Below, in pieces: positions 1 to 64,000 of a DNA stretch of 64,000 nucleotides. Where the stretch lies: positions 68,014,001-68,078,000 of the forward strand of contig NC_092353.1 of NCBI RefSeq assembly GCF_963676685.1, written 5' to 3'. Both the position numbers and the translations under genes were made by a program. The notes under the pieces are model-generated. The model was not told where the DNA came from. It did not search any database and saw nothing but the letters and a program-made list of their open reading frames with translations. Every line of letters starts with the position of its first letter. Within the stretch, counting starts at the first letter, position 1. Source of the stretch: Mytilus edulis (Eukaryota).

Positions 1-86
1 ATTTAGTGGACAACAAACTCCTGTTTTGACACATCAAGTAATGAATGAGCAAGATAAATAAAATAACATGTTTATAATTTTTGCAG

Positions 87-1700
87 GGTGGAACGTTGCC
101 TCCAGTATTGTATATTCAAGCGGACAACTGCTGGCGGGAAAACAAAAATAAATATGTTTTATCGTTTTGCGAGTTACTGGTGCACATGAAAGTATTTCAA
201 GAGGTAGACATTTGATATCTTATAGCCCACAGTAATCATACTACTGTTAGATAATAGAATTCGTATCTAAAAAAATTCAGGGAATACAATCATGACAATG
301 GACACACGTATTTTTATGCCCCACCTACGATAGTAGAGGGGCATTATGTTTTCTGGTCTGTGCGTCCGTTCGTCCGTTCGTCTGTTCGTCCGTCCGTTCG
401 TCCGTCCCAGTGTTCGTCCGTCTGTCCCGCTTCAGGTTAAAGTTTTTGGTCAAGGTAGTTTTTGATGAAGTTGAAGTCCAATCAACTTCAAACTTAGTAC
501 ACATGTTCCCTATGATATAATCTTTCTAATTTTAATGCCAAATTAGAGTTTTTATCCCAATGTCACGGTCCACTGAACATAGAAAATGAAAGTGCGAGTG
601 GGGCATTCGTGTACTGAGGACACATTCTTGTTCCTACTGAATTGATCGGTGATTCCTCCTACCATTGTTATAAGGGTCGTATCATTATGTATTAACATGA
701 ATAACTGTATCCAAATGAACATGATGAATAAGATATAATAAAGAGAGAAAATATACCGACGGAGAATCATAATGAAAAGTCGATTAAAATAAATCATCTC
801 AATATTCAACAGTAAAACAACTAAGACAAACCATTACATAAAAATATAAAGTAACTCCAATACCACCGGAAAACTCGGTTAACAGCTCCTCGAGGGACAC
901 CCGTCGTATTTTTAGACTAACTGAATTCATGATATGGAACACCGTCCCTGAAATAATGTATCAAGTGTAATATATAAATACTCCACATACATCCACTATC
1001 ATGACTGTCGCAATATTGCTTCAGAGAAATGTCAAAACAATTAGCAAAAGAATGCACATACAAGAATCGTAATGCGGACAGTTTTAAAATATAAATCAAT
1101 ATATAATTTGATAGAATTTTTTATGAAAATATTTTTTTTTGCAGGTTCACCTTTCTTTTCTGTCTGTTGGACACACACATGAGGATATTGACGCCGGTTT
1201 TCAGCAAAATAGTAGATTCCCTCCGTCGAAATGACGCAGAAAAAATCCCTGAGCTTTTGGATCTCTTACCAAATCCAAGCAACTTAATTTGGCAATACGA
1301 TATTAGGAACTGGCTTCAACCATTTATTGCTGATGTACGGAAACATATCAAGCCATTACATTATAGATTTACAATGGATGAAGTATCTAATAAGATTAAA
1401 CTGTGTTACAAATCCAATCATGTGGGGCCTTGGAAGATTTCAACAAGTGGAATGTTCATGTTTAACGATAAAGGTGAAGTAGAATTGCCAAAGGGTGTAC
1501 CAAAAGTATCCACGCCAGTTTTTGACAAAATATTTATCGAAAAAATTGAAAGTGGAATTAATGACTGGAAATGTCTCTTCACGGATCAAATGTCAAACGC
1601 GTTGTCTTTGCTTGCTAATATCACTGAGAAAACTAAATATTTATCTTCTTTTCAAATTAAATATTTTTCATTTGAGCAAAACATCTGGACGTTTTATTAG
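87..1700 (+). pseudogene. DUF7869-family / Sola1-like DDD transposase-related gene fragment, spliced and frameshifted
   Basis: Exon 87-203 (ttgcag|...|gtagac) reads GGTLPPVLYIQADNCWRENKNKYVLSFCELLVHMKVFQE. Exon from 1145 (gcag|) reads VHLSFLSVGHTHEDIDAG, then an extra T at about 1198-1201 shifts into FSKIVDSLRRNDAE...YDIRNWLQP...PLHYRF. The DNCxxxNKN and GHTHEDID motifs are typical of this family. Confidence 0.75.
311..632 (+). mobile_element. Non-autonomous Helentron/DINE-1-like element (HINE), family A
   Basis: Subterminal inverted repeats ATGCCCC...GGGGCAT, a (GTCC/GTTC)n microsatellite, a 3' hairpin GTGTACTGAGGACAC and T-rich ends; other copies at 25757, 33216 and 48867. Confidence 0.8.
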
Positions 1701-2197
1701 CAAACTCAACTCGAAATCGGTAATTGACTACTTTATAATATTTATTTGTTTTTCTTTAATCATCAACTAACAACATTTAAGGTCGAAATCAATCGTTTTT
1801 TTATTTATTTTCAGGAAATACGAAGAACATGACAACTAGACGCACCATATATAGCTCATATGTATATGGCTATATATGTCAAAAGAAACAGATATTTTAT
1901 TCTATAATACAGGAACTAATAGAACTCATTTTCTTTTTTTATTTGATTTGTTATATACATGAGGTATCATATTTGTTGTGGCTATTTTACCTAGCAGTTG
2001 AACAACATATGGTTTCAACAGCAACAGAACAATTATGTTTTATTCAAAATAATGTGCATGCTTTAATATGTAATTTTCAAGAGTTTAAATTTTCTACTTG
2101 TGCTGTACTGACATTACACAGTTTGTAATTATGTTTTCTCTTGAAAAAACATTGATTTCTATCTCGTTTACTTTCCTTTAATTTGATGGATACACGA

Positions 2198-2347
2198 ATA
2201 CGTGGTAGCGTGATCACCTCGAGCGCGAGAGGTCGTAGTTTGGAACCCAGCTGGATGAAAACGGAGACTTTAGAATTTGTATTTGTTGCTTCTCCGCTTA
2301 GCACGCAGCATGAAGGAGTTTGATCAAATGATTGATTGGCTCGAAGT
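2198..2347 (+). mobile_element. tRNA-derived SINE 5' part (Meta-domain type), truncated by the duplication junction
   Basis: tRNA-like head GGTAGCGTGATCACCTCGAG...GGTCGTAGTTTGGAACCC, then GACTTTAGAATTTGTATTTGTTGCTTCTCCGCTTAGCACGCAGCAT. Confidence 0.65.
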
Positions 2348-2892
2348 TTTTCTGTATGTTGGACACACACATGAGGATATTGACGCCGGTTTTCAGCAAA
2401 ATAGTAGATTCCCTCCGTCGAAATGACGCAGAAAAAATCCCTGAGCTTTTGGATCTCTTACCAAATCCAAGCAACTTAATTTGGCAATACGATATTAGGA
2501 ACTGGCTTCAACCATTTATTGCTGATGTACGGAAACATATCAAGCCATTACATTATAGATTTACAATGGATGGAGTATCTAATAAGATTAAACTGTGTTA
2601 CAAATCCAATCATGTGGGGCCTTGGAAGATTTCAACAAGTGGAATGTTCATGTTTAACGATAAAGGTGAAGTAGAATTGCCAAAGGGTGTACCAAAAGTA
2701 TCCACGCCAGTTTTTGACAAAATATTTATCGAAAAAATTGAAAGTGGAATTAATGACTGGAAATGTCTCTTCACGGATCAAATGTCAAACGCGTTGTCTT
2801 TGCTTGCTAATATCACTGAGAAAACTAAATATTTATCTTCTTTTCAAATTAAATATTTTTCATTTGAGCAAAACATCTGGACGTTTTATTAG
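2348..2892 (+). pseudogene. Duplicated copy of the DUF7869-like exon, lacking its splice acceptor and sharing the frameshift
   Basis: Near-identical to 1156-1700 at offset 1192; the ttttgcag acceptor is not included. Confidence 0.75.
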
Positions 2893-3389
2893 CAAACTCA
2901 ACTCGAAATCGGTAATTGACTACTTTATAATATTTATTTGTTTTTCTTTAATCATCAACTAACAACATTTAAGGTCGAAATCAATCGTTTTTTTATTTAT
3001 TTTCAGGAAATACGAAGAACATGACAACTAGACGCACCATATATAGCTCATATGTATATGGCTATATATGTCAAAAGAAACAGATATTTTATTCTATAAT
3101 ACAGGAACTAATAGAACTCATTTTCTTTTTTTATTTGATTTGTTATATACATGAGGTATCATATTTGTTGTGGCTATTTTACCTAGCAGTTGAACAACAT
3201 ATGGTTTCAACAGCAACAGAACAATTATGTTTTATTCAAAATAATGTGCATGCTTTAATATGTAATTTTCAAGAGTTTAAATTTTCTACTTGTGCTGTAC
3301 TGACATTACACAGTTTGTAATTATGTTTTCTCTTGAAAAAACATTGATTTCTATCTCGTTTACTTTCCTTTAATTTGATGGATACACGA

Positions 3390-3920
3390 ATACGTGGTAG
3401 CGTGATCACCTCGAGCGCGAGAGGTCGTAGTTTGGAACCCAGCTGGATGAAAACGGAGACTTTAGAATTTGTATTTGTTGCTTCTCCGCTTAGCACGCAG
3501 CATGAAGGAGTTTGATCAAAGGATTGATTGGCTCGAAGTGATAATGCTATGTCCGTTTCGGTGGACTGTTATCTTATGAACAACGTGACGGTTGTCACAT
3601 GTGAAGCAGTATTTTCTTCCCTTTCGGAGTTGCCGAGATCACCCCAAGCTTTTGGTGGGATGCGTGTTGCTTGTAGGTTTTTATTTCTTTGACGTTTCTT
3701 CCTCACTATTGTTTGTCTTTTCTTTTGTAGCCATGGCGTTAGTTTACTTTCGATTTATGAGTTTGAATGTCCCTCTGGTATCTTTTACTCCTCCTTTATG
3801 AATTAGCTTGTTGAAAATCCGACTCTGCGTGTGGTTCAAGTGAAAAGTAAAGTTATTTTTCATGTTACATTAACTTGTTCTTGTCCTGAATATGCATATT
3901 TATTTCCCACTGGACAGTGC
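3390..3920 (+). mobile_element. tRNA-derived SINE (Meta-domain type) interrupted by an insertion at 3581-3795
   Basis: Same head as 2198; the body resumes after 3802 (TTAGCTTGTTGAAAATCCGACT...AACTTGTTCTTGTCCTGAATATG). Confidence 0.6.
3581..3795 (+). mobile_element. Penelope-like element 3' fragment
   Basis: Homologous to 39286-39656 (reverse strand) and 16935-17250; ends GGTATCTTTTACTCCTCCTT; flanked by TTATGAA on both sides. Confidence 0.6.
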
Positions 3921-4246
3921 GAATCACCAAGATTCATCTTTTATTTCGTATTTGAATGTTTCAAAGTCATTTAAAGTCTTGCACATGTACATTAGTTAGT
4001 GTTAATTATGACCTTCAAATCTAAGGCCCGCTATCTAACTTTGCAAAAAGAATTTAAAGCAGTATTTTCATTAGCTTGACTTGTTTGCAATATAAAAAAA
4101 AATCAGTCGAAAAGTGCATTGAGAATCACACTGCTTTTCCAAGCTTCACCTGATAAATGTTCGTCATTTTTATATTCAAGATTGACATTTTTAGACGGAA
4201 AGTAAATCTTTGCAAAATGCTGTAGAAATGGATAAATACACATAAT

Positions 4247-4648
4247 GGGGACATTTCCCCATTCCATGTATATTTTTTATTTCTTCGACATAGAAAATGA
4301 CCAATTACACAGCTTGTTTTAAAGATTATTTTCATGTGGGGAAATTTCCCCAATATTGTTAAGTGTTCACGTATGTGTTGTCTTCCTGTATGGATGTTTT
4401 CCCACTACTTGTAATTTAATGGGGAAATTTCCCCATTTCGTATTCTTTTATCACCATATTGAAAGTCATATTTAATTTGGGGATATTTCCCCACTTTATT
4501 CATGATGTTAATTACAGTTACTTACACATACTTCTCAAACTTATAATTATATTTGAAGAAAAGTGGGGATATTTCCCCAGTCTGAAGGTCTTTTTTCTGG
4601 GGATATTTCCCCAGTCTAAAGGTCATTTTATTCCGGGGATATTTCCCC
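4247..4648. promoter_or_regulatory. Cluster of seven palindromic GGGGA(A/T/C)ATTTCCCC motifs (kappaB-like, or transposon subterminal repeats)
   Basis: Copies start at 4247, 4338, 4421, 4479, 4565, 4599 and 4635. The sequence is certain; the function is inferred. Confidence 0.5.
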
Positions 4649-5690
4649 ATTTTCATTTATTTTTAAATTCATTATGATAATAGATGAGGAAAAATTTCAA
4701 TGAGTTTCATCATTCTTTGTTGCTGCATGGATATAAAGTTAACATCAGGTGTAATTCTGGATAAATTTTCACTAATTTTTAGCAACGGAATCGCCTCGCT
4801 TCTTCAAATAAAGATGTTTTTTACAATAAACGTTGACAATCTTTTTGTTTACCGAATTTGAAACCACACTAAAAAGAGAATAAAATAGATTTTCTCTTTT
4901 TCAAATAGAACGCGTTACATATGTTTCCATATTGGTCAGTCGTCAGAAAAAATGTTTAGATGAATGATTTTTTCAGGACAAGAGGGTATTACCTATACTG
5001 AGATATAGAATACAAAAATATAATATAAGTATGCAAGTTACGATCCAATACTCGATTAATGAACAATTTGCCTTTACTTGTTTTACCTTGCAACAAAAAT
5101 GCGGTGATAGTTTCATAAAGATAAATAGATACAGGCAATTAATTAAGACTAATAGATTATTTTAAATTGACAAGGATAATTTAACGGCAAACCTTTTGAT
5201 AATCATAATATAAGCGAATCAAAATTTAAAAAATACCAACACCAGTGTTAAGTTTGTAGTGAATCGATAAACCTTATAAAATCTAGTCCATGGACTGTAG
5301 AATGTTACGATTTACCAAATCATCAACTTTAGAAATTTAAATGGAATTTCTGGTGTGACATTATCAAAGGTTTTTCAATCATTTTTTTTCAATCTGAATA
5401 ATGCGTTGGAATTTTGAGGGAACCGGTTACAGATAATTTAATTTGTTTTAGAGAAAGTGTTCATCATGAACAAATTATTTTTACTATGATACGTCCGGGT
5501 CTAGGACAGGCTTATAAAAATATGAACAAAGGAAATAAATAACACCTTTACCATACTTAAACAGCACATAAACTTAATATCACATTAAAGTATGATAATA
5601 CATAGCAATCCAAAGCTTTCTTTTTTTTATAATTCGTCATTTGATATTTGAAATATCATTTTCAAGAATTGTTCTTCTTGGTATTAAAAG

Positions 5691-5956
5691 GTACATGGTG
5701 GCACTACATCAGCAGACATATTTAGACAAGTCAAGAAAGCCGAAGATATTGCGAGAAAAAATGCTGAAATTATACGAGAGCACAAAAATCTGCATACCTT
5801 TAAACATATGGATACTGTGCTATTCTTTGATGAGGCTAATACCACTGAAGCTATAGGTGCTATAAAGGAAATTATGTGCGATAAGACTTTAAAAGGGCGA
5901 CAAATTGAAATACATCAAAGACTTAAAATTGTTGCAGCATGCAATCCATACCGAAA
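5691..5956 (+). CDS. RNF213: RNF213-like exon 1 in window (AAA+, Walker B LFFDE)
   Basis: aag|VHGGTTSADIF...FFDEANTTEAIGAIKEIMCD...AACNPYR|gtaagt. Confidence 0.93.
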
Positions 5957-8900
5957 GTAAGTATTCAATATTGAAGTTAATTGTATTTTTCTTTAAGACA
6001 TTTTCGTTTGTTTCATATATGTTGTCATATTTGTGTGTGTTGGCTGCAAAGGTCATTACTGGAAGTAATATAAATGATTACTCACATACTGTTCCTGTTA
6101 AGATACATCATAAGTGTCAACACGAAACTAACTAGTATGCATATAGTTGATATTAGTAAAATATGTATTACTTGAAAACATTTGTTTTATAGTTGTTTAG
6201 ACATGAGAATATTTATTTATGAAATTTATTTCATAAGGTGGTAAATCGTTTGAAAACGCCATTAAATAAATGAGATGTATTGATATAATGGAAACACAAC
6301 AAAGCAACTTAATTCTGCGTCAGTTTAAAGTCATTATAACTAAATTAGTCTTATAAAGCAACAGTTTATTTTTTAACATCTAAGAATTAAAATGATTGAG
6401 TTTCATGTACACGCATTTGTCAATTATGTAAATGCACCGTTTTAGGACAATAATAACATAACAATTATCATTACTTTTTCCAAAATTGTGTTTTTGAATT
6501 TTAGACATTCCGATGAGTTAATAAAAAGATTAGAACAAGCAGGCCTCGGTTATCACGTGGATGCTGACAATACAAGTGACACATTAGGTAAAAGACTAAT
6601 TGAGAGACATTAAAGGATATGTAGTAGCCATGACTGGCAGATAAGACATATATTAACATGATTATTACCTCAAAACCGATCTCTATCTGAAAAAATATAT
6701 TAATAAAAAAAAAAATAGATGTGTCATAACATCTCGGATAGATAGTTCACTTCAACAGCACGAAAATAAATACAAAGGAAAGTACGAGTTTCTCTCTCAT
6801 TGGTAAATTATACTTAGAGTATTTTCTAATTGGAAAAATGATGATTTACATTTAAGCATCAACAGTGTTGTGAAGTACGTTTCCTTGGTAATATTATACA
6901 GCATAATTTATATGATAAGTGTTGTTTGACATTAGAAGGTACTCAAGTTAAAAAAGTAACAAATGCAAGTATGTTAAATAAAACAAAATATCATTTTAAT
7001 TTCACCAAAATTGAAAAATATTTTGTCTAATATATAATTTAAAGGACGAGTTCCAATGCGACGCTTAGTATACAGGGTTCAGCCATTACCACAGAGTATG
7101 CTTCCTCTCGTTTGGGACTTCGGACAGTTGAATATAGTGGTAGAGGAATTGTACATCAGGCAAATGGTTATTAGGAAAGTAAGCAAGGCTATGAGTAGTA
7201 TTGTTATCATATAAATATATTTTACCAAGTTCTATTTTAATCGCTAGTGTTCCTTGCAAAACCTTAATATGAATCACTCAGTACCAAAGTGTGAATCAAA
7301 TTAATGAGCACGATTGAATGCTTCGATTTTGTAAGAGTTTTCAACTATGCACTTGAGGATGACATTCATGCATGAAGCATATTTGTTCTAATAAATATAC
7401 CTACCAGACAACTCAAACTATACATGTCATGAGAAAAAAATCCGGACTTTTAAAACGTTTCATTTATGTCATCAAATTAAACAAATTGTTAACGTTATTT
7501 TAAAAAGGATTGTTAATTATGTAAATTTATCGTGTGATTATTCAAATAAGAAAAGTATGTTAATGAAGCTGAATACCTTATTTCAGATGAATGATCGTCA
7601 GATTCCTCGCTTGACAGACCTTGATCGAGTGATTAGTAAAATTTTAACAGTATCGCAAGAATTCATGAGACAACAAGAGGTAGCTGCATTTCATATTTGC
7701 CTTAGAGAAGTGGTAGAAATGATAAAAAAAAATTAACTTGAAAGCATGAAGTCAGATTAGATGTTTCATTGTCACATTTTTTATTTGTCTATTGAAAATT
7801 TTAACACTTCAAGTAACAATATTTCTACTTAAAATTACGTTGTACACACTTTCTTTGGATGTCCAAATTCCGTTTGGAAATTATACATTTAGTGTGTAAA
7901 AAAGTTCTTTTGGTGTATTTGCATTGCATGTATGAAAATTGATTTGACTAAATAGAGATGTGAAACATTTAACCAAGATTGAATGAAGAATTGAAGAATT
8001 GATGTTGAACCAATGTTTGCTATACTTATTTTTTCCATTTACACAATTCATTATTGCTGTCAATATGGACTTCATTTAATGTCAGAACGAATTTGGAATT
8101 ATAGTTCTAAAATATAATCTAATCTGGTACATCATTGGATTGCTGAAAAATTCTCTATATAAGCTCAAATATTTCTTGACTGAATAAAGGAAACACAGCT
8201 TACCACACAGCCGATACACGAATAGGTGTTTTTACTTCTTCCGTTGGCCTGTTACTATATTCTTTGACTGTCCAATCTCCACCATTTTCACGTGAAAATT
8301 CACAGAGATTGATTTTTTTTTATATCCAGTCAATTTTAAAAAGAATATAATTAAAAGATAACACAAAAAAAACAATGATTCAGCATGCTTTACACTCTAA
8401 TCCGATCATATTTGTTTTTATTTTAGGATAACAGAATTTGTCACACCATTTTGTTTTCATTTAAAACCGTTCGTTCTTTATATCTTGCCGGTATTTCAAT
8501 CTGAATTACGAAACTGCTGACCAAACGAATTTTTTATTGGATAACTAGCTTAACAATGTGTGCAGATTATAACATTTACTTCTGCACACATCAATTTTTG
8601 ATGGACTATTAATAATCCTCCTAAATGGTATGGTTTAATCTAGAATATACGATCATAAAATTGTTTGGAAAAAGTTAAAATATACGATCATAAATTTGTT
8701 TGGAAAAAGTTTGAAAATGGTACAGTTGCTCATTTGAAAATATATAATTTATTACAAATTATACATAGAAATTTCCCAGAATCGTTTATTCATAACTTGG
8801 TTGGGGAGAACAATGAAAAATTAACAGTAGAGGAGGACATGATGTACAAACTATATGCACGAATAACATGTTTATGTTTATTATTATTTTCGTTTTCAAA

Positions 8901-11900
8901 ATTTATAATCTTCTCTTATATACTCCTTATCATGCATCATACAAATACTAATTGCAGGATGAATGTAGTTTTGTTAGTTTACGTGACGTTGAAAGAGTTT
9001 TAGATGTAATGAGCTGGTTCTACAAAACAACTTTCGATGAAGACCACTTTCTCCGGTCCAGCGATAGCGAAGACAGTAGTGATGAAGAAGATATGTTTAT
9101 TGAAACGAATGTATGATTTAGCAAACCATGTCTCCAGTTTACAGTGTTTTTGTCCCTAGTTATCGTATCCCGCCTTCTAGTTAACTTGTAAAATTGTCAT
9201 GAAAACTCCAAATATTCAGATTCTTTGACAATAAATACGCTTAACCAGAATACCAAGACCTCTCCAACGTACCATATGTTTTTCCTGTTACGTCTTATCC
9301 TGTCCATATGGTTTTTTTCCATAAAGGTGTGTCCCAATTCAAAAATAATAAAACATAGTGATTGAACATACCTAGAGGGCAATCAAAAACCATAAGCCGA
9401 ATGAAAGCAGACATCACCATGCTATCAAACGATAACATAACACTAAAAAGAATACAAATGATCGAGCACTACAAACTAAACAAAAAGTGAAGATTAACGC
9501 ATCTGTCATGCCTATCCCGAAAGGGTAGACAGTTAATGTTCCTTTCGTTGGAAACTGAAAGAGTCGAGTATAGAATTCTGGCTACAAAAAGTGTATATTT
9601 CTGGTCATTTTTATAATAAAGATATTCAAAGTAAGGACACTCAATTCAAATTTGCTTTTGTGCAACATTTGAAAGTTACATTAACTTTGTCATTTCAATT
9701 TGTGTAAGTACATTATGGCCTCGTTACTACTATTCAAGAAAGAATTATATAGGAAAACAAGCAATATAACATATGGACATATATATGTATATTTCCTCCT
9801 TATGCAGTAGTCTGGCTTCAAAAAAAGTACTGAAAAACATGCGATAAATTTCACAAAATTTCACAAAATTATAAAAAAATAGTTAACAAATATGAGCTAC
9901 ACAAATAATGCACCGCCCCAACAACACAAAATTTTATATCTACAAAAAAATCACAGGTATAAACATACATTCGTCTACAACAAAGAGTGTATTTCATTGG
10001 ACAAACGTTACAATACACGCCTCTCTAGTGTTAACATTGTTAAACAAAAGTCTGATTTTATCACTCTTTCTCTTTTTAAAAAAAAAATGTGACATTGTTT
10101 GTACATTTATTGCTGCTATAATTATATTTCCTTATACTTTTAGCCTATTTGCCATGTAACGAGATCTCTTGTTTTGGCGTTAGGAGTTTGCTACCATTCA
10201 TGTTTGAGAAAAAGAGCTGAATATAGACAAAGGATAGCTAGATACTTTAGCAATCCTTTGAACTTACCAGGAGGTGCAAATCAAATTGAGGAAGAAATAA
10301 TAAGGTATAAGATTCAGGATTGTATATTTATTGATTAAATGTCGGACTAAGTGGCATGATTTCGTACGTTGTTTTGCATTACATTTTATACAACGTGACA
10401 TATTCACTGTGATTTACTTCAAGCTGCAAAGATTAGCTACTATTTTTCTTAGTTTATGTGACATGAATTTTAACAATTGTTTCAGTAGTGTACAAATATT
10501 AAATATATCGAAATATGCATACTTGTGACAAAAACACTAGTCAATTGTGTTAAAGAACGTTAAGTAAAGTACAACAACCAAATTCAGTATGCGCCTGTAC
10601 CGAGTCAGGGGCCAATTTTGTGGTTGTCGTTTGTTGTTGTTTATTCTATTTGGTGTTCGTTATTTGTTTTATATACCAATTAGGCCTTTAGTTTTCTCAC
10701 TTGAAAGATTTTTACTTTTGCCATCACTAAACCGATAATTGTTCACTCTGGTCAGTGTTTGTATTTTAGATCTATCAATCAATAACTGTATCTAGATTTA
10801 AAATAATAGAATAAATTTTGTTTTGTCTGGTATAGTTTGCAATATCGATAACATTACCATTCTTTCTTGTTCAATAACGATCTTTATTTTAAGATTTTAT
10901 CGATTCAGTGTCTATTTTTAGATGTCAGACTGCATTTCTCAACCATATTGAATTGGCAGATAATATAGCAAAGAATCAGGCATTAAGAGAAAATGTGTTC
11001 ATGATGATTGTATGTATAGAGTTGAGAATACCAATGTTTCTAGTTGGAAAACCAGGAAGTTCAAAGTCGCTGGCAAAAACCATTGTAGCAGACACCCTGC
11101 AAGGAAATGCTTCTCATCACGAGTTTTTCAAAAGTTTCAAACAGGTATTTATATTAGTTATCGTTGTAAAATTTAATTTCTCAATCGATATTATATTTCA
11201 TTCTTGCATATTTCAATAATAATGGCATATAAATTCAATTCATAAGAATGGAAAAAATGGTAATTTAAAAATATGATTCACAATGCCATGTGTAATATGT
11301 GATATATGTTGCATTCTATACGATTATGTTTTTTAATTGTACATAATACCGAACCAACAGGGAAAAGGCCGTTTGAACAGTTTAAATTAATTTACTTGTA
11401 TTTCTGTAGACGTGGAAAAAGAAAGTGAAAATACCACGGAAAAGTAGTTTATGTCTTTTGCATTTTTCCCGTTACGTATCGTTCATATTTCACCACCGCT
11501 GTGGCATAGGCACAATGATGATTTTATTTGTTTCACTCTCTGCTGGGGTATCAGAAAAACATATATGCTACTTTTACTCTTAACGAAGACATCAGATCAC
11601 TAGCTTTTCAAACTGAGATTGTACTTACTAATGTCATGATTTCAATGTAACTTCATCATTAGAAATCTATTGTCTGATTTTACCATCTCATATTTGGTGT
11701 TACTAAGATAACTAATCTGATTGCATGAATGCATGCCATCCATGCGACGTTTATTGGAATGAAATGTTACAGCATCGTTTTGCTTCATATCACTGTGGAT
11801 ATATTCGATAGTTAACTGTTTTAGTCATAGTTTGTAAGTAAACTGTTCATTGATTTTCGTCAGATTTTCGTCAACACCTTTTTGCTTTTATAACAATAGG

Positions 11901-14900
11901 TACAAATGGTAGCGTTTCAATGCAGTCCTCTGTCAACTCCAGATGGCATTGTTGGAACTTTTAACCAGTGTGCTTCATACCAGATGGACAAAGATCTTGA
12001 CAGATTTGTCTCCGTGGTTGTGTTAGATGAGATAGGTCTAGCAGAAGACTCACCAAGAATGCCTTTAAAGGTAATTATGCCTTGTTTTATATTCAAAAGA
12101 ATTCTTTACTCACTTGAATTTATTCGCTTCTTCTGTTTTTTGGGACAAATGAATGGAACATTAGTGGCATTTAAAAAAGATGTTCTAGTCAAGTATTTTG
12201 TAATTTGACTAATTTGGAATTCGAAGATAATTTTAAATTTCGATTTTTTTGGTTAAAAAAAACTCAACGGGTATTGCTTAAATCAGTACACATTCATTTA
12301 ACTTTGTTAGAAATAATCTGTTCACATTAATCGGTTAACTGCAGGCTGACAATTACCCCAAAATGTCATTTTTGTAAACGTGATGCCTAGAAAAATCGTG
12401 TTCCTTTGTAAGATGTTCACCTTTTATCTTATATATAGTTTTTTATAACAAAATTTGGAAGTGATGCTATAAGAACATAGACCAATAATGTGCATCGGCA
12501 GAAAAAAATTTGTATGGCTACTCGTCCATTACTCTTGACACACTTATACCTTTACCATGTTTACATCAAGAGGGAGAAAAGTATTGTTGGTTTTATAAAA
12601 AAACATACATTTGGGATCATTTTACGTAGAAATTGAGCAGACACACTGATATGATATAACGCTTAATGTAAAGTGTCAGTAAATGGGCTATGCCACTATT
12701 TGTTTTAAATTTACGCTACGCCTTTGGCGAGCAACTGAATATTTCAAATGTGATACATGATGTAAATGCCAAATCAAGGACTTTGAGCACGATTAAATTT
12801 GAATCAAATGATAGAAAATGATGTCAGTGTCACTTTGTGTCTGTTGTTATATAGTTTATGTTATTACTATTAATTGACTTCATGACGTACTAGAGATTAA
12901 TGAAACTCTTACATTTTGCAATGTTGAATCTTTTGGAACATTTTTATCTAGGGACAATATTTTGTTTGGTTTAAGTACACTATTATTATTTTGAATATGT
13001 CAAGCTTTTTTGTCAGAGTGAACAAGACAATTTAAAAATGATATGTGTACTTTTATTTACAACCTTATTTTTTTACGTAGACTCTCCATCCACTGTTAGA
13101 AGATGGATGTACCGACAATGAGGAGCCAGCAGCTTACAAGAAGGTAAATCTCATCAAAAGATAACCACTGATAATTTTGTACTCCAGACCTGCGAATCAA
13201 AACATGAGGGTGGATACAAACAAATTCATAATAGCATAAATGAACATCTAATGTATAAAAATAAATATCAATGCGAATTTGTTACATATCATCAAATAAT
13301 CCCTATATGTATAACGGGGTTCGAACTCACAATCTCAATGTTTACAGAATCGACAACAGGTATCCGTAAATAATCTGGGAGAACATAAAAATGTATTTGT
13401 TCATTTGTCATTCTTTCCATCCCTATGTCAGTCCATCTGTTCTGCTGCACGCGGTTCTGAAATGATAACTTGATTATTTCCGTTTTTACATTGTTTTACT
13501 GGAATTTAACTAGTATATGAAACAGATTCTTTCTAAGGGTCAAAGTTAAAATCCAAAGCAAACGTATCGTTGTGTGTTTGTTTTTTCTACATGTATAGGT
13601 GAAAGGTTGAGATCCCAAAAAACCTGTTTAACCCCGCAACAATTTTACGCCTGTCCTAAGTCAGGAGCCTTTGGCCTTAGTTCATCTTGTATAATCACTG
13701 AACTAGTATACATAAATATAAGAAGATGTGGTGTGAGTGCCAACGAGACAAATCTCCATCCAAATAACAATTTATAAAAGTAAACCATATTTGTTAAGGG
13801 GCCAGCTGAAGGACGCCTCCGGGTGCGGGTGTTTTTTGCTTCTTTTTTTTTTTACCCATTGGTGGCCTTTGGCTGTTGTCTGCTCTATGGTCGGTTGTTG
13901 TCTCTTTGGCACGTTCCCAATTTCCATTCTCAATTTGATCAATGATTACAAAATACAAAAAATTAAGAAAAACAATCTGAATTTTACTTACCTTCCTAAA
14001 TTGCTTAATTTAAACTTTACCGATGGAAGATACAGTAGAGAGAAATATTGATTAATTTAACTCCAATGAGTCAAAAAGAAGGTTCATCATACTGAAATAA
14101 AGTTTTTGAGTTTTTTGATGATAGCTTAAGACTCTATTAATTGATTGCATTGCAACCTATGCAGATTGAAGGAAGATATACATCAGGGTAGAAGCTATTT
14201 CTCTGTTTCTAAAAAGAATATTAGAGTTAATTGTGGGATTGTATTTGATTTTGCCATTTGATGAGGGATCGACTTTCAGTTTTGAATTTTCCTCGGAGTT
14301 TAGTATTTTTGTGATTTTACTTTTTAGTAGTGTTTTAAAAAAACTGCGAAAGACATATAGTTCGTTGTTTAATGTCAGTAAAACGTATATGATGTTTATT
14401 ATTTTTTTCATTAATTCATTTGTTGACTTGTTATCATATTTTAGGTTGCATTTATTGGAATTTCAAACTGGGCATTAGATCCTGCTAAAATGAACAGAGG
14501 AATTCTTGTTCAGAGAGAAGTTCCAGATAAAGAAGAATTGATCAACACTGCTTTGTAATATTTTAGTTTTGTTTGTAGTTTATTAATGTATTACTCTCAT
14601 TGTACATTTTGATATTAGGTTCTAGAGCAAGATATTGATCTTTCAATTTCAAACAAAAATGTAAACTATGTGTTCACTACGATTTGTTATAATTGTTGAA
14701 CACAAAAACCAAACGATCAGGCGAGTTTGATATCTTGTAGTTTTATTTTGAGTAAAATTTACAAATTTTAATGATCTTCGGTTTATTATAGTTTAAAGAT
14801 TAGTTCAACCATTATTATCGATTAAAAGATAATTCATCCGAATTAGGCAAAAACAAAGCAGACTTTGCTACAATTGATGAAAATTGCAAATACCAAGTTT

Positions 14901-17900
14901 GAAAAAAAATATCGTTCAATGTATTTGGACGATCTTTAAAGTCGATATAAATAGTTAATGAACTAAAAGATGGGGAAAGGACAAACCTGTTATGTTATGC
15001 ACTGATGAAATTTATAAAAAAAATTGCAAATCATCGAAGTTAACATTAAGTTTTTGAACCCTTTGTTTACTTTTTATGAAAATTACATTGTTGATATATC
15101 AAATAGAAAAACCACTACCGCAATAAACCAATAAAATAAGAATCCGTTTCCAATAAAAAAAAAAGAGTTCTATTATGTTTCAATGTAGAGTGTAGTCTTT
15201 GTAATTGGAACTCAAGAATATAACCATAAAAGAAGGACGAAAGATACCAGAGGGACAGTCAAACTCATAAATCGAAAATAAACTGACAACGCCATGGCTA
15301 AAAATGAAAAAGACAAACAGACAAACAATAGTACACATGATACAAAATAGAAAACTAAAGAATAAGCAACACGAACCCGACCATAACATGATTGGCGCGA
15401 TTTCCAAATTTTGCAAATGGGTGAATGCTCTCTCTTTGTATTAACAAATCAAATGCTTTGTGCCAAATATTTTTTTTTGGCTTTTAAACATAGTTACTTC
15501 TTTCCCAGACTCGTATACAAATACGCAACACTGGCAGAAGAGAACATCTTCAAACCTTAAATAAAATAATTCTATTATTAAAAGGAGAGCACTATAAATT
15601 GTTTTTTGTTTATTGATTATAGTGGTATTTGTTCATCAGACGAGGATGTGCAATCCCTTTTAGGCCCAATGATTGCTCCAATGGCTGTCTCATATTTACA
15701 GTTATTTGCTGAAGCGTCAAAGGAAATGCGAGAATTTTTTGGATTGAGAGATTTTTACAGGTGAGTTCAAAATTTTATCATTTATATCACATTGTTTCAT
15801 TTGATATTGACACCCATTGTATTGTTGGATATCATTAAAACACTTTTTGCTTGTCAAGATACATTTTCTTTAGATAAGGCAAAGTCAATTCCTATTAACA
15901 TGATATAAATCTGAAAAGAATGATTAAATAAAAGTAATTTTTAAATAATTTTACTGTATGCAATACAGTTATAAGTTGAGTACATTTAACTTATACGTCG
16001 ACTCTTGCTTATTATACAAGGTACAAGTAAAATTATTTAAGGTGGTATAGGATTATAAATTTAAAATGAATTTGTTCATACTTTGCCAAAACGTATTATA
16101 TATACCGCGCATTTTCTAACGCTACTGATTGTGACAAAATGAGACATGTTGTATGGATTATACAGAAAAAAACACCATTATTTGATTTGAAGCTGATAGA
16201 ATTATAAAATAAAATACTAGAAGACAGCTAATAATGCTCTAAGAAAAATTTGAACACCGTACGTTTTTTCCCCGGCTAAAATACAAGAACTCAAAATTCC
16301 ATAAAAATAGCTTTAGAATATGCACTATTTCAGAGATATCTTCACTTATGGCCAATTTTAAAACTTTAAAAATCAAGCAAAAATAATCAACACTTGTAAA
16401 AATATTAACATTTATAAGTTATAATCTTGTACATTTGTACCTTTTAAATGAAAATTCACATTAGTTGTCTGCTTTCCTGCATCGAATTATGCTAACTTGA
16501 TTGAAAATCTTGACTTTAGGTTCTATGTTTTTTTACAATCCAAGATGGCGAAAGACACCAATACCACCTCAAGAATTGAAGTTTCTTTTTGTAAAGTTAT
16601 TGGACTGTAAAAGTGTGACAGAAGTACATTTTTTAAGAAGCACCGAAGTGCTTCATATTAAAATCTGAAAGTCCCTTACAAACTCAAAAGCTCGAACATA
16701 TCAAACGAATGGATAACAACTGTCATGTTCCTGACTTGGTACAGATATTTTAGTCATGTAGAAAATGGTGAATCAAACCTTGTTTCATAGCCTGTAAAAA
16801 AAACCTAATGGAACGACAGTCAAAACCTACGCTGAGGGATATTGTTTCAAAAATGCAGACCATACATTATTAAGCAAAAATTGGAAACATTTCAGAAAAA
16901 AACCCACAAAACAGGCCAAAACATTTCACACAAAGTGAAGTTGAAATCATCGCTTCTAACATTTTCGGACGCCATAACGAGTTGGTTGACCATTAATGAA
17001 TATAGATAGTGGATAACTACAACCACGTCCCCTTTTCACCAAAATGGCCTACCGAGTTAGACTTGTTACTGGGTTTGTATAAACATAAGGGACACAACGG
17101 GTGCCACGTGTACAGCAGGATCTTCCGGCTAACCTTAGATCAGCCCTAGTTTTTGTTGGGGTTCGTGTTGCTCAGTTTTTAGCTTTCTATGATGTGTTTT
17201 GAGTACTATTGACTGTCTGTGATTCTTTTTAGAACCATTTCGTTGTTTGTGTTCTACATATTTTTCTTCTCTTTTTTAAGTTAAATTACATGACCACTAT
17301 AAAACACTTTACGGATCGTGTGTTGTTTTTAATGTAAAAGCCTCGTTCGTTTGAAAATTACTTGTTTACACTACCAAGTACATTCTTCGACTTGTCTTTT
17401 TTGTATTCTACAGTTTGATAAAGATGCTGTATGGTTTTGTGTCAAGATCAAGAGAGAAACCAACCCTCTTTCAGTTGAAACACTCAGTTCTTCGAAATTT
17501 TGGAGGTCTTGAAGTAGTTGATCCAGTAGCGATATTTCTAAACAACCTTTCCTCTCAAATGGACGGAAATGAACAAGTACGTGAAAGATCTTGTCAGAAA
17601 TTATTTCGTAAAGCCTAAAAATTAGTATAATAACTTTGATACACAACTGAAAGCTTTTTTTTAAAACAAATTTGATATATTAAAATATTTAACTTAGTTT
17701 CTATTTCGTATAGATTTGAATTGATTTTTTTTCACGGATTGAATTTTCTTCCAGAATTGCTTTCGTAATAAATAACCTGTGTTTCATGATAACCAAAACG
17801 TGCATTGAATGACATTAATTTTTAAATTTCAGAAAAGATCAACTGATCCAGAATGTTCATCTTCTGGTATGATTCAATCATGTTTGAAAGGAGACGATAG

Positions 17901-20900
17901 TACATTTAGGTAGGGCCAAAGTTATTCAATAACAAAAGCGTTCAAATAATGGATACAACAATGTAAAAATTTCATGCATCCGAACCGTTTTCTTTCGTTA
18001 ACTTCACCATCTCTGAAACGCTTGAAAGCAGATGTATAAGAACTGAAACAGTTGAATTGTATTCTACTTTAAGTAATCACTAGAATATGTTGAAGCACTT
18101 TGAAACTTTTAAGATTTTGTAATTTTGTAATTAATTATACAGCCCCCAAAATATGGTATTGCTTGCTCTACAAGCCTCAACAGAAAATGGATTTAAGTGC
18201 TGCAAAAACTATCCCATATGAAATATTATTATGCCCATACCAAAACTGGAAAAATTGACAGTTTTATTAATAATTCACGATTTTAAAAGAATAAGCATTA
18301 TTTGTATGTACCGTTAAATACTATTCGGAAAAACTTCGCAAAAATTGACAAGTTAAACGATATTTATTCATCATTATAATTTTTCGAAAAGCAAAGTGTT
18401 TTCCTTTTTCATTCATGATATCTTTTGTTTCAACAGTGAAAGTAGGTATTTGTTGCTGCTAGTTGAAAACTATGGAGCACTGGCTATTTTGCAGCAGGAA
18501 CTCCTGGCCATTAACAATGTTGTTGTCATTTTTGGAAGTAGCTTCCCAAGTGACCAAGAGTATACACAGGTATAACAAAACATTTATATCACGACTAGAT
18601 GATAAGCCTATCCCATTACATGATTTAAAATACACACTTTAGAAAAAAAAAAAGCTAGCCGTTTTATTTATGAATGGTGCTTATCAGTTTATAGATTAAA
18701 AAGTGTTTAAGCTTTCACACACGTTCAATTCTTAATAGATTTTATTGAAAATCATATAAAAGAATAATGATTGGTAAAAGGAGTGTCTCGGAAATGTTTA
18801 AATATGAGAGACTATCAACTACTTGTTTTTTAAGATTTATTATAATGTCCAATTGTCAAAACATTGACTCAAATTGATGATACTAATGCAATGATTACCA
18901 TGATAACATTCTGAAATTAAACTATTTTGATAGGTGTGTCGCAATATCAATCGAATCAAAGTATGTATGGAGACTGGCAGTACTGCTGTTTTATTAAATT
19001 TGGAAAACTTGTATGAAAGTCTTTATGACGCATTGAATCAAGCAAGTATCAATATGGATTATTTCTACTCTTTTAATACATCTACCAATTTATTCCGTGT
19101 TTTATCATTTCTTATCTTTGTAAACATCATTATGTGAACTGATAAAGAATATCCAAATATACATGTACTAACAATAGGGATGGGTCTCAATAAATAATAC
19201 GTCTTCCACCTTAACAGAACAGATTGACGATTCAGGGTACAATACTTAAATAAACAAATTAATGTAACCCGCGACATAGATACATTGGACAGTTATGTCA
19301 GGTCATTTCGAATCCGACCTTTCGATGTTCAACTGTACATTTTTTGCGCCTGTTCCAAGTCAGAAGCCTCTGGCCTTTGTTAGTCTTGTATTATTTCAAC
19401 TTTTAGTTTCTTGTGTACAATTTGGAGTTTATTATGGTGTTCATTATCACTGAAGTAGTATACATATTTGTTAAGGGGCCAGCTGAAGGACGCCTCCGGG
19501 TGCGGAAATTTTTCGCTGCATTGAAGACCTGTTGGTGACATATTGCTGTTGTCTGCTCTATGATCGGGTTGTTGTCTCTTTGACACATTCCCAATTTCCA
19601 TTCTCAATTTTATTTGAATCATTACGTGGGTATTTGAACTCATTTCCTTTCCTTAAGAATCAATTGAGAAAATGTTAACTTGTAGACATATAGATCAGTA
19701 TATAAAGAATACAGTAGAAGTTTCTGCTTAATTCATTCGTAACTATCTTCCTGAGAATTAACCACTGAATGCAACGTAAAGAAACCAATATATGTGTGGT
19801 GCCCCATAAAAGACGTTTCGTTTAGTATTATTTGTTGATATCTGTATAATTGACGTATACGTTACTTCTCTGTATATTTATTTGATATATGATTATGCTA
19901 AATGGTTTATTGATTCAAAAAAGAAAACAATGGACGATGAAGTGGTAATTACTATACATCTACCTCCTTTTAAAAAAAGTCCTGCTTTCAATTTCAGTAT
20001 TATGTTGAGTTTGGAGACGAACGATATGTTGATCTTGGACTAGGCTCTCATAGAGTTAAATGTCGCGTACACCGGAAATTCAGGTATTTGAAACAAGAGA
20101 CTTACTGGTAATTTTAAATGTTGCTAAAATATGCTTCAAATGAAGCTCATTTTTTGCCTAGCTATTTAACTGACATTAGCATAATTTAGGGATTAACGAT
20201 TACATTTGCACTATTGAAAATATTTATAAAAAACACATTTAAGAACCTCCAAATAATCCGAAGTAGAAATATTCATGCACAAAGAATAGTAAAGGATCTC
20301 GTTTACCAACGCAATAAAATCGTAATTTTTTTCACTGATAATGCACTGAAAAATTGATCAAGCATATGTTCAATGTCCAATTGTAGTTCATACATATTTT
20401 CAAAAGTTCCTCATTCCTGACATCTGCAAAAATTTGGACTAGAGTTTGCTTGTTAAAATAGAGATTGTAAACAAATACAATGATCAAGGGGAGTCTTCCT
20501 AGATCTGCAAAAACTTACAAATTTTAATGCGAATAATTTCAAATGGAGTCATTAGATATAGGAAGATGTGGTGTGAGTGCCAATGAGACAACTCTCCATA
20601 CAAATAACAATTTAAAAAGTAAACCATTATAGGTTAAAGTACGGCCTTCAACACGGAGCCTTAGCTCACACCGAACAACAAGCTATAAAGGGCCCCAAAA
20701 TTACTAGTGTAAAACCATTCAAACGGGAAAACCAACGGTCTAATCTATATAAACAAAACGAGAAACGAGAAACACGTATATATTACATAAACAAACGACA
20801 ACTACTGTACATCAGATTCCTATCAACGAAATGTAATTAAAGTTTTTTTTTATAATTACGACCAGCTCTTATATTCGCTCTAAATTGTGTTACATAGCCA

Positions 20901-23900
20901 TCCATAGGAGATATGTCAGAGTTGTAAGTCAAATTTTGTCAAAAAAGATTACAACATCTATAAAAATACACCTTTACTCGATGTATCACATTTTAACGCT
21001 ATGGTAGATAAAATTTTACGTTTGCGATGTTATTACCTTCCCTGTGACTGTATCTGTATCATGTGCACTTAAATACCTAGAATATTTTGCATCTGATGAA
21101 AATATAATGGCCATTCGTTATGATATCTCCTTAGATGATTTTCTTTTTCAATATCTTTTTGACTCATTACAAATATTAATGGCAAATTGGCCGGTCAATT
21201 ACACTTGGAATAAGAGTAAAAAACTCACAAACTTTAAATGAAAGGATTCTATTTTTTGATTGTATGAATAATAAAATCTACTTTAGAAAAACATGTTATG
21301 ATATTACTCGCAAAAAGGAACATATATCCCTGTTTTTGTTGTGTTTCGTGTTTTGCTCAGTCGTTAGTATAAGTTGTGTTTATCGTTATGTATCCGAATG
21401 TCTATCTGGTATCTTAAAACACTCCCCATGCAACCTGATATAATATTCCTATTAAATGGCATGAAAAGTGTCAAACTAGGACTGTTTGTATTATCCATTG
21501 AATAATTTATCTTTTCAGACTAATAGTTGTGGCAGAAAAGCAAATTGTGTATTCAAAATTTCCAATTCCGCTGATTAATCGACTGGAGAAACATTTTTTG
21601 TCCATGACGACAATGTTAACTACCCGTCAATTGCATTTAAGCAGACAACTTCTGGAATGGTCAGGAACGTTTTGTGAGGAAAGATCATTTGTACACAGGT
21701 ATGTTATATGTTTGTTTATGTCGCTTTAATTTTAAATAAATTTATTTGCTTGGTTCCAAAGTGAAGCAGTTAACAGTTTTTTTAAATTAACATAATTAAT
21801 TATCATTTGTTATATCAGCATTCATTTAAAACGGATTTGCGTGTAATTTTAAAACTACTTTAGTACTGTAAAGGTGTTTACATTGACTTTTTTTTTTTAT
21901 TTAACCTTGGGACTTTGTATTTTTATTATACCTGTTTGACTAAGATTATGTTATAGTGTCACAGTTAAGTTGTTTTCTCCGGGAGCTCTATCTTCCAGTA
22001 CCAATAAAACATACTCTAAAACATAATAAAATCAATCAAAGTTCTCCTAATCAAATAGCTTAAGGGCATACGATACAGTTTTGATCCCGTATTAACATTT
22101 TGATAAAACAAATTCCATATAGACTATTTTTTACCTGATGAAATCAAATATGTAATAAAAAATATACCTTCATGAGCTACTTTTTCAGTAAACTGGGGTT
22201 GAAAATTTGTATGTTTGCTTAAAATTCGGATTTGTGGCAATATTTTCTCTTTCAAAAGAAAGACCTAACTTTTTTGTTGTAAAAGATAAACACAAATTGT
22301 GTTTTGTTAGATAAATTGTATTGTCTGTATTTTATAAGTATCCTAACAATTTATACATTTTTTATTCAGAAATAACTCTTCTTTATCAAATGTTCATGAA
22401 TGTAGAAAAAAAACATCATTTTTTGTTGTATATTTATCAAATTTAAAAACATTGCACTATTTACGTTTTCATGAAAATTGGCGCACATAATCTTCTCGCG
22501 TAACCAAACCAAATGGCATTTAAAAAAACAGGGGTCCATGAACTCGTTTTCAAGTTAAATAAGTTTGAATGATAAAAATCAGTCGAAAACTGAATCTTTT
22601 CCCGATAAGTCATAGTTTGACGTCGCGAAAATAACAATTTACGTCAGCAACGTCAAAACCTCCCCTGTAACTGTATCGTATGCCCTTAATATTGATTTAC
22701 TACACTAGTTTTCATAAGGGTCAACGGTCGTAAGATCAGAGTGAAATTGCCCAACTGTAGGTTAAAATCAAAAATCCGAATAGAACACTTTGAAACCAAC
22801 ATAAAGTATTCTCAATCTGAAAAAGGTAGATTTTTTATTGACGGTTAACCTATTTGTTAAGTTTGAAGGACGATTTCAATAGGTAATCAACATTCTCATT
22901 AGAACCAACCGTGTACCTCTGTTTGAGGATATTTACCTCAATTATTATGATGATGACTTCATCAAAGCTTCTCAGAACAAATGATAAGTGGCTGGAATTA
23001 TACATTAACTCCATTTTACGCTTTAGAAGTAACGCATGTCCTTTCACTAAATAAATCAAAGTATAGGTACCATATTGACTTCATTTAACAAAATTAAGTT
23101 GAAATAAAGTATGTCATATGTACAGCCTTTTATATTGAATAACATCTGCAAAAGTTTAAGAACTTATCTCTGAGTTGATAAAAGATTCCAGGGCTTGTGA
23201 TTCATTATTTTCTTAACAGAGAGCATTTTGATAAGGTAAACGTATAAAGCAAAATACCATATAAGTATTTAACTTGACGAAGCCACAATCCCGTCTTTAT
23301 TTCCTCAGTTGTGACATAATATATGCGACATTAAAACGGAATTAACAATTCATAAGCAACATATTTAGCTGGGAATGCTAAATCTGCGGCCATCCTGATT
23401 TTACTCACGTTTCTTGACAGGGGATCGGGTTGCTGCTTGTTGTGTTATGATTGGTACGTTCTTCGTCATTTTGTAGTTTTATTGTTTAAACTATGGTGTT
23501 GTTGATTTTATTGGACCCTCGATTACTCCCTTGAAATTTTCTCTAATTTATCTCATTCTATTATCCGATTCAAAAGCAAATCAATTGTTTTGTGTAGACA
23601 TGCTCGACTATGTTTAGTTTATACAATTTATAGTAACAAGGGAAAATCAATTAGTATTCATTGTACACAATGCATTAATGGATTCTTACGATTGATAATT
23701 AATTAATAATTAATAAAAGCCTGTGTTTTGCGTGAAAAGGACTACATTTGTAATTTCGGATATTGTCAAATTTGAAACATATAAAACCTTCAACAGATCG
23801 GGAACTCTACCTTATATGGCAATGCATAAATTGCACATGGTAATTGTTTGTTTACGTGTAACGCAGTTTATTTTTACCTGGGTTTTTGACCAATCCACTG

Positions 23901-26900
23901 AAAAAGTAACAATGCATGATGGAGTAAGACGTGATTACAATCAAACAAGAACACGTGTTTTTTACTGAAATACAACACATTTTTTCGTGCAATGCGGAAT
24001 TAACAATTTTGCTTAAATTTTCGTTTTTTGTATCCACATTTATAGTTAGTGATATAAAGTATTCGTTCCATGCTCAGATTAAGGAATTGTTATTTCTATG
24101 CGAAGAAACAAGTGTTTGAATTACACAATATATATCCATAAATATGTTGGGTGTTGACACGGAGATTTTATGTATTCGTCCACCGGACATCAACAAAACA
24201 ACAGTGATAAACACAATTACCCATTAGACAAACTTAGTTTAGTAGATTGCGTCTTTGATGGAAAGAGATGTCATTTGACACTCATACCTTATCTTCTTCT
24301 TTTTATATACAAAGCACGTTTTCAGAAAACTTAAAATGTAATATATCATCCAATATGATCCACAGGGTTTAGATGATTTTAGATATTGCACATACGTCAA
24401 TAGGACAGCAGCCGAACGATAAAAATACCAGTGAGGTATATTTTGGGATAAAATACGCAACCGACGGACTTTATCAATGGATGAAACTATACAAAATGTG
24501 TTTAACCAATACCGTACAAAATTGAGAATGGAAATAGGAATGAGTCAAAGAAACAACATCTTAACCATATAGAACAGACAGCAGACGAAGGCCACCAATG
24601 GGTCTTCAATACAGCAAGAATCTCCGCACCCAGAGGAGTCCTTTAGCTGGCACAAATATGTATATTAGTTCAGTGACAATGGACGTCATACTAAACTCCG
24701 AATTATACACAAGAAACTAATATTGAAATCAGTCAAGAATATCAAAGGCCAGAGGCTCCTGACTTGGGATAGGCCAAATCATGCAGCGAGGTTGAACACT
24801 TTTTGAGATCTCAACCCTCCCCCTATACATCCAAAGTAGTAAAAAAAAAACACATAGCAATATGCACTGTAAAACTCAGTTAAAGAGAAGTCCGAGTAAG
24901 AAAAGGTAACAAAAGAAACTAAACAAAATGACAATAATACATAGATTAACAAAGGACTACAAGCAGTTACTTACATGCCAGCTCCAGACCTAAAATACAG
25001 CTGATTTTATTGAGTGTGTAATGAAAGGTAGAATCCTTGGTTAGTTGGCTTGTTACAATGTAGCTGAACCGTAAAGTCGTTATCATGTAAGGTATACTAC
25101 ACTTCTTCCGAATTAGTCTAAACTTTTGTTATGCAAAATTATAGTTGACTGAGATTGAATTTTTTCATTCATTATTTCAAGGGAAAATTATTAGCTTAAA
25201 TTTGATCGCACTGAACTCAGTGTTTTGCAAGAAAAACCTTAATTTTATAATTTTAAATATTTTCAAATTTTGAACCTTTATTATTAATTTAGTATCATTT
25301 CTCAAATTCCGTTCTCAAATTTCATTGATTTAAAATGAATTTTATAATCCATTTCTTAACGTGTTTCCTTTCAGAAGTAAAAAACAAAGAGAGATAGGTG
25401 AAGCCTTTATTGGATATCATCCAGACACTTGTCCTACAATTATCAAAAAGGTTACACAATATTCAGAAATCGATGATGATAATGAATCTTTCAAGAATGA
25501 AGAAGAGGTAATGTATTCTAGTTGGTGCTTAAAAACAAATAAAAAAGGGGACGACTTCCAAATAACTATTTTCTTTTCTTGTAACAGATACCAGTTGGTA
25601 GAAAACCTGCGATGTATAAGACAAGAGAGACTGTCGTTCGCTTGATAAACACTTGTCAATAAAAAAAATAAGTAAAATTCACAGATATGCAATGTAATGT
25701 TTTTGTTATTGTTTAGCCTATATTCAAAGGATATAAAAATAATCGAGGGGAGAACAAACAAGAATGTGTCCTCAGTACACGAATGCCCCACTCGCACTAT
25801 CATTTTCCATGTTCAGTGGACCGTGAAATCGGGGTAAAAACTCTAATTTGGCATTAAAATTAGAAAGATCATATCATAGGGGACATGTGTACTAAGTTTG
25901 AAGTCGATTAGACTTAAACTTCATCAAAAACTACCTTGACCAAAAACTTTAACCTGAAGCGGGACAGACGGACGGACGAACGAACGGACAGACGGACGGA
26001 CGAACGAACGGACGGACGGACGCACAGACCAGAAAACATAATGCCCCTCTACTATCGTAGGTGGGGCATAAAAATTGTTTACACATATAAAAATAAATCA
26101 TAAGATTTAATATATAAATTCTGATTCCCGTGAAATACCTTCCATTCATATATCAATATTTTTTTTTCAGATGTAAACATAATGGCAACTAATTGTCATT
26201 TCCCTGGTTGTTTTTGCTACATAATATTTTAAAGTTTTCTCTATCTAGATTCTTCAGGAGCAAAGTCAATGATGTTATGGTGTGCAACACCTGCTGCAAT
26301 ACTACAAGCCGGAAATGATGAAGATATAAAAAAGTATTTCACAGAGCAACAACATGACAGCTTGACTGATTACATCAGCAATAGAATGTTATTAGATGAT
26401 TCATCACGCTTTATTCAGGTGATAACTTCAATTTGCTGTAATAGGAACATTACATGTTTTCTTTAATTCTTGATTTTTTAGTTAAATTAACTAATGAAGA
26501 CCTTTCGTTCACACATCTCATTGATATGGATGTAATTAAAGTTTTGGGTAAACGTCATTAAGAACGAAAGAAAACGACAAAAATGCAGATACAATATAGT
26601 ATAGGTTTTTTTTAACAGTCTCTATTTTGAAATACATTAAGCAGGAACAATTGCCTTTATATAATATCTGCGGCCAAGATCTTATACTCTATTTGATGAT
26701 ATACAACAATTTTTTTTAGATAGGTGAAAAAATATTTCGTAAGCCTATCACCTTAATTACAATCGACAGACTTATAATTGTTGTAAGAAATAATTTTGAA
26801 ATTGAAGAAGGAAAACACTCAAGTTTATTGTTACTGATTTTAAAATCTGTATATGTAAAGTTATTATCTATTACTAATGATTGTTACCAAGATTGTAATT

Positions 26901-29900
26901 TGTATGCCAGTGAAGTCTGAATGAAATGAATAAAAGAGACCAAGTTAAGTTCAATGTTGAAGAGCTATAAGGATTCAAAATTGCAAAAGGATTTTGCTTT
27001 AGTTAAAAATTATTGCAATGCTATTCCTTTTATAACCTACCTTAAATTAATGATTACCATTACAAATCTGTTTATTTCGGACTTTTCTCTGTTGTACATT
27101 TAATAGTTCATTTTGATATTTACAAATGTTTTCTTGAATTCAATGCTTGACAGTAGTAAATACTACTAATGTTTTCAAGTTCAATTAAACTATATATATC
27201 TAATAAAAACAGAATAAGGTATATTTTACAATTATAATGTATTCGTTCTCAATATCACACGATGTTTTAACCTGTTATCAGAATTCACGAATGCAATATT
27301 TACAATGAAAACTACATTTACCTACAGATTACAACAAATTCAAGAATACTGTCCATTGCTGAATTAGCTGATCTATGCAATACTATTACGGTACCAACGA
27401 GAAATGTTCATTTGCTTACCTTACAATCATTTCACACAGAACAACAATTCAGCAGACAAGTTAAGTATGTAGTATGTACGAAATTTGTCTTGCTTAAGCT
27501 TCAAATGGTTAAACGCAATAACTTGTTTAACTCCATGCATATATACTATTGGCAAAATTTAACACATTTTTACTAGGATTTTTGTATCCAGTGCTTATTT
27601 GTAGTTAATGTGGCATATAAAATACTTCCATTCTCTTGAAGCCCAACTGATGAATCTAATTTTCACAACACCAGCAATGAAAAAAAAACATGGCATCGTT
27701 GATGTCTATCGTTGATGTCTATTGATTCTGTTTGAAATATTGGATGAAATTTCATAAAAAAACATGGCATCGTTGATGTCTGTCGTTGATGTCTATTGAT
27801 TTTTTTTGAAATATTGTATGAAATTTCATTAAAAAAAATATGTTTATTGAAAACATGATACTTTTACAGCACCAATTAATATGACATTGGAGCAAACAAC
27901 CTTCGGTTTTACCCATGAATACTGAATGCTTAGCGGAAATCAGCAAATACAAAATGTCAATTTCATATCGTCTAAATATACTAAGACAAAAATGTCGTTC
28001 CCATGCAAATTTTACATTTGTCGGTTTTGCATTACTAATTATCGCTCACTTGTGGTATTTAATCACGAATGACATCTGTTGTTGTAATGCTTTTTGTTAC
28101 TCGTACAATTGATTTGTAACTGTTGTGTCCCTGCTTTACATTGCTAAATCGGTTAAACGACTGATAAAATCGTGAATGCTTCGAACATTTGCCATATTCC
28201 TGAATATGTTGATAGTGGTACAATTAATTGCTCTTAAGTGTAAGCCACATAATTGTATACACATTGTGTTGTTATTGTGTGCTTCATTGATATAAAAAGG
28301 AATTCTTAGAACATACGATAATTTATGTAAAAAACAAATTTACACATAGAAACATTTTACATATAACCATTTAAGCATTCTTTGGTGATTGTTATTGATT
28401 GAATTGATTTCAGATTATTTTATTAACGTCTGAAACTGTTTATTTATTAATTGTTGTGAGACAATTTTAGGTAACAGTAATTTGCATTGCAAATATTATG
28501 GATTGAAATAAAAAAAAATGTTATTGTCCTAATGATTAGTAACAATTTCAAAACCTTAGACTTTTTCTGACCTGCCAGGTGTTAACCCGACGCATTTATG
28601 CAACTCAATGCGAGAACGATATCACCTTAGAAACGAGGTGGTTACGAGAAGGAAGGTCATTATACCAGACTTAAAGTGTTTCGAATATAAATTAAGTCCC
28701 CTTATTGTTTATAAATTATCTTCTTATTATTACTTAATGTATTCATTTGATGTTCTTCGATAGCAACTACACAAAGCATATCCTATTTCAATTCATGCAT
28801 TGTCATTTTTATGTGTTTTTATAAAATTATCAATGAAAATCTTTTAAAAATATATCTAGTAAAAATATAGGAAAAATGATATATGACTCTTCAGCTAATT
28901 AGAACCAAAAAGGTTGAACCAAAAACAGAAATAAATATAATTATTAAGCACTCTATAACAATCCTTGTTTTACAGTTTATAAGAGTTAACATGTTCTTTA
29001 CATGAGCCAATTATTAACCTTGTTCCTGACTTCGTTTTCCATGATTTTCCAATTATTTAAATTGAAATACTCAATAAAAGAAAAACAATGTAAAGTTATG
29101 GCTATATTTATTCTACGGGAATAATTGTAAATGAAGACATATATTTATGTTATTCTAATTTTCATATAATTATTAATGATATTACCGTTAATAGTTATAT
29201 CATTATTTTACAGAAACTGTTTTGTTAAAAAGACTGGTAAAGCATCTTTGTTGATAATACAAAGTGAACGTGGTGATCAAAACTCTGAACTGATTGCGTG
29301 TGCTAGATATTCTGTCCAGAGAGAACTACAGGAAATATTTCAAGAAGACAATATATCAAAAGTTTATGTTATATTCTTAATTCAGCTGTCGGGAATGGCT
29401 GGAAGTTATTTTTCAGGGTTTCAGGTACATAATTGCGTTTGTTTTGAAACGCTGTACTAAAATTAATCATCGTATGGGAACTTTGTAGAAATAATTTATT
29501 GAATTTATAAATTTTCAGTTAACAGATTCAGCATATTTATATTGCTTTAAATATACTCTAGTTCCCACTTCTTTCATCGAATCATCCGTCATAAAAATCG
29601 AATTCACTAGTTAGTATTAAAATTAAGATTGATAAAAGATTGTCCTCAATTGTTATGTGACTTTTGTATAAACAAAAATAGTCAGAATAGATAATATTTT
29701 TGGATATACATAAATATTTGTGTTTGCAGTGCGGGACTTGGCAATCTGTGCATATAGACGATCTCCGGGCATCAAACAATATTCCACCTATAATGTTCTT
29801 GTTTGGAAAATCTGTGGCATCTGTTCTCTCTAGCACAAAGGAAAGTGAAATAACAGCTTCCTTAAATGAACGGATGAACATACAGACAAGAAGAGACAAC

Positions 29901-32900
29901 AACTTTTCAAATACAGATCATAATTTGAACTCAGAAGATCACTATGATTGTGCAAATCAACAGAAGACGGAAGCATATAGACTGCTTGATCATTTGATTC
30001 TTAATTGTATCCAGCGAGCTCTTGCATCTTTGAAGGATCCTGAGGACGACCTATTAAGGGCCACAGAAAGGTTGAAAAATACTCTGGATTTATTAGAAAA
30101 TAGTGAAGGTATGGTTATATTTTGAAACAATCTGACAAATTATTATTTAAAAAAAAATCTAGTACAGATTTATGACTTTTGAACAGCGGTATACTACTGT
30201 TGCCTTTATATAGTAATTTAATGTTTAGGTATTGAGAAAAAATTACATCATTGCAGTACAAAATGAGAAATAATAAAAACATACAAGACAAAAATGTGCC
30301 GAGTTCTTATTTCGAAAGTTTTGTGGTCTTCGATAAAAAGATATATTTGTATGGTATGTTATATATTTGTGTCATTTCATGCGTTTAAATATTTTTTCAT
30401 AGATTCAAATTTGGTTCTTTCTGGGATTAAAAAGCACGTTATAAATCTGATAAATGAAAAGGAAAGGAGGTTTGGATCAACATCCAATTGGTTATCATTA
30501 GAAGTCTCAAAGGTTGAAAATATCAACAAAGCAGGTACATTTAGGTAAGTTTCAACATATAAAATGCAGTCTGTTTTTAAATTCTGACGTTGAAAGGTGT
30601 AAATGTTGAGATCATAGTTTACATTACGGTATTTTCTTGGATAGCCTTTGCGTTCCGCTCACTTAAAATGTCCAATTGTATAAGGATAAAGGCAGCAGTG
30701 GGCTAAATACATCTTTCTAAGTTAATGTTACTGTTAAGATGCAGGTAAAGACAGTCTATACAATGTCTGACAAATAATTGTTATAATTTTGAATAAATGG
30801 ATTTCCTACTTCTCTCCACCATGGTGGTGTTGTGTTACTGTGCTAGCCTACTGTTCCGAATATAAGATAGCTGCGAATAACTCAGTTTGCATCGCTTTCG
30901 TTCGTTAATTTCTTACTATCTTTCTTTACGTATTGCGAGTATACAGAGAAACTTTTGAAAACTGCACAAAAAATATTATTTATAAGCTTTAGTGCTGTAT
31001 TTATTACTGAGACATTTGTATGAGTTTACTTCAATTGATCTTAACATTATTTTGTACACTTTCACATACATGGAGTTGTATTATAGTATATCAATTGCTT
31101 TGTTGTTTTCGTCGCAAAATGTAAGAAAGGTTGGTATTTCGTACTGCAATTATTCTAGAATGAATATAAAGGAACAAACAAAATGAATTCCTCATCTTTA
31201 TAAAATGTATACAACTAGATGAATGGTACCGTATATAACATGAAAATAATCTATCACGTAAGACCAGTCCAAAAACATATTTGAAAATAGTTCAGGGTAT
31301 GCATTCTAGTGCTAGTATTGCAATATTATATTAAAACGAATTACTGGCAAAAAAGTTCTTTATTTTTATTTTTTTTATATTTTAATAACGACTTTCAGGA
31401 AAAGTATTGTTCTCTGCTTAGAGTCCAGAGTTCTGTCAATATTGACAGGGATATTTGCGTTTATTGATACAAATAGAAATTTAGACATTCTGGTCAAAAA
31501 CACAAGTCAGAAGTGGAGTGTGAGTCTTTGGTTGGACATTTGGAATACTCCAGATATTACTCAGATAAGATATGAGGATATGGTTTCTCCAACAAAACAT
31601 CTAGAAGTAATGGAAGCGTCTACAAAAACGACATCAGTAGAAGGAAAATTGTTTTCAGCTAAAATGCCCTTTTCTTGGATTGTATTTGAACAGATACGGA
31701 ATATAATGAGACATGTAATAGACTCTGAAGAGAATAAAGGTAGCATTAACGTTTCATACCTTTCGTAAAAGACAACACAAGACAAAATTTAATTTAATGA
31801 TTAAAACGAAATTATGGGTTAACATCAATAAGACAGCTACTTTGTGATGCCAAACATATTAAGAAAACTATATTTCAGTGTTTACAAATGAAATAAATTC
31901 CCAGAGTTTCTGTTAAATATCAGCCGTTTGATAAAAACAAAGGGGAAAATACAGAATAAAATGTCTGCACCTATTGGCCCAAAGAGTCATATAAAGTATT
32001 GTCCGTCATCTATTCACACTTTGTTTATCTACAAAAGCTGTATCGACAATTCGAGTAAAACTTGACAGAAATCTTCATATTTTCATGTTTGTCGTAAATC
32101 TAGTTATGAAATGACGACAAGGACCAACAATGTATTCTGATTGCTTATAATAAATGAAGTATTGCCCCTATGAAACTGGAGTGAACCATTTATGTTAGGT
32201 CAACGATATTTGGTATGTAATTGTAATAAAATTAGCTTATAACCTTACTGTTGATTTTTCATGTTTGGGCTTTTTTATAGTCGATCACACGGTATGTTTT
32301 TTTTTCTCTCATTGTTTGCCTATAATTACTAACTCCCACTTTCATTTGAACTTTAGTGGACAGTTTTCTCATTGACAAACATACCAAATCTTCTCATTTG
32401 TACAAAAATAAACATATTGCGATTTTAGTTCAAACATTTGCCCTGTTAATTTCATAATTATATGAAAGTGAGACATGTTTTTTAAAATAGTTTATTGTGC
32501 CTATCAACTAGTACTACTATATAAAAAATTACCACCACAAACATACAAGAAATGCAAATATTTATAAGGACTAATATTTTGGAATTTCACAAGTTCAGGC
32601 AATTTTTTTTAATGTGTCACGGTTTCAGCGCGCCACATTATTAGTTTGCTTGTTTCAAGTAGGGTACCTGGTTATCAGTGGTTAGATGTAGGTTGGCGTC
32701 TTAAAAATGTATAATAATATGTTTTTACGATTATTGTTTTGAAATAAATCAGTTTCTTTTTTGTGATTTTTTTTTCACATATTGTAATGCCGTGGCCATT
32801 TTTTCATGACCATACGTTACGTACATGTATACGCTGATTGATGAACGCTAGACATTGGCATATTATTGACTCTGTAGGATAGTCCTTTCACTGTAAAACA

Positions 32901-35900
32901 TACCGCATATCTTATTGTTTATGGGGATCAGAAAATAGTTGTTAATGTTTACATATGCATGTACTTTAACTTTAATATTGGTTTCTTAATATGTATAAAT
33001 ATTTTTCACAGACGATCATACTCGTGTAACTTTGAAAGTGAGTGAAATTTTCCAGTCCATTCCTTTGGGAAATTTACTTAGTTCAGCAGATGGATCAAAC
33101 ATACACGATGTTCTTAAATGTTACATAGAAGACTTTGTGCACATTGTATACCCTTTTCATTCCGAGGATGAATGCAAGGTAATTTACTTAAAATGTAACG
33201 TTAACAAATTAAATGTTTTTATGCCCCACCTACGATAGTAGAGGGACATTGTGTTTTCTGGTCTGTGCATCCGTTGTTCGTCAGTCCGTTCGTTCGTTCG
33301 TCCGTCTGTTGCGCTTCAGGTTAAAGTAATTGGTCAAGGTTGTTTTTGATGAAGTTGACGTCCAATCAACATAAAACTTAGTACACATGTTCTCTATGAG
33401 ATGATCTTGCTAATTTTAATTTTTACCAAATTAGAGTTTTTACCCCAATTTAATCATAAACTGAACCTATAAAATGATAGTGCGAGTGGGGCATCCGTGT
33501 ACTATGGACACATACTTGTTAATCTTTTAATTATTTTAAAAGCTAATATCATTTGAGAAAAAAAATAATTGTATCATATAATATTTTGCAAGCTACTTGT
33601 TCAGCTTTTGAAAGTCCGTATTACGTGATCTTCTAATGTGTGATCTCACCGAAAAAGACTTACATGTTTCAACAAATAGTTACACGATGCCATTATTGAA
33701 TCAAAAACATAAATTAATCTCAATATTATTTCATTTGTGTAATATCTTTTAATGTTGATTTATCTGAATAAATATTGTTTAAACTAAGTTAATCTGTTGT
33801 TAGTATTCACTTCCTGTTAGTTTGCTGTGTCGTAACGATATTTTTGTCGGTAATATTATTGTATTTTCTTGGTTGTGAATAACAGAATAGCACATTGTTT
33901 AGTTCAAAGGACCTGTCCAAGTCACGATTTACTCACAACGAACAGCAAGCTATATAGAAAAGGCCCAACAAATTACTTGTGTAAAACCATTTAAACTGGA
34001 AAACCAACGGTCTAATCTATATAAAAAACGAAAATCGAGGAACACTTATGAACCATATCAACAAACGACAACTACTGAACATCAGATTTCTGACTTGGAC
34101 AGGTGCATACAATTGCAGCGGGTTTAAACTTTTTAATGTACAAAAGCTCCACTCTTATCGGAAACAATAGTGTACGTAACATCAATACATAGATTGAACT
34201 ATAAAATCTCAATTGAAATGGAAAATCTCAATCAAAAGACATATTAATACAAGTGAACATACACTGAATGAATAATTCATGAACAGTATTCTACTGCTGT
34301 GAAATGTCAAGTTTCAGAAAAACAACAATATGCTTGAACAAAAATCCGCCATTTTCCATAATATTAAACACAAGTAAATGGAAATAATTTTGTTTTGAGG
34401 TAAACATTTAATAAGAGAAAGGAGATGTATTTACAAAATAAATAATTTTCATGTTCATGGTACGAAGAAGTGAAAATTTATAGTAATTGTTTATGTACTA
34501 GATATAACCCTGAATAAGTAAAAATACCGATCCTGCAAGGGCTATATAGCCAGTCAAGGTCGTTAAAATTGTTCATTTGAATAAGTAAACATTAAATACC
34601 AGCAAAACATCACAAATTGTATCCACGGGATAATTAACAAGAAAGCACTTTAATAATTTCTCTTCAGTACAGTAGAATTTGACACCCACATTTACACAAA
34701 ACAAATAAATATTACGTGATTACCGTTTTCAGTTGGTTTGTGAAAACTTAGTAATTGGATGCAAGGTGTTGCTGAAAGGAGAATATGGTAATATTTTGCC
34801 ATCAATGGTTGCTTGTCATGTAGTGTATGAATTACATTCAGCTCAATTTACAAACTTTTCACACGTGGTATGTGTTTGGCCAGAATGCTGTGAGAGAATT
34901 TTTCAAATTCAGAAGTCGGGTCAAAATATTCTTGTGACCACAGAAGAAATAGTAAGTATTTAAACTTTTTTAGTTTATATTGCTTTTATGATGGTTCGTG
35001 AATTTAATTGAAGGTGCACACTTATTAACAGTTTATTTCAAATAAGGATATAAATAACCCATTTTTTTGGGAGATATTGATATTCCAATGTTTGTTTTCG
35101 GCGAAGACTATTATCCGAATTTAAATATCTTTCTTCCACCAAAAACCCTCGAATATGAAATAAAATGTATATATCGAATACTGTGAGTACATTTACATGA
35201 TTAATTCAGTATACATGAGGTGAAAATACCAAATAGATATTCACACTCATATGTCGAAAACGAGCTGACAAGGCCATGGTTATAAATAATCTTAGACTGT
35301 TTAAAGAAAAGGGGATATTTAATTTATCTTTTTATATTTTGTCATTTACTGTCTCATCTGCACGTCACACTATAACTTCTGTTTTATATGTCAAATTCAA
35401 AATATGTGTTTCACCATTGTAGACTATAGACATACTTGCCCTCACTCTGCTAATGGAAGATATAAAGCCTTCACGAGATTCTTTGTACAATCCTGAAGCA
35501 AGAGCAAAATGGTTGCGAAAAGTTTGTGAATATAGACCTGTTATTGAAAGAATCTTTGCAAATTTTAATATGGCATGCAATGCAAATGATTCCTACTACA
35601 GAAGATGTGAAAATGCTATTTTGAAGACCAGGTATTTCATGTAATGAATGATAAACGTTTCTAATATTCTTGCCTGTATAATGGAATTTAAATTAAGACC
35701 ATGAAACATTTTTGTCAAAAACACCATTTATGTAACGTTCAGATGAAAACGGGAAATCACAAAAATACTGAACTCTGAGGAAATTTCAAGACCTTAATCG
35801 AATTTGCAAAATCAAAATTCAAACAAGTGAAACGAACGGATAACAACTTTCATATTCCCTACTTGGTACAGGCATGTTTTTATGTAGATATATGGCAGAT

Positions 35901-38900
35901 TGAACCTGGTTTTATAGCTAGCTAAACTTCTCACTTGTATGACAGTGGAATCAAATTCCAATATGGTGACAATGATACGTGCTTCAAATTTTAAACATCC
36001 TCAATTTGCTTTTTCATTATACGATTGTATTTATCTTTGTAAAATCCACCGATAACGGATTGAAAGATTTTAAGTACTGGCGTAGAATCGTGCGTTTGAC
36101 AGGTAGATATTACGGTAAACGGACAGAAAGTCACAGGACAAAAAGTCACAGGACATAAAGTCACAAAAGTGATAGGACAAAAAGTCACAAAAGTGATAGG
36201 ACAAAAAGTCACAAATAATATGTTTTGACATTTTTTTTTTTTTAACAATTATTTAATCATCTTTGATATTTTTTGATAAATGTTGTTTACAAAGTTGGTT
36301 CATATACAATAGTTCAAGAAAAATACAAAAATATTTTTGTAGAAATAAGCGTTTTTTATTCAAAGAAAATAATCAGAAAAAATGAATTGTGACTTCTTTT
36401 CCGTGATTTGTTGTCTATGACTTTTTTTCTGTGACTTTTTGTCCTGTGGCTTTCTGTCCTACGTTCGAAATAATTTCGTCGTTGAAAGTATGACAGGATA
36501 CATAAGTACAGAGTCACGTCATATGGATATCGCAAAAAACAGAATTAACAGTAAAAGTAATATTAATGAAATAAGATATTTTTATCGTTCAAAATATGAC
36601 GGGATACATAAGAACAGAGTCACCTCAAATGGATATAACATAAAACAGACTAACAGTAAAAGTGATATTAACAAAATAGAATAGTTTCGTCATTCAAAGT
36701 ATGACGGGATACATAAGTACAGAGTCATGTCAAAAAGATATAAAAAAAAAACCAGACTTAACAGTAAAAGTAATATTAATGATTTAAGATATTTGTGTCG
36801 TTTAAAGTATGACGGGATACATAAGTACAGAGTCACGTCAAATGGATATAAAAAAAACCAGATTTAACAATAACAGTAATATCATAATAAAAAAATTGTC
36901 GTTCAAAGTATGACGGGATACTTTCTGTCCTACATTCGAAATAATTTCGTCGTTGAAAGTATGACAGAATACATAAGTACAGAGTCACGTCATATGGATA
37001 TCGCAAAAAACAGACTTAACAATAAAAGTAATATTAATGAAATAAGATATTTTTTCGTTCAAAGTATGACGGGATACATAAGAACAGAGTCACCTCAAAT
37101 GGATATAACATAAAACAGACTAACTGTAAAAGTGATATTAACAAAATAGAATATTTTTGTCATTCAAAGTATGACGGGATACATAAGTACAGAGTCACGT
37201 CAAATGGATATAAGAAAAAACAGATTTAACAATAAAAGTAATATCATAATAAAAAAAATTGTCGTTCAAAGTATGACGGGATACTTTTTATATTAGTGTT
37301 TAACTCCACTAGAGTTTTTTTTCTCTTATTTCGATGTCAAGACTCATAATATGATGCGACCTATGTTGCATTATTAGTGCGTAAATCATGCTTAGAATAA
37401 GAGTATTGATTTCAGATGTGATTGGACAAGGACGCTAGTAGTGAAACTGTTTATTGAGAATGTTTGCACCTGTGGCATAGGAACAGAAATTTTGTCTTCC
37501 CTGAAGCTTTGGAGTGTGAGTTGAAGACGATGTATTAATAAGCTAGAAATATTTTATCTTCCCCCCTTCTCTTCTTCTATAAAGTGACTGTAATGACACA
37601 TGTGACAATAAAAGCAGCTTTTGTTTTATTTACTTCCTTAATTCTTACTTAGGAATTCCTCAAGTAATGAGACCATAAAGGTTCATATCTGATAAATGTT
37701 TATCGTCTTAAAAATCCGGACCATACGAGTATATATGCTCATGATCATGACCATACGGTGCAAATCCTTAAATGGTCCGGATCAAAATTGTATCAAAAAC
37801 TGTGTGATTTTATATTTTAATTTCACGTTTACAGAATAAACTATTTAGTTAATTTATATATTAATGGCAATTGCTTTATTTTATGTTCCTCTTACAGAAA
37901 CTAGGGGAAAATACAAATTTAAAAGAACTATCTTCGCTCGAAAAAGTTGAGGCACATTTGATAAAGCAGAATGCAGAAGTACTTGCAAAATGCTTTGGGT
38001 AAATATCAAATATGTTAGTTTACACTTTGTTTTTCACAGTCAGTGACACTGATGAATATTAAAAGTTGTTTGATTAATTCGTATATAAGTCAATCGATTA
38101 TCTAATGTAATATTGCACATCAGATAATGCAATACATATTCGTTCGAAACGGTACTTTATCTGATAAATTGACTCAGGAAAATAATTGAATAGCTTTGGT
38201 TCATAATATTTTCATAATGAACTTTACTGTTTTAACTTATATTTATCGTCCGAATTGTTTTTCAAAATTTATTTTTTCTGAGTGAATGTTTACCTCAATA
38301 TCATTGGTTTACTGCTGAAACAAAACGCATCAGGTTGATATCGTAACAGAGATACAGAAAGTATTCTATCTATGAAATACGTACGCATCTAGATGCAAAC
38401 ACTTAAAATCAGATAATATATCACAAACAACAATTAGTAAAGGCAGTTCCTAAGTATTCAAATTAATATACGAAACATAGGAAATTATCCATCTATGTCT
38501 GAAGCAGACATTATTTTGGTTTTATATCATGGTAATACTCATTTAAAAATATATAGATTGTTAGATTGAATCGAAATTTCATATGAATTGCTTTGCTTAA
38601 TGAATCTGATTGAACAGGTTTAGTATGCGAAGCTGAAAATAAAATAGCTTGCTTATACTAATATGTTCATTGGTCAATTTCAGAATAATGTCGAAGTGTT
38701 GTATTTGTGAGGCTGATATTCAGGATATGCCTTTTACGTTGCCTTGTTCTCACATCATATGTAAAAAATGTTACTACCAGCTGATCAAGAACAAGCACAC
38801 ATGCGAGGTTTGTGGTGCAGAAATACCAGTGGATTTAAAACAAGGAGACTTAGTCAATAGGTATTCGATCAATATTATCTCGGAATTATTATAAGTAAAA

Positions 38901-41900
38901 TTTATTATTCATCATATACTAAAGTTACATTTATATTGCTACAATAGCAAATTAAGAGAGCCGTGGTGTAGTGGTTAGGGCATCAGACTACTAACACAAT
39001 GGTTCCTGGTTCGATGCCCGTTCCTGGATGAAAATTTCAGGGACTGACTTTTCGCCTCTCCCTTGACACCATATGCGAGTATGGTCTTAAGGAAACGATG
39101 ATAGTCCGTTGGAAGGGGACGACAAATGGCTCACCCGTGTTAAGAGAGAGCAATATCTCTTGCACGTTAAAGACATCCTTATAGATTTCGAAAAAGAGCA
39201 GGCTAATGCCGCTACAAGGCAGCACGCGCACACGAACAGTTGAAAGGGATTAATATAAGTTACAAAACTTGTTTCCCAATCGGCTATAAAAGAGGGACGA
39301 AAGATACCAAAGGGACAGTCAAACTCATAAATCTAAAACAAACTGACAACGCCATGGCTAAATATGAAAAAGACAAACAGAAAAACAATAGTACACATGA
39401 CACAACATAGAAAACTAAAGAATAAACAACACGAACCCCACCAAAAACTAGGGGTGATCTCAGGTGCTCCGGAAGGGTAAGCAGATCCTGATCCACATGT
39501 GGCACCCGTCGTGTTGCTTATGTGATTACAAATCCGGTAAATAGTCTAATTTGGTAGGTCACATTCATGAAAGGGAAGGGGATTGTAAGGAACATATCCG
39601 ATATCATTTGTGAAACGGTTATTCCATAACGGTCAATCAACTCGTGATGGCGTCCGATTCATATAAATGAATATGTTTAAACTAAACAAATGTCCCAATG
39701 CTTCTGAGAATATCGTTCACATTTACAAGATTGATTGATTGATTGTTGGTTGCTTAACGTCCAGTGGCAAATATTTCAAACATATTCAGGACGAGAACAA
39801 GTTCACAATAAATACAATAGGTAGGCCATAAGGGATGATGGTCGGGGAAATTTCGACTGCGACTGGAAAATGAGGGTATATTGGATAGGGACAGAAATTT
39901 TGCCTTACAACAGACCACCTACGGGCCCTCAAAGAGTTGTTGTAATGGTTCTTAACGTACAAAGAGCGTGGCACTCTCTTTACACGAGACATCGGATTTA
40001 ACGTCCCCATTCTGACTGGACGTGACAGCGAATTTAATACATCCCGCACAGCCAAACGGACGACCCACTTCGGCAAGCGTTTTACTGCCAGTCGGGAAAA
40101 GACCAAGTGACCATATTTCTATTCCCCAGTCACCCTTGGGGTCACATTTACAAGATGTTTTTATACAAAGCAGCAGAGCTGATTGCAAATTTTTATCCAA
40201 AAAAACATCGACATTTAGGTGTATTACCACAAAATCATAGAACGTCACATCCGGTTGCATACGAAAAAGGTCGAACAATATATTCCCATGAACTGATAGT
40301 TGTAGATTATACATCCTACATTTAATTGAGTAAACAAATTCTGGGTCATAAACATATATTTTGGGTATTTTCAAAGCACCATTTTTTTCATTTGGGGCTT
40401 CGATAGAATATTTCGGAAACTTGAGATTACATGGTTACTAAAGCTGTACATAGATAAAAAAAAAAAAAAAAAAAAAGAGGATGAAAAGTTGACTGGTTAA
40501 ATTCCAGTGATTGTTATTTTCTTATGCAATGAAATTTTATGTGAAATTTTGTCTATAGTACTGGACAGGATAAAACTTTACTCATGCCAAATATTGCTTT
40601 ATTTGAAACAAAGATGAATCGTTCACACTTTTTTGAAAAGTTAAAATTTAACAAAGAAAAATAGGGAAAAATCAATGGTGATGTTACATCTTTAATCTTT
40701 TTGGGCTTCATATCTTTGTTCTTTATCTATCCGTGATAGTAATGTTATTTTCGTTTGAATTTGTTTTCAGAGAAAATGTTGAAAAGTATGAGAACTTCAG
40801 GATTAGATGCAATAGTTTTTTCATGGAGGTTGTATCACAGTTGTGCTTTTCGGAAGGAAGTTTGCCATCAGAAGCTGTAATGAACAAGCTTTTATCTTAT
40901 ATAATTGGAATAGATCAGAGTGAGAGAGGGAAAACAATTGTGTCAAGGCAGTTTACTGTGTTTCATGATGCCATTGATCCCAATCCTGTCGTTAGATCTT
41001 TCTTACTACAAGAGATTATGCAGACAAGGTGATTTAATTTCGCATTCATACTTCCCACTTTTCCGATATATAGTTCATATGAATTAGTAGACATTTTTAT
41101 ATGAGTGTCAATAGATAGTTTTAAACACCAGTCGAATGATGACAAATTATACATCATGAGGAATTAATCGAATGCCCAAAATGACAAAATATTCGATGCT
41201 ATCGACAAACTATTAAAACATTACCGCTGAAATGTATCGTTTTATACACAACAGTACAATTAACTTTCTGTCATCAATTATGATGATTCCGTTATACTGT
41301 ATACTTCTTATCATGATAAAATATGCCATTAATACTGTGTAAGTTATATCATATCTATTTATTTAAATTAGATATTCTAAATACTAGTTTTAACAACCAA
41401 CAGCCTGTCAGACAGTTGTCGTATGTCACATATGACTATTTTGCGTGATTTGCAGAATTTAGGGTCAATTACAGATCTGTGATTGCTTCTATTAAATTTA
41501 TTTACCACTTCAATAAAAGTTGAGAAGACTTACAACTAGACATATTGAACATACACTTGTCTATTGTAGAAAACTATATTTTAGCATACAGATGTCCCTT
41601 GAACATTTTTATGGCCCCACAACGAAGTTGTCGGTGCCATATAGTTTTACCCTTGTCCGAAATTCCGTCATTCCGCAACACACCATTATACGCAATTTTT
41701 TTCTAAACGCCTTCAGATATTGGGCTAATTTTTGGTATGTGAGTTAACCATGATGAGTTACAGATCGAGTTTAAGTTTCGTTCAGCTCGGCTCATTTTTG
41801 CCGAAATTACGGGCTTTGGACTTTGATAAATTGTTGAAAATTAAAGTTGTATGGAGTTTTTTTCTAAACGCCTTCAGATATTAGGCTGATTATTTTGTAT

Positions 41901-44900
41901 TTGAGTTAACCATGATGAGTTACAGATCCAATTTAAGTTTCGTTCCACTCTGCTAATTTTTGCCGAAATAACAGGCTTTGGACTTTGATAAATTGTTGAA
42001 AATCACAGATATGTACACACTTTTTGTCACAGATCAAGGTTAAGTTTAGTTCCGCTCTGCTAATTTTTGCCAAAATTAAGGGTTTATTACTTTGAAAATT
42101 GTAAAAAATCACAATTATACAGATTTTTTTTCTATACGCCTCAAGATTTTCAGCTGATTTATGATATGTGAGACTACCATCATGTTTGTGTCCACATGTG
42201 TTATAGAAGTTTTTTCACACTTTTTGAGACGGGGCCATTCGTGTCGCTGTGACACATCTAGTTTGTTTTGTATTGCTTATTTCATTTATCATACTTCTTT
42301 TTGCAAAGTCATTAATATGTAAAAATTGATTGTGAAAGAAACAAAACTGTCAATTTTGTTTAACGAAAAAATAATAGTATGACTAATCTTTATATTTTGA
42401 TTCATGATTTCAGCGGATCCAATATTAAGCAACATCTGTCAAAGTATTTCATTGATACTTCCAAACTGTTAAATAGTAGTGGTGGTCAGACCGAAATGAT
42501 AGAGCTGTGTTTGCTGATCTTGCAGTGCATGGAGGTCAGTAGTTACCCCTGCTTATAAACTTTGGTTTTTGCTGTATAGACAGAACATTTTGTAACATAT
42601 ATGATTCGAGTTTGGCCAAAACCTATTTTCATTTTTAAAAGAGTACTCGATTGACATTTTCGCAGCAATTATATTTCGTAATATGGATTAATCGACATGT
42701 CTTCTCTATCAGGTCCTGAAAACCAACCAAGCAATTCGCCTTTAGTTAAACTATCATCAGACCTGGTTGATCTGTGTAGTTAAAATCCAAATTGCTAAAT
42801 AAAGGCAACAGTAGTATACCGCTGTTCAAAACTCGTAAATCTATGGACAAAAAACTAAATTGGGGTAACAAACTTAAACTGAGGGAAACGCATTAAATAT
42901 AAGAGGAAAACAACGACACAACATTAAAATATAACATACACAGAAACGGACTACGCATTAGACAAAATCCGATGAGAATAACAAATATAACATCAAAACC
43001 AAATACATAAATTTTGGATAGAAAAGTACCTTGACTCGTCTTATAGTAATGTGAATTTACACTCAAATATAAGAGAAAACAAACGACACAACGGAAACAC
43101 AACGTTAAAATGTTACACACACAGAAACGAACTATAATATAACAATGGCCATTTTCCTGACTTAGTCATATTCATTATATACTTTATTGACTGAAGGACT
43201 TTAAAATCTACATTCATACTTATGACACTGGTATGGACCGTGAGGTAATTGACATAGCTGGAACTGCATTATTTCAACTAAACAATAAAAAAAAATATGA
43301 AAAAATAAAAAGTCATTGTATTTTTAGAAACAAATCACTTATTTAGGTTTTTAATGACGTGACTTTGTTATGGCTTCATGACTTGAAATGTTCATTTTCG
43401 TTGTTAAAAAAACCCACATAAATAGTTTGTCTTCAACAAACACAAAAAAACAAGACTTCGTGTGACATTAAAAATGTGAGTGACTTATATTTGTTCAGAT
43501 GACATTACAATTGTTTATTGTCTCATCTGCTAAGGATGTGTGCATATTTTGTTTTGGCTGTGTAAATTATTTCCAACCCAAGTACAGGCTGTCCTTCTTT
43601 AAGTTATGATTTGTATTGCCATCTTGGTAACTGTTCTTGTTTTAGACCGAACTGTTATACATAGTATACGTTAATTGATCATTAGATATAAGTAGTACAT
43701 AATATTATCTTTGCAGGATGCTCTCCAGCAAAATCAGCAAAATCTTCGAGATTCTCAGAAAGAACTAATCCAGACAGCAAAGATGCTTCATGAATGTAGT
43801 GAACAATTACCAGATAAATCTGGGATTCTTGATCAAATAGAATTGATTGCATCGATAAAATATGCTTTGTCAGTTGTCGCGCGGTACATGCAGAAGACCT
43901 GTAGACAGTCTCATATCATTCCCCTTAGTTCTGATATGAAAAATATGTTAAAAGCAGCTGCAGAGTTGTGTTATAAGTATGGATCAGCATGGCCAAGGTT
44001 TGTTTAGCTGATTTTGTGTTATACATTTGGTAAAAATTATTTTCGAAATAAAATTATATATGTTTGAAAAAAAACCTTGAACCAAAAGGAATGACTTCAT
44101 TTAGCACGTTCAAAGTAAAATGTACTTTAAAAAAACTTAATTTATATGGTTACGTTATTACTTTCATATTTTGAATTATTAGTAGATCTTTACAAAAAAT
44201 GATAAACTATCTGCTACTAGTATATAACCTTAATTGTTGTTATATGATGTTTTATTAAGGTTGTATTTCGTGAAGGAGGTTTGCAGGAACTTTGGTCTTG
44301 ATAGCTATCAAGCAATAATGGAAAAAGAAGACATTGAAGATTTGCAATGGGTCCGTCTTCCAGACGTTGAGGTAATATTTGTAAATAGTTTATAAATGAC
44401 ACTTGAAGTCGATCTTTAGATTTACAATGATGTTCTCAAAACCAAACTCTCCATATACTAAAGTCACTACCGTTTTAGATGATGTTCTAAACTGCACATA
44501 TTTTGTTTTCAAACATTTTTTGTAACTATAATGGTCATTCTTAAATTCGATAAATAAACTCGGTTTATAAATATATAATTTACATTCCTTCAGTGACTTA
44601 AAGTCTTGGATAATCTTTATTATGAACGTTCTGTTTTGTGGAATTAAAATTAACCTTTCAAAAGTTTCACCTTATAATTACATTCTTGAGATTTCTTTTG
44701 TTTACGGATGATAATTATTGTTAATTTTAATTAGTCTCAGTTAATCTTTCGAAAATTTACATTAAAGCATGCACCATTACAATACAGGTCGACAATAGTC
44801 AAACAATATTTTACAAAACACAACATAGAAAACAAATATACAAGCAATATAAACCATATCAAAAACCAAAGTAATCTCATGAGTTCGGAAAAAGGTAAGA

Positions 44901-47900
44901 TTGTTCTACTCTACGATTGACACTGGCATGAAAATACGGATTTTTTGGTGTTATTAATATTTGCTGTTACAAAATGATAGAAATTATTATAAATTAAGGA
45001 ATGTATCTCCCTCATGCAAAGCTCTGATTCCTTTCACAGATTTGGCTATACTTTTTGGACCTTTTGGATTATAGCTCTTCATCTTTTATATAAGCTTTGG
45101 ATTTCAAATATTTTGGCCACGAGCATCACTGAAAAGACATGTATTGTCGAAATGCGCATCTGGTGCAAGAAAATTGATACCGTTAATTTTATTACTATCA
45201 CTGGGTCGATGCCTCTGCTGGTGGACTATTAGTTCCCGAGGGTATCACCAGCCCAGTAGCCAGTACTTCGGTACTGGCATGAAAATACGGATTTTTTTTT
45301 GTGTTATTAAAATTTGCTGTTACAAAATGATAGAAATTATTATAAATTAAGGAATGTATCTCCCTCATGCAAAGCTCTGATTCCTTTCACAGATTTGGCT
45401 ATACTTTTTGGACCTTTTGGATTATAGCTCTTCATCTTTTATATAAGCTTTGGATTTCAAATATTTTGGCCACGAGCATCACTGAAAAGACATGTATTGT
45501 CGAAATGCGCATCTGGTGCAAGAAAATTGATACCGTTAATTTTATTACTATCACTGGGTCGATGCCTCTGCTGGTGGACTATTAGTTCCCGAGGGTATCA
45601 CCAGCCCAGTAGCCAGTACTTCGGTACTGGCATGAAAATACGGAATTTTTTTTGTGTTATTAAAATTTGCTGTTACAAAATGATAGAAATTATTATAAAT
45701 TAAGGAATGTATCTCCCTCATGCAAAGCTCTGATTCCTTTCACAGATTTGGCTATACTTTTTGGACCTTTTGGATTATAGCTCTTCATCTTTTATATAAG
45801 CTTTGGATTTCAAATATTTTGGCCACGAGCATCACTGAAGAGACATGTATTGTCGAAATGTGCATCTGGTGCAAGAAAATTGATACCGTTAATTTTATTG
45901 ACACCCGTCGTGTTTGTTTTAATACAAGTACACATTTGGTGACAAGTCTAAGTTTTGTACTTTTGACATGCTGCCATTGAAAATTATTAACAGTTGAAGT
46001 TCGAAGAGTATCCTGTATTAAAAGGGGATGTATATGATAGCTAGATCGTATTTTTTTAAGGCTGTTCAAAATTCATAAATAGATTGAGAAAAACCAAAGC
46101 AAATCCGGGTTACAAACTCAAACTGAGGGAAACACATCAAATGTATTTGTTTATTTTTATTACAGGTAAAGGAATGTTTTGACAGATACATCGTCAACGG
46201 ACCTGACTACACTAAAATCCGGGACGCAGTGAATGATATGATTCTTATAAAAGATAGTGATAGATTGACACGAATTCTTCAGGTTTGTAAAAAATGAAAA
46301 TAACAAATTATAAATTCCATGCGTCCGAAGGAACGCCTAAAGCCAAATACTCTTGTAGAACTTTCCTTTTTGTACAGTGTATTTTGTTTTATGATTTTGT
46401 TTGAAATAACTAAGTGCAATTTATATATATATATACCAAACTATTGTATTTTAGATTTAAAAAATATAGTTTTTTTTCTCAATATTTAAAAAAATGATGT
46501 TTTTTATAAATGGTTTGCCAAAATATCAATTTGGAATGAATCTGGAACTATTTCGTTTACTGTTTCAGACAAATACCCAATCACAGTGGCAGACGAACAT
46601 CGATGTTCGACTAGCTCTTTATAGAGAGATAACACTGAACAATTTATACATTGAAGAACCGAAGAAGATAGCACAAAAGGTAAAAGTGAAAAATAAAGCA
46701 AATTGTGATAACACATAACACTCTATAATCTATATTCCAAAACGTTTTTTTTTAATTCATTTCACGGAAAAAAAACTTATAGTCGCAAACACTATGACTT
46801 CATGATTTTTACATTATCATCTAGTTGGTTAAATTGTTGCTAATTGCATTTTGTGGACTGATGTCAGATTTAAAAAAATTCTTTATTACTTTGATTTCTA
46901 TGTTTCTTTAACCCTCAATTGATAGTTGGGATGCTAAAATCTTTATACATTTGGTTTAAATGAAATCCTGGATGATGAGAATGACAATGGAAACAGTTTA
47001 ATTGCAATACTCATAGAAGAAGACCCTATATCAATACTGAACGAATAACAATGAGATGAAGAACAACGATCAAGAGTTGTTGACGTATTTCTAAACTATG
47101 TTAAAGTCCTTCCTTTAATCACAAAGTGATTAAAATATTAATCTAGAATTGTCTCTCTTTATCTGTTGTTTACAGCAAATCACAAATACCAAAATTAAAA
47201 TGTTACAGACTTTCTGTATATTAAACTCATTTGTGTAGAGGTCCAATCCTCTGTTTTTCATTTATAACTTTTACAACTAATATAAAAACAATCCCTTGAA
47301 TTAAACATACATTTTATTACACCAACTTGCATTTACATTTTCATGGCTAGAATATACATTTTTACTTTTTGGCATTACTTTGGCTACAGGTTATTCTATA
47401 ATATTTTGGTGAGGCGCCAGGGTGACTACCGATTACCTATACACAATGGCTATTAGCTGACCTATGTTGACATAATGTCATAAAACCTCTGGTAGTTAAA
47501 CACGGTTACACCACCACCTACCATGGGGAGTGACCGGGGAAAACACTCGTATTACCAATGCTCCAGTTATTAGTGCCCCATCTGTTGGCAGGTGTAGGCC
47601 TTCCCTCTATAAGATGAGGTGGATGAGGCCCCAGAGTTACCCATCTGCAGACGCCACCATTACCACTAACCACATTTTCCAAACCTGCAAATTGTAGAAC
47701 TTGTCAGGTACAGAGCAAGGGCCGAGTGAAATAATCCCCCAATCACTACCAGTCTCCCTGGACCTCCCCCCATTCAAAATTGACTCTGTGCCTAAGGATA
47801 GTAGAAGATTATTGATTTCTTTAAAATGTCTTGTTTTCTTTCCAATTGTTCAAGTGTTTGCCACTGCATAATTATACATATGTGTTTAAACCTGATGAGG

Positions 47901-50900
47901 TATCATCAGTTTCCTTAGGTACTTCTGCACACGTGTCCGACCTCTTTTGTTTTCTTGGCAGTTCTTTTCCGGCCAGCTCCGTCTTTCTTTTGGGCAATTT
48001 TTTCGTGCTGCACTCGCTTTCCTCCTGTCCTGCTGGTCGTTCTTCTTTTCTTCCCCATGGCCCTTGATGGCGATCCTATGGCATTTCTCTTGTTAGGCAT
48101 CTTCTTTTTGGATAGTTTAACTAATTTGCGTAACACCTGCTTTCTTGTCGACAGCAAATTAACAAGTGCCCGATACGGGAATTCCAAAATTCTATTCATG
48201 CTGATACGGGAATTCTAAAATTCTAATTCATGCTGCGAGCGCCGTCTATGGCCATGCCAAATATTGCATTGAGCTACAGGCTGCAACACCCACGCACCCA
48301 CACGAATATTTGATTGAATTAAACCAGATTATTGAAAATATAAAAAAAAATTAATCTCAATTAATGGAAAGGTTTAAGGAGAGTTTCCAAAAAACCTGTA
48401 TCTTTTATTAATTAAAGATTTAGTTTCAAATGATTGATTGTTGGAGTTTTAACGCAATTTTTTTGGCCAGTTTTGGGCTATTCCATGGTGGTAAGGTTTT
48501 ATTGGTGGAGGAAGCCAGAGTGCCCGGGGAAAATCACCGACCTTCGATAGGAAACCTGACAATCCTAGTCAGTTAAGATTGGAGTGCATCATCAGTGTTG
48601 ACTGACTAGTGAACTAGTGATTATAGCAGTAGAACTACATAGACCACTTGGACACCGAGGTCATTAGTTTCAATAGATAAAACATTTTAAGATTATTTGT
48701 TTTTATATCTTTGAAATTGTGTGTAACAGTTTTTGATTCGTTCTCCAGTCCGTCCGTACGTTTGCCAGTCACATAGTCGTTATTTCGTGTTCGGGTGCTA
48801 ACTCCGGATATATTATCGAATAGCAACCATACTTTTAGTTTTAAATGATTTTGTGCTTTTATTAAGTTTTTATGCCCCATTTATGGGCATTATGTTTTCT
48901 GGTCTGTGCGTTCGTCCGTTCGTCCGTTTGCACCGGTCCAGGTTAAAGTTTTTGGTCGAGGTAGTTTTTGATGAAGTTGAAGTCTAATCAACTTGAAACT
49001 TAGTACACATGTTTCCTATGATATGATCTTTCTAATTTTAATGCCAAATTAGAGTTTTTATGCCATGTTCACGGTCCCCTGAACATAGAAAATGATAGTG
49101 CGGATGGGGCATCCGTGTACTGGGGACACATTCTTGTTTCAAATGTCAAGGCATTTGTAACACGTTATCCATAACAGATAAGATATGTTAGAGCAATGTT
49201 CTTTTGGAGACTTTTTAAAATAATTGTTTTATTGTTTTTTGGAATTTTCGATGTTAACCAAACTTTACCTCAAATATATATATATATATATATATAAGCA
49301 TATATCTATTTGAAGAAAAGTTCATCTCTATTATATATGATATTTCTCGTGAAATTTTTTGTCAGAAAAGATTTGTCAACTCGTGACATGCATGTGTTTA
49401 ATTCATGATGGTTATATTCTTATTTAATGATATTGTATGACAAACATTGTTATTAATGCAAGTCATGGTTTTACCCAGACGTTGGCCTTATATTCTAAAA
49501 CATAGAAAGGTTGTAGTAATTTATTCAATATCCAGTAATATGTGAAAGTAAAAGTTCAATAAAAGATGTATTGTATCAAAGTGAGCTATTTTATGGAAGT
49601 TTGGTCTCCTCTATAGTTTAGTTTCAAATGTTGAAAAGGTGCAAATAATTGTTAGAAATACAGTAGATCTTGACCGAATGTTTCATATATGATATTATTG
49701 TTAATGGACATTAAAATAAAATATATTTACATTAATTAAGTTTGTATCTTGTAATTTTAGAGACTCGAATTTGTTATAGAATGCATTCAAGAGTCTGTCC
49801 TGATTGACGATGAGGTATATTATCAAACATTTGTTTTATAAAGTACACTTTAAACAGCACTACATTCAGTAAATATTGACACTAAACAACTCAAAACCTA
49901 AAAACAATAGATACGAAAATAATATAGTTTATGATTTAATGAAAAAAATGAAGGGCATATTTACCACAAAACAAATCACATATTTATCCATTTATGTTTT
50001 ATATAATTAATAATAAAGACATAAAAAGGGGTTTACACCTAAACTGGGGACGATTCAAAATGATCCTAATGTCCTAAGTAACCAAGTGTCAAAATGATTG
50101 TATTCACACCCTGTTAGTCAGCAAACTAAATAAATGTTCAGTTAACCCTATGTCGTATATATGTGAACTTATTTACAAATTTGTAACTTTTGAAGAACAT
50201 GTTTTGCAACAAACAGTCCGCATTCATACTATAACCAATTGGTTTGTTCCTTTATTCGTGATTTCAACTTAAAGTTCTACTATACAGTTGACGTCCTTTC
50301 ACTGAACAATTCATTTTCTGTGACATATCGACATTTCATTGAAGTATAACATGAATGAAACCACATATACATTTCGTCATAAATGTTGATTTAAATCTTT
50401 AAATTGACAATGAATGTGACTTGAGATCTGACTCAAAAGAGAGCTGAATTTATTTTCCCGTTTATAAAACTTGACACTTATGTGTAGCATTCTTCCGACA
50501 GTATGGTTGTTAAGAAATACATTTATATTTAACATCATACATTTTATATTTCGCTTATAGCACTTTTCATGCTAATCCGAAATTTATATAAATGAGACAA
50601 GAAAACATTATATGGATATAGGTAATGTGATATGAGTGCCAATAAGACAACTCTCCATCCAAGTAACAATTTATAAAAGTAAACCATTATAGGTCAATTG
50701 CAAGGTACGGCTCGCACCGAACAGAAAGATATAAAGGGCCCCGAAAATTACTAGTGTAAAACCATTCAAACGGGTTTCCTTATGATTATAAAGTCTTTCT
50801 TAACATGTAAAGAAAATGTAATTATCTTCCTTTTTACCTGTGAACAGCAAGACACTGTGATGTTGATTTTAAACAATAGCCTGTGGAAAAAAGACGCAAG

Positions 50901-53900
50901 AATGAATGTGTATCCTACTATGGACATCGGGCAACAAAATATTGTATGCCTTCTACTTCATTATCGGATGCTTATGAGTTTTCTACCAGGAAAAACAACA
51001 CTGATCATGCCTTTAAAGAACATAGCAATTCATCCCGAAATAATGGTGGTAAGCACTATGTATTAATCAACAGTTATTTTGCAACGTGAAATACGAAAAA
51101 TAAATTCACCAAATTGTTTACTTTCTCAATATTTTGCCAATTCTTTAAAGAAGGCCAAATAAATTGCAATTAAAATCAATTCAGAAAAAGACTTGCTAAA
51201 GAACAATGTACATTTAGATTGATTAAGCCATGTATAAATACCGAAAATAAAGATAAAATTATATATTCATGCTGTCATTACTATTCAAATTAAATGGCCG
51301 TTTTCGCTTTTCTTTATTCGAGCATCACTGATGACTTGTATAGAAGAAACACGCATCTGGCGCAAATACAAAATTTGCATTCTGTTATATATGCTGAGTT
51401 TATTTATATCCTTTATTTGTTTTTATCGTTCAGATATTCTTCTGTACAAATTAAATGGCCGTTTTCGCTTTTCTTTATTCGAGCATCACTGATGACTTGT
51501 ATAGAAGAAACACGCATCTGGCGCAAATACAAAATTTGCATTCTGTTATATATGCTGAGTTTATTTATATCCTTTATTTGTTTTTATCGTTCAGATATTC
51601 TTCTGTACATTTTAGCAACGATGCTTCGCTCTTTGACAACATTGAATGTTGGTTTGATATCTGCTACATTGTTTTGTGAAAAATCGTAATTCTTATCATG
51701 GTCGAAAAATACTATTTTGCAGGAATCATATTACCCAGCCATGCCAGAAGATGATGTAGAATTTTTAACTACAGTGATGCGAGATTTCTCTAAGGAACAT
51801 AACCTAAAATCATGGCACACAGGGGAAGATAAACCGACTTTTTATAGTGAGTTTTTATTCAACAGGACTGTGTTAGACATAAACAAAAATCGAAATGCTT
51901 CAAAAGGAAATATATTACAATGAAATCAGTATAGTGTAACTGTTTTTCATGTGTCATAAAGTTTTGTTTATAAAAAGAAACAGTAATGTTTATTAACGAA
52001 AATCTATAGTTATGTATAGGACTCTGTTACAATACATAGTAAATATATAAATAACTCACTTTAATCATAATGATAATAAGGTTTCAAATTTGATATTCGT
52101 AACACTAGGTTTTCAATTTGAATTTCAGAATGTCCCCAGGGACATCCATATGCCATTGGGGATGTAAGTATAACTACTTGGAATTGATTTCTATCTCCTT
52201 GTCGCTTATGTAACACAAAACCGACTGATACTAAACAAAACAAAAACACTGACATCAAAAGAGGGTCGCCACAATTAAACTGGAACTATTTTTAAATACT
52301 GCTTGATAGGAGTTTGCATTTCTTTTATTACGACTATGGAAATCAATAAATGAAGACGACAACGACGTGGACAATAATTATTCACAAAGTTGGTACATTA
52401 TGGTCATGTTTTCCTAACAATTATTATTTGTGAATATTTAAACTATTTGCTTACAGTCTGCAATGTGACCCCTAACATTCTCCACCTATTTTTACTTTCG
52501 TTTTTTGTCTTCCTTAATGTCACAAATTTCTTCAAATGTAACAAAAAGGTAGAATATGCTTTGTAAACCTGAATGACTAACTTTTATTATAAAAGGCAGG
52601 TGCATTAACATATTTTTTGACGAAACAACTTTATTTTATCAGAAATGTACTGCTTTTGAATTATTATCTTCCGTTCTTTAAATCGCAACAGCTTTACTGT
52701 ATGCAGTGACCTTAACTATGAAATTTTTTGGTAGAAATTTGCAGAAGTGAGTTAAAAAAACTAAAAAAGTTTAAACCTACCTGAATGATAGATAGTATGA
52801 ATCAATTCTGTATTTCTTTGATAGTCTACATAAGCTTCATACTCATTATTAAATCAACAAAGTTAACCTATTACAATCATTCAATGTTTATTTGTGCAAT
52901 TTTTTTTAGAAATATATCTTATTTGTAGTGCGGAAATCCTTACAGTGTACTTACCTGTTTTTGCGGAGAAAAAATTGGTGGATCAGGACACGTCTTACTT
53001 CCTGGGAATAAACAGACGTCCAGGTAAAGTCAAAATTAGGATAAACATACCGAACAAACTCGTTGTATTGACTTGTAAACTACTCATATTTAAGCCTTTC
53101 GCTTCATATATCTTTCTGGTTATCTAACATAAGTGATTAAAAATGTGTGGCAATTGTCAAATTGGTTCTAAAATCAATAGATATAGGGAGATGTGTTGTG
53201 AGTGCCAATGAGACAACTCTCCATCTAAATAACAATTTATAAAAGTAAACCATTATAGGTCAATGTACGGCCTCCAACACGGAGCCTTGACTCACACCGA
53301 ACAACAAGCTAAAAAGGGCCCCAAAATTACTAGCGTTAAACCATTCAAACGGGAAAACCAACGGTCTAATCTATATAAAAAACGAGAAACGAGAAACACG
53401 TATAAATTACATAAACAAACGACAACTACTGTACATCAGATTATATTTTGATTTGTGTACTTTCGTGAAACATTGCCTTTTGGTTGAATATAACAATGTT
53501 TTCAAAATAACGACAAAAATTAAACAAATTACGCTAAAGAATATGTATTCGCTTCATACATCTTGAAAAATGAAACACAATCATAACTCTTCCAGACAGA
53601 TCTTCAAACAAATATTTTTATAATTATTTACTTCCATTTCATAGGAATTTTTATTTATCCAAGTGCAGGTTGTCCCTCTTTATTATGAACATTATTCATT
53701 TCAGAAATATGTGTTCCGTTTATCATAAAATATAGCGTAATTACTTTGTCTGGTTCCATACTATTATTCCATTGACCATTTTGGTATGCTAAACACGACA
53801 ACGCATACATTTTAGTGTCCATAGATTAGATTACACAGGAAATTTATAAATATAGTGTACCATTCGCATAAATCATTACCTGAACTGTATATATGTTCAA

Positions 53901-56900
53901 TTTGAAACAAATAAAATTGCAACTAGCATTTACTAAAACCTTTCTGTCAAAATACTACTCATAGGCAGATTTATAACAGAAATATCATTAAATCTATTGT
54001 AGCACTGACTCATTGACAAAAGGTCATGTACTAGGTAGGCCTGAAAATTTGAAAATAACAGACATATCTATTCCAAGAAATGAATTAAACAGGGCTTCTT
54101 TTGCCATGCTACGATTGCTGACTCATGTTTCCATGTATGTTGGAGCTGAGTACAATTGTGAGGTATAATATAGTTACATGGTTAATTCATTTATTAGCTC
54201 ACCTGGCCTAAAAGGCCATGTGAGCTTTTCTCATCACTTGGCGTCCGTCGTCGTCGTCGTCGTCGTCGACGTCGTCGTCGTTAACAATTTTTCAAACATC
54301 TTCTCCTCTGAAACTACTGAATGGATTTGAATGAAACTTAAAATGATTGTTTCTTAGATTATCCTGCACAAAGTGTGTGCTTCGATTTCTGATCCGTCAA
54401 AAAACATGGCCGCCGTTACTTAAAATAGAACATAGGGGTCAAATGCAGTTTTTGGCTTATATCTCAAAAACGGAAGCATTTAGAGCAAATCTGACATGGG
54501 GTAAATATGTTCATTAGGTCAAGATCTATCAGCTGAGAAATTTTCAGATGAATCAAACAAACCATTGTTGGGTTGCTGCCACTTAATTGGTAATTTTAAG
54601 GAAATTTTGCAGTTTTTGGTCATTATCTTGAATATTATTATAGATGAAGATAAACTGTAAACAGCAAAAATGATCAGCAAAGTAAGATCTACAAATAAGT
54701 TAATATGACCAAAATTGTCAATTGACCTCTTAAGGAGTTATTGCCCTTTAATGACAATTTTTCACAATTTGTTCATCATGTTGACTTACTTTAAAAAATC
54801 TTCTCCTTTGAAACTGCTGTATCAATTTCAGCCAAACTTAGGCTAAACGAGTTTCAGAGTTTCAGAGTATCTAGTATAAATTTTATATTTCATTTCCTTG
54901 TATGTCAAGAAACATAGCTCCTATGGCTAAAATAGAACATAGGAGAAATTTGAAATTTTTTTTGGCTTTTGAAGAGAATAGGACGATTTCAAGAACATTT
55001 AAATAAATTGAAAAGCCAAAATAATCATTGATGAGAGATTAAACCAAAAAAATTCAGGTGAGCGATTCAGGCTCTTGAGAGCCTCTTGTTATGGCTATCA
55101 CTTTTTGTTGATTGATATTGTTGCACAACTTTTCGGGATTTTTAAAGTTCATAGTTGATTTGACCGAAAAACTGTTTTGATTCGAGCTCGTCTGGCGTAC
55201 AAAGGTATAAGCTTGGTATATTTGCAGAATTCTTACTACGATACGTAATTCCTATTACATCTAAATAAAATGTCTGTATTAAAATCTTAAAGAGGTATGC
55301 ATTGTGTATGAGTATTACCCTGATTGTTCACATACACTGTCGTCACAAAGAGAACAACGACAATGATCTAGAAGTGAACAACTTATTCTACCAGGTGTCT
55401 GAGATATGTCAAAGCTGCAATAAGTTTAATGACAAAATACAGAAACCAAAATCAAATGTATTATTCCCAAAATCTATTTTCTCAGGTTAATGTTTTAGGA
55501 AAATATGTTGCCAAATGTGTATATTAGATTTAACAAAATGAACTGTCAATTTTAACAATTTATTTTGAAATGATTATACAATATAGAATGCACAAAATCC
55601 GTATTTTGATCAATAAAGTGATATTAGCATTTGTTAGTTCTGTTTCGTTAAAGTTAAAGTTACTATGTAGACGTATTTTATATATTTTTCTTTAGGCTGT
55701 GTTGCAATCAATTCACACTGAACCTCAAATCGAAGAATCAGACTTGCCTTCCTTTATACTACAGCACATCGAGTTAGACATTGAATCTCTTCATCAAATA
55801 CTAGGAAGGGGAACAGATGATATCTTTATGCTGATACATCATTTATTGAGTGAAATAATGAAGTACCATTCATTCAATGTTATAGGTAATGCTTTATTAT
55901 AATCATAGTTTGTTTAATAAAATGTTGTACAATGTTGTATATGAAGATGTCATTATATATTTTTATGATATATTTAGTACAAATACAGCAATTTTGTGTA
56001 TCTTCTAAGGGCTATTAACTCCAATCTGAATCATTTGCCCTGTATCGCATAGATAAACCCGTATCTCATAGCTAAAGCCGTATAGCATACCGGACGTGAC
56101 GTCATATATCCAATGACATAAAAGGTGAAGTCTTATTCTTTTATATTTCCGAATGATTTGAACAAAGATTATTTCATGAATCGTATTCTATTAAAATAAA
56201 AGGTAATCAGATCAGTACATGGCAAAATCCGTATCGAATGCTGTATCACCACCTAGCCAGTGTCAGCTCTTGGGACCATATATACTCGGGACTGGTATTG
56301 GTTTCTCGTGGTGATAAAGCATGCAATACGAATTTTGATATGTATTATACTATATGCATGCTATATTTTCCTTTTGATTTACTATAGGAGGAGAACATTA
56401 CTCTGGGGAAATCTGCACGCTGTCTACTAGAGCAGCAAGATCTGATTGGGAACAACTTTTTGACAAAACATTTCTTCTGCCAATGTTTAAGGTACTGGTA
56501 TTTCTGCTTTCAACCTCGAATCTTTTTTCAGTTTGTTTACTTTGGTATTGCATTTGCTTAAATCAAATAATTGTGTGTAGGTGAAATGTTTGTATTTTTC
56601 AAGATAGTTTATCTTATAGTGTCATGGTATTCAAAATCTACCATAAAAATGCACACTTACATATATAATATTCAATCATTATGTTCATATATAAAAAGAA
56701 GGATATATGTGACATGCGTCAATATGTAGGACCTTATTTACATTTGTATGCGATTGATTGTTCGTGCTTGCCTTTAATTGGCAAATATAAAAATGTTAAT
56801 TTTTTAATAATTATATAAATGTATATTGGACAGTTGCAAACAATTGGAGCGGGTTTAAACGTTTGAATGGTACCAAATCTTAACCTTATCTGAAAAAATA

Positions 56901-59900
56901 GTGTAACATCACATCAAAGAAAGACACACTAAAATATTAATTAAAATGGCTTAACTCAATCAAAAGACATATAACAACAAGTAAACATACATGTACACTG
57001 CACGAATAAATTTGTCCGTATTGATACTTAATGATTCCGTATAACATTAATGTTATGGTTTAGGGTAGTTGATACTTAATTAATAACACAGGAAATTAAG
57101 ACTTAGTAAAAAAGATCAATTTAATGGTATTTTTTTTATATATGCAACATTTTGGCTTTGACCTAAATATTGAATATACTCAACATTCGTTTAAAATGAA
57201 GTTGTAAGTACATGAGGTGGTAAGGAAGTGCAATTTTAAATTTATGTCAAATAGCACAGACTGAGGCCAGACAATTATTTTCATTCGTGAAACTAATGTA
57301 AGATTGAGGGTACCCCTTTAATTATTTTTATTGATCTAGCATTTATTTCTAATTTCATACGTGAAGTTTGATGTTAATACATATGAAACTAGATGCAGTT
57401 TGTTAGGATAATTATTATTAGTAAAGCTAACAAAAACCTCGTATGTTCTAGGATATGGATGGTGTATTACAGAAGTGCAATGACAGTATAACCGATGACA
57501 ATAGAATGGGTATTAGTATTTGTTCAATAACTCGTTAAGTTGATTGGATAACTGTTTTGAAGTTATTCATTATATTTATACAAAAGAGCGTTCTCTAGCA
57601 AAAAAGAATTGACATTCATAATTCACAATTCCTCAAATGGGGACGAAAATGCATACGAACAGATTTATATAAACAAAAAAAGCATTACAAAATGTACAAC
57701 CATTACATCTCCACCTACATGTACAATTTCAATTTTACTTGTTCCTTGTTTGTAATTAGATCAAGTTTGAAAACTGCATCTTTATACTGCTCTTATTGTG
57801 ATTCCTCAACTGCATGTATCGCTGACAAAGAGATAAGTTTCATAACACACACACCAAAATGAACTATGCTTTGTTGTCGTCTTCACAGTGATGCTGTCTA
57901 TATTATCTTAAAGCTCAGAACTCATCGTGACAATGAATTTGATCAAAATACCCTGATAGATGTCTTTCGTAATTAATCCATACATTAAAAAACACATAAG
58001 AGCGATACAGTCCACAAATTTTAAACTACATCAGGCAAAAACAAGTCTACACTGTAATAATTCGTTGCTGTTCCGCCAAACACGATGAAGAAAACCGAAT
58101 AGAAAAACTCCAAAGATCAGAGTAAGAATTGTGTGTCGAAGAAAAATTATTTATCGAGTTAAAAAGTTGAAGCAATTTTCATACTGTTAGTCTTGTACAA
58201 TGTGGTGTGTATTCGTAATACGTGGCATTTGTTTTTGACCTGAATGTGCAAGTGAAGGTTTCTATGATAAAAAAAACCTCAGAGGTGAGAATTTTTAGGA
58301 ATACGTTTAGAATAGCTAGAACACTGTTTCAATGATTCAGTTATTATTTTAGGGTTTATAGAATAATCTTAATAGAACTTGAAAAAGCACATTTATACAT
58401 ATTTCATTATTGCGTAATAAATTAATTACATGTAAAGTAGAAAATTCATGTTCGTTGAATATTTTTCCTAGGATCAGACCCACTTATTATGTTGCTACAA
58501 GAAAAACATCACACAACAGATGAAACTGATATTAAAAATTTGTATGAAAACCCACAAGTATGGAGATATCGAGCTCGTATAACAGTAGATCATTTATCTC
58601 AGATGTTGAATTCGAGGGAAGAAACATGCAAAATGTTACAACTCTTTCTTAAGGAGGTAATTATGTATGCACTATTTTTTTTCAGTCGCACAATCATATT
58701 TACTACTTCCCCAGAATGAAATAAACAAATGTAATTGTCTTCAGGAAATATCCATTAACATTTAGCTAGAATATATATTTTACTGACTAGGAAAGGTGTC
58801 AATAGACTATAGAACCTTTTTGTTTTATTCAGTCAATGTGGCTGAGTGGTCTATAACGCTGAACACAGTGTAGACAATGTTGTCACAGTATCCTCTTAGC
58901 ACGAGTTCCGTCGAGAGAAGAACAAAAAAATTTCTTCCGCACTTTGCAGATTAAACATTTTAACTCATGCAATTGGAACATCGAGACTACACCGCATACA
59001 GTGTATCATGCGCTGTAGACCAATCAGGCATCTATACTGAACTAAAAATAAAGCTTTCAGTGACTTAATGTTAATATATGACAACTTCGCGATAGACTTT
59101 TATCGTTAAATAAATAGCAAGATTCGTAAACCTGCATCTGAGACATCGCAGTAATTCGTTTCTACGTCCACTTTATCTAGGCTTGTATCACAGTACATAA
59201 TACTCGCTACTAGATATTATATCTTGCAAACCAGTTGTTTTTTGTCTCTCGTAAAGGAGCACTTTCCATGCCGTCACATCAAATTTTAATTAGAAAATTC
59301 CATACAGCATTTATTTTTACTTAAAGCGATTTTTGACAGGAGCAGACCAACATATATATATATATCATATTATGTTTTTATTAGCTCACCTGGCCCGAAG
59401 GGCCAAGTGAGCTTTTCCCATCACTTGGCGTCCGGCGTCCGTCGTCGTCGTCGTCCGTCGTCGTCCGTCGTCCGTCGTCGTCCGTCGTCCGTCGTCGTCC
59501 GTCGTCGTTAACTTTTACAAAAATCGTCTCCTCTGAAACTACTTGGTCAAATTAAACCAAACTTGGCCACAATCATCATTGGGGTATCTAGTTTAAAAAA
59601 TGTGTGGCGTGACCCGGCCAACCAACCAAGATGGCCGCCATGGCTAAAAATAGAACATAGGGGTAAAATGCAGTTTTTGGCTTATAACTCAAAAACCAAA
59701 GCATTTAGAGCAAATATGACGGGGTAAAATTGTTTATCAGGTCAAGATCTATCTGCCTTCAAATTTTCAGATGAATCCGACAACCCGTTATTGGGTTGCT
59801 GCCCCTGAACTGGTAATTTTAGGGAATTTTTGCTGTTTTTGGCTATTATCTTGAATATTATTATAGATAGAGATAAACTGTAGACAGCAATAATGTTCAG

Positions 59901-62900
59901 CAAAGTAAGATTTACAAATAAGTCAACATGACCAAAATGGTCAGTTGACCCCTTTAGGAGTTATTGACCTTTATAGTCAATTTTTAACCATTTTTCGTAA
60001 ATCTTAGTAATCTTTTAGAAAAATCTTTTCCTCTGAAACTACCGAGCCAAATTAATCCAAACTTGGCCACAATCATCTTTGGGATATCTTGTTTAAAAAA
60101 TGTGTGGCGTGACCCGGCCAACCAACCAAGATGGCCGCCATGGCTAAAAATAAAACATAGGGGTAAAATGCAGTTTTTAACTTATAACTCAAAAACCAAA
60201 GCATTTAGAGCAAATCCGGCATTAAAAGTGTTTATCAGGTCAAGATCTATCTGTCCTGAAATTTTCAGATGAATCGGACAACCTGTTGTTGGGTTGCTGC
60301 CCCTGAATTGGTAAATTTAAGGAAATTTTGCTGTTTTTGGTGATTATCTTGAATATTATTATAGATAAAGATAAACTGTTAACAGCAATAATGTTCAGCA
60401 AAGTAAGATTTACAAATAAGTCAGCATGACCAAAATGGTCAGTTGACCCCTGAAGGAGTTATTGCCCTTTATAGTCAATTTTTAACCATTTTTTCGTAAA
60501 TCTTAGTAATCTTTTAGAAAATATTTTCCACTGTAATTACTGGGCCAAGTTCATTATAGATAGAGATAATTGTAGCAACAAGAATGTTAAGTTAGATCTA
60601 CAAACACATCACTATCACCAAAACACAATTATGTCATGAATTTATCCGTGTCCATTGTTTAATATGCACAAGACCAAGGTGAGCGACACAGGCTCTTTAG
60701 AGCCTCTAGTTGATATATATAACAATGTGTGAATCATTCAATAATTTATATAATACATGAACGTACCTCACTATAGAACATTTCTTTTGTAATGTAGGAA
60801 CACCATCTGAGAGTTCTTATATTGATTCCAAATGTCATAAGACTACAGAAAATGTTGACTAAGAGATTTGGTAGAAAACTAGATCGAACTGAAGGAGCTG
60901 TTTTGACCATCGAAAAGATTAAACAACAAATGGATCATGGTATCATTTTGTTATTGTTAGATAACTAACTTAATCAACCATAAAAAAACCATCTTGCAAT
61001 GATAATGTTAAAATATTTGAAAGATAACCAATATGATAGTGCTTTTCATATATGCATGTATCTAATCGATTTATAATTTCAGTAAAGGTTGTTCTGCCAC
61101 CTTAGATTCTAAAAAAGAACAAGTCAATGTCAAGATTTTTAATCAAATTAGCAATTTTTTTTTTAAACAATTTTATATTTGGTGAAAAAGTGTCAATAGT
61201 TATAATAATGCTTCTGTTAGATTATTGTGTTGTCTCTTGGCTGCGCACGATGTTTCCACAACGGAAATATAGATGGTGAACTGCTTAAATTTAGTATTTT
61301 TCATCATTTCCGTAAAAACAATACATATTATAACGCAATTGTGACGTCACCCGATAAACATCTCCATGGTTATCACATATATTTCTTGACCCTATGCATT
61401 TCTAAACATTATGTGCCAATTTGAAATAGTTATAAAACTTTTTGTTTTCTTGGGCAAAAGCCTTAAATGCCCGTACCGCAAAGTATGACAAATTGTATCA
61501 TTTAAACTCCCATTATACCTCATGAAGCAACCACATCCGTATTTATTATTGTCAATTTCGTTATCATGAAAGTCCTAGTTTTATATTATACAGATCCCTC
61601 TATAAAATATATCTATTAAATTGCCTTTAAATTACCATCAATTGAGTTTATTTTCGTTATAGGTGGAACACTTAATGAGTTCAAAGAATATTTAGATAGT
61701 TACACGGAAGCCTGGGAAGCAGTACGACAATCGCTAGAAACTTATAGTATGTGCACCGTTTAATTTCAGAATGCAAATATTATTCGCACATGTTTTGTTG
61801 AAAATCTGAACGTGTTTTATATATAAATAACTTATACCACTTATGTATTAAGCCGATAATTCCACAAAGATAAATTCATAAATGAACAAGAAACTAAACT
61901 ATGGCTCAAACTCTCTATATCAATGTTGACTTGAATTATTCAAGTCTTTTTAAGTCCCTACTGTCATGTTCTGTTCATAATTCTTTTAACGTGTCAAAAT
62001 ACTTATACATCCCTGGCTTTCATATTTTTAGTTTAGGATTTTCTGATGAATTTTTATCTATATGAACACTTCAGACGCACAAAATGTGTACTAAATAATA
62101 AAATTTAGAAAGGAAATGGTGAATGTGTCAAAGCAACAACAACCCGATCATAGAGCAGACAACAGCCGAAGGCCACCAATGGGTCTTCAATGTAGCGAGA
62201 AACTCCCGCACCCGGAGGCGGTCTTCTTCAGCTGGCCCCTTGACGCATAACAATACGCACATTACAATTCAGTTCAAGAGAAGTCCGAGTCCGATGTCAG
62301 AAGATGTAACAAAAGAAAATAAATAAACTAGTATGGTTATATTTACAGATACAATGAGCAATACCTTTACTAGCGAACTGCTAGCTAACAATTATAAAAT
62401 TCTCCGATGATGAATTAAAAAGCTTTTGAGAACCTAAGATTACAACTCAAAGAATTTTGACCTTTGATGTATTTAAACTCTTCTTTATAGTACTTGTATC
62501 GTCATCTACATATATAGCTCCTAATGCGTCTGTCCGGACGTTCCTGATCAAAGTAGAAAACGAAAAATGCTTCAGACGGACAAAATGTATCATCAGTATA
62601 AATCTCAAAGTTTTTCATGAGAACAAAAGGTTTATCACAGTACCATATGGACCAGACAGTAATATTTTGTAATTTCGTCAAGTAGAAGGGAATCCGGTAT
62701 CCAAAGTTCACAGTTTAATAGTTTGTATATCGTATTTTCATTTTTGTGTTATTAGATAATTTTGGGAAAACACTATAAAAAAGTCAAAGAGCTTATATCT
62801 TTTAAATTTGTATTTAATAAAATGCTTGATTGGAATTTATATCTCAAGGTTGTTGTGCAAATGGTGGAATTCTCCGAGTTGGTAAAAGTTACTGCAGAAA

Positions 62901-63903
62901 ACCAATTGATGACAAGACACCAGTCTGTTATCTGCTACCAACTTACAAAGATACTGGATTATGTGCATATCTAACTTTAAGATTTTTGTTGGAAAAGCAA
63001 AATGCATTCTTGGATGATTACTGCAGGCATAAACAAATTCCGTAAGTAAACAAGACTAATTATTTTTTTTGGCAATGAGTAAGTTCATGACAAAACCAAG
63101 GGAACAGTAAAGAACATCGATTTTATATATACTAGCACTTATCTTATTACTTACTTCTCAAATTATTGAATATATAATATCCATTGAAAGGTTTTACTGA
63201 GGATTTATTTATATTCGTTGGATACTAATTTTTGTGAATTTCGTGGATACAGGGGAATCACAAATTGTCTAAAGGAATGTATCTCAACTTTGCTGAAACA
63301 CCGAAATTGAATATCCACGAATATGCAAGTTTTTCTCAATCCAAGAAAATTGGTACCCACAAAAAAGATGAATCCCAGTATTGAATACGGCTATAAAAAA
63401 GATGATAATTATGATAATTTTTGTTTTGAAATTATCAAGAGAAAAAGGTACGCAAATGATTCATGGTGTGACATTTTGTTAGACTGATGTTATACGCGTG
63501 TTCATCTGTTAAAGTAATGTTTAAAGGGGAAACATAATGATACTTTGTTTTTTTATTTTACTTCCTTAGTTTCGTGAAGTTGAAAATGTTTTTTAAGTAA
63601 ATATTAGCAAGCAGTGATATATTTTACGATAGAACATTGTATAAAAATGAACACCTATATTGTTATATTTATTTCATATATAGATACAGGTCTTTGCCAA
63701 GAGTACACGTGAAGGACATTTCTGTAGCACATTTGATAAGCTTCCATCCTGATAAAGACTTATTGCCAATGATTTTGGCAAATTGTAACTATTCATTTGA
63801 AGTTGGTCATGGAACAAAAATAGACTACAACTTTGTTAATCTTGAAAGGCAGCTGATGGACAGGTTTCTCTTCTCTAAATCTGTTATAATTGGATTAAAC
63901 GAG
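5691..63903 (+). CDS. RNF213: RNF213/mysterin-like AAA+ ATPase-E3 ubiquitin ligase; 50 coding exons in the window, 5' and 3' incomplete, one apparent frameshift at about 26260
   Basis: Exons appear in RNF213 order: VHGGTT, LFFDEANTTE, AACNPYRKHS, LVWDFGQL, FVSLRDVER, FLVGKPGSSKSLA, VVVLDEIGLAE, FIGISNWALDPAKMNRG, FFGLRDFYSL, FGSSFPSDQEYT, LYESLYDALNQYY, FPIPLINRLEKH, C3HC4 RING, YPAMPED, RZ finger CPQGH...CG...CFC...IGGSGH, ANCNYSFEVGHGT. Summed exon length is 7,673 nt, one short of 3 x 2,558. Confidence 0.95.
6505..6587 (+). CDS. RNF213: RNF213-like exon 2
   Basis: ttag|HSDELIKRLEQAGLGYHVDADNTSDTL|gtaaaa. Confidence 0.92.
7045..7178 (+). CDS. RNF213: RNF213-like exon 3
   Basis: RVPMRRLVYRVQPLPQSMLPLVWDFGQL...IRK|gtaagc. 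Confidence 0.92.
7587..7679 (+). CDS. RNF213: RNF213-like exon 4
   Basis: ttcag|MNDRQIP...ILTVSQEFMRQQE|gtagct. Confidence 0.88.
8958..9110 (+). CDS. RNF213: RNF213-like exon 5
   Basis: gcag|DECSFVSLRDVERVLDVMSWFY...|gtatga. Confidence 0.92.
10144..10304 (+). CDS. RNF213: RNF213-like exon 6
   Basis: ttag|PICHVTRSLVLALGVCYHSCLRKRAEYR...|gtataa. Confidence 0.9.
10922..11144 (+). CDS. RNF213: RNF213-like exon 7 (Walker A GKPGSSKS)
   Basis: CQTAFL...IAKNQALRENVFMMIVCIELRIPMFLVGKPGSSKSLAK...FKQ|gtattt. Confidence 0.95.
11900..12070 (+). CDS. RNF213: RNF213-like exon 8 (Walker B VVVLDE)
   Basis: VQMVAFQCSPLSTPDGI...VVVLDEIGLAEDSPRMPLK|gtaatt. Confidence 0.95.
13081..13143 (+). CDS. RNF213: RNF213-like exon 9
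   Basis: gtag|TLHPLLEDGCTDNEEPAAYKK|gtaaat. Confidence 0.92.
13590..13937 (+). repeat. Interspersed repeat family B, with a small nested family C fragment (about 13715-13787)
   Basis: CCTGTCCTAAGTCAGGAGCC...GGCCAGCTGAAGGACGCCTCCGGGTGCGG...TTTCCATTCTCAATTT; also found at 19340, 24516 (reverse) and 62096 (reverse). Confidence 0.75.
14445..14554 (+). CDS. RNF213: RNF213-like exon 10
   Basis: ttag|VAFIGISNWALDPAKMNRGILVQREVPD...|gtaata. Confidence 0.93.
15227..15383 (-). mobile_element. Penelope-like element 3' fragment
   Basis: Near-identical to 39286-39445. Confidence 0.65.
15623..15760 (+). CDS. RNF213: RNF213-like exon 11
   Basis: GICSSD...REFFGLRDFY|gtgagt. Confidence 0.92.
16041..16568. 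mobile_element. Non-autonomous DNA transposon with short GGTGGTAT inverted termini (Kolobok-like)
   Basis: TTAA|GGTGGTAT ... ATACCACC|TCAA (right TSD has one mismatch). Confidence 0.5.
16935..17250 (+). mobile_element. Penelope-like element: degraded end of the RT ORF plus 3' tail
   Basis: Translates, with a frameshift, as VKLKSSL..GRHNELVD, resembling the KLKSSLRKFYGRHHELVDRY end of PLE RT proteins; followed by the same tail as 39286-39656. Confidence 0.6.
17414..17576 (+). CDS. RNF213: RNF213-like exon 12
   Basis: LIKMLYGF...SVLRNFGG...NEQ|gtacgt. Confidence 0.9.
17833..17909 (+). CDS. RNF213: RNF213-like exon 13
   Basis: ttcag|KRSTDPECSSSGMIQSCLKGDDSTF|gtaggg; phases fit. Confidence 0.82.
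18437..18569 (+). CDS. RNF213: RNF213-like exon 14
   Basis: ESRYLLLLVENYGAL...IFGSSFPSDQEYTQ|gtataa. Confidence 0.93.
18934..19041 (+). CDS. RNF213: RNF213-like exon 15 (GC donor)
   Basis: VCRNINRIKVCMETG...LYESLYDALNQ|gcaagt. Confidence 0.9.
19340..19612 (+). repeat. Interspersed repeat family B
   Basis: Homologous to 13590-13937. Confidence 0.75.
19998..20083 (+). CDS. RNF213: RNF213-like exon 16
   Basis: ttcag|YYVEFGDERYVDLGLGSHRVKCRVHRKF|gtattt. Confidence 0.93.
20553..20821 (+). repeat. Interspersed repeat family C
   Basis: GGAAGATGTGGTGTGAGTGCCAATGAGACAACTCTCC...AAACGACAACTACTGTACATCAGATT; also found at 33930, 50616 and 53178. Confidence 0.8.
21519..21698 (+). CDS. RNF213: RNF213-like exon 17
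   Basis: LIVVAEKQIVYSKFPIPLINRLEKH...|gtatgt. Confidence 0.93.
22064..22685. mobile_element. MITE with 17-bp terminal inverted repeats and TTAA TSD (Kolobok-like)
   Basis: TTAA|GGGCATACGATACAGTT ... AACTGTATCGTATGCCC|TTAA, perfect TIRs. Confidence 0.88.
24516..24990 (-). repeat. Interspersed repeat family B (longer copy)
   Basis: Reverse complement of 19340-19612 plus an extension. Confidence 0.7.
25375..25507 (+). CDS. RNF213: RNF213-like exon 18
   Basis: SKKQREIGEAFIGYHPDTCPTII...EEE|gtaatg. Confidence 0.88.
25757..26074 (-). mobile_element. Helentron/DINE-like element, family A
   Basis: Reverse complement of 311-632, with (GGAC)n. Confidence 0.82.
26249..26418 (+). CDS. RNF213: RNF213-like exon 19 (apparent -1 frameshift near 26260)
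   Basis: ctag|ILQE/AKSMMLWCATPAAI...YFTEQQHDSLTDYI...FIQ|gtgata. Confidence 0.8.
27328..27464 (+). CDS. RNF213: RNF213-like exon 20
   Basis: ITTNSRILS...LLTLQSFHTEQQFSRQV|gtatgt. Confidence 0.9.
27682..27838. repeat. Local tandem duplication, about 75 bp x 2
   Basis: AAAAAACATGGCATCGTTGATGTCT...GAAATTTCAT occurs twice. Confidence 0.8.
29214..29424 (+). CDS. RNF213: RNF213-like exon 21
   Basis: NCFVKK...LIIQSERGDQNSELIACARYS...VIFLIQL...FSGFQ|gtacat. Confidence 0.9.
29730..30108 (+). CDS. RNF213: RNF213-like exon 22
   Basis: gcag|CGTWQSVHIDDLR...CIQRALASLKD...|gtatgg. Confidence 0.9.
30403..30544 (+). CDS. RNF213: RNF213-like exon 23
   Basis: SNLVLSGIKK...NWLSLEVSKVENINKAGTF|gtaagt. Confidence 0.88.
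31399..31739 (+). CDS. RNF213: RNF213-like exon 24
   Basis: KSIVLCLE...AFIDTNRNLDIL...LWLDIW...KMPFSWIV...|gtagca. Confidence 0.9.
33012..33178 (+). CDS. RNF213: RNF213-like exon 25
   Basis: IFQSIPLGNLL...CYIEDFVHIVY...ECK|gtaatt. Confidence 0.88.
33216..33520 (+). mobile_element. Helentron/DINE-like element, family A
   Basis: Homologous to 311-632. Confidence 0.8.
33930..34270 (+). repeat. Interspersed repeat family C
   Basis: Homologous to 20660-20821, with an extension also seen at about 56830-57010. Confidence 0.65.
34733..34951 (+). CDS. RNF213: RNF213-like exon 26
   Basis: ttcag|LVCENL...ACHVVYE...TEEI|gtaagt. Confidence 0.86.
35423..35631 (+). CDS. RNF213: RNF213-like exon 27
   Basis: gtag|TIDILALTLLMEDIKP...KWLRKVCEYRPVIE...|gtattt. 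Confidence 0.86.
36112..36466. mobile_element. Foldback-type non-autonomous element with inverted arrays of GGACAAAAAGTCACA subterminal repeats
   Basis: Five GGACA(A/G/T)AAAGTCACA units on the left; TGTGACTTTTTGTCC-like units on the right. Confidence 0.7.
36451..37285 (+). repeat. ~105-bp tandem repeat array with a higher-order ~470-bp duplication
   Basis: AAGTATGACGGGATACATAAGTACAGAGTCAC-type units start at about 36486, 36591, 36697, 36805, 36906, 36957, 37062, 37167 and 37269. Confidence 0.88.
37416..37515 (+). CDS. RNF213: RNF213-like exon 28
   Basis: CDWTRTLVVKLFIENVC...LKLWS|gtgagt. Confidence 0.86.
37898..37998 (+). CDS. RNF213: RNF213-like exon 29
   Basis: acag|KLGENTNLKELSSLEKVEAHL...KCF|gtaaat. 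Confidence 0.84.
38684..38860 (+). CDS. RNF213: RNF213-like exon 30 (C3HC4 RING finger)
   Basis: CCICEADIQDMPFTLPCSHIICKKCYYQLIKNKHTCEVC. Confidence 0.92.
38956..39690 (+). mobile_element. tRNA-derived SINE (Deu/Nin-like central domain), interrupted by a Penelope-like fragment
   Basis: A box TGGTGTAGTGG, B box GGTTCGATGCC, central GATAGTCCGTTGGAAGGGGACG...TGCACGTTAAAGAC; the tail ATGTTTAAACTAAAC resumes at about 39657. Confidence 0.7.
39286..39656 (-). mobile_element. Penelope-like element 3' end (last RT codons plus tail)
   Basis: Minus strand reads GRHHELIDRYGITVSQMISDMF, then ACCCTTCCGGAGCACCTGAG...GGTATCTTTCGTCCCTCTTTTA. Confidence 0.7.
39729..40137 (-). mobile_element. 5'-truncated SINE with Deu/Nin-like core and (CAAT)n tail
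   Basis: Minus strand: AGAATGGGGACGTTAAATCCG...GTACGTTAAGAACC...GCCACTGGACGTTAAGCAACCAACAATCAATCAATC. Confidence 0.65.
40771..41028 (+). CDS. RNF213: RNF213-like exon 31
   Basis: FRIRCNSFFMEVVSQLCF...IDPNPVVRSFLLQ|gtgatt. Confidence 0.92.
41606..42263 (+). mobile_element. Helentron/DINE-like element, family D, with internal ~160-bp tandem repeats
   Basis: ATGGCCCC...GGGGCCAT inverted repeats, 3' hairpin GTGTCGCTGTGACAC, and repeated GAGTTAACCATGATGAGTTACAGATC...GGCTTTGGACTTTGATAAATTGTTG units. Confidence 0.78.
42414..42534 (+). CDS. RNF213: RNF213-like exon 32
   Basis: GSNIKQHLSKYF...ELCLLILQCME|gtcagt. Confidence 0.86.
42797..43165 (+). repeat. Interspersed repeat (AATAAAGGCAACAGTAGTATACCGCTGTTC family)
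   Basis: Fragments also at about 30165-30210 (reverse) and 46060-46145. Confidence 0.6.
43717..43997 (+). CDS. RNF213: RNF213-like exon 33
   Basis: DALQQ...IELIASIKYALSVVA...AELCYKYGSAWP|gtttgt. Confidence 0.88.
44260..44371 (+). CDS. RNF213: RNF213-like exon 34
   Basis: LYFVKEVCRNFGLDSYQ...LQWVRLPDVE|gtaata. Confidence 0.86.
45123..45166 (+). ncRNA. Type I hammerhead ribozyme, G8A core variant
   Basis: GCATCA-CTGAAAA-GAC atgtatt GTC-GAAA-TGCGCA-TC-TGGTGC. Confidence 0.75.
45476..45519 (+). ncRNA. Type I hammerhead ribozyme, G8A core variant
   Basis: Identical to 45123-45166. Confidence 0.75.
45829..45872 (+). ncRNA. Type I hammerhead ribozyme, intact core
   Basis: GCATCA-CTGAAGA-GAC atgtatt GTC-GAAA-TGTGCA-TC-TGGTGC; stem I GCATCA/TGGTGC, stem II GAC/GTC, AUC cleavage triplet ending at 45866. 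Confidence 0.85.
46166..46282 (+). CDS. RNF213: RNF213-like exon 35
   Basis: acag|VKECFDRYIVNGPDYTKIRDAV...LQ|gtttgt. Confidence 0.87.
46569..46679 (+). CDS. RNF213: RNF213-like exon 36
   Basis: ttcag|TNTQSQW...RLALYREITL...QK|gtaaaa. Confidence 0.85.
48431..48661 (-). mobile_element. tRNA-derived SINE with V-domain-like core and (CAAT)n tail
   Basis: Minus strand: CCTCGGTGTCCAAGTGGTCTA...CCCCGGGCACTCTGGCTTCCTCCACCAAT...AACAATCAATCA. Confidence 0.68.
48867..49138 (+). mobile_element. Helentron/DINE-like element, family A
   Basis: Homologous to 311-632. Confidence 0.8.
49761..49814 (+). CDS. RNF213: RNF213-like exon 37
   Basis: ttttag|RLEFVIECIQESVLIDDE|gtatat; phase 0/0, weak homology. 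Confidence 0.7.
50616..50773 (+). repeat. Interspersed repeat family C (partial)
   Basis: Homologous to 20553-20727. Confidence 0.7.
50848..51048 (+). CDS. RNF213: RNF213-like exon 38
   Basis: acag|QDTVMLILNNSL...CLLLHY...PLKNIAIHPEIMV|gtaagc. Confidence 0.86.
51286..51609 (+). repeat. 161-bp x 2 tandem duplication carrying a degenerate hammerhead motif
   Basis: Identical units; GCATCA-CTGATGA-cttgtatagaa-GAAA-CACGCA-TC-TGGCGC at 51322 and 51483. Confidence 0.85.
51723..51846 (+). CDS. RNF213: RNF213-like exon 39
   Basis: gcag|ESYYPAMPEDD...KPTFY|gtgagt. Confidence 0.9.
52129..52163 (+). CDS. RNF213: RNF213-like exon 40 (RZ finger, first half; 35 nt)
   Basis: ttcag|(K)CPQGHPYAIGD|gtaagt. 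Confidence 0.92.
52929..53023 (+). CDS. RNF213: RNF213-like exon 41 (RZ finger, second half)
   Basis: gtag|CGNPYSVLTCFCGEKIGGSGHVLLPGN|gtaaag. Confidence 0.92.
53178..53442 (+). repeat. Interspersed repeat family C
   Basis: Highly similar to 20553-20821. Confidence 0.8.
54003..54162 (+). CDS. RNF213: RNF213-like exon 42
   Basis: TDSLTKGHVLGRP...AMLRLLTHVSMYVGA|gtataa. Confidence 0.92.
54190..55090 (+). mobile_element. Helentron/DINE-like element, family E
   Basis: TTAGCTCACCTG...CAGGTGAGC inverted repeats, (GTC)n, 3' hairpin AGGCTCTTGAGAGCCT, T-rich ends. Confidence 0.8.
55696..55885 (+). CDS. RNF213: RNF213-like exon 43
   Basis: AVLQSIH...FILQHIELDIESLHQILGRGTDD...|gtaatg. Confidence 0.9.
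56215..56346. repeat. Long imperfect palindrome (foldback)
   Basis: TACATGGCAAAATCCGTATC..ATGCTGTATCACCAC ... GTGGTGATAAAGCATGCAATACGAATTTTGATATGTA. Confidence 0.65.
56388..56491 (+). CDS. RNF213: RNF213-like exon 44
   Basis: TLSTRAARSDWEQLFDKTFLLPMFK|gtactg. Confidence 0.88.
57452..57509 (+). CDS. RNF213: RNF213-like exon 45
   Basis: ctag|DMDGVLQKCNDSITDDNRM|gtatta; phases fit. Confidence 0.8.
58472..58656 (+). CDS. RNF213: RNF213-like exon 46
   Basis: SDPLIMLLQE...VWRYRARITVDHL...LQLFLKE|gtaatt. Confidence 0.9.
59375..60711 (+). mobile_element. Helentron/DINE-like element, family E, with a ~500-bp internal tandem duplication
   Basis: Same termini as 54190-55090; internal unit CTCTGAAACTAC... 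at about 59530 and 60030. Confidence 0.82.
60798..60939 (+). CDS. RNF213: RNF213-like exon 47
   Basis: EHHLRVLILIPNVIRLQKML...|gtatca. Confidence 0.88.
61663..61746 (+). CDS. RNF213: RNF213-like exon 48
   Basis: GTLNEFKEYLDSYTEAWEAVRQSLETY|gtatgt. Confidence 0.87.
62096..62325 (-). repeat. Interspersed repeat family B
   Basis: Reverse complement of 19480-19612, with an internal deletion relative to 24516-24990. Confidence 0.7.
62849..63041 (+). CDS. RNF213: RNF213-like exon 49
   Basis: TPVCYLLPTYKDTGLCAYLTLRFLLEKQNAFL|gtaagt. Confidence 0.9.
63195..63380. mobile_element. Small degenerate MITE (Tc1/mariner-like TA ends)
   Basis: TACTGAGGATTTATT..TTCGTTGGATACTAATTTT ... AAAATTGGTACCCAC..ATGAATCCCAGTA. 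Confidence 0.55.
63684..63903 (+). CDS. RNF213: RNF213-like exon 50 (gene continues past the window)
   Basis: HLISFHPDKDLLPMILANCNYSFEVGHGTKIDYNFVNLERQLMDRF|gtaatt. Confidence 0.92.
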
Positions 63904-64000
63904 GTAATTCTTTGTTTTATTGAATACGAATTGATTTAAAAAACAAAACAGAATATGGTAGTATAACCACGACAAATACATAAAACAGGATACAGAAACT

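What the first reader, a model, noticed from the sequence alone, without database searches (positions are those of the whole stretch)
4247..4648. Seven 14-bp kappaB-like palindromes in 400 bp, 1 kb upstream of an RNF213-like exon
Seen: GGGGACATTTCCCC once, GGGGAAATTTCCCC twice and GGGGATATTTCCCC four times, mostly extended to TGGGG...CCCCA. Spacers are largely unrelated and AT-rich, so the motif is conserved rather than a tandem unit. Known: these resemble high-affinity Rel/NF-kB sites, and vertebrate RNF213 is an inducible cell-autonomous immunity gene. Inference: this is either a homotypic NF-kB enhancer or internal promoter, or the subterminal transposase-binding array of the adjacent DUF7869 element. 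Both could hold if a transposon donated an immune enhancer.
Basis: partly seen in the sequence, partly recalled or inferred. Interest (0 to 1): 0.7.

Follow-up and report, generated by a model that had tools for sequence, protein, structure and literature searches.

The report
Palindrome array of giant mussel transposon
The seven NF-kB-like palindromes are not part of an RNF213 promoter: they lie just inside one end of a 24-kb jumping gene that landed in an RNF213 intron, are mirrored at its other end, and are likely docking sites for a transposon-encoded protein predicted to fold like the bacterial DNA clamp ParB.

Summary
The enhancer reading fails. The array lies 268-670 bp inside the right end (4916) of a 23.9-kb DNA transposon with terminal inverted repeats, a 4-bp target duplication and a mirror array at its left end. 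The genome holds about 20 copies; 15 of 16 paired copies have 4-bp duplications. The element interrupts a mid-gene RNF213 intron, and 3 of 4 DNA runs from other animals show the empty site. Four sister DUF7869 families carry their own, different palindromes at both ends, so kB-likeness is one variant among several. Sisters B, C and D encode a ParB-fold protein; this family keeps only its outer exons and a broken transposase. Likely function: docking sites for that protein, supplied in trans. Two more distant families have arrays but no detectable ParB gene, so the transposase remains a strong rival. The design is published for algae (PMC12477816; bioRxiv 2025.02.11.637652), and this scan noted it before in other families of this genome and in other animals.

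The parts
4247..4648 (.). Right-end subterminal array: seven 14-bp (mostly 16-bp TGGGG..CCCCA) palindromic sites, 268-670 bp inside the element end
   Evidence: mirror array of 6 sites 150-560 bp inside the left end (G000:C10, L022:1163-1574)
4851..4916 (.). Right terminal inverted repeat (about 66 bp, ends ..AACGCGTT); partner at the left end begins AACGCATT at G000:C10:67995014 (window position -18986)
4917..4920 (+). 4-bp target site duplication ACAT (second copy at L022:1010-1013)
   Evidence: single copy in the empty allele of runs X11, X12, X14
1..4916 (+). Right-hand 4.9 kb of a 23,903-bp non-autonomous Sola1-like DNA transposon (family A); it continues about 19 kb upstream of the window, where the Tudor-like and N-terminal exon remnants of a ParB-like gene lie on the minus strand (about -16900 to -13250)
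87..203 (+). Transposase exon (DUF7869 positions 55-92, YIQADNC..NKN motif)
   Evidence: E 7.9e-19
1145..1700 (+). Transposase catalytic exon (GHTHEDID motif), with a frameshift just after the motif that 14 of 15 distinct copies share
1156..3539 (+). 1192-bp tandem duplication (1156-2347 / 2348-3539), seen only in this copy among those compared
5691..5956 (+). Internal exon of the host RNF213-like gene; it splices in phase 0 to the exon ending at L022:347 across the element (..MILMK | VHGGTT..)

Best explanation
The array is the right-end subterminal repeat cluster of a recently inserted 23.9-kb non-autonomous Sola1-like DNA transposon in an RNF213-like intron, and its palindromes are likely binding sites for the element's own ParB-like accessory protein, which would have to be supplied in trans. 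Shown: position, mirror array, terminal repeats, target duplication, copy number, empty allele, family-specific palindromes, and the accessory gene intact in three sister families and as remnants in this one. Predicted: the ParB fold. Inferred: a dimer of the ParB-like protein recognises the family's palindrome, as bacterial ParB does parS. It would load at both ends and help bring together or protect ends that are 20-40 kb apart, while the transposase binds the terminal repeat proper and cuts. The kB resemblance is most likely a coincidence of this one family's site. Confidence in the structural part alone is about 0.97; the number below is for the whole statement including the binder.
For: Element: homology to the other copies stops at 4916-4917. 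There are 20 right ends at 93-100% identity and 18 left ends at 92-100%; 15 of 16 pairs have a 4-bp duplication. Arrays at both ends: 4-8 sites in 18 of 18 left ends and 6-7 in 19 of 20 right ends (the 20th shows 5), with none in the 20.5-kb middle. Genome-wide, 271 of 292 exact strand matches lie in element-end loci held here (258 family A, 13 in two related 14-kb elements); the reversed-pattern control gives 7. Family specificity: in 6 elements of 5 families, each has 6-13 left and 4-13 right sites of its own palindrome; the only cross-family hits at the ends are one C-type site at each end of D. Accessory gene: an opposite-strand exon is hit by a profile in B, C and D. Its AlphaFold model has pLDDT 95. 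Every Foldseek row shown at E<=0.001 (14 of 16 such matches listed) is ParB, Noc, KorB or Spo0J. VIA Z 9.4/9.0/8.8 to PadC, pNOB8 ParB and KorB. A homologue matches ParB_N+HTH_ParB clusters at TM 0.60-0.64 over more than 200 residues. Remnant outer exons are present in family A and family E. Precedent: inverted-repeat arrays lie beside ParB-domain PAG3 genes in red-algal transposons of another superfamily (bioRxiv 10.1101/2025.02.11.637652, passages).
Against: No binding was tested. Two more distant DUF7869 elements (G, 20.5 kb; H, about 15 kb; one copy each) have palindrome arrays at both ends but no detectable ParB-like gene, although their arrays are tightly phased (about 21 and 28 bp), unlike A-E. 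The ParB core is absent from all 14 family-A and both family-E sequences examined, and no intact family-A partner was found in this assembly. A 3.7-kb family-E derivative has a 4-bp duplication but an array at one end only, and two family-B ends have 0 and 1 sites. Among 19 aligned right ends, sites vary as much as spacers (10 of 98 vs 69 of 519 columns), so selection on the sites is not shown within this young family. The helical half of the model matches ParB DNA-binding domains only weakly on its own (Z 4.3-4.5 to SopB, level with unrelated rows).
Confidence: 0.55

Rival explanations
1. Same element and same arrays, but the palindromes are subterminal binding sites of the DUF7869 transposase itself (as for En/Spm TnpA or hAT subterminal repeats; recalled), and the ParB-like gene does something else.
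For: Arrays occur at both ends of all 7 intron-containing DUF7869 families whose ends were located, including G and H where no ParB-like gene is detectable. The transposase has a long N-terminal region with Cys-rich stretches that could bind DNA (P0161). Site and transposase diverge together (29-65% identity among A-E).
Against: A conserved terminal repeat (AA..AAAARRRGAAAA) is already shared by A-E as a transposase site. Nine loci fetched for compact DUF7869 hits (GHTK-type) show neither arrays nor ParB within 5 kb (weak control, different clade, ends not mapped). In red algae the arrays accompany the ParB gene in an EnSpm-type element.
Confidence: 0.33
2. The arrays are transposon ends but, in family A, host Rel/NF-kB also binds them, so that copies act as portable immune-responsive enhancers (including for this RNF213 paralogue), or Rel replaces the lost accessory protein.
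For: 2 of the 7 sites, and most left-end sites, contain GGAAATTTCC, the kB-33 DNA used in NF-kB crystal structures (PMC9991059, passage). Transposons are known donors of RELA sites in mammals (PMC12212084, abstract). About 260 exact strand matches are spread by this family.
Against: 0 matches to GGGRNWYYCC or to the broadened GGGNNNNNCC consensus. Sister families use unrelated palindromes in the same position. The insertion is absent in 3 of 4 runs from other animals and lies about 58 kb into the gene.
Confidence: 0.09
3. A host-evolved homotypic NF-kB enhancer or internal promoter of RNF213, unrelated to transposition.
For: Only the motif resemblance and the neighbouring gene.
Against: Twenty near-identical copies at element ends on many contigs, a mirror array, a target duplication and an empty allele.
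Confidence: 0.01

Closest known systems
Sola1-1_Ec32 of the brown alga Ectocarpus (PMC12477816; abstract, passages and supplementary table rows read; figures not seen)
   Same: Giant size (21.5 kb vs 20-40 kb), 4-bp target duplication, similar termini (AACCG..CGGTT vs AACGC..GCGTT), a ParB-domain gene on the strand opposite the transposase, fixed nested insertions, and pseudogenised copies moved in trans.
   Different: The algal protein carries an N4/N6 DNA methyltransferase. The mussel proteins and their animal homologues show a coiled coil and a weak Tudor-like C-terminus instead; 1 of 28 homologues scanned, from an amoebozoan, had a weak methylase hit. The word 'palindrom' does not occur in the paper's main text. 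The mussel TIR is shorter (about 66 vs 282 bp).
Plavaka (EnSpm) giant transposons of the red alga Bostrychia, with PAG3 (bioRxiv 10.1101/2025.02.11.637652; passages read; supplements not available)
   Same: ParB-domain accessory gene with adjacent arrays of inverted repeats, proposed as its binding sites (untested there too).
   Different: Different transposase superfamily; PAG3 has a 2OG-oxygenase domain; the arrays are described as adjacent to PAG3, not symmetric at both termini.
Bacterial ParB/Noc/KorB with parS-type palindromes (PDB 7bnr, 7ol9, 8qa9, 1vz0)
   Same: Predicted fold of the N-terminal domain plus a following helical region; conserved P..R and GGNH..A..N residues at the place of the ParB boxes (box assignment recalled); clustered 14-20-bp palindromes.
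   Different: 8-14% sequence identity; spliced eukaryotic gene on a transposon; nucleotide binding, sliding and DNA recognition untested; no ParA looked for.
kB sites and transposon-derived RELA enhancers (PMC9991059 passages; PMC12212084 abstract)
   Same: G-rich and C-rich arms around an A/T centre; the kB-33 core is present in 2 of 7 sites.
   Different: GGG-N6-CCC spacing, one base longer than the consensus; the location is explained by the element's architecture; no binding data.

Membership tests
Sola1 DNA transposons | 4-bp target site duplication | tested here: met
   15 of 16 paired copies; also families B, C, E (the D copy had none). Feature from the Sola1-1_Ec32 row; general definition recalled from Bao et al. 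2009, which was not held.
Sola1 DNA transposons | Terminal inverted repeats with termini like those of a curated Sola1 (AACCG..CGGTT) | tested here: met
   AACGC..GCGTT here; AAC.. in B, C, E, G; AAG.. in D.
Sola1 DNA transposons | Transposase similar to reference Sola1 transposases (Repbase) | not testable with these tools
   No Repbase proteins are available. The exons are DUF7869, but that profile also hits a compact GHTK-type element, and no paper names DUF7869. Assignment to Sola1 rather than Sola2/3 rests on ends and architecture.
Sola1 DNA transposons | AWWT target preference (recalled) | tested here: inconclusive
   4 of 15 duplications are AWWT; 11 of 15 start with A.
ParB-accessory giant transposons (Sola1-1_Ec32 type) | ParB-like gene opposite the transposase | tested here: met
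   Core exon open in B, C, D; only outer exons in A and E.
ParB-accessory giant transposons (Sola1-1_Ec32 type) | DNA methyltransferase domain fused to ParB | tested here: not met
   No N6_N4_Mtase hit in the animal homologues scanned; weak Tudor-type hits below cut-off instead.
ParB/parS system | ParB fold | tested here: met
   Predicted model, pLDDT 95; Foldseek E 1.9e-5 to ParB; VIA Z 9.4 (rmsd 3.2, 98 aligned) and 9.0 (rmsd 4.3, 205 aligned).
ParB/parS system | Sequence-specific binding of the palindrome and CTP-dependent clamping | not testable with these tools
   Needs EMSA/DAP-seq and nucleotide assays.
NF-kB enhancer | Match to the kB consensus GGGRNWYYCC or GGGNNNNNCC | tested here: not met
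   0 matches on either strand; the non-consensus kB-33 core is present twice.
NF-kB enhancer | Stable, gene-linked element of RNF213 | tested here: not met
   20 dispersed copies; empty allele in 3 of 4 runs of one study.
NF-kB enhancer | Rel binding and inducible activity | not testable with these tools
   No ChIP, ATAC or reporter data; the one raw RNA run had no reads on the array or the RNF213 exons.

The most novel reading that the evidence does not exclude
Animal giant Sola1-like transposons use a bacterial-style site-and-clamp system: each family has its own parS-like palindrome and a matching ParB-Tudor protein that loads at both ends to bridge termini 20-40 kb apart. The five families in this one genome form a natural recognition code. 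Family A's site has drifted onto a kB-33-like word, so its gene-less copies scatter potential Rel sites through the mussel genome.
Probability: 0.35. Interest if true: 0.75.

Novelty: new variant of a known kind. Interest (0 to 1): 0.45.

Why it matters
It removes a false regulatory lead: a striking kB-like cluster in an immune gene is a transposon end that not all animals carry. It also makes an open question testable. ParB-domain accessory genes of algal transposons were proposed to bind their own repeats, without a test. Here, five related families in one animal genome have five different palindromes, and three have an open ParB core exon, so a protein-by-site cross-binding matrix can show whether the accessory protein or the transposase reads the arrays. 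If it is the ParB-like protein, that would suggest how 20-40-kb cut-and-paste elements stay mobile, which bears on large-cargo transposon tools.

Tried and rejected
Helentron/Helitron end (the TT flank and hairpin at the right end suggested it): rejected once the left TIR and 4-bp duplications appeared. Simple tandem repeat: only the last three sites are tandem. Search for an autonomous family-A copy: none found. The N-terminal 586 residues of the family-B transposase match none of 14 family-A sequences, and the C11 hits are decayed fragments without ends or arrays. The genome searches score only the best candidates and the assembly may be incomplete. Conservation of sites over spacers among copies: no difference; the copies are too young for the test. 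RNA: one raw run (about 6% read) gave no reads over 4068-7800, which is uninformative; the contig from the run labelled RNA ends in a different flank and may be DNA. Run X13 gave no contig at the left junction. Pfam and PDB sequence searches of the ParB-like exon found nothing convincing; the fold came only from structure. The Atlas feature search gave no named ParB hit. Bao et al. 2009 and Yuan and Wessler 2011 were not held, so general Sola definitions are recalled. Literature searches that found no description of ParB-bearing Sola elements or these arrays in animals: (open-access library only). No complex prediction was run.

Full report
Observation. The seven sites are present at the stated coordinates and nowhere else in the window with up to one mismatch; 100 shuffles gave a mean of 0.01. 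Spacers are unrelated except the last two. Protein names returned by the tools place the DNA in Mytilus.

The array is a transposon end. The 451-bp region has 20 full-length matches at 93-100% identity (itself included) on many contigs, plus one partial match. Homology to those copies ends at window 4916-4917. Following it upstream gives a left end at G000:C10:67995014, so this copy is 23,903 bp. The two ends are about 66-bp inverted repeats (AACGC..GCGTT) flanked by ACAT. Of 16 left/right pairs, 15 have a perfect 4-bp duplication; spans are 9.3-40.3 kb, mostly 20-29 kb. Every one of 18 left ends has 4-8 copies of the same palindrome 150-680 bp inside, with spacers unrelated to those of the right end. 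Of 20 right ends, 19 have 6-7 sites (the script mis-anchored the 20th, which shows 5). Genome-wide the exact motif has 292 strand matches against 7 for the reversed control. Of these, 271 lie in end loci that I hold: 258 in family A and 13 in two 14-kb elements on C3 with related ends. I did not locate the other 21, apart from two isolated sites on C5.

Relation to RNF213. The exon at 5691 is RNF213-like but internal. Exons of the same gene extend about 58 kb upstream. The exon before the element ends ..MILMK, and the exon after begins VHGGTT in phase 0, the junction seen in 6 of 8 homologues checked. Without the element the intron would be about 1.44 kb. Contigs from 3 of 4 DNA runs of one study join the left flank directly to the right flank with a single ACAT; the fourth gave no contig. 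Those runs carry a different organism code from some other holders, so the site may differ between species rather than within one. Either way the array is not a fixed part of the gene.

kB-likeness. The sites are GGG-N6-CCC and match neither GGGRNWYYCC nor the broadened GGGNNNNNCC (consensus from PMC9991059, passages). Two of seven contain GGAAATTTCC, the kB-33 DNA of NF-kB structures, so Rel binding in vitro is plausible but untested.

Sister families. The catalytic exon finds four more families at 30-48% identity. Their ends were located. In 6 elements of 5 families (24-40 kb), each carries its own palindrome at both ends: A GGGGAAATTTCCCC, B TGGTCTnnAGACCA, C CAnAATAAATTTATTnTG, D GGAAGAAATTTCTTCC, E AGAGTATCGATACTCT. 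Counts are 6-13 sites left and 4-13 right, 0-3 in the middle, with almost no cross-matches; the terminal repeats share one design, and 5 of 6 have 4-bp duplications. The motifs were read from these same elements, so the diagonal is partly by construction. The independent points are the recurrence at the second end and the absence from the middle. The kB-like word is thus one member of a series; A, C and D share the AAATTT centre.

Coding content. Family A keeps two DUF7869 exons. A frameshift follows the GHTHEDID motif in 14 of 15 distinct copies, and nothing matches the first 586 of the 861 residues of the family-B transposase in 14 family-A sequences, two of them fetched only in part. Families B, C and D have an opposite-strand gene near the left end. 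Its core exon has 127 relatives; those looked up come from bivalves, abalone, an annelid, amphioxus and one amoebozoan. It folds at pLDDT 95 into a ParB/Noc/KorB/Spo0J-type structure; a homologue gives the same result in the Atlas. Full-length homologues end in a coiled coil and a weak Tudor-like domain, with no methylase in the animal proteins. Family A retains the N-terminal and Tudor-like exons of this gene (E 7e-5 and 9e-6 against this copy) but not the core. Family E shows the same pattern. Family A is therefore non-autonomous yet recently mobile, and its helper was not found in this assembly.

Mechanism. Shown: symmetric, family-specific palindrome arrays inside conserved terminal repeats. 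Inferred: an element-encoded dimeric protein binds them. I favour the ParB-like protein (about 0.55), because ParB-family proteins bind clustered inverted repeats and because such arrays accompany a ParB gene in red-algal elements of another superfamily (bioRxiv 10.1101/2025.02.11.637652, passages). Loading at both ends could help synapsis or protection over 20-40 kb, and the Tudor-like domain could read chromatin; both steps are conjecture. Against this: single copies of two more distant families (G, H) have arrays at both ends but no detectable ParB gene; one short E derivative has an array at only one end, and two B ends have 0 and 1 sites; and sites are no better conserved than spacers among 19 aligned young right ends (L019 was left out). 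Nine loci of compact DUF7869 hits lacked both arrays and ParB within 5 kb, and a further partial element on C13 showed neither; this is a weak control. The transposase as binder stays at about 0.33, an added Rel role at about 0.09.

Comparison with what is known. It works like, and is probably a relative of, Ectocarpus Sola1-1_Ec32: 21.5 kb, AACCG..CGGTT termini, 4-bp duplication, opposite-strand ParB-methylase gene (PMC12477816, passages and supplement rows). It differs in lacking the methylase. Sola1 membership rests on ends and architecture; reference transposases could not be compared, and the founding paper was not held. Curated bivalve Sola1 consensus sequences average 5.4 kb (PMC10294476, passages), so these are much larger. 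My open-access searches found no account of such elements in animals; supplements of the bioRxiv paper and Repbase could hold one. This scan has noted the same design before, in other families of this genome and in other animals and plants. Other papers consulted in passages, with little bearing: PMC4455052, PMC5751038, PMC5199201 and bioRxiv 2021.09.26.461848.

Verdict. The feature is real; the enhancer reading is not supported; it is a subterminal array of a giant non-autonomous Sola1-like transposon. New variant of a known kind, interest 0.45. Its value lies in the five-family site series, which makes the binder directly testable.

Noticed in passing
G000:C3:12969600-12984100 and C3:26834000-26847900 (L218-L221): Two 14-kb elements with related terminal repeats and 6-10 copies of the same GGGGAAATTTCCCC-type palindrome at each end at about 48-bp spacing, with no transposase or ParB remnant found; an older subfamily that kept the motif while the spacers changed.
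   Followed up: partly
G000:C1:64967146-64987652 (L242-L244) and C13:16760240-16775650 (L246-L248): Families G and H: DUF7869 elements with tightly phased palindrome arrays (about 21 and 28 bp period) at both ends and no detectable ParB-like gene; H has a Tudor-looking frame after its transposase exons (L248:1059-1403, no Pfam hit).
   Followed up: partly
G000:C7:4836111-4838686, C12:37458433-37460782, C11:50237845-50241501 (L163-L165): Short (2.3-3.7 kb) family-E derivatives made almost only of ends and arrays; one has a 4-bp duplication but an array at one end only.
   Followed up: partly
G000:C8:82539412-82552639 (L173-L175): The one family-A copy with an in-frame catalytic exon; it still lacks the upstream transposase exons, and its right end was not found in the stretch fetched.
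   Followed up: partly
G000:C11 at about 6.81, 23.19, 25.21, 26.12, 29.27 and 34.19 Mb (L127, L128, L198-L204, L224-L232): Decayed transposase and ParB-like exon fragments of an A/B-related family, all on one contig and without ends or arrays.
   Followed up: partly
window 1156-3539: 1192-bp tandem duplication inside the element, 99% identical, seen only in this copy.
   Followed up: yes
L021:2060-2780 and L021:8340-8680: Nested insertions shared by several family-A copies: an inverted array of 21-bp repeats that reads as a 7-residue repeat frame, and a fragment resembling a Tc1/mariner N-terminus (recalled, not tested).
   Followed up: no
G000:C14:26551103-26598379 (L116, L117, L141): A family-B copy whose right terminal repeat is interrupted about 50 bp from the end and which spans about 47 kb.
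   Followed up: no
proteins P0014, P0131-P0133: A ParB-like/Tudor homologue conserved above 90% in four abalone species, one cluster member each: possibly a domesticated copy.
   Followed up: no
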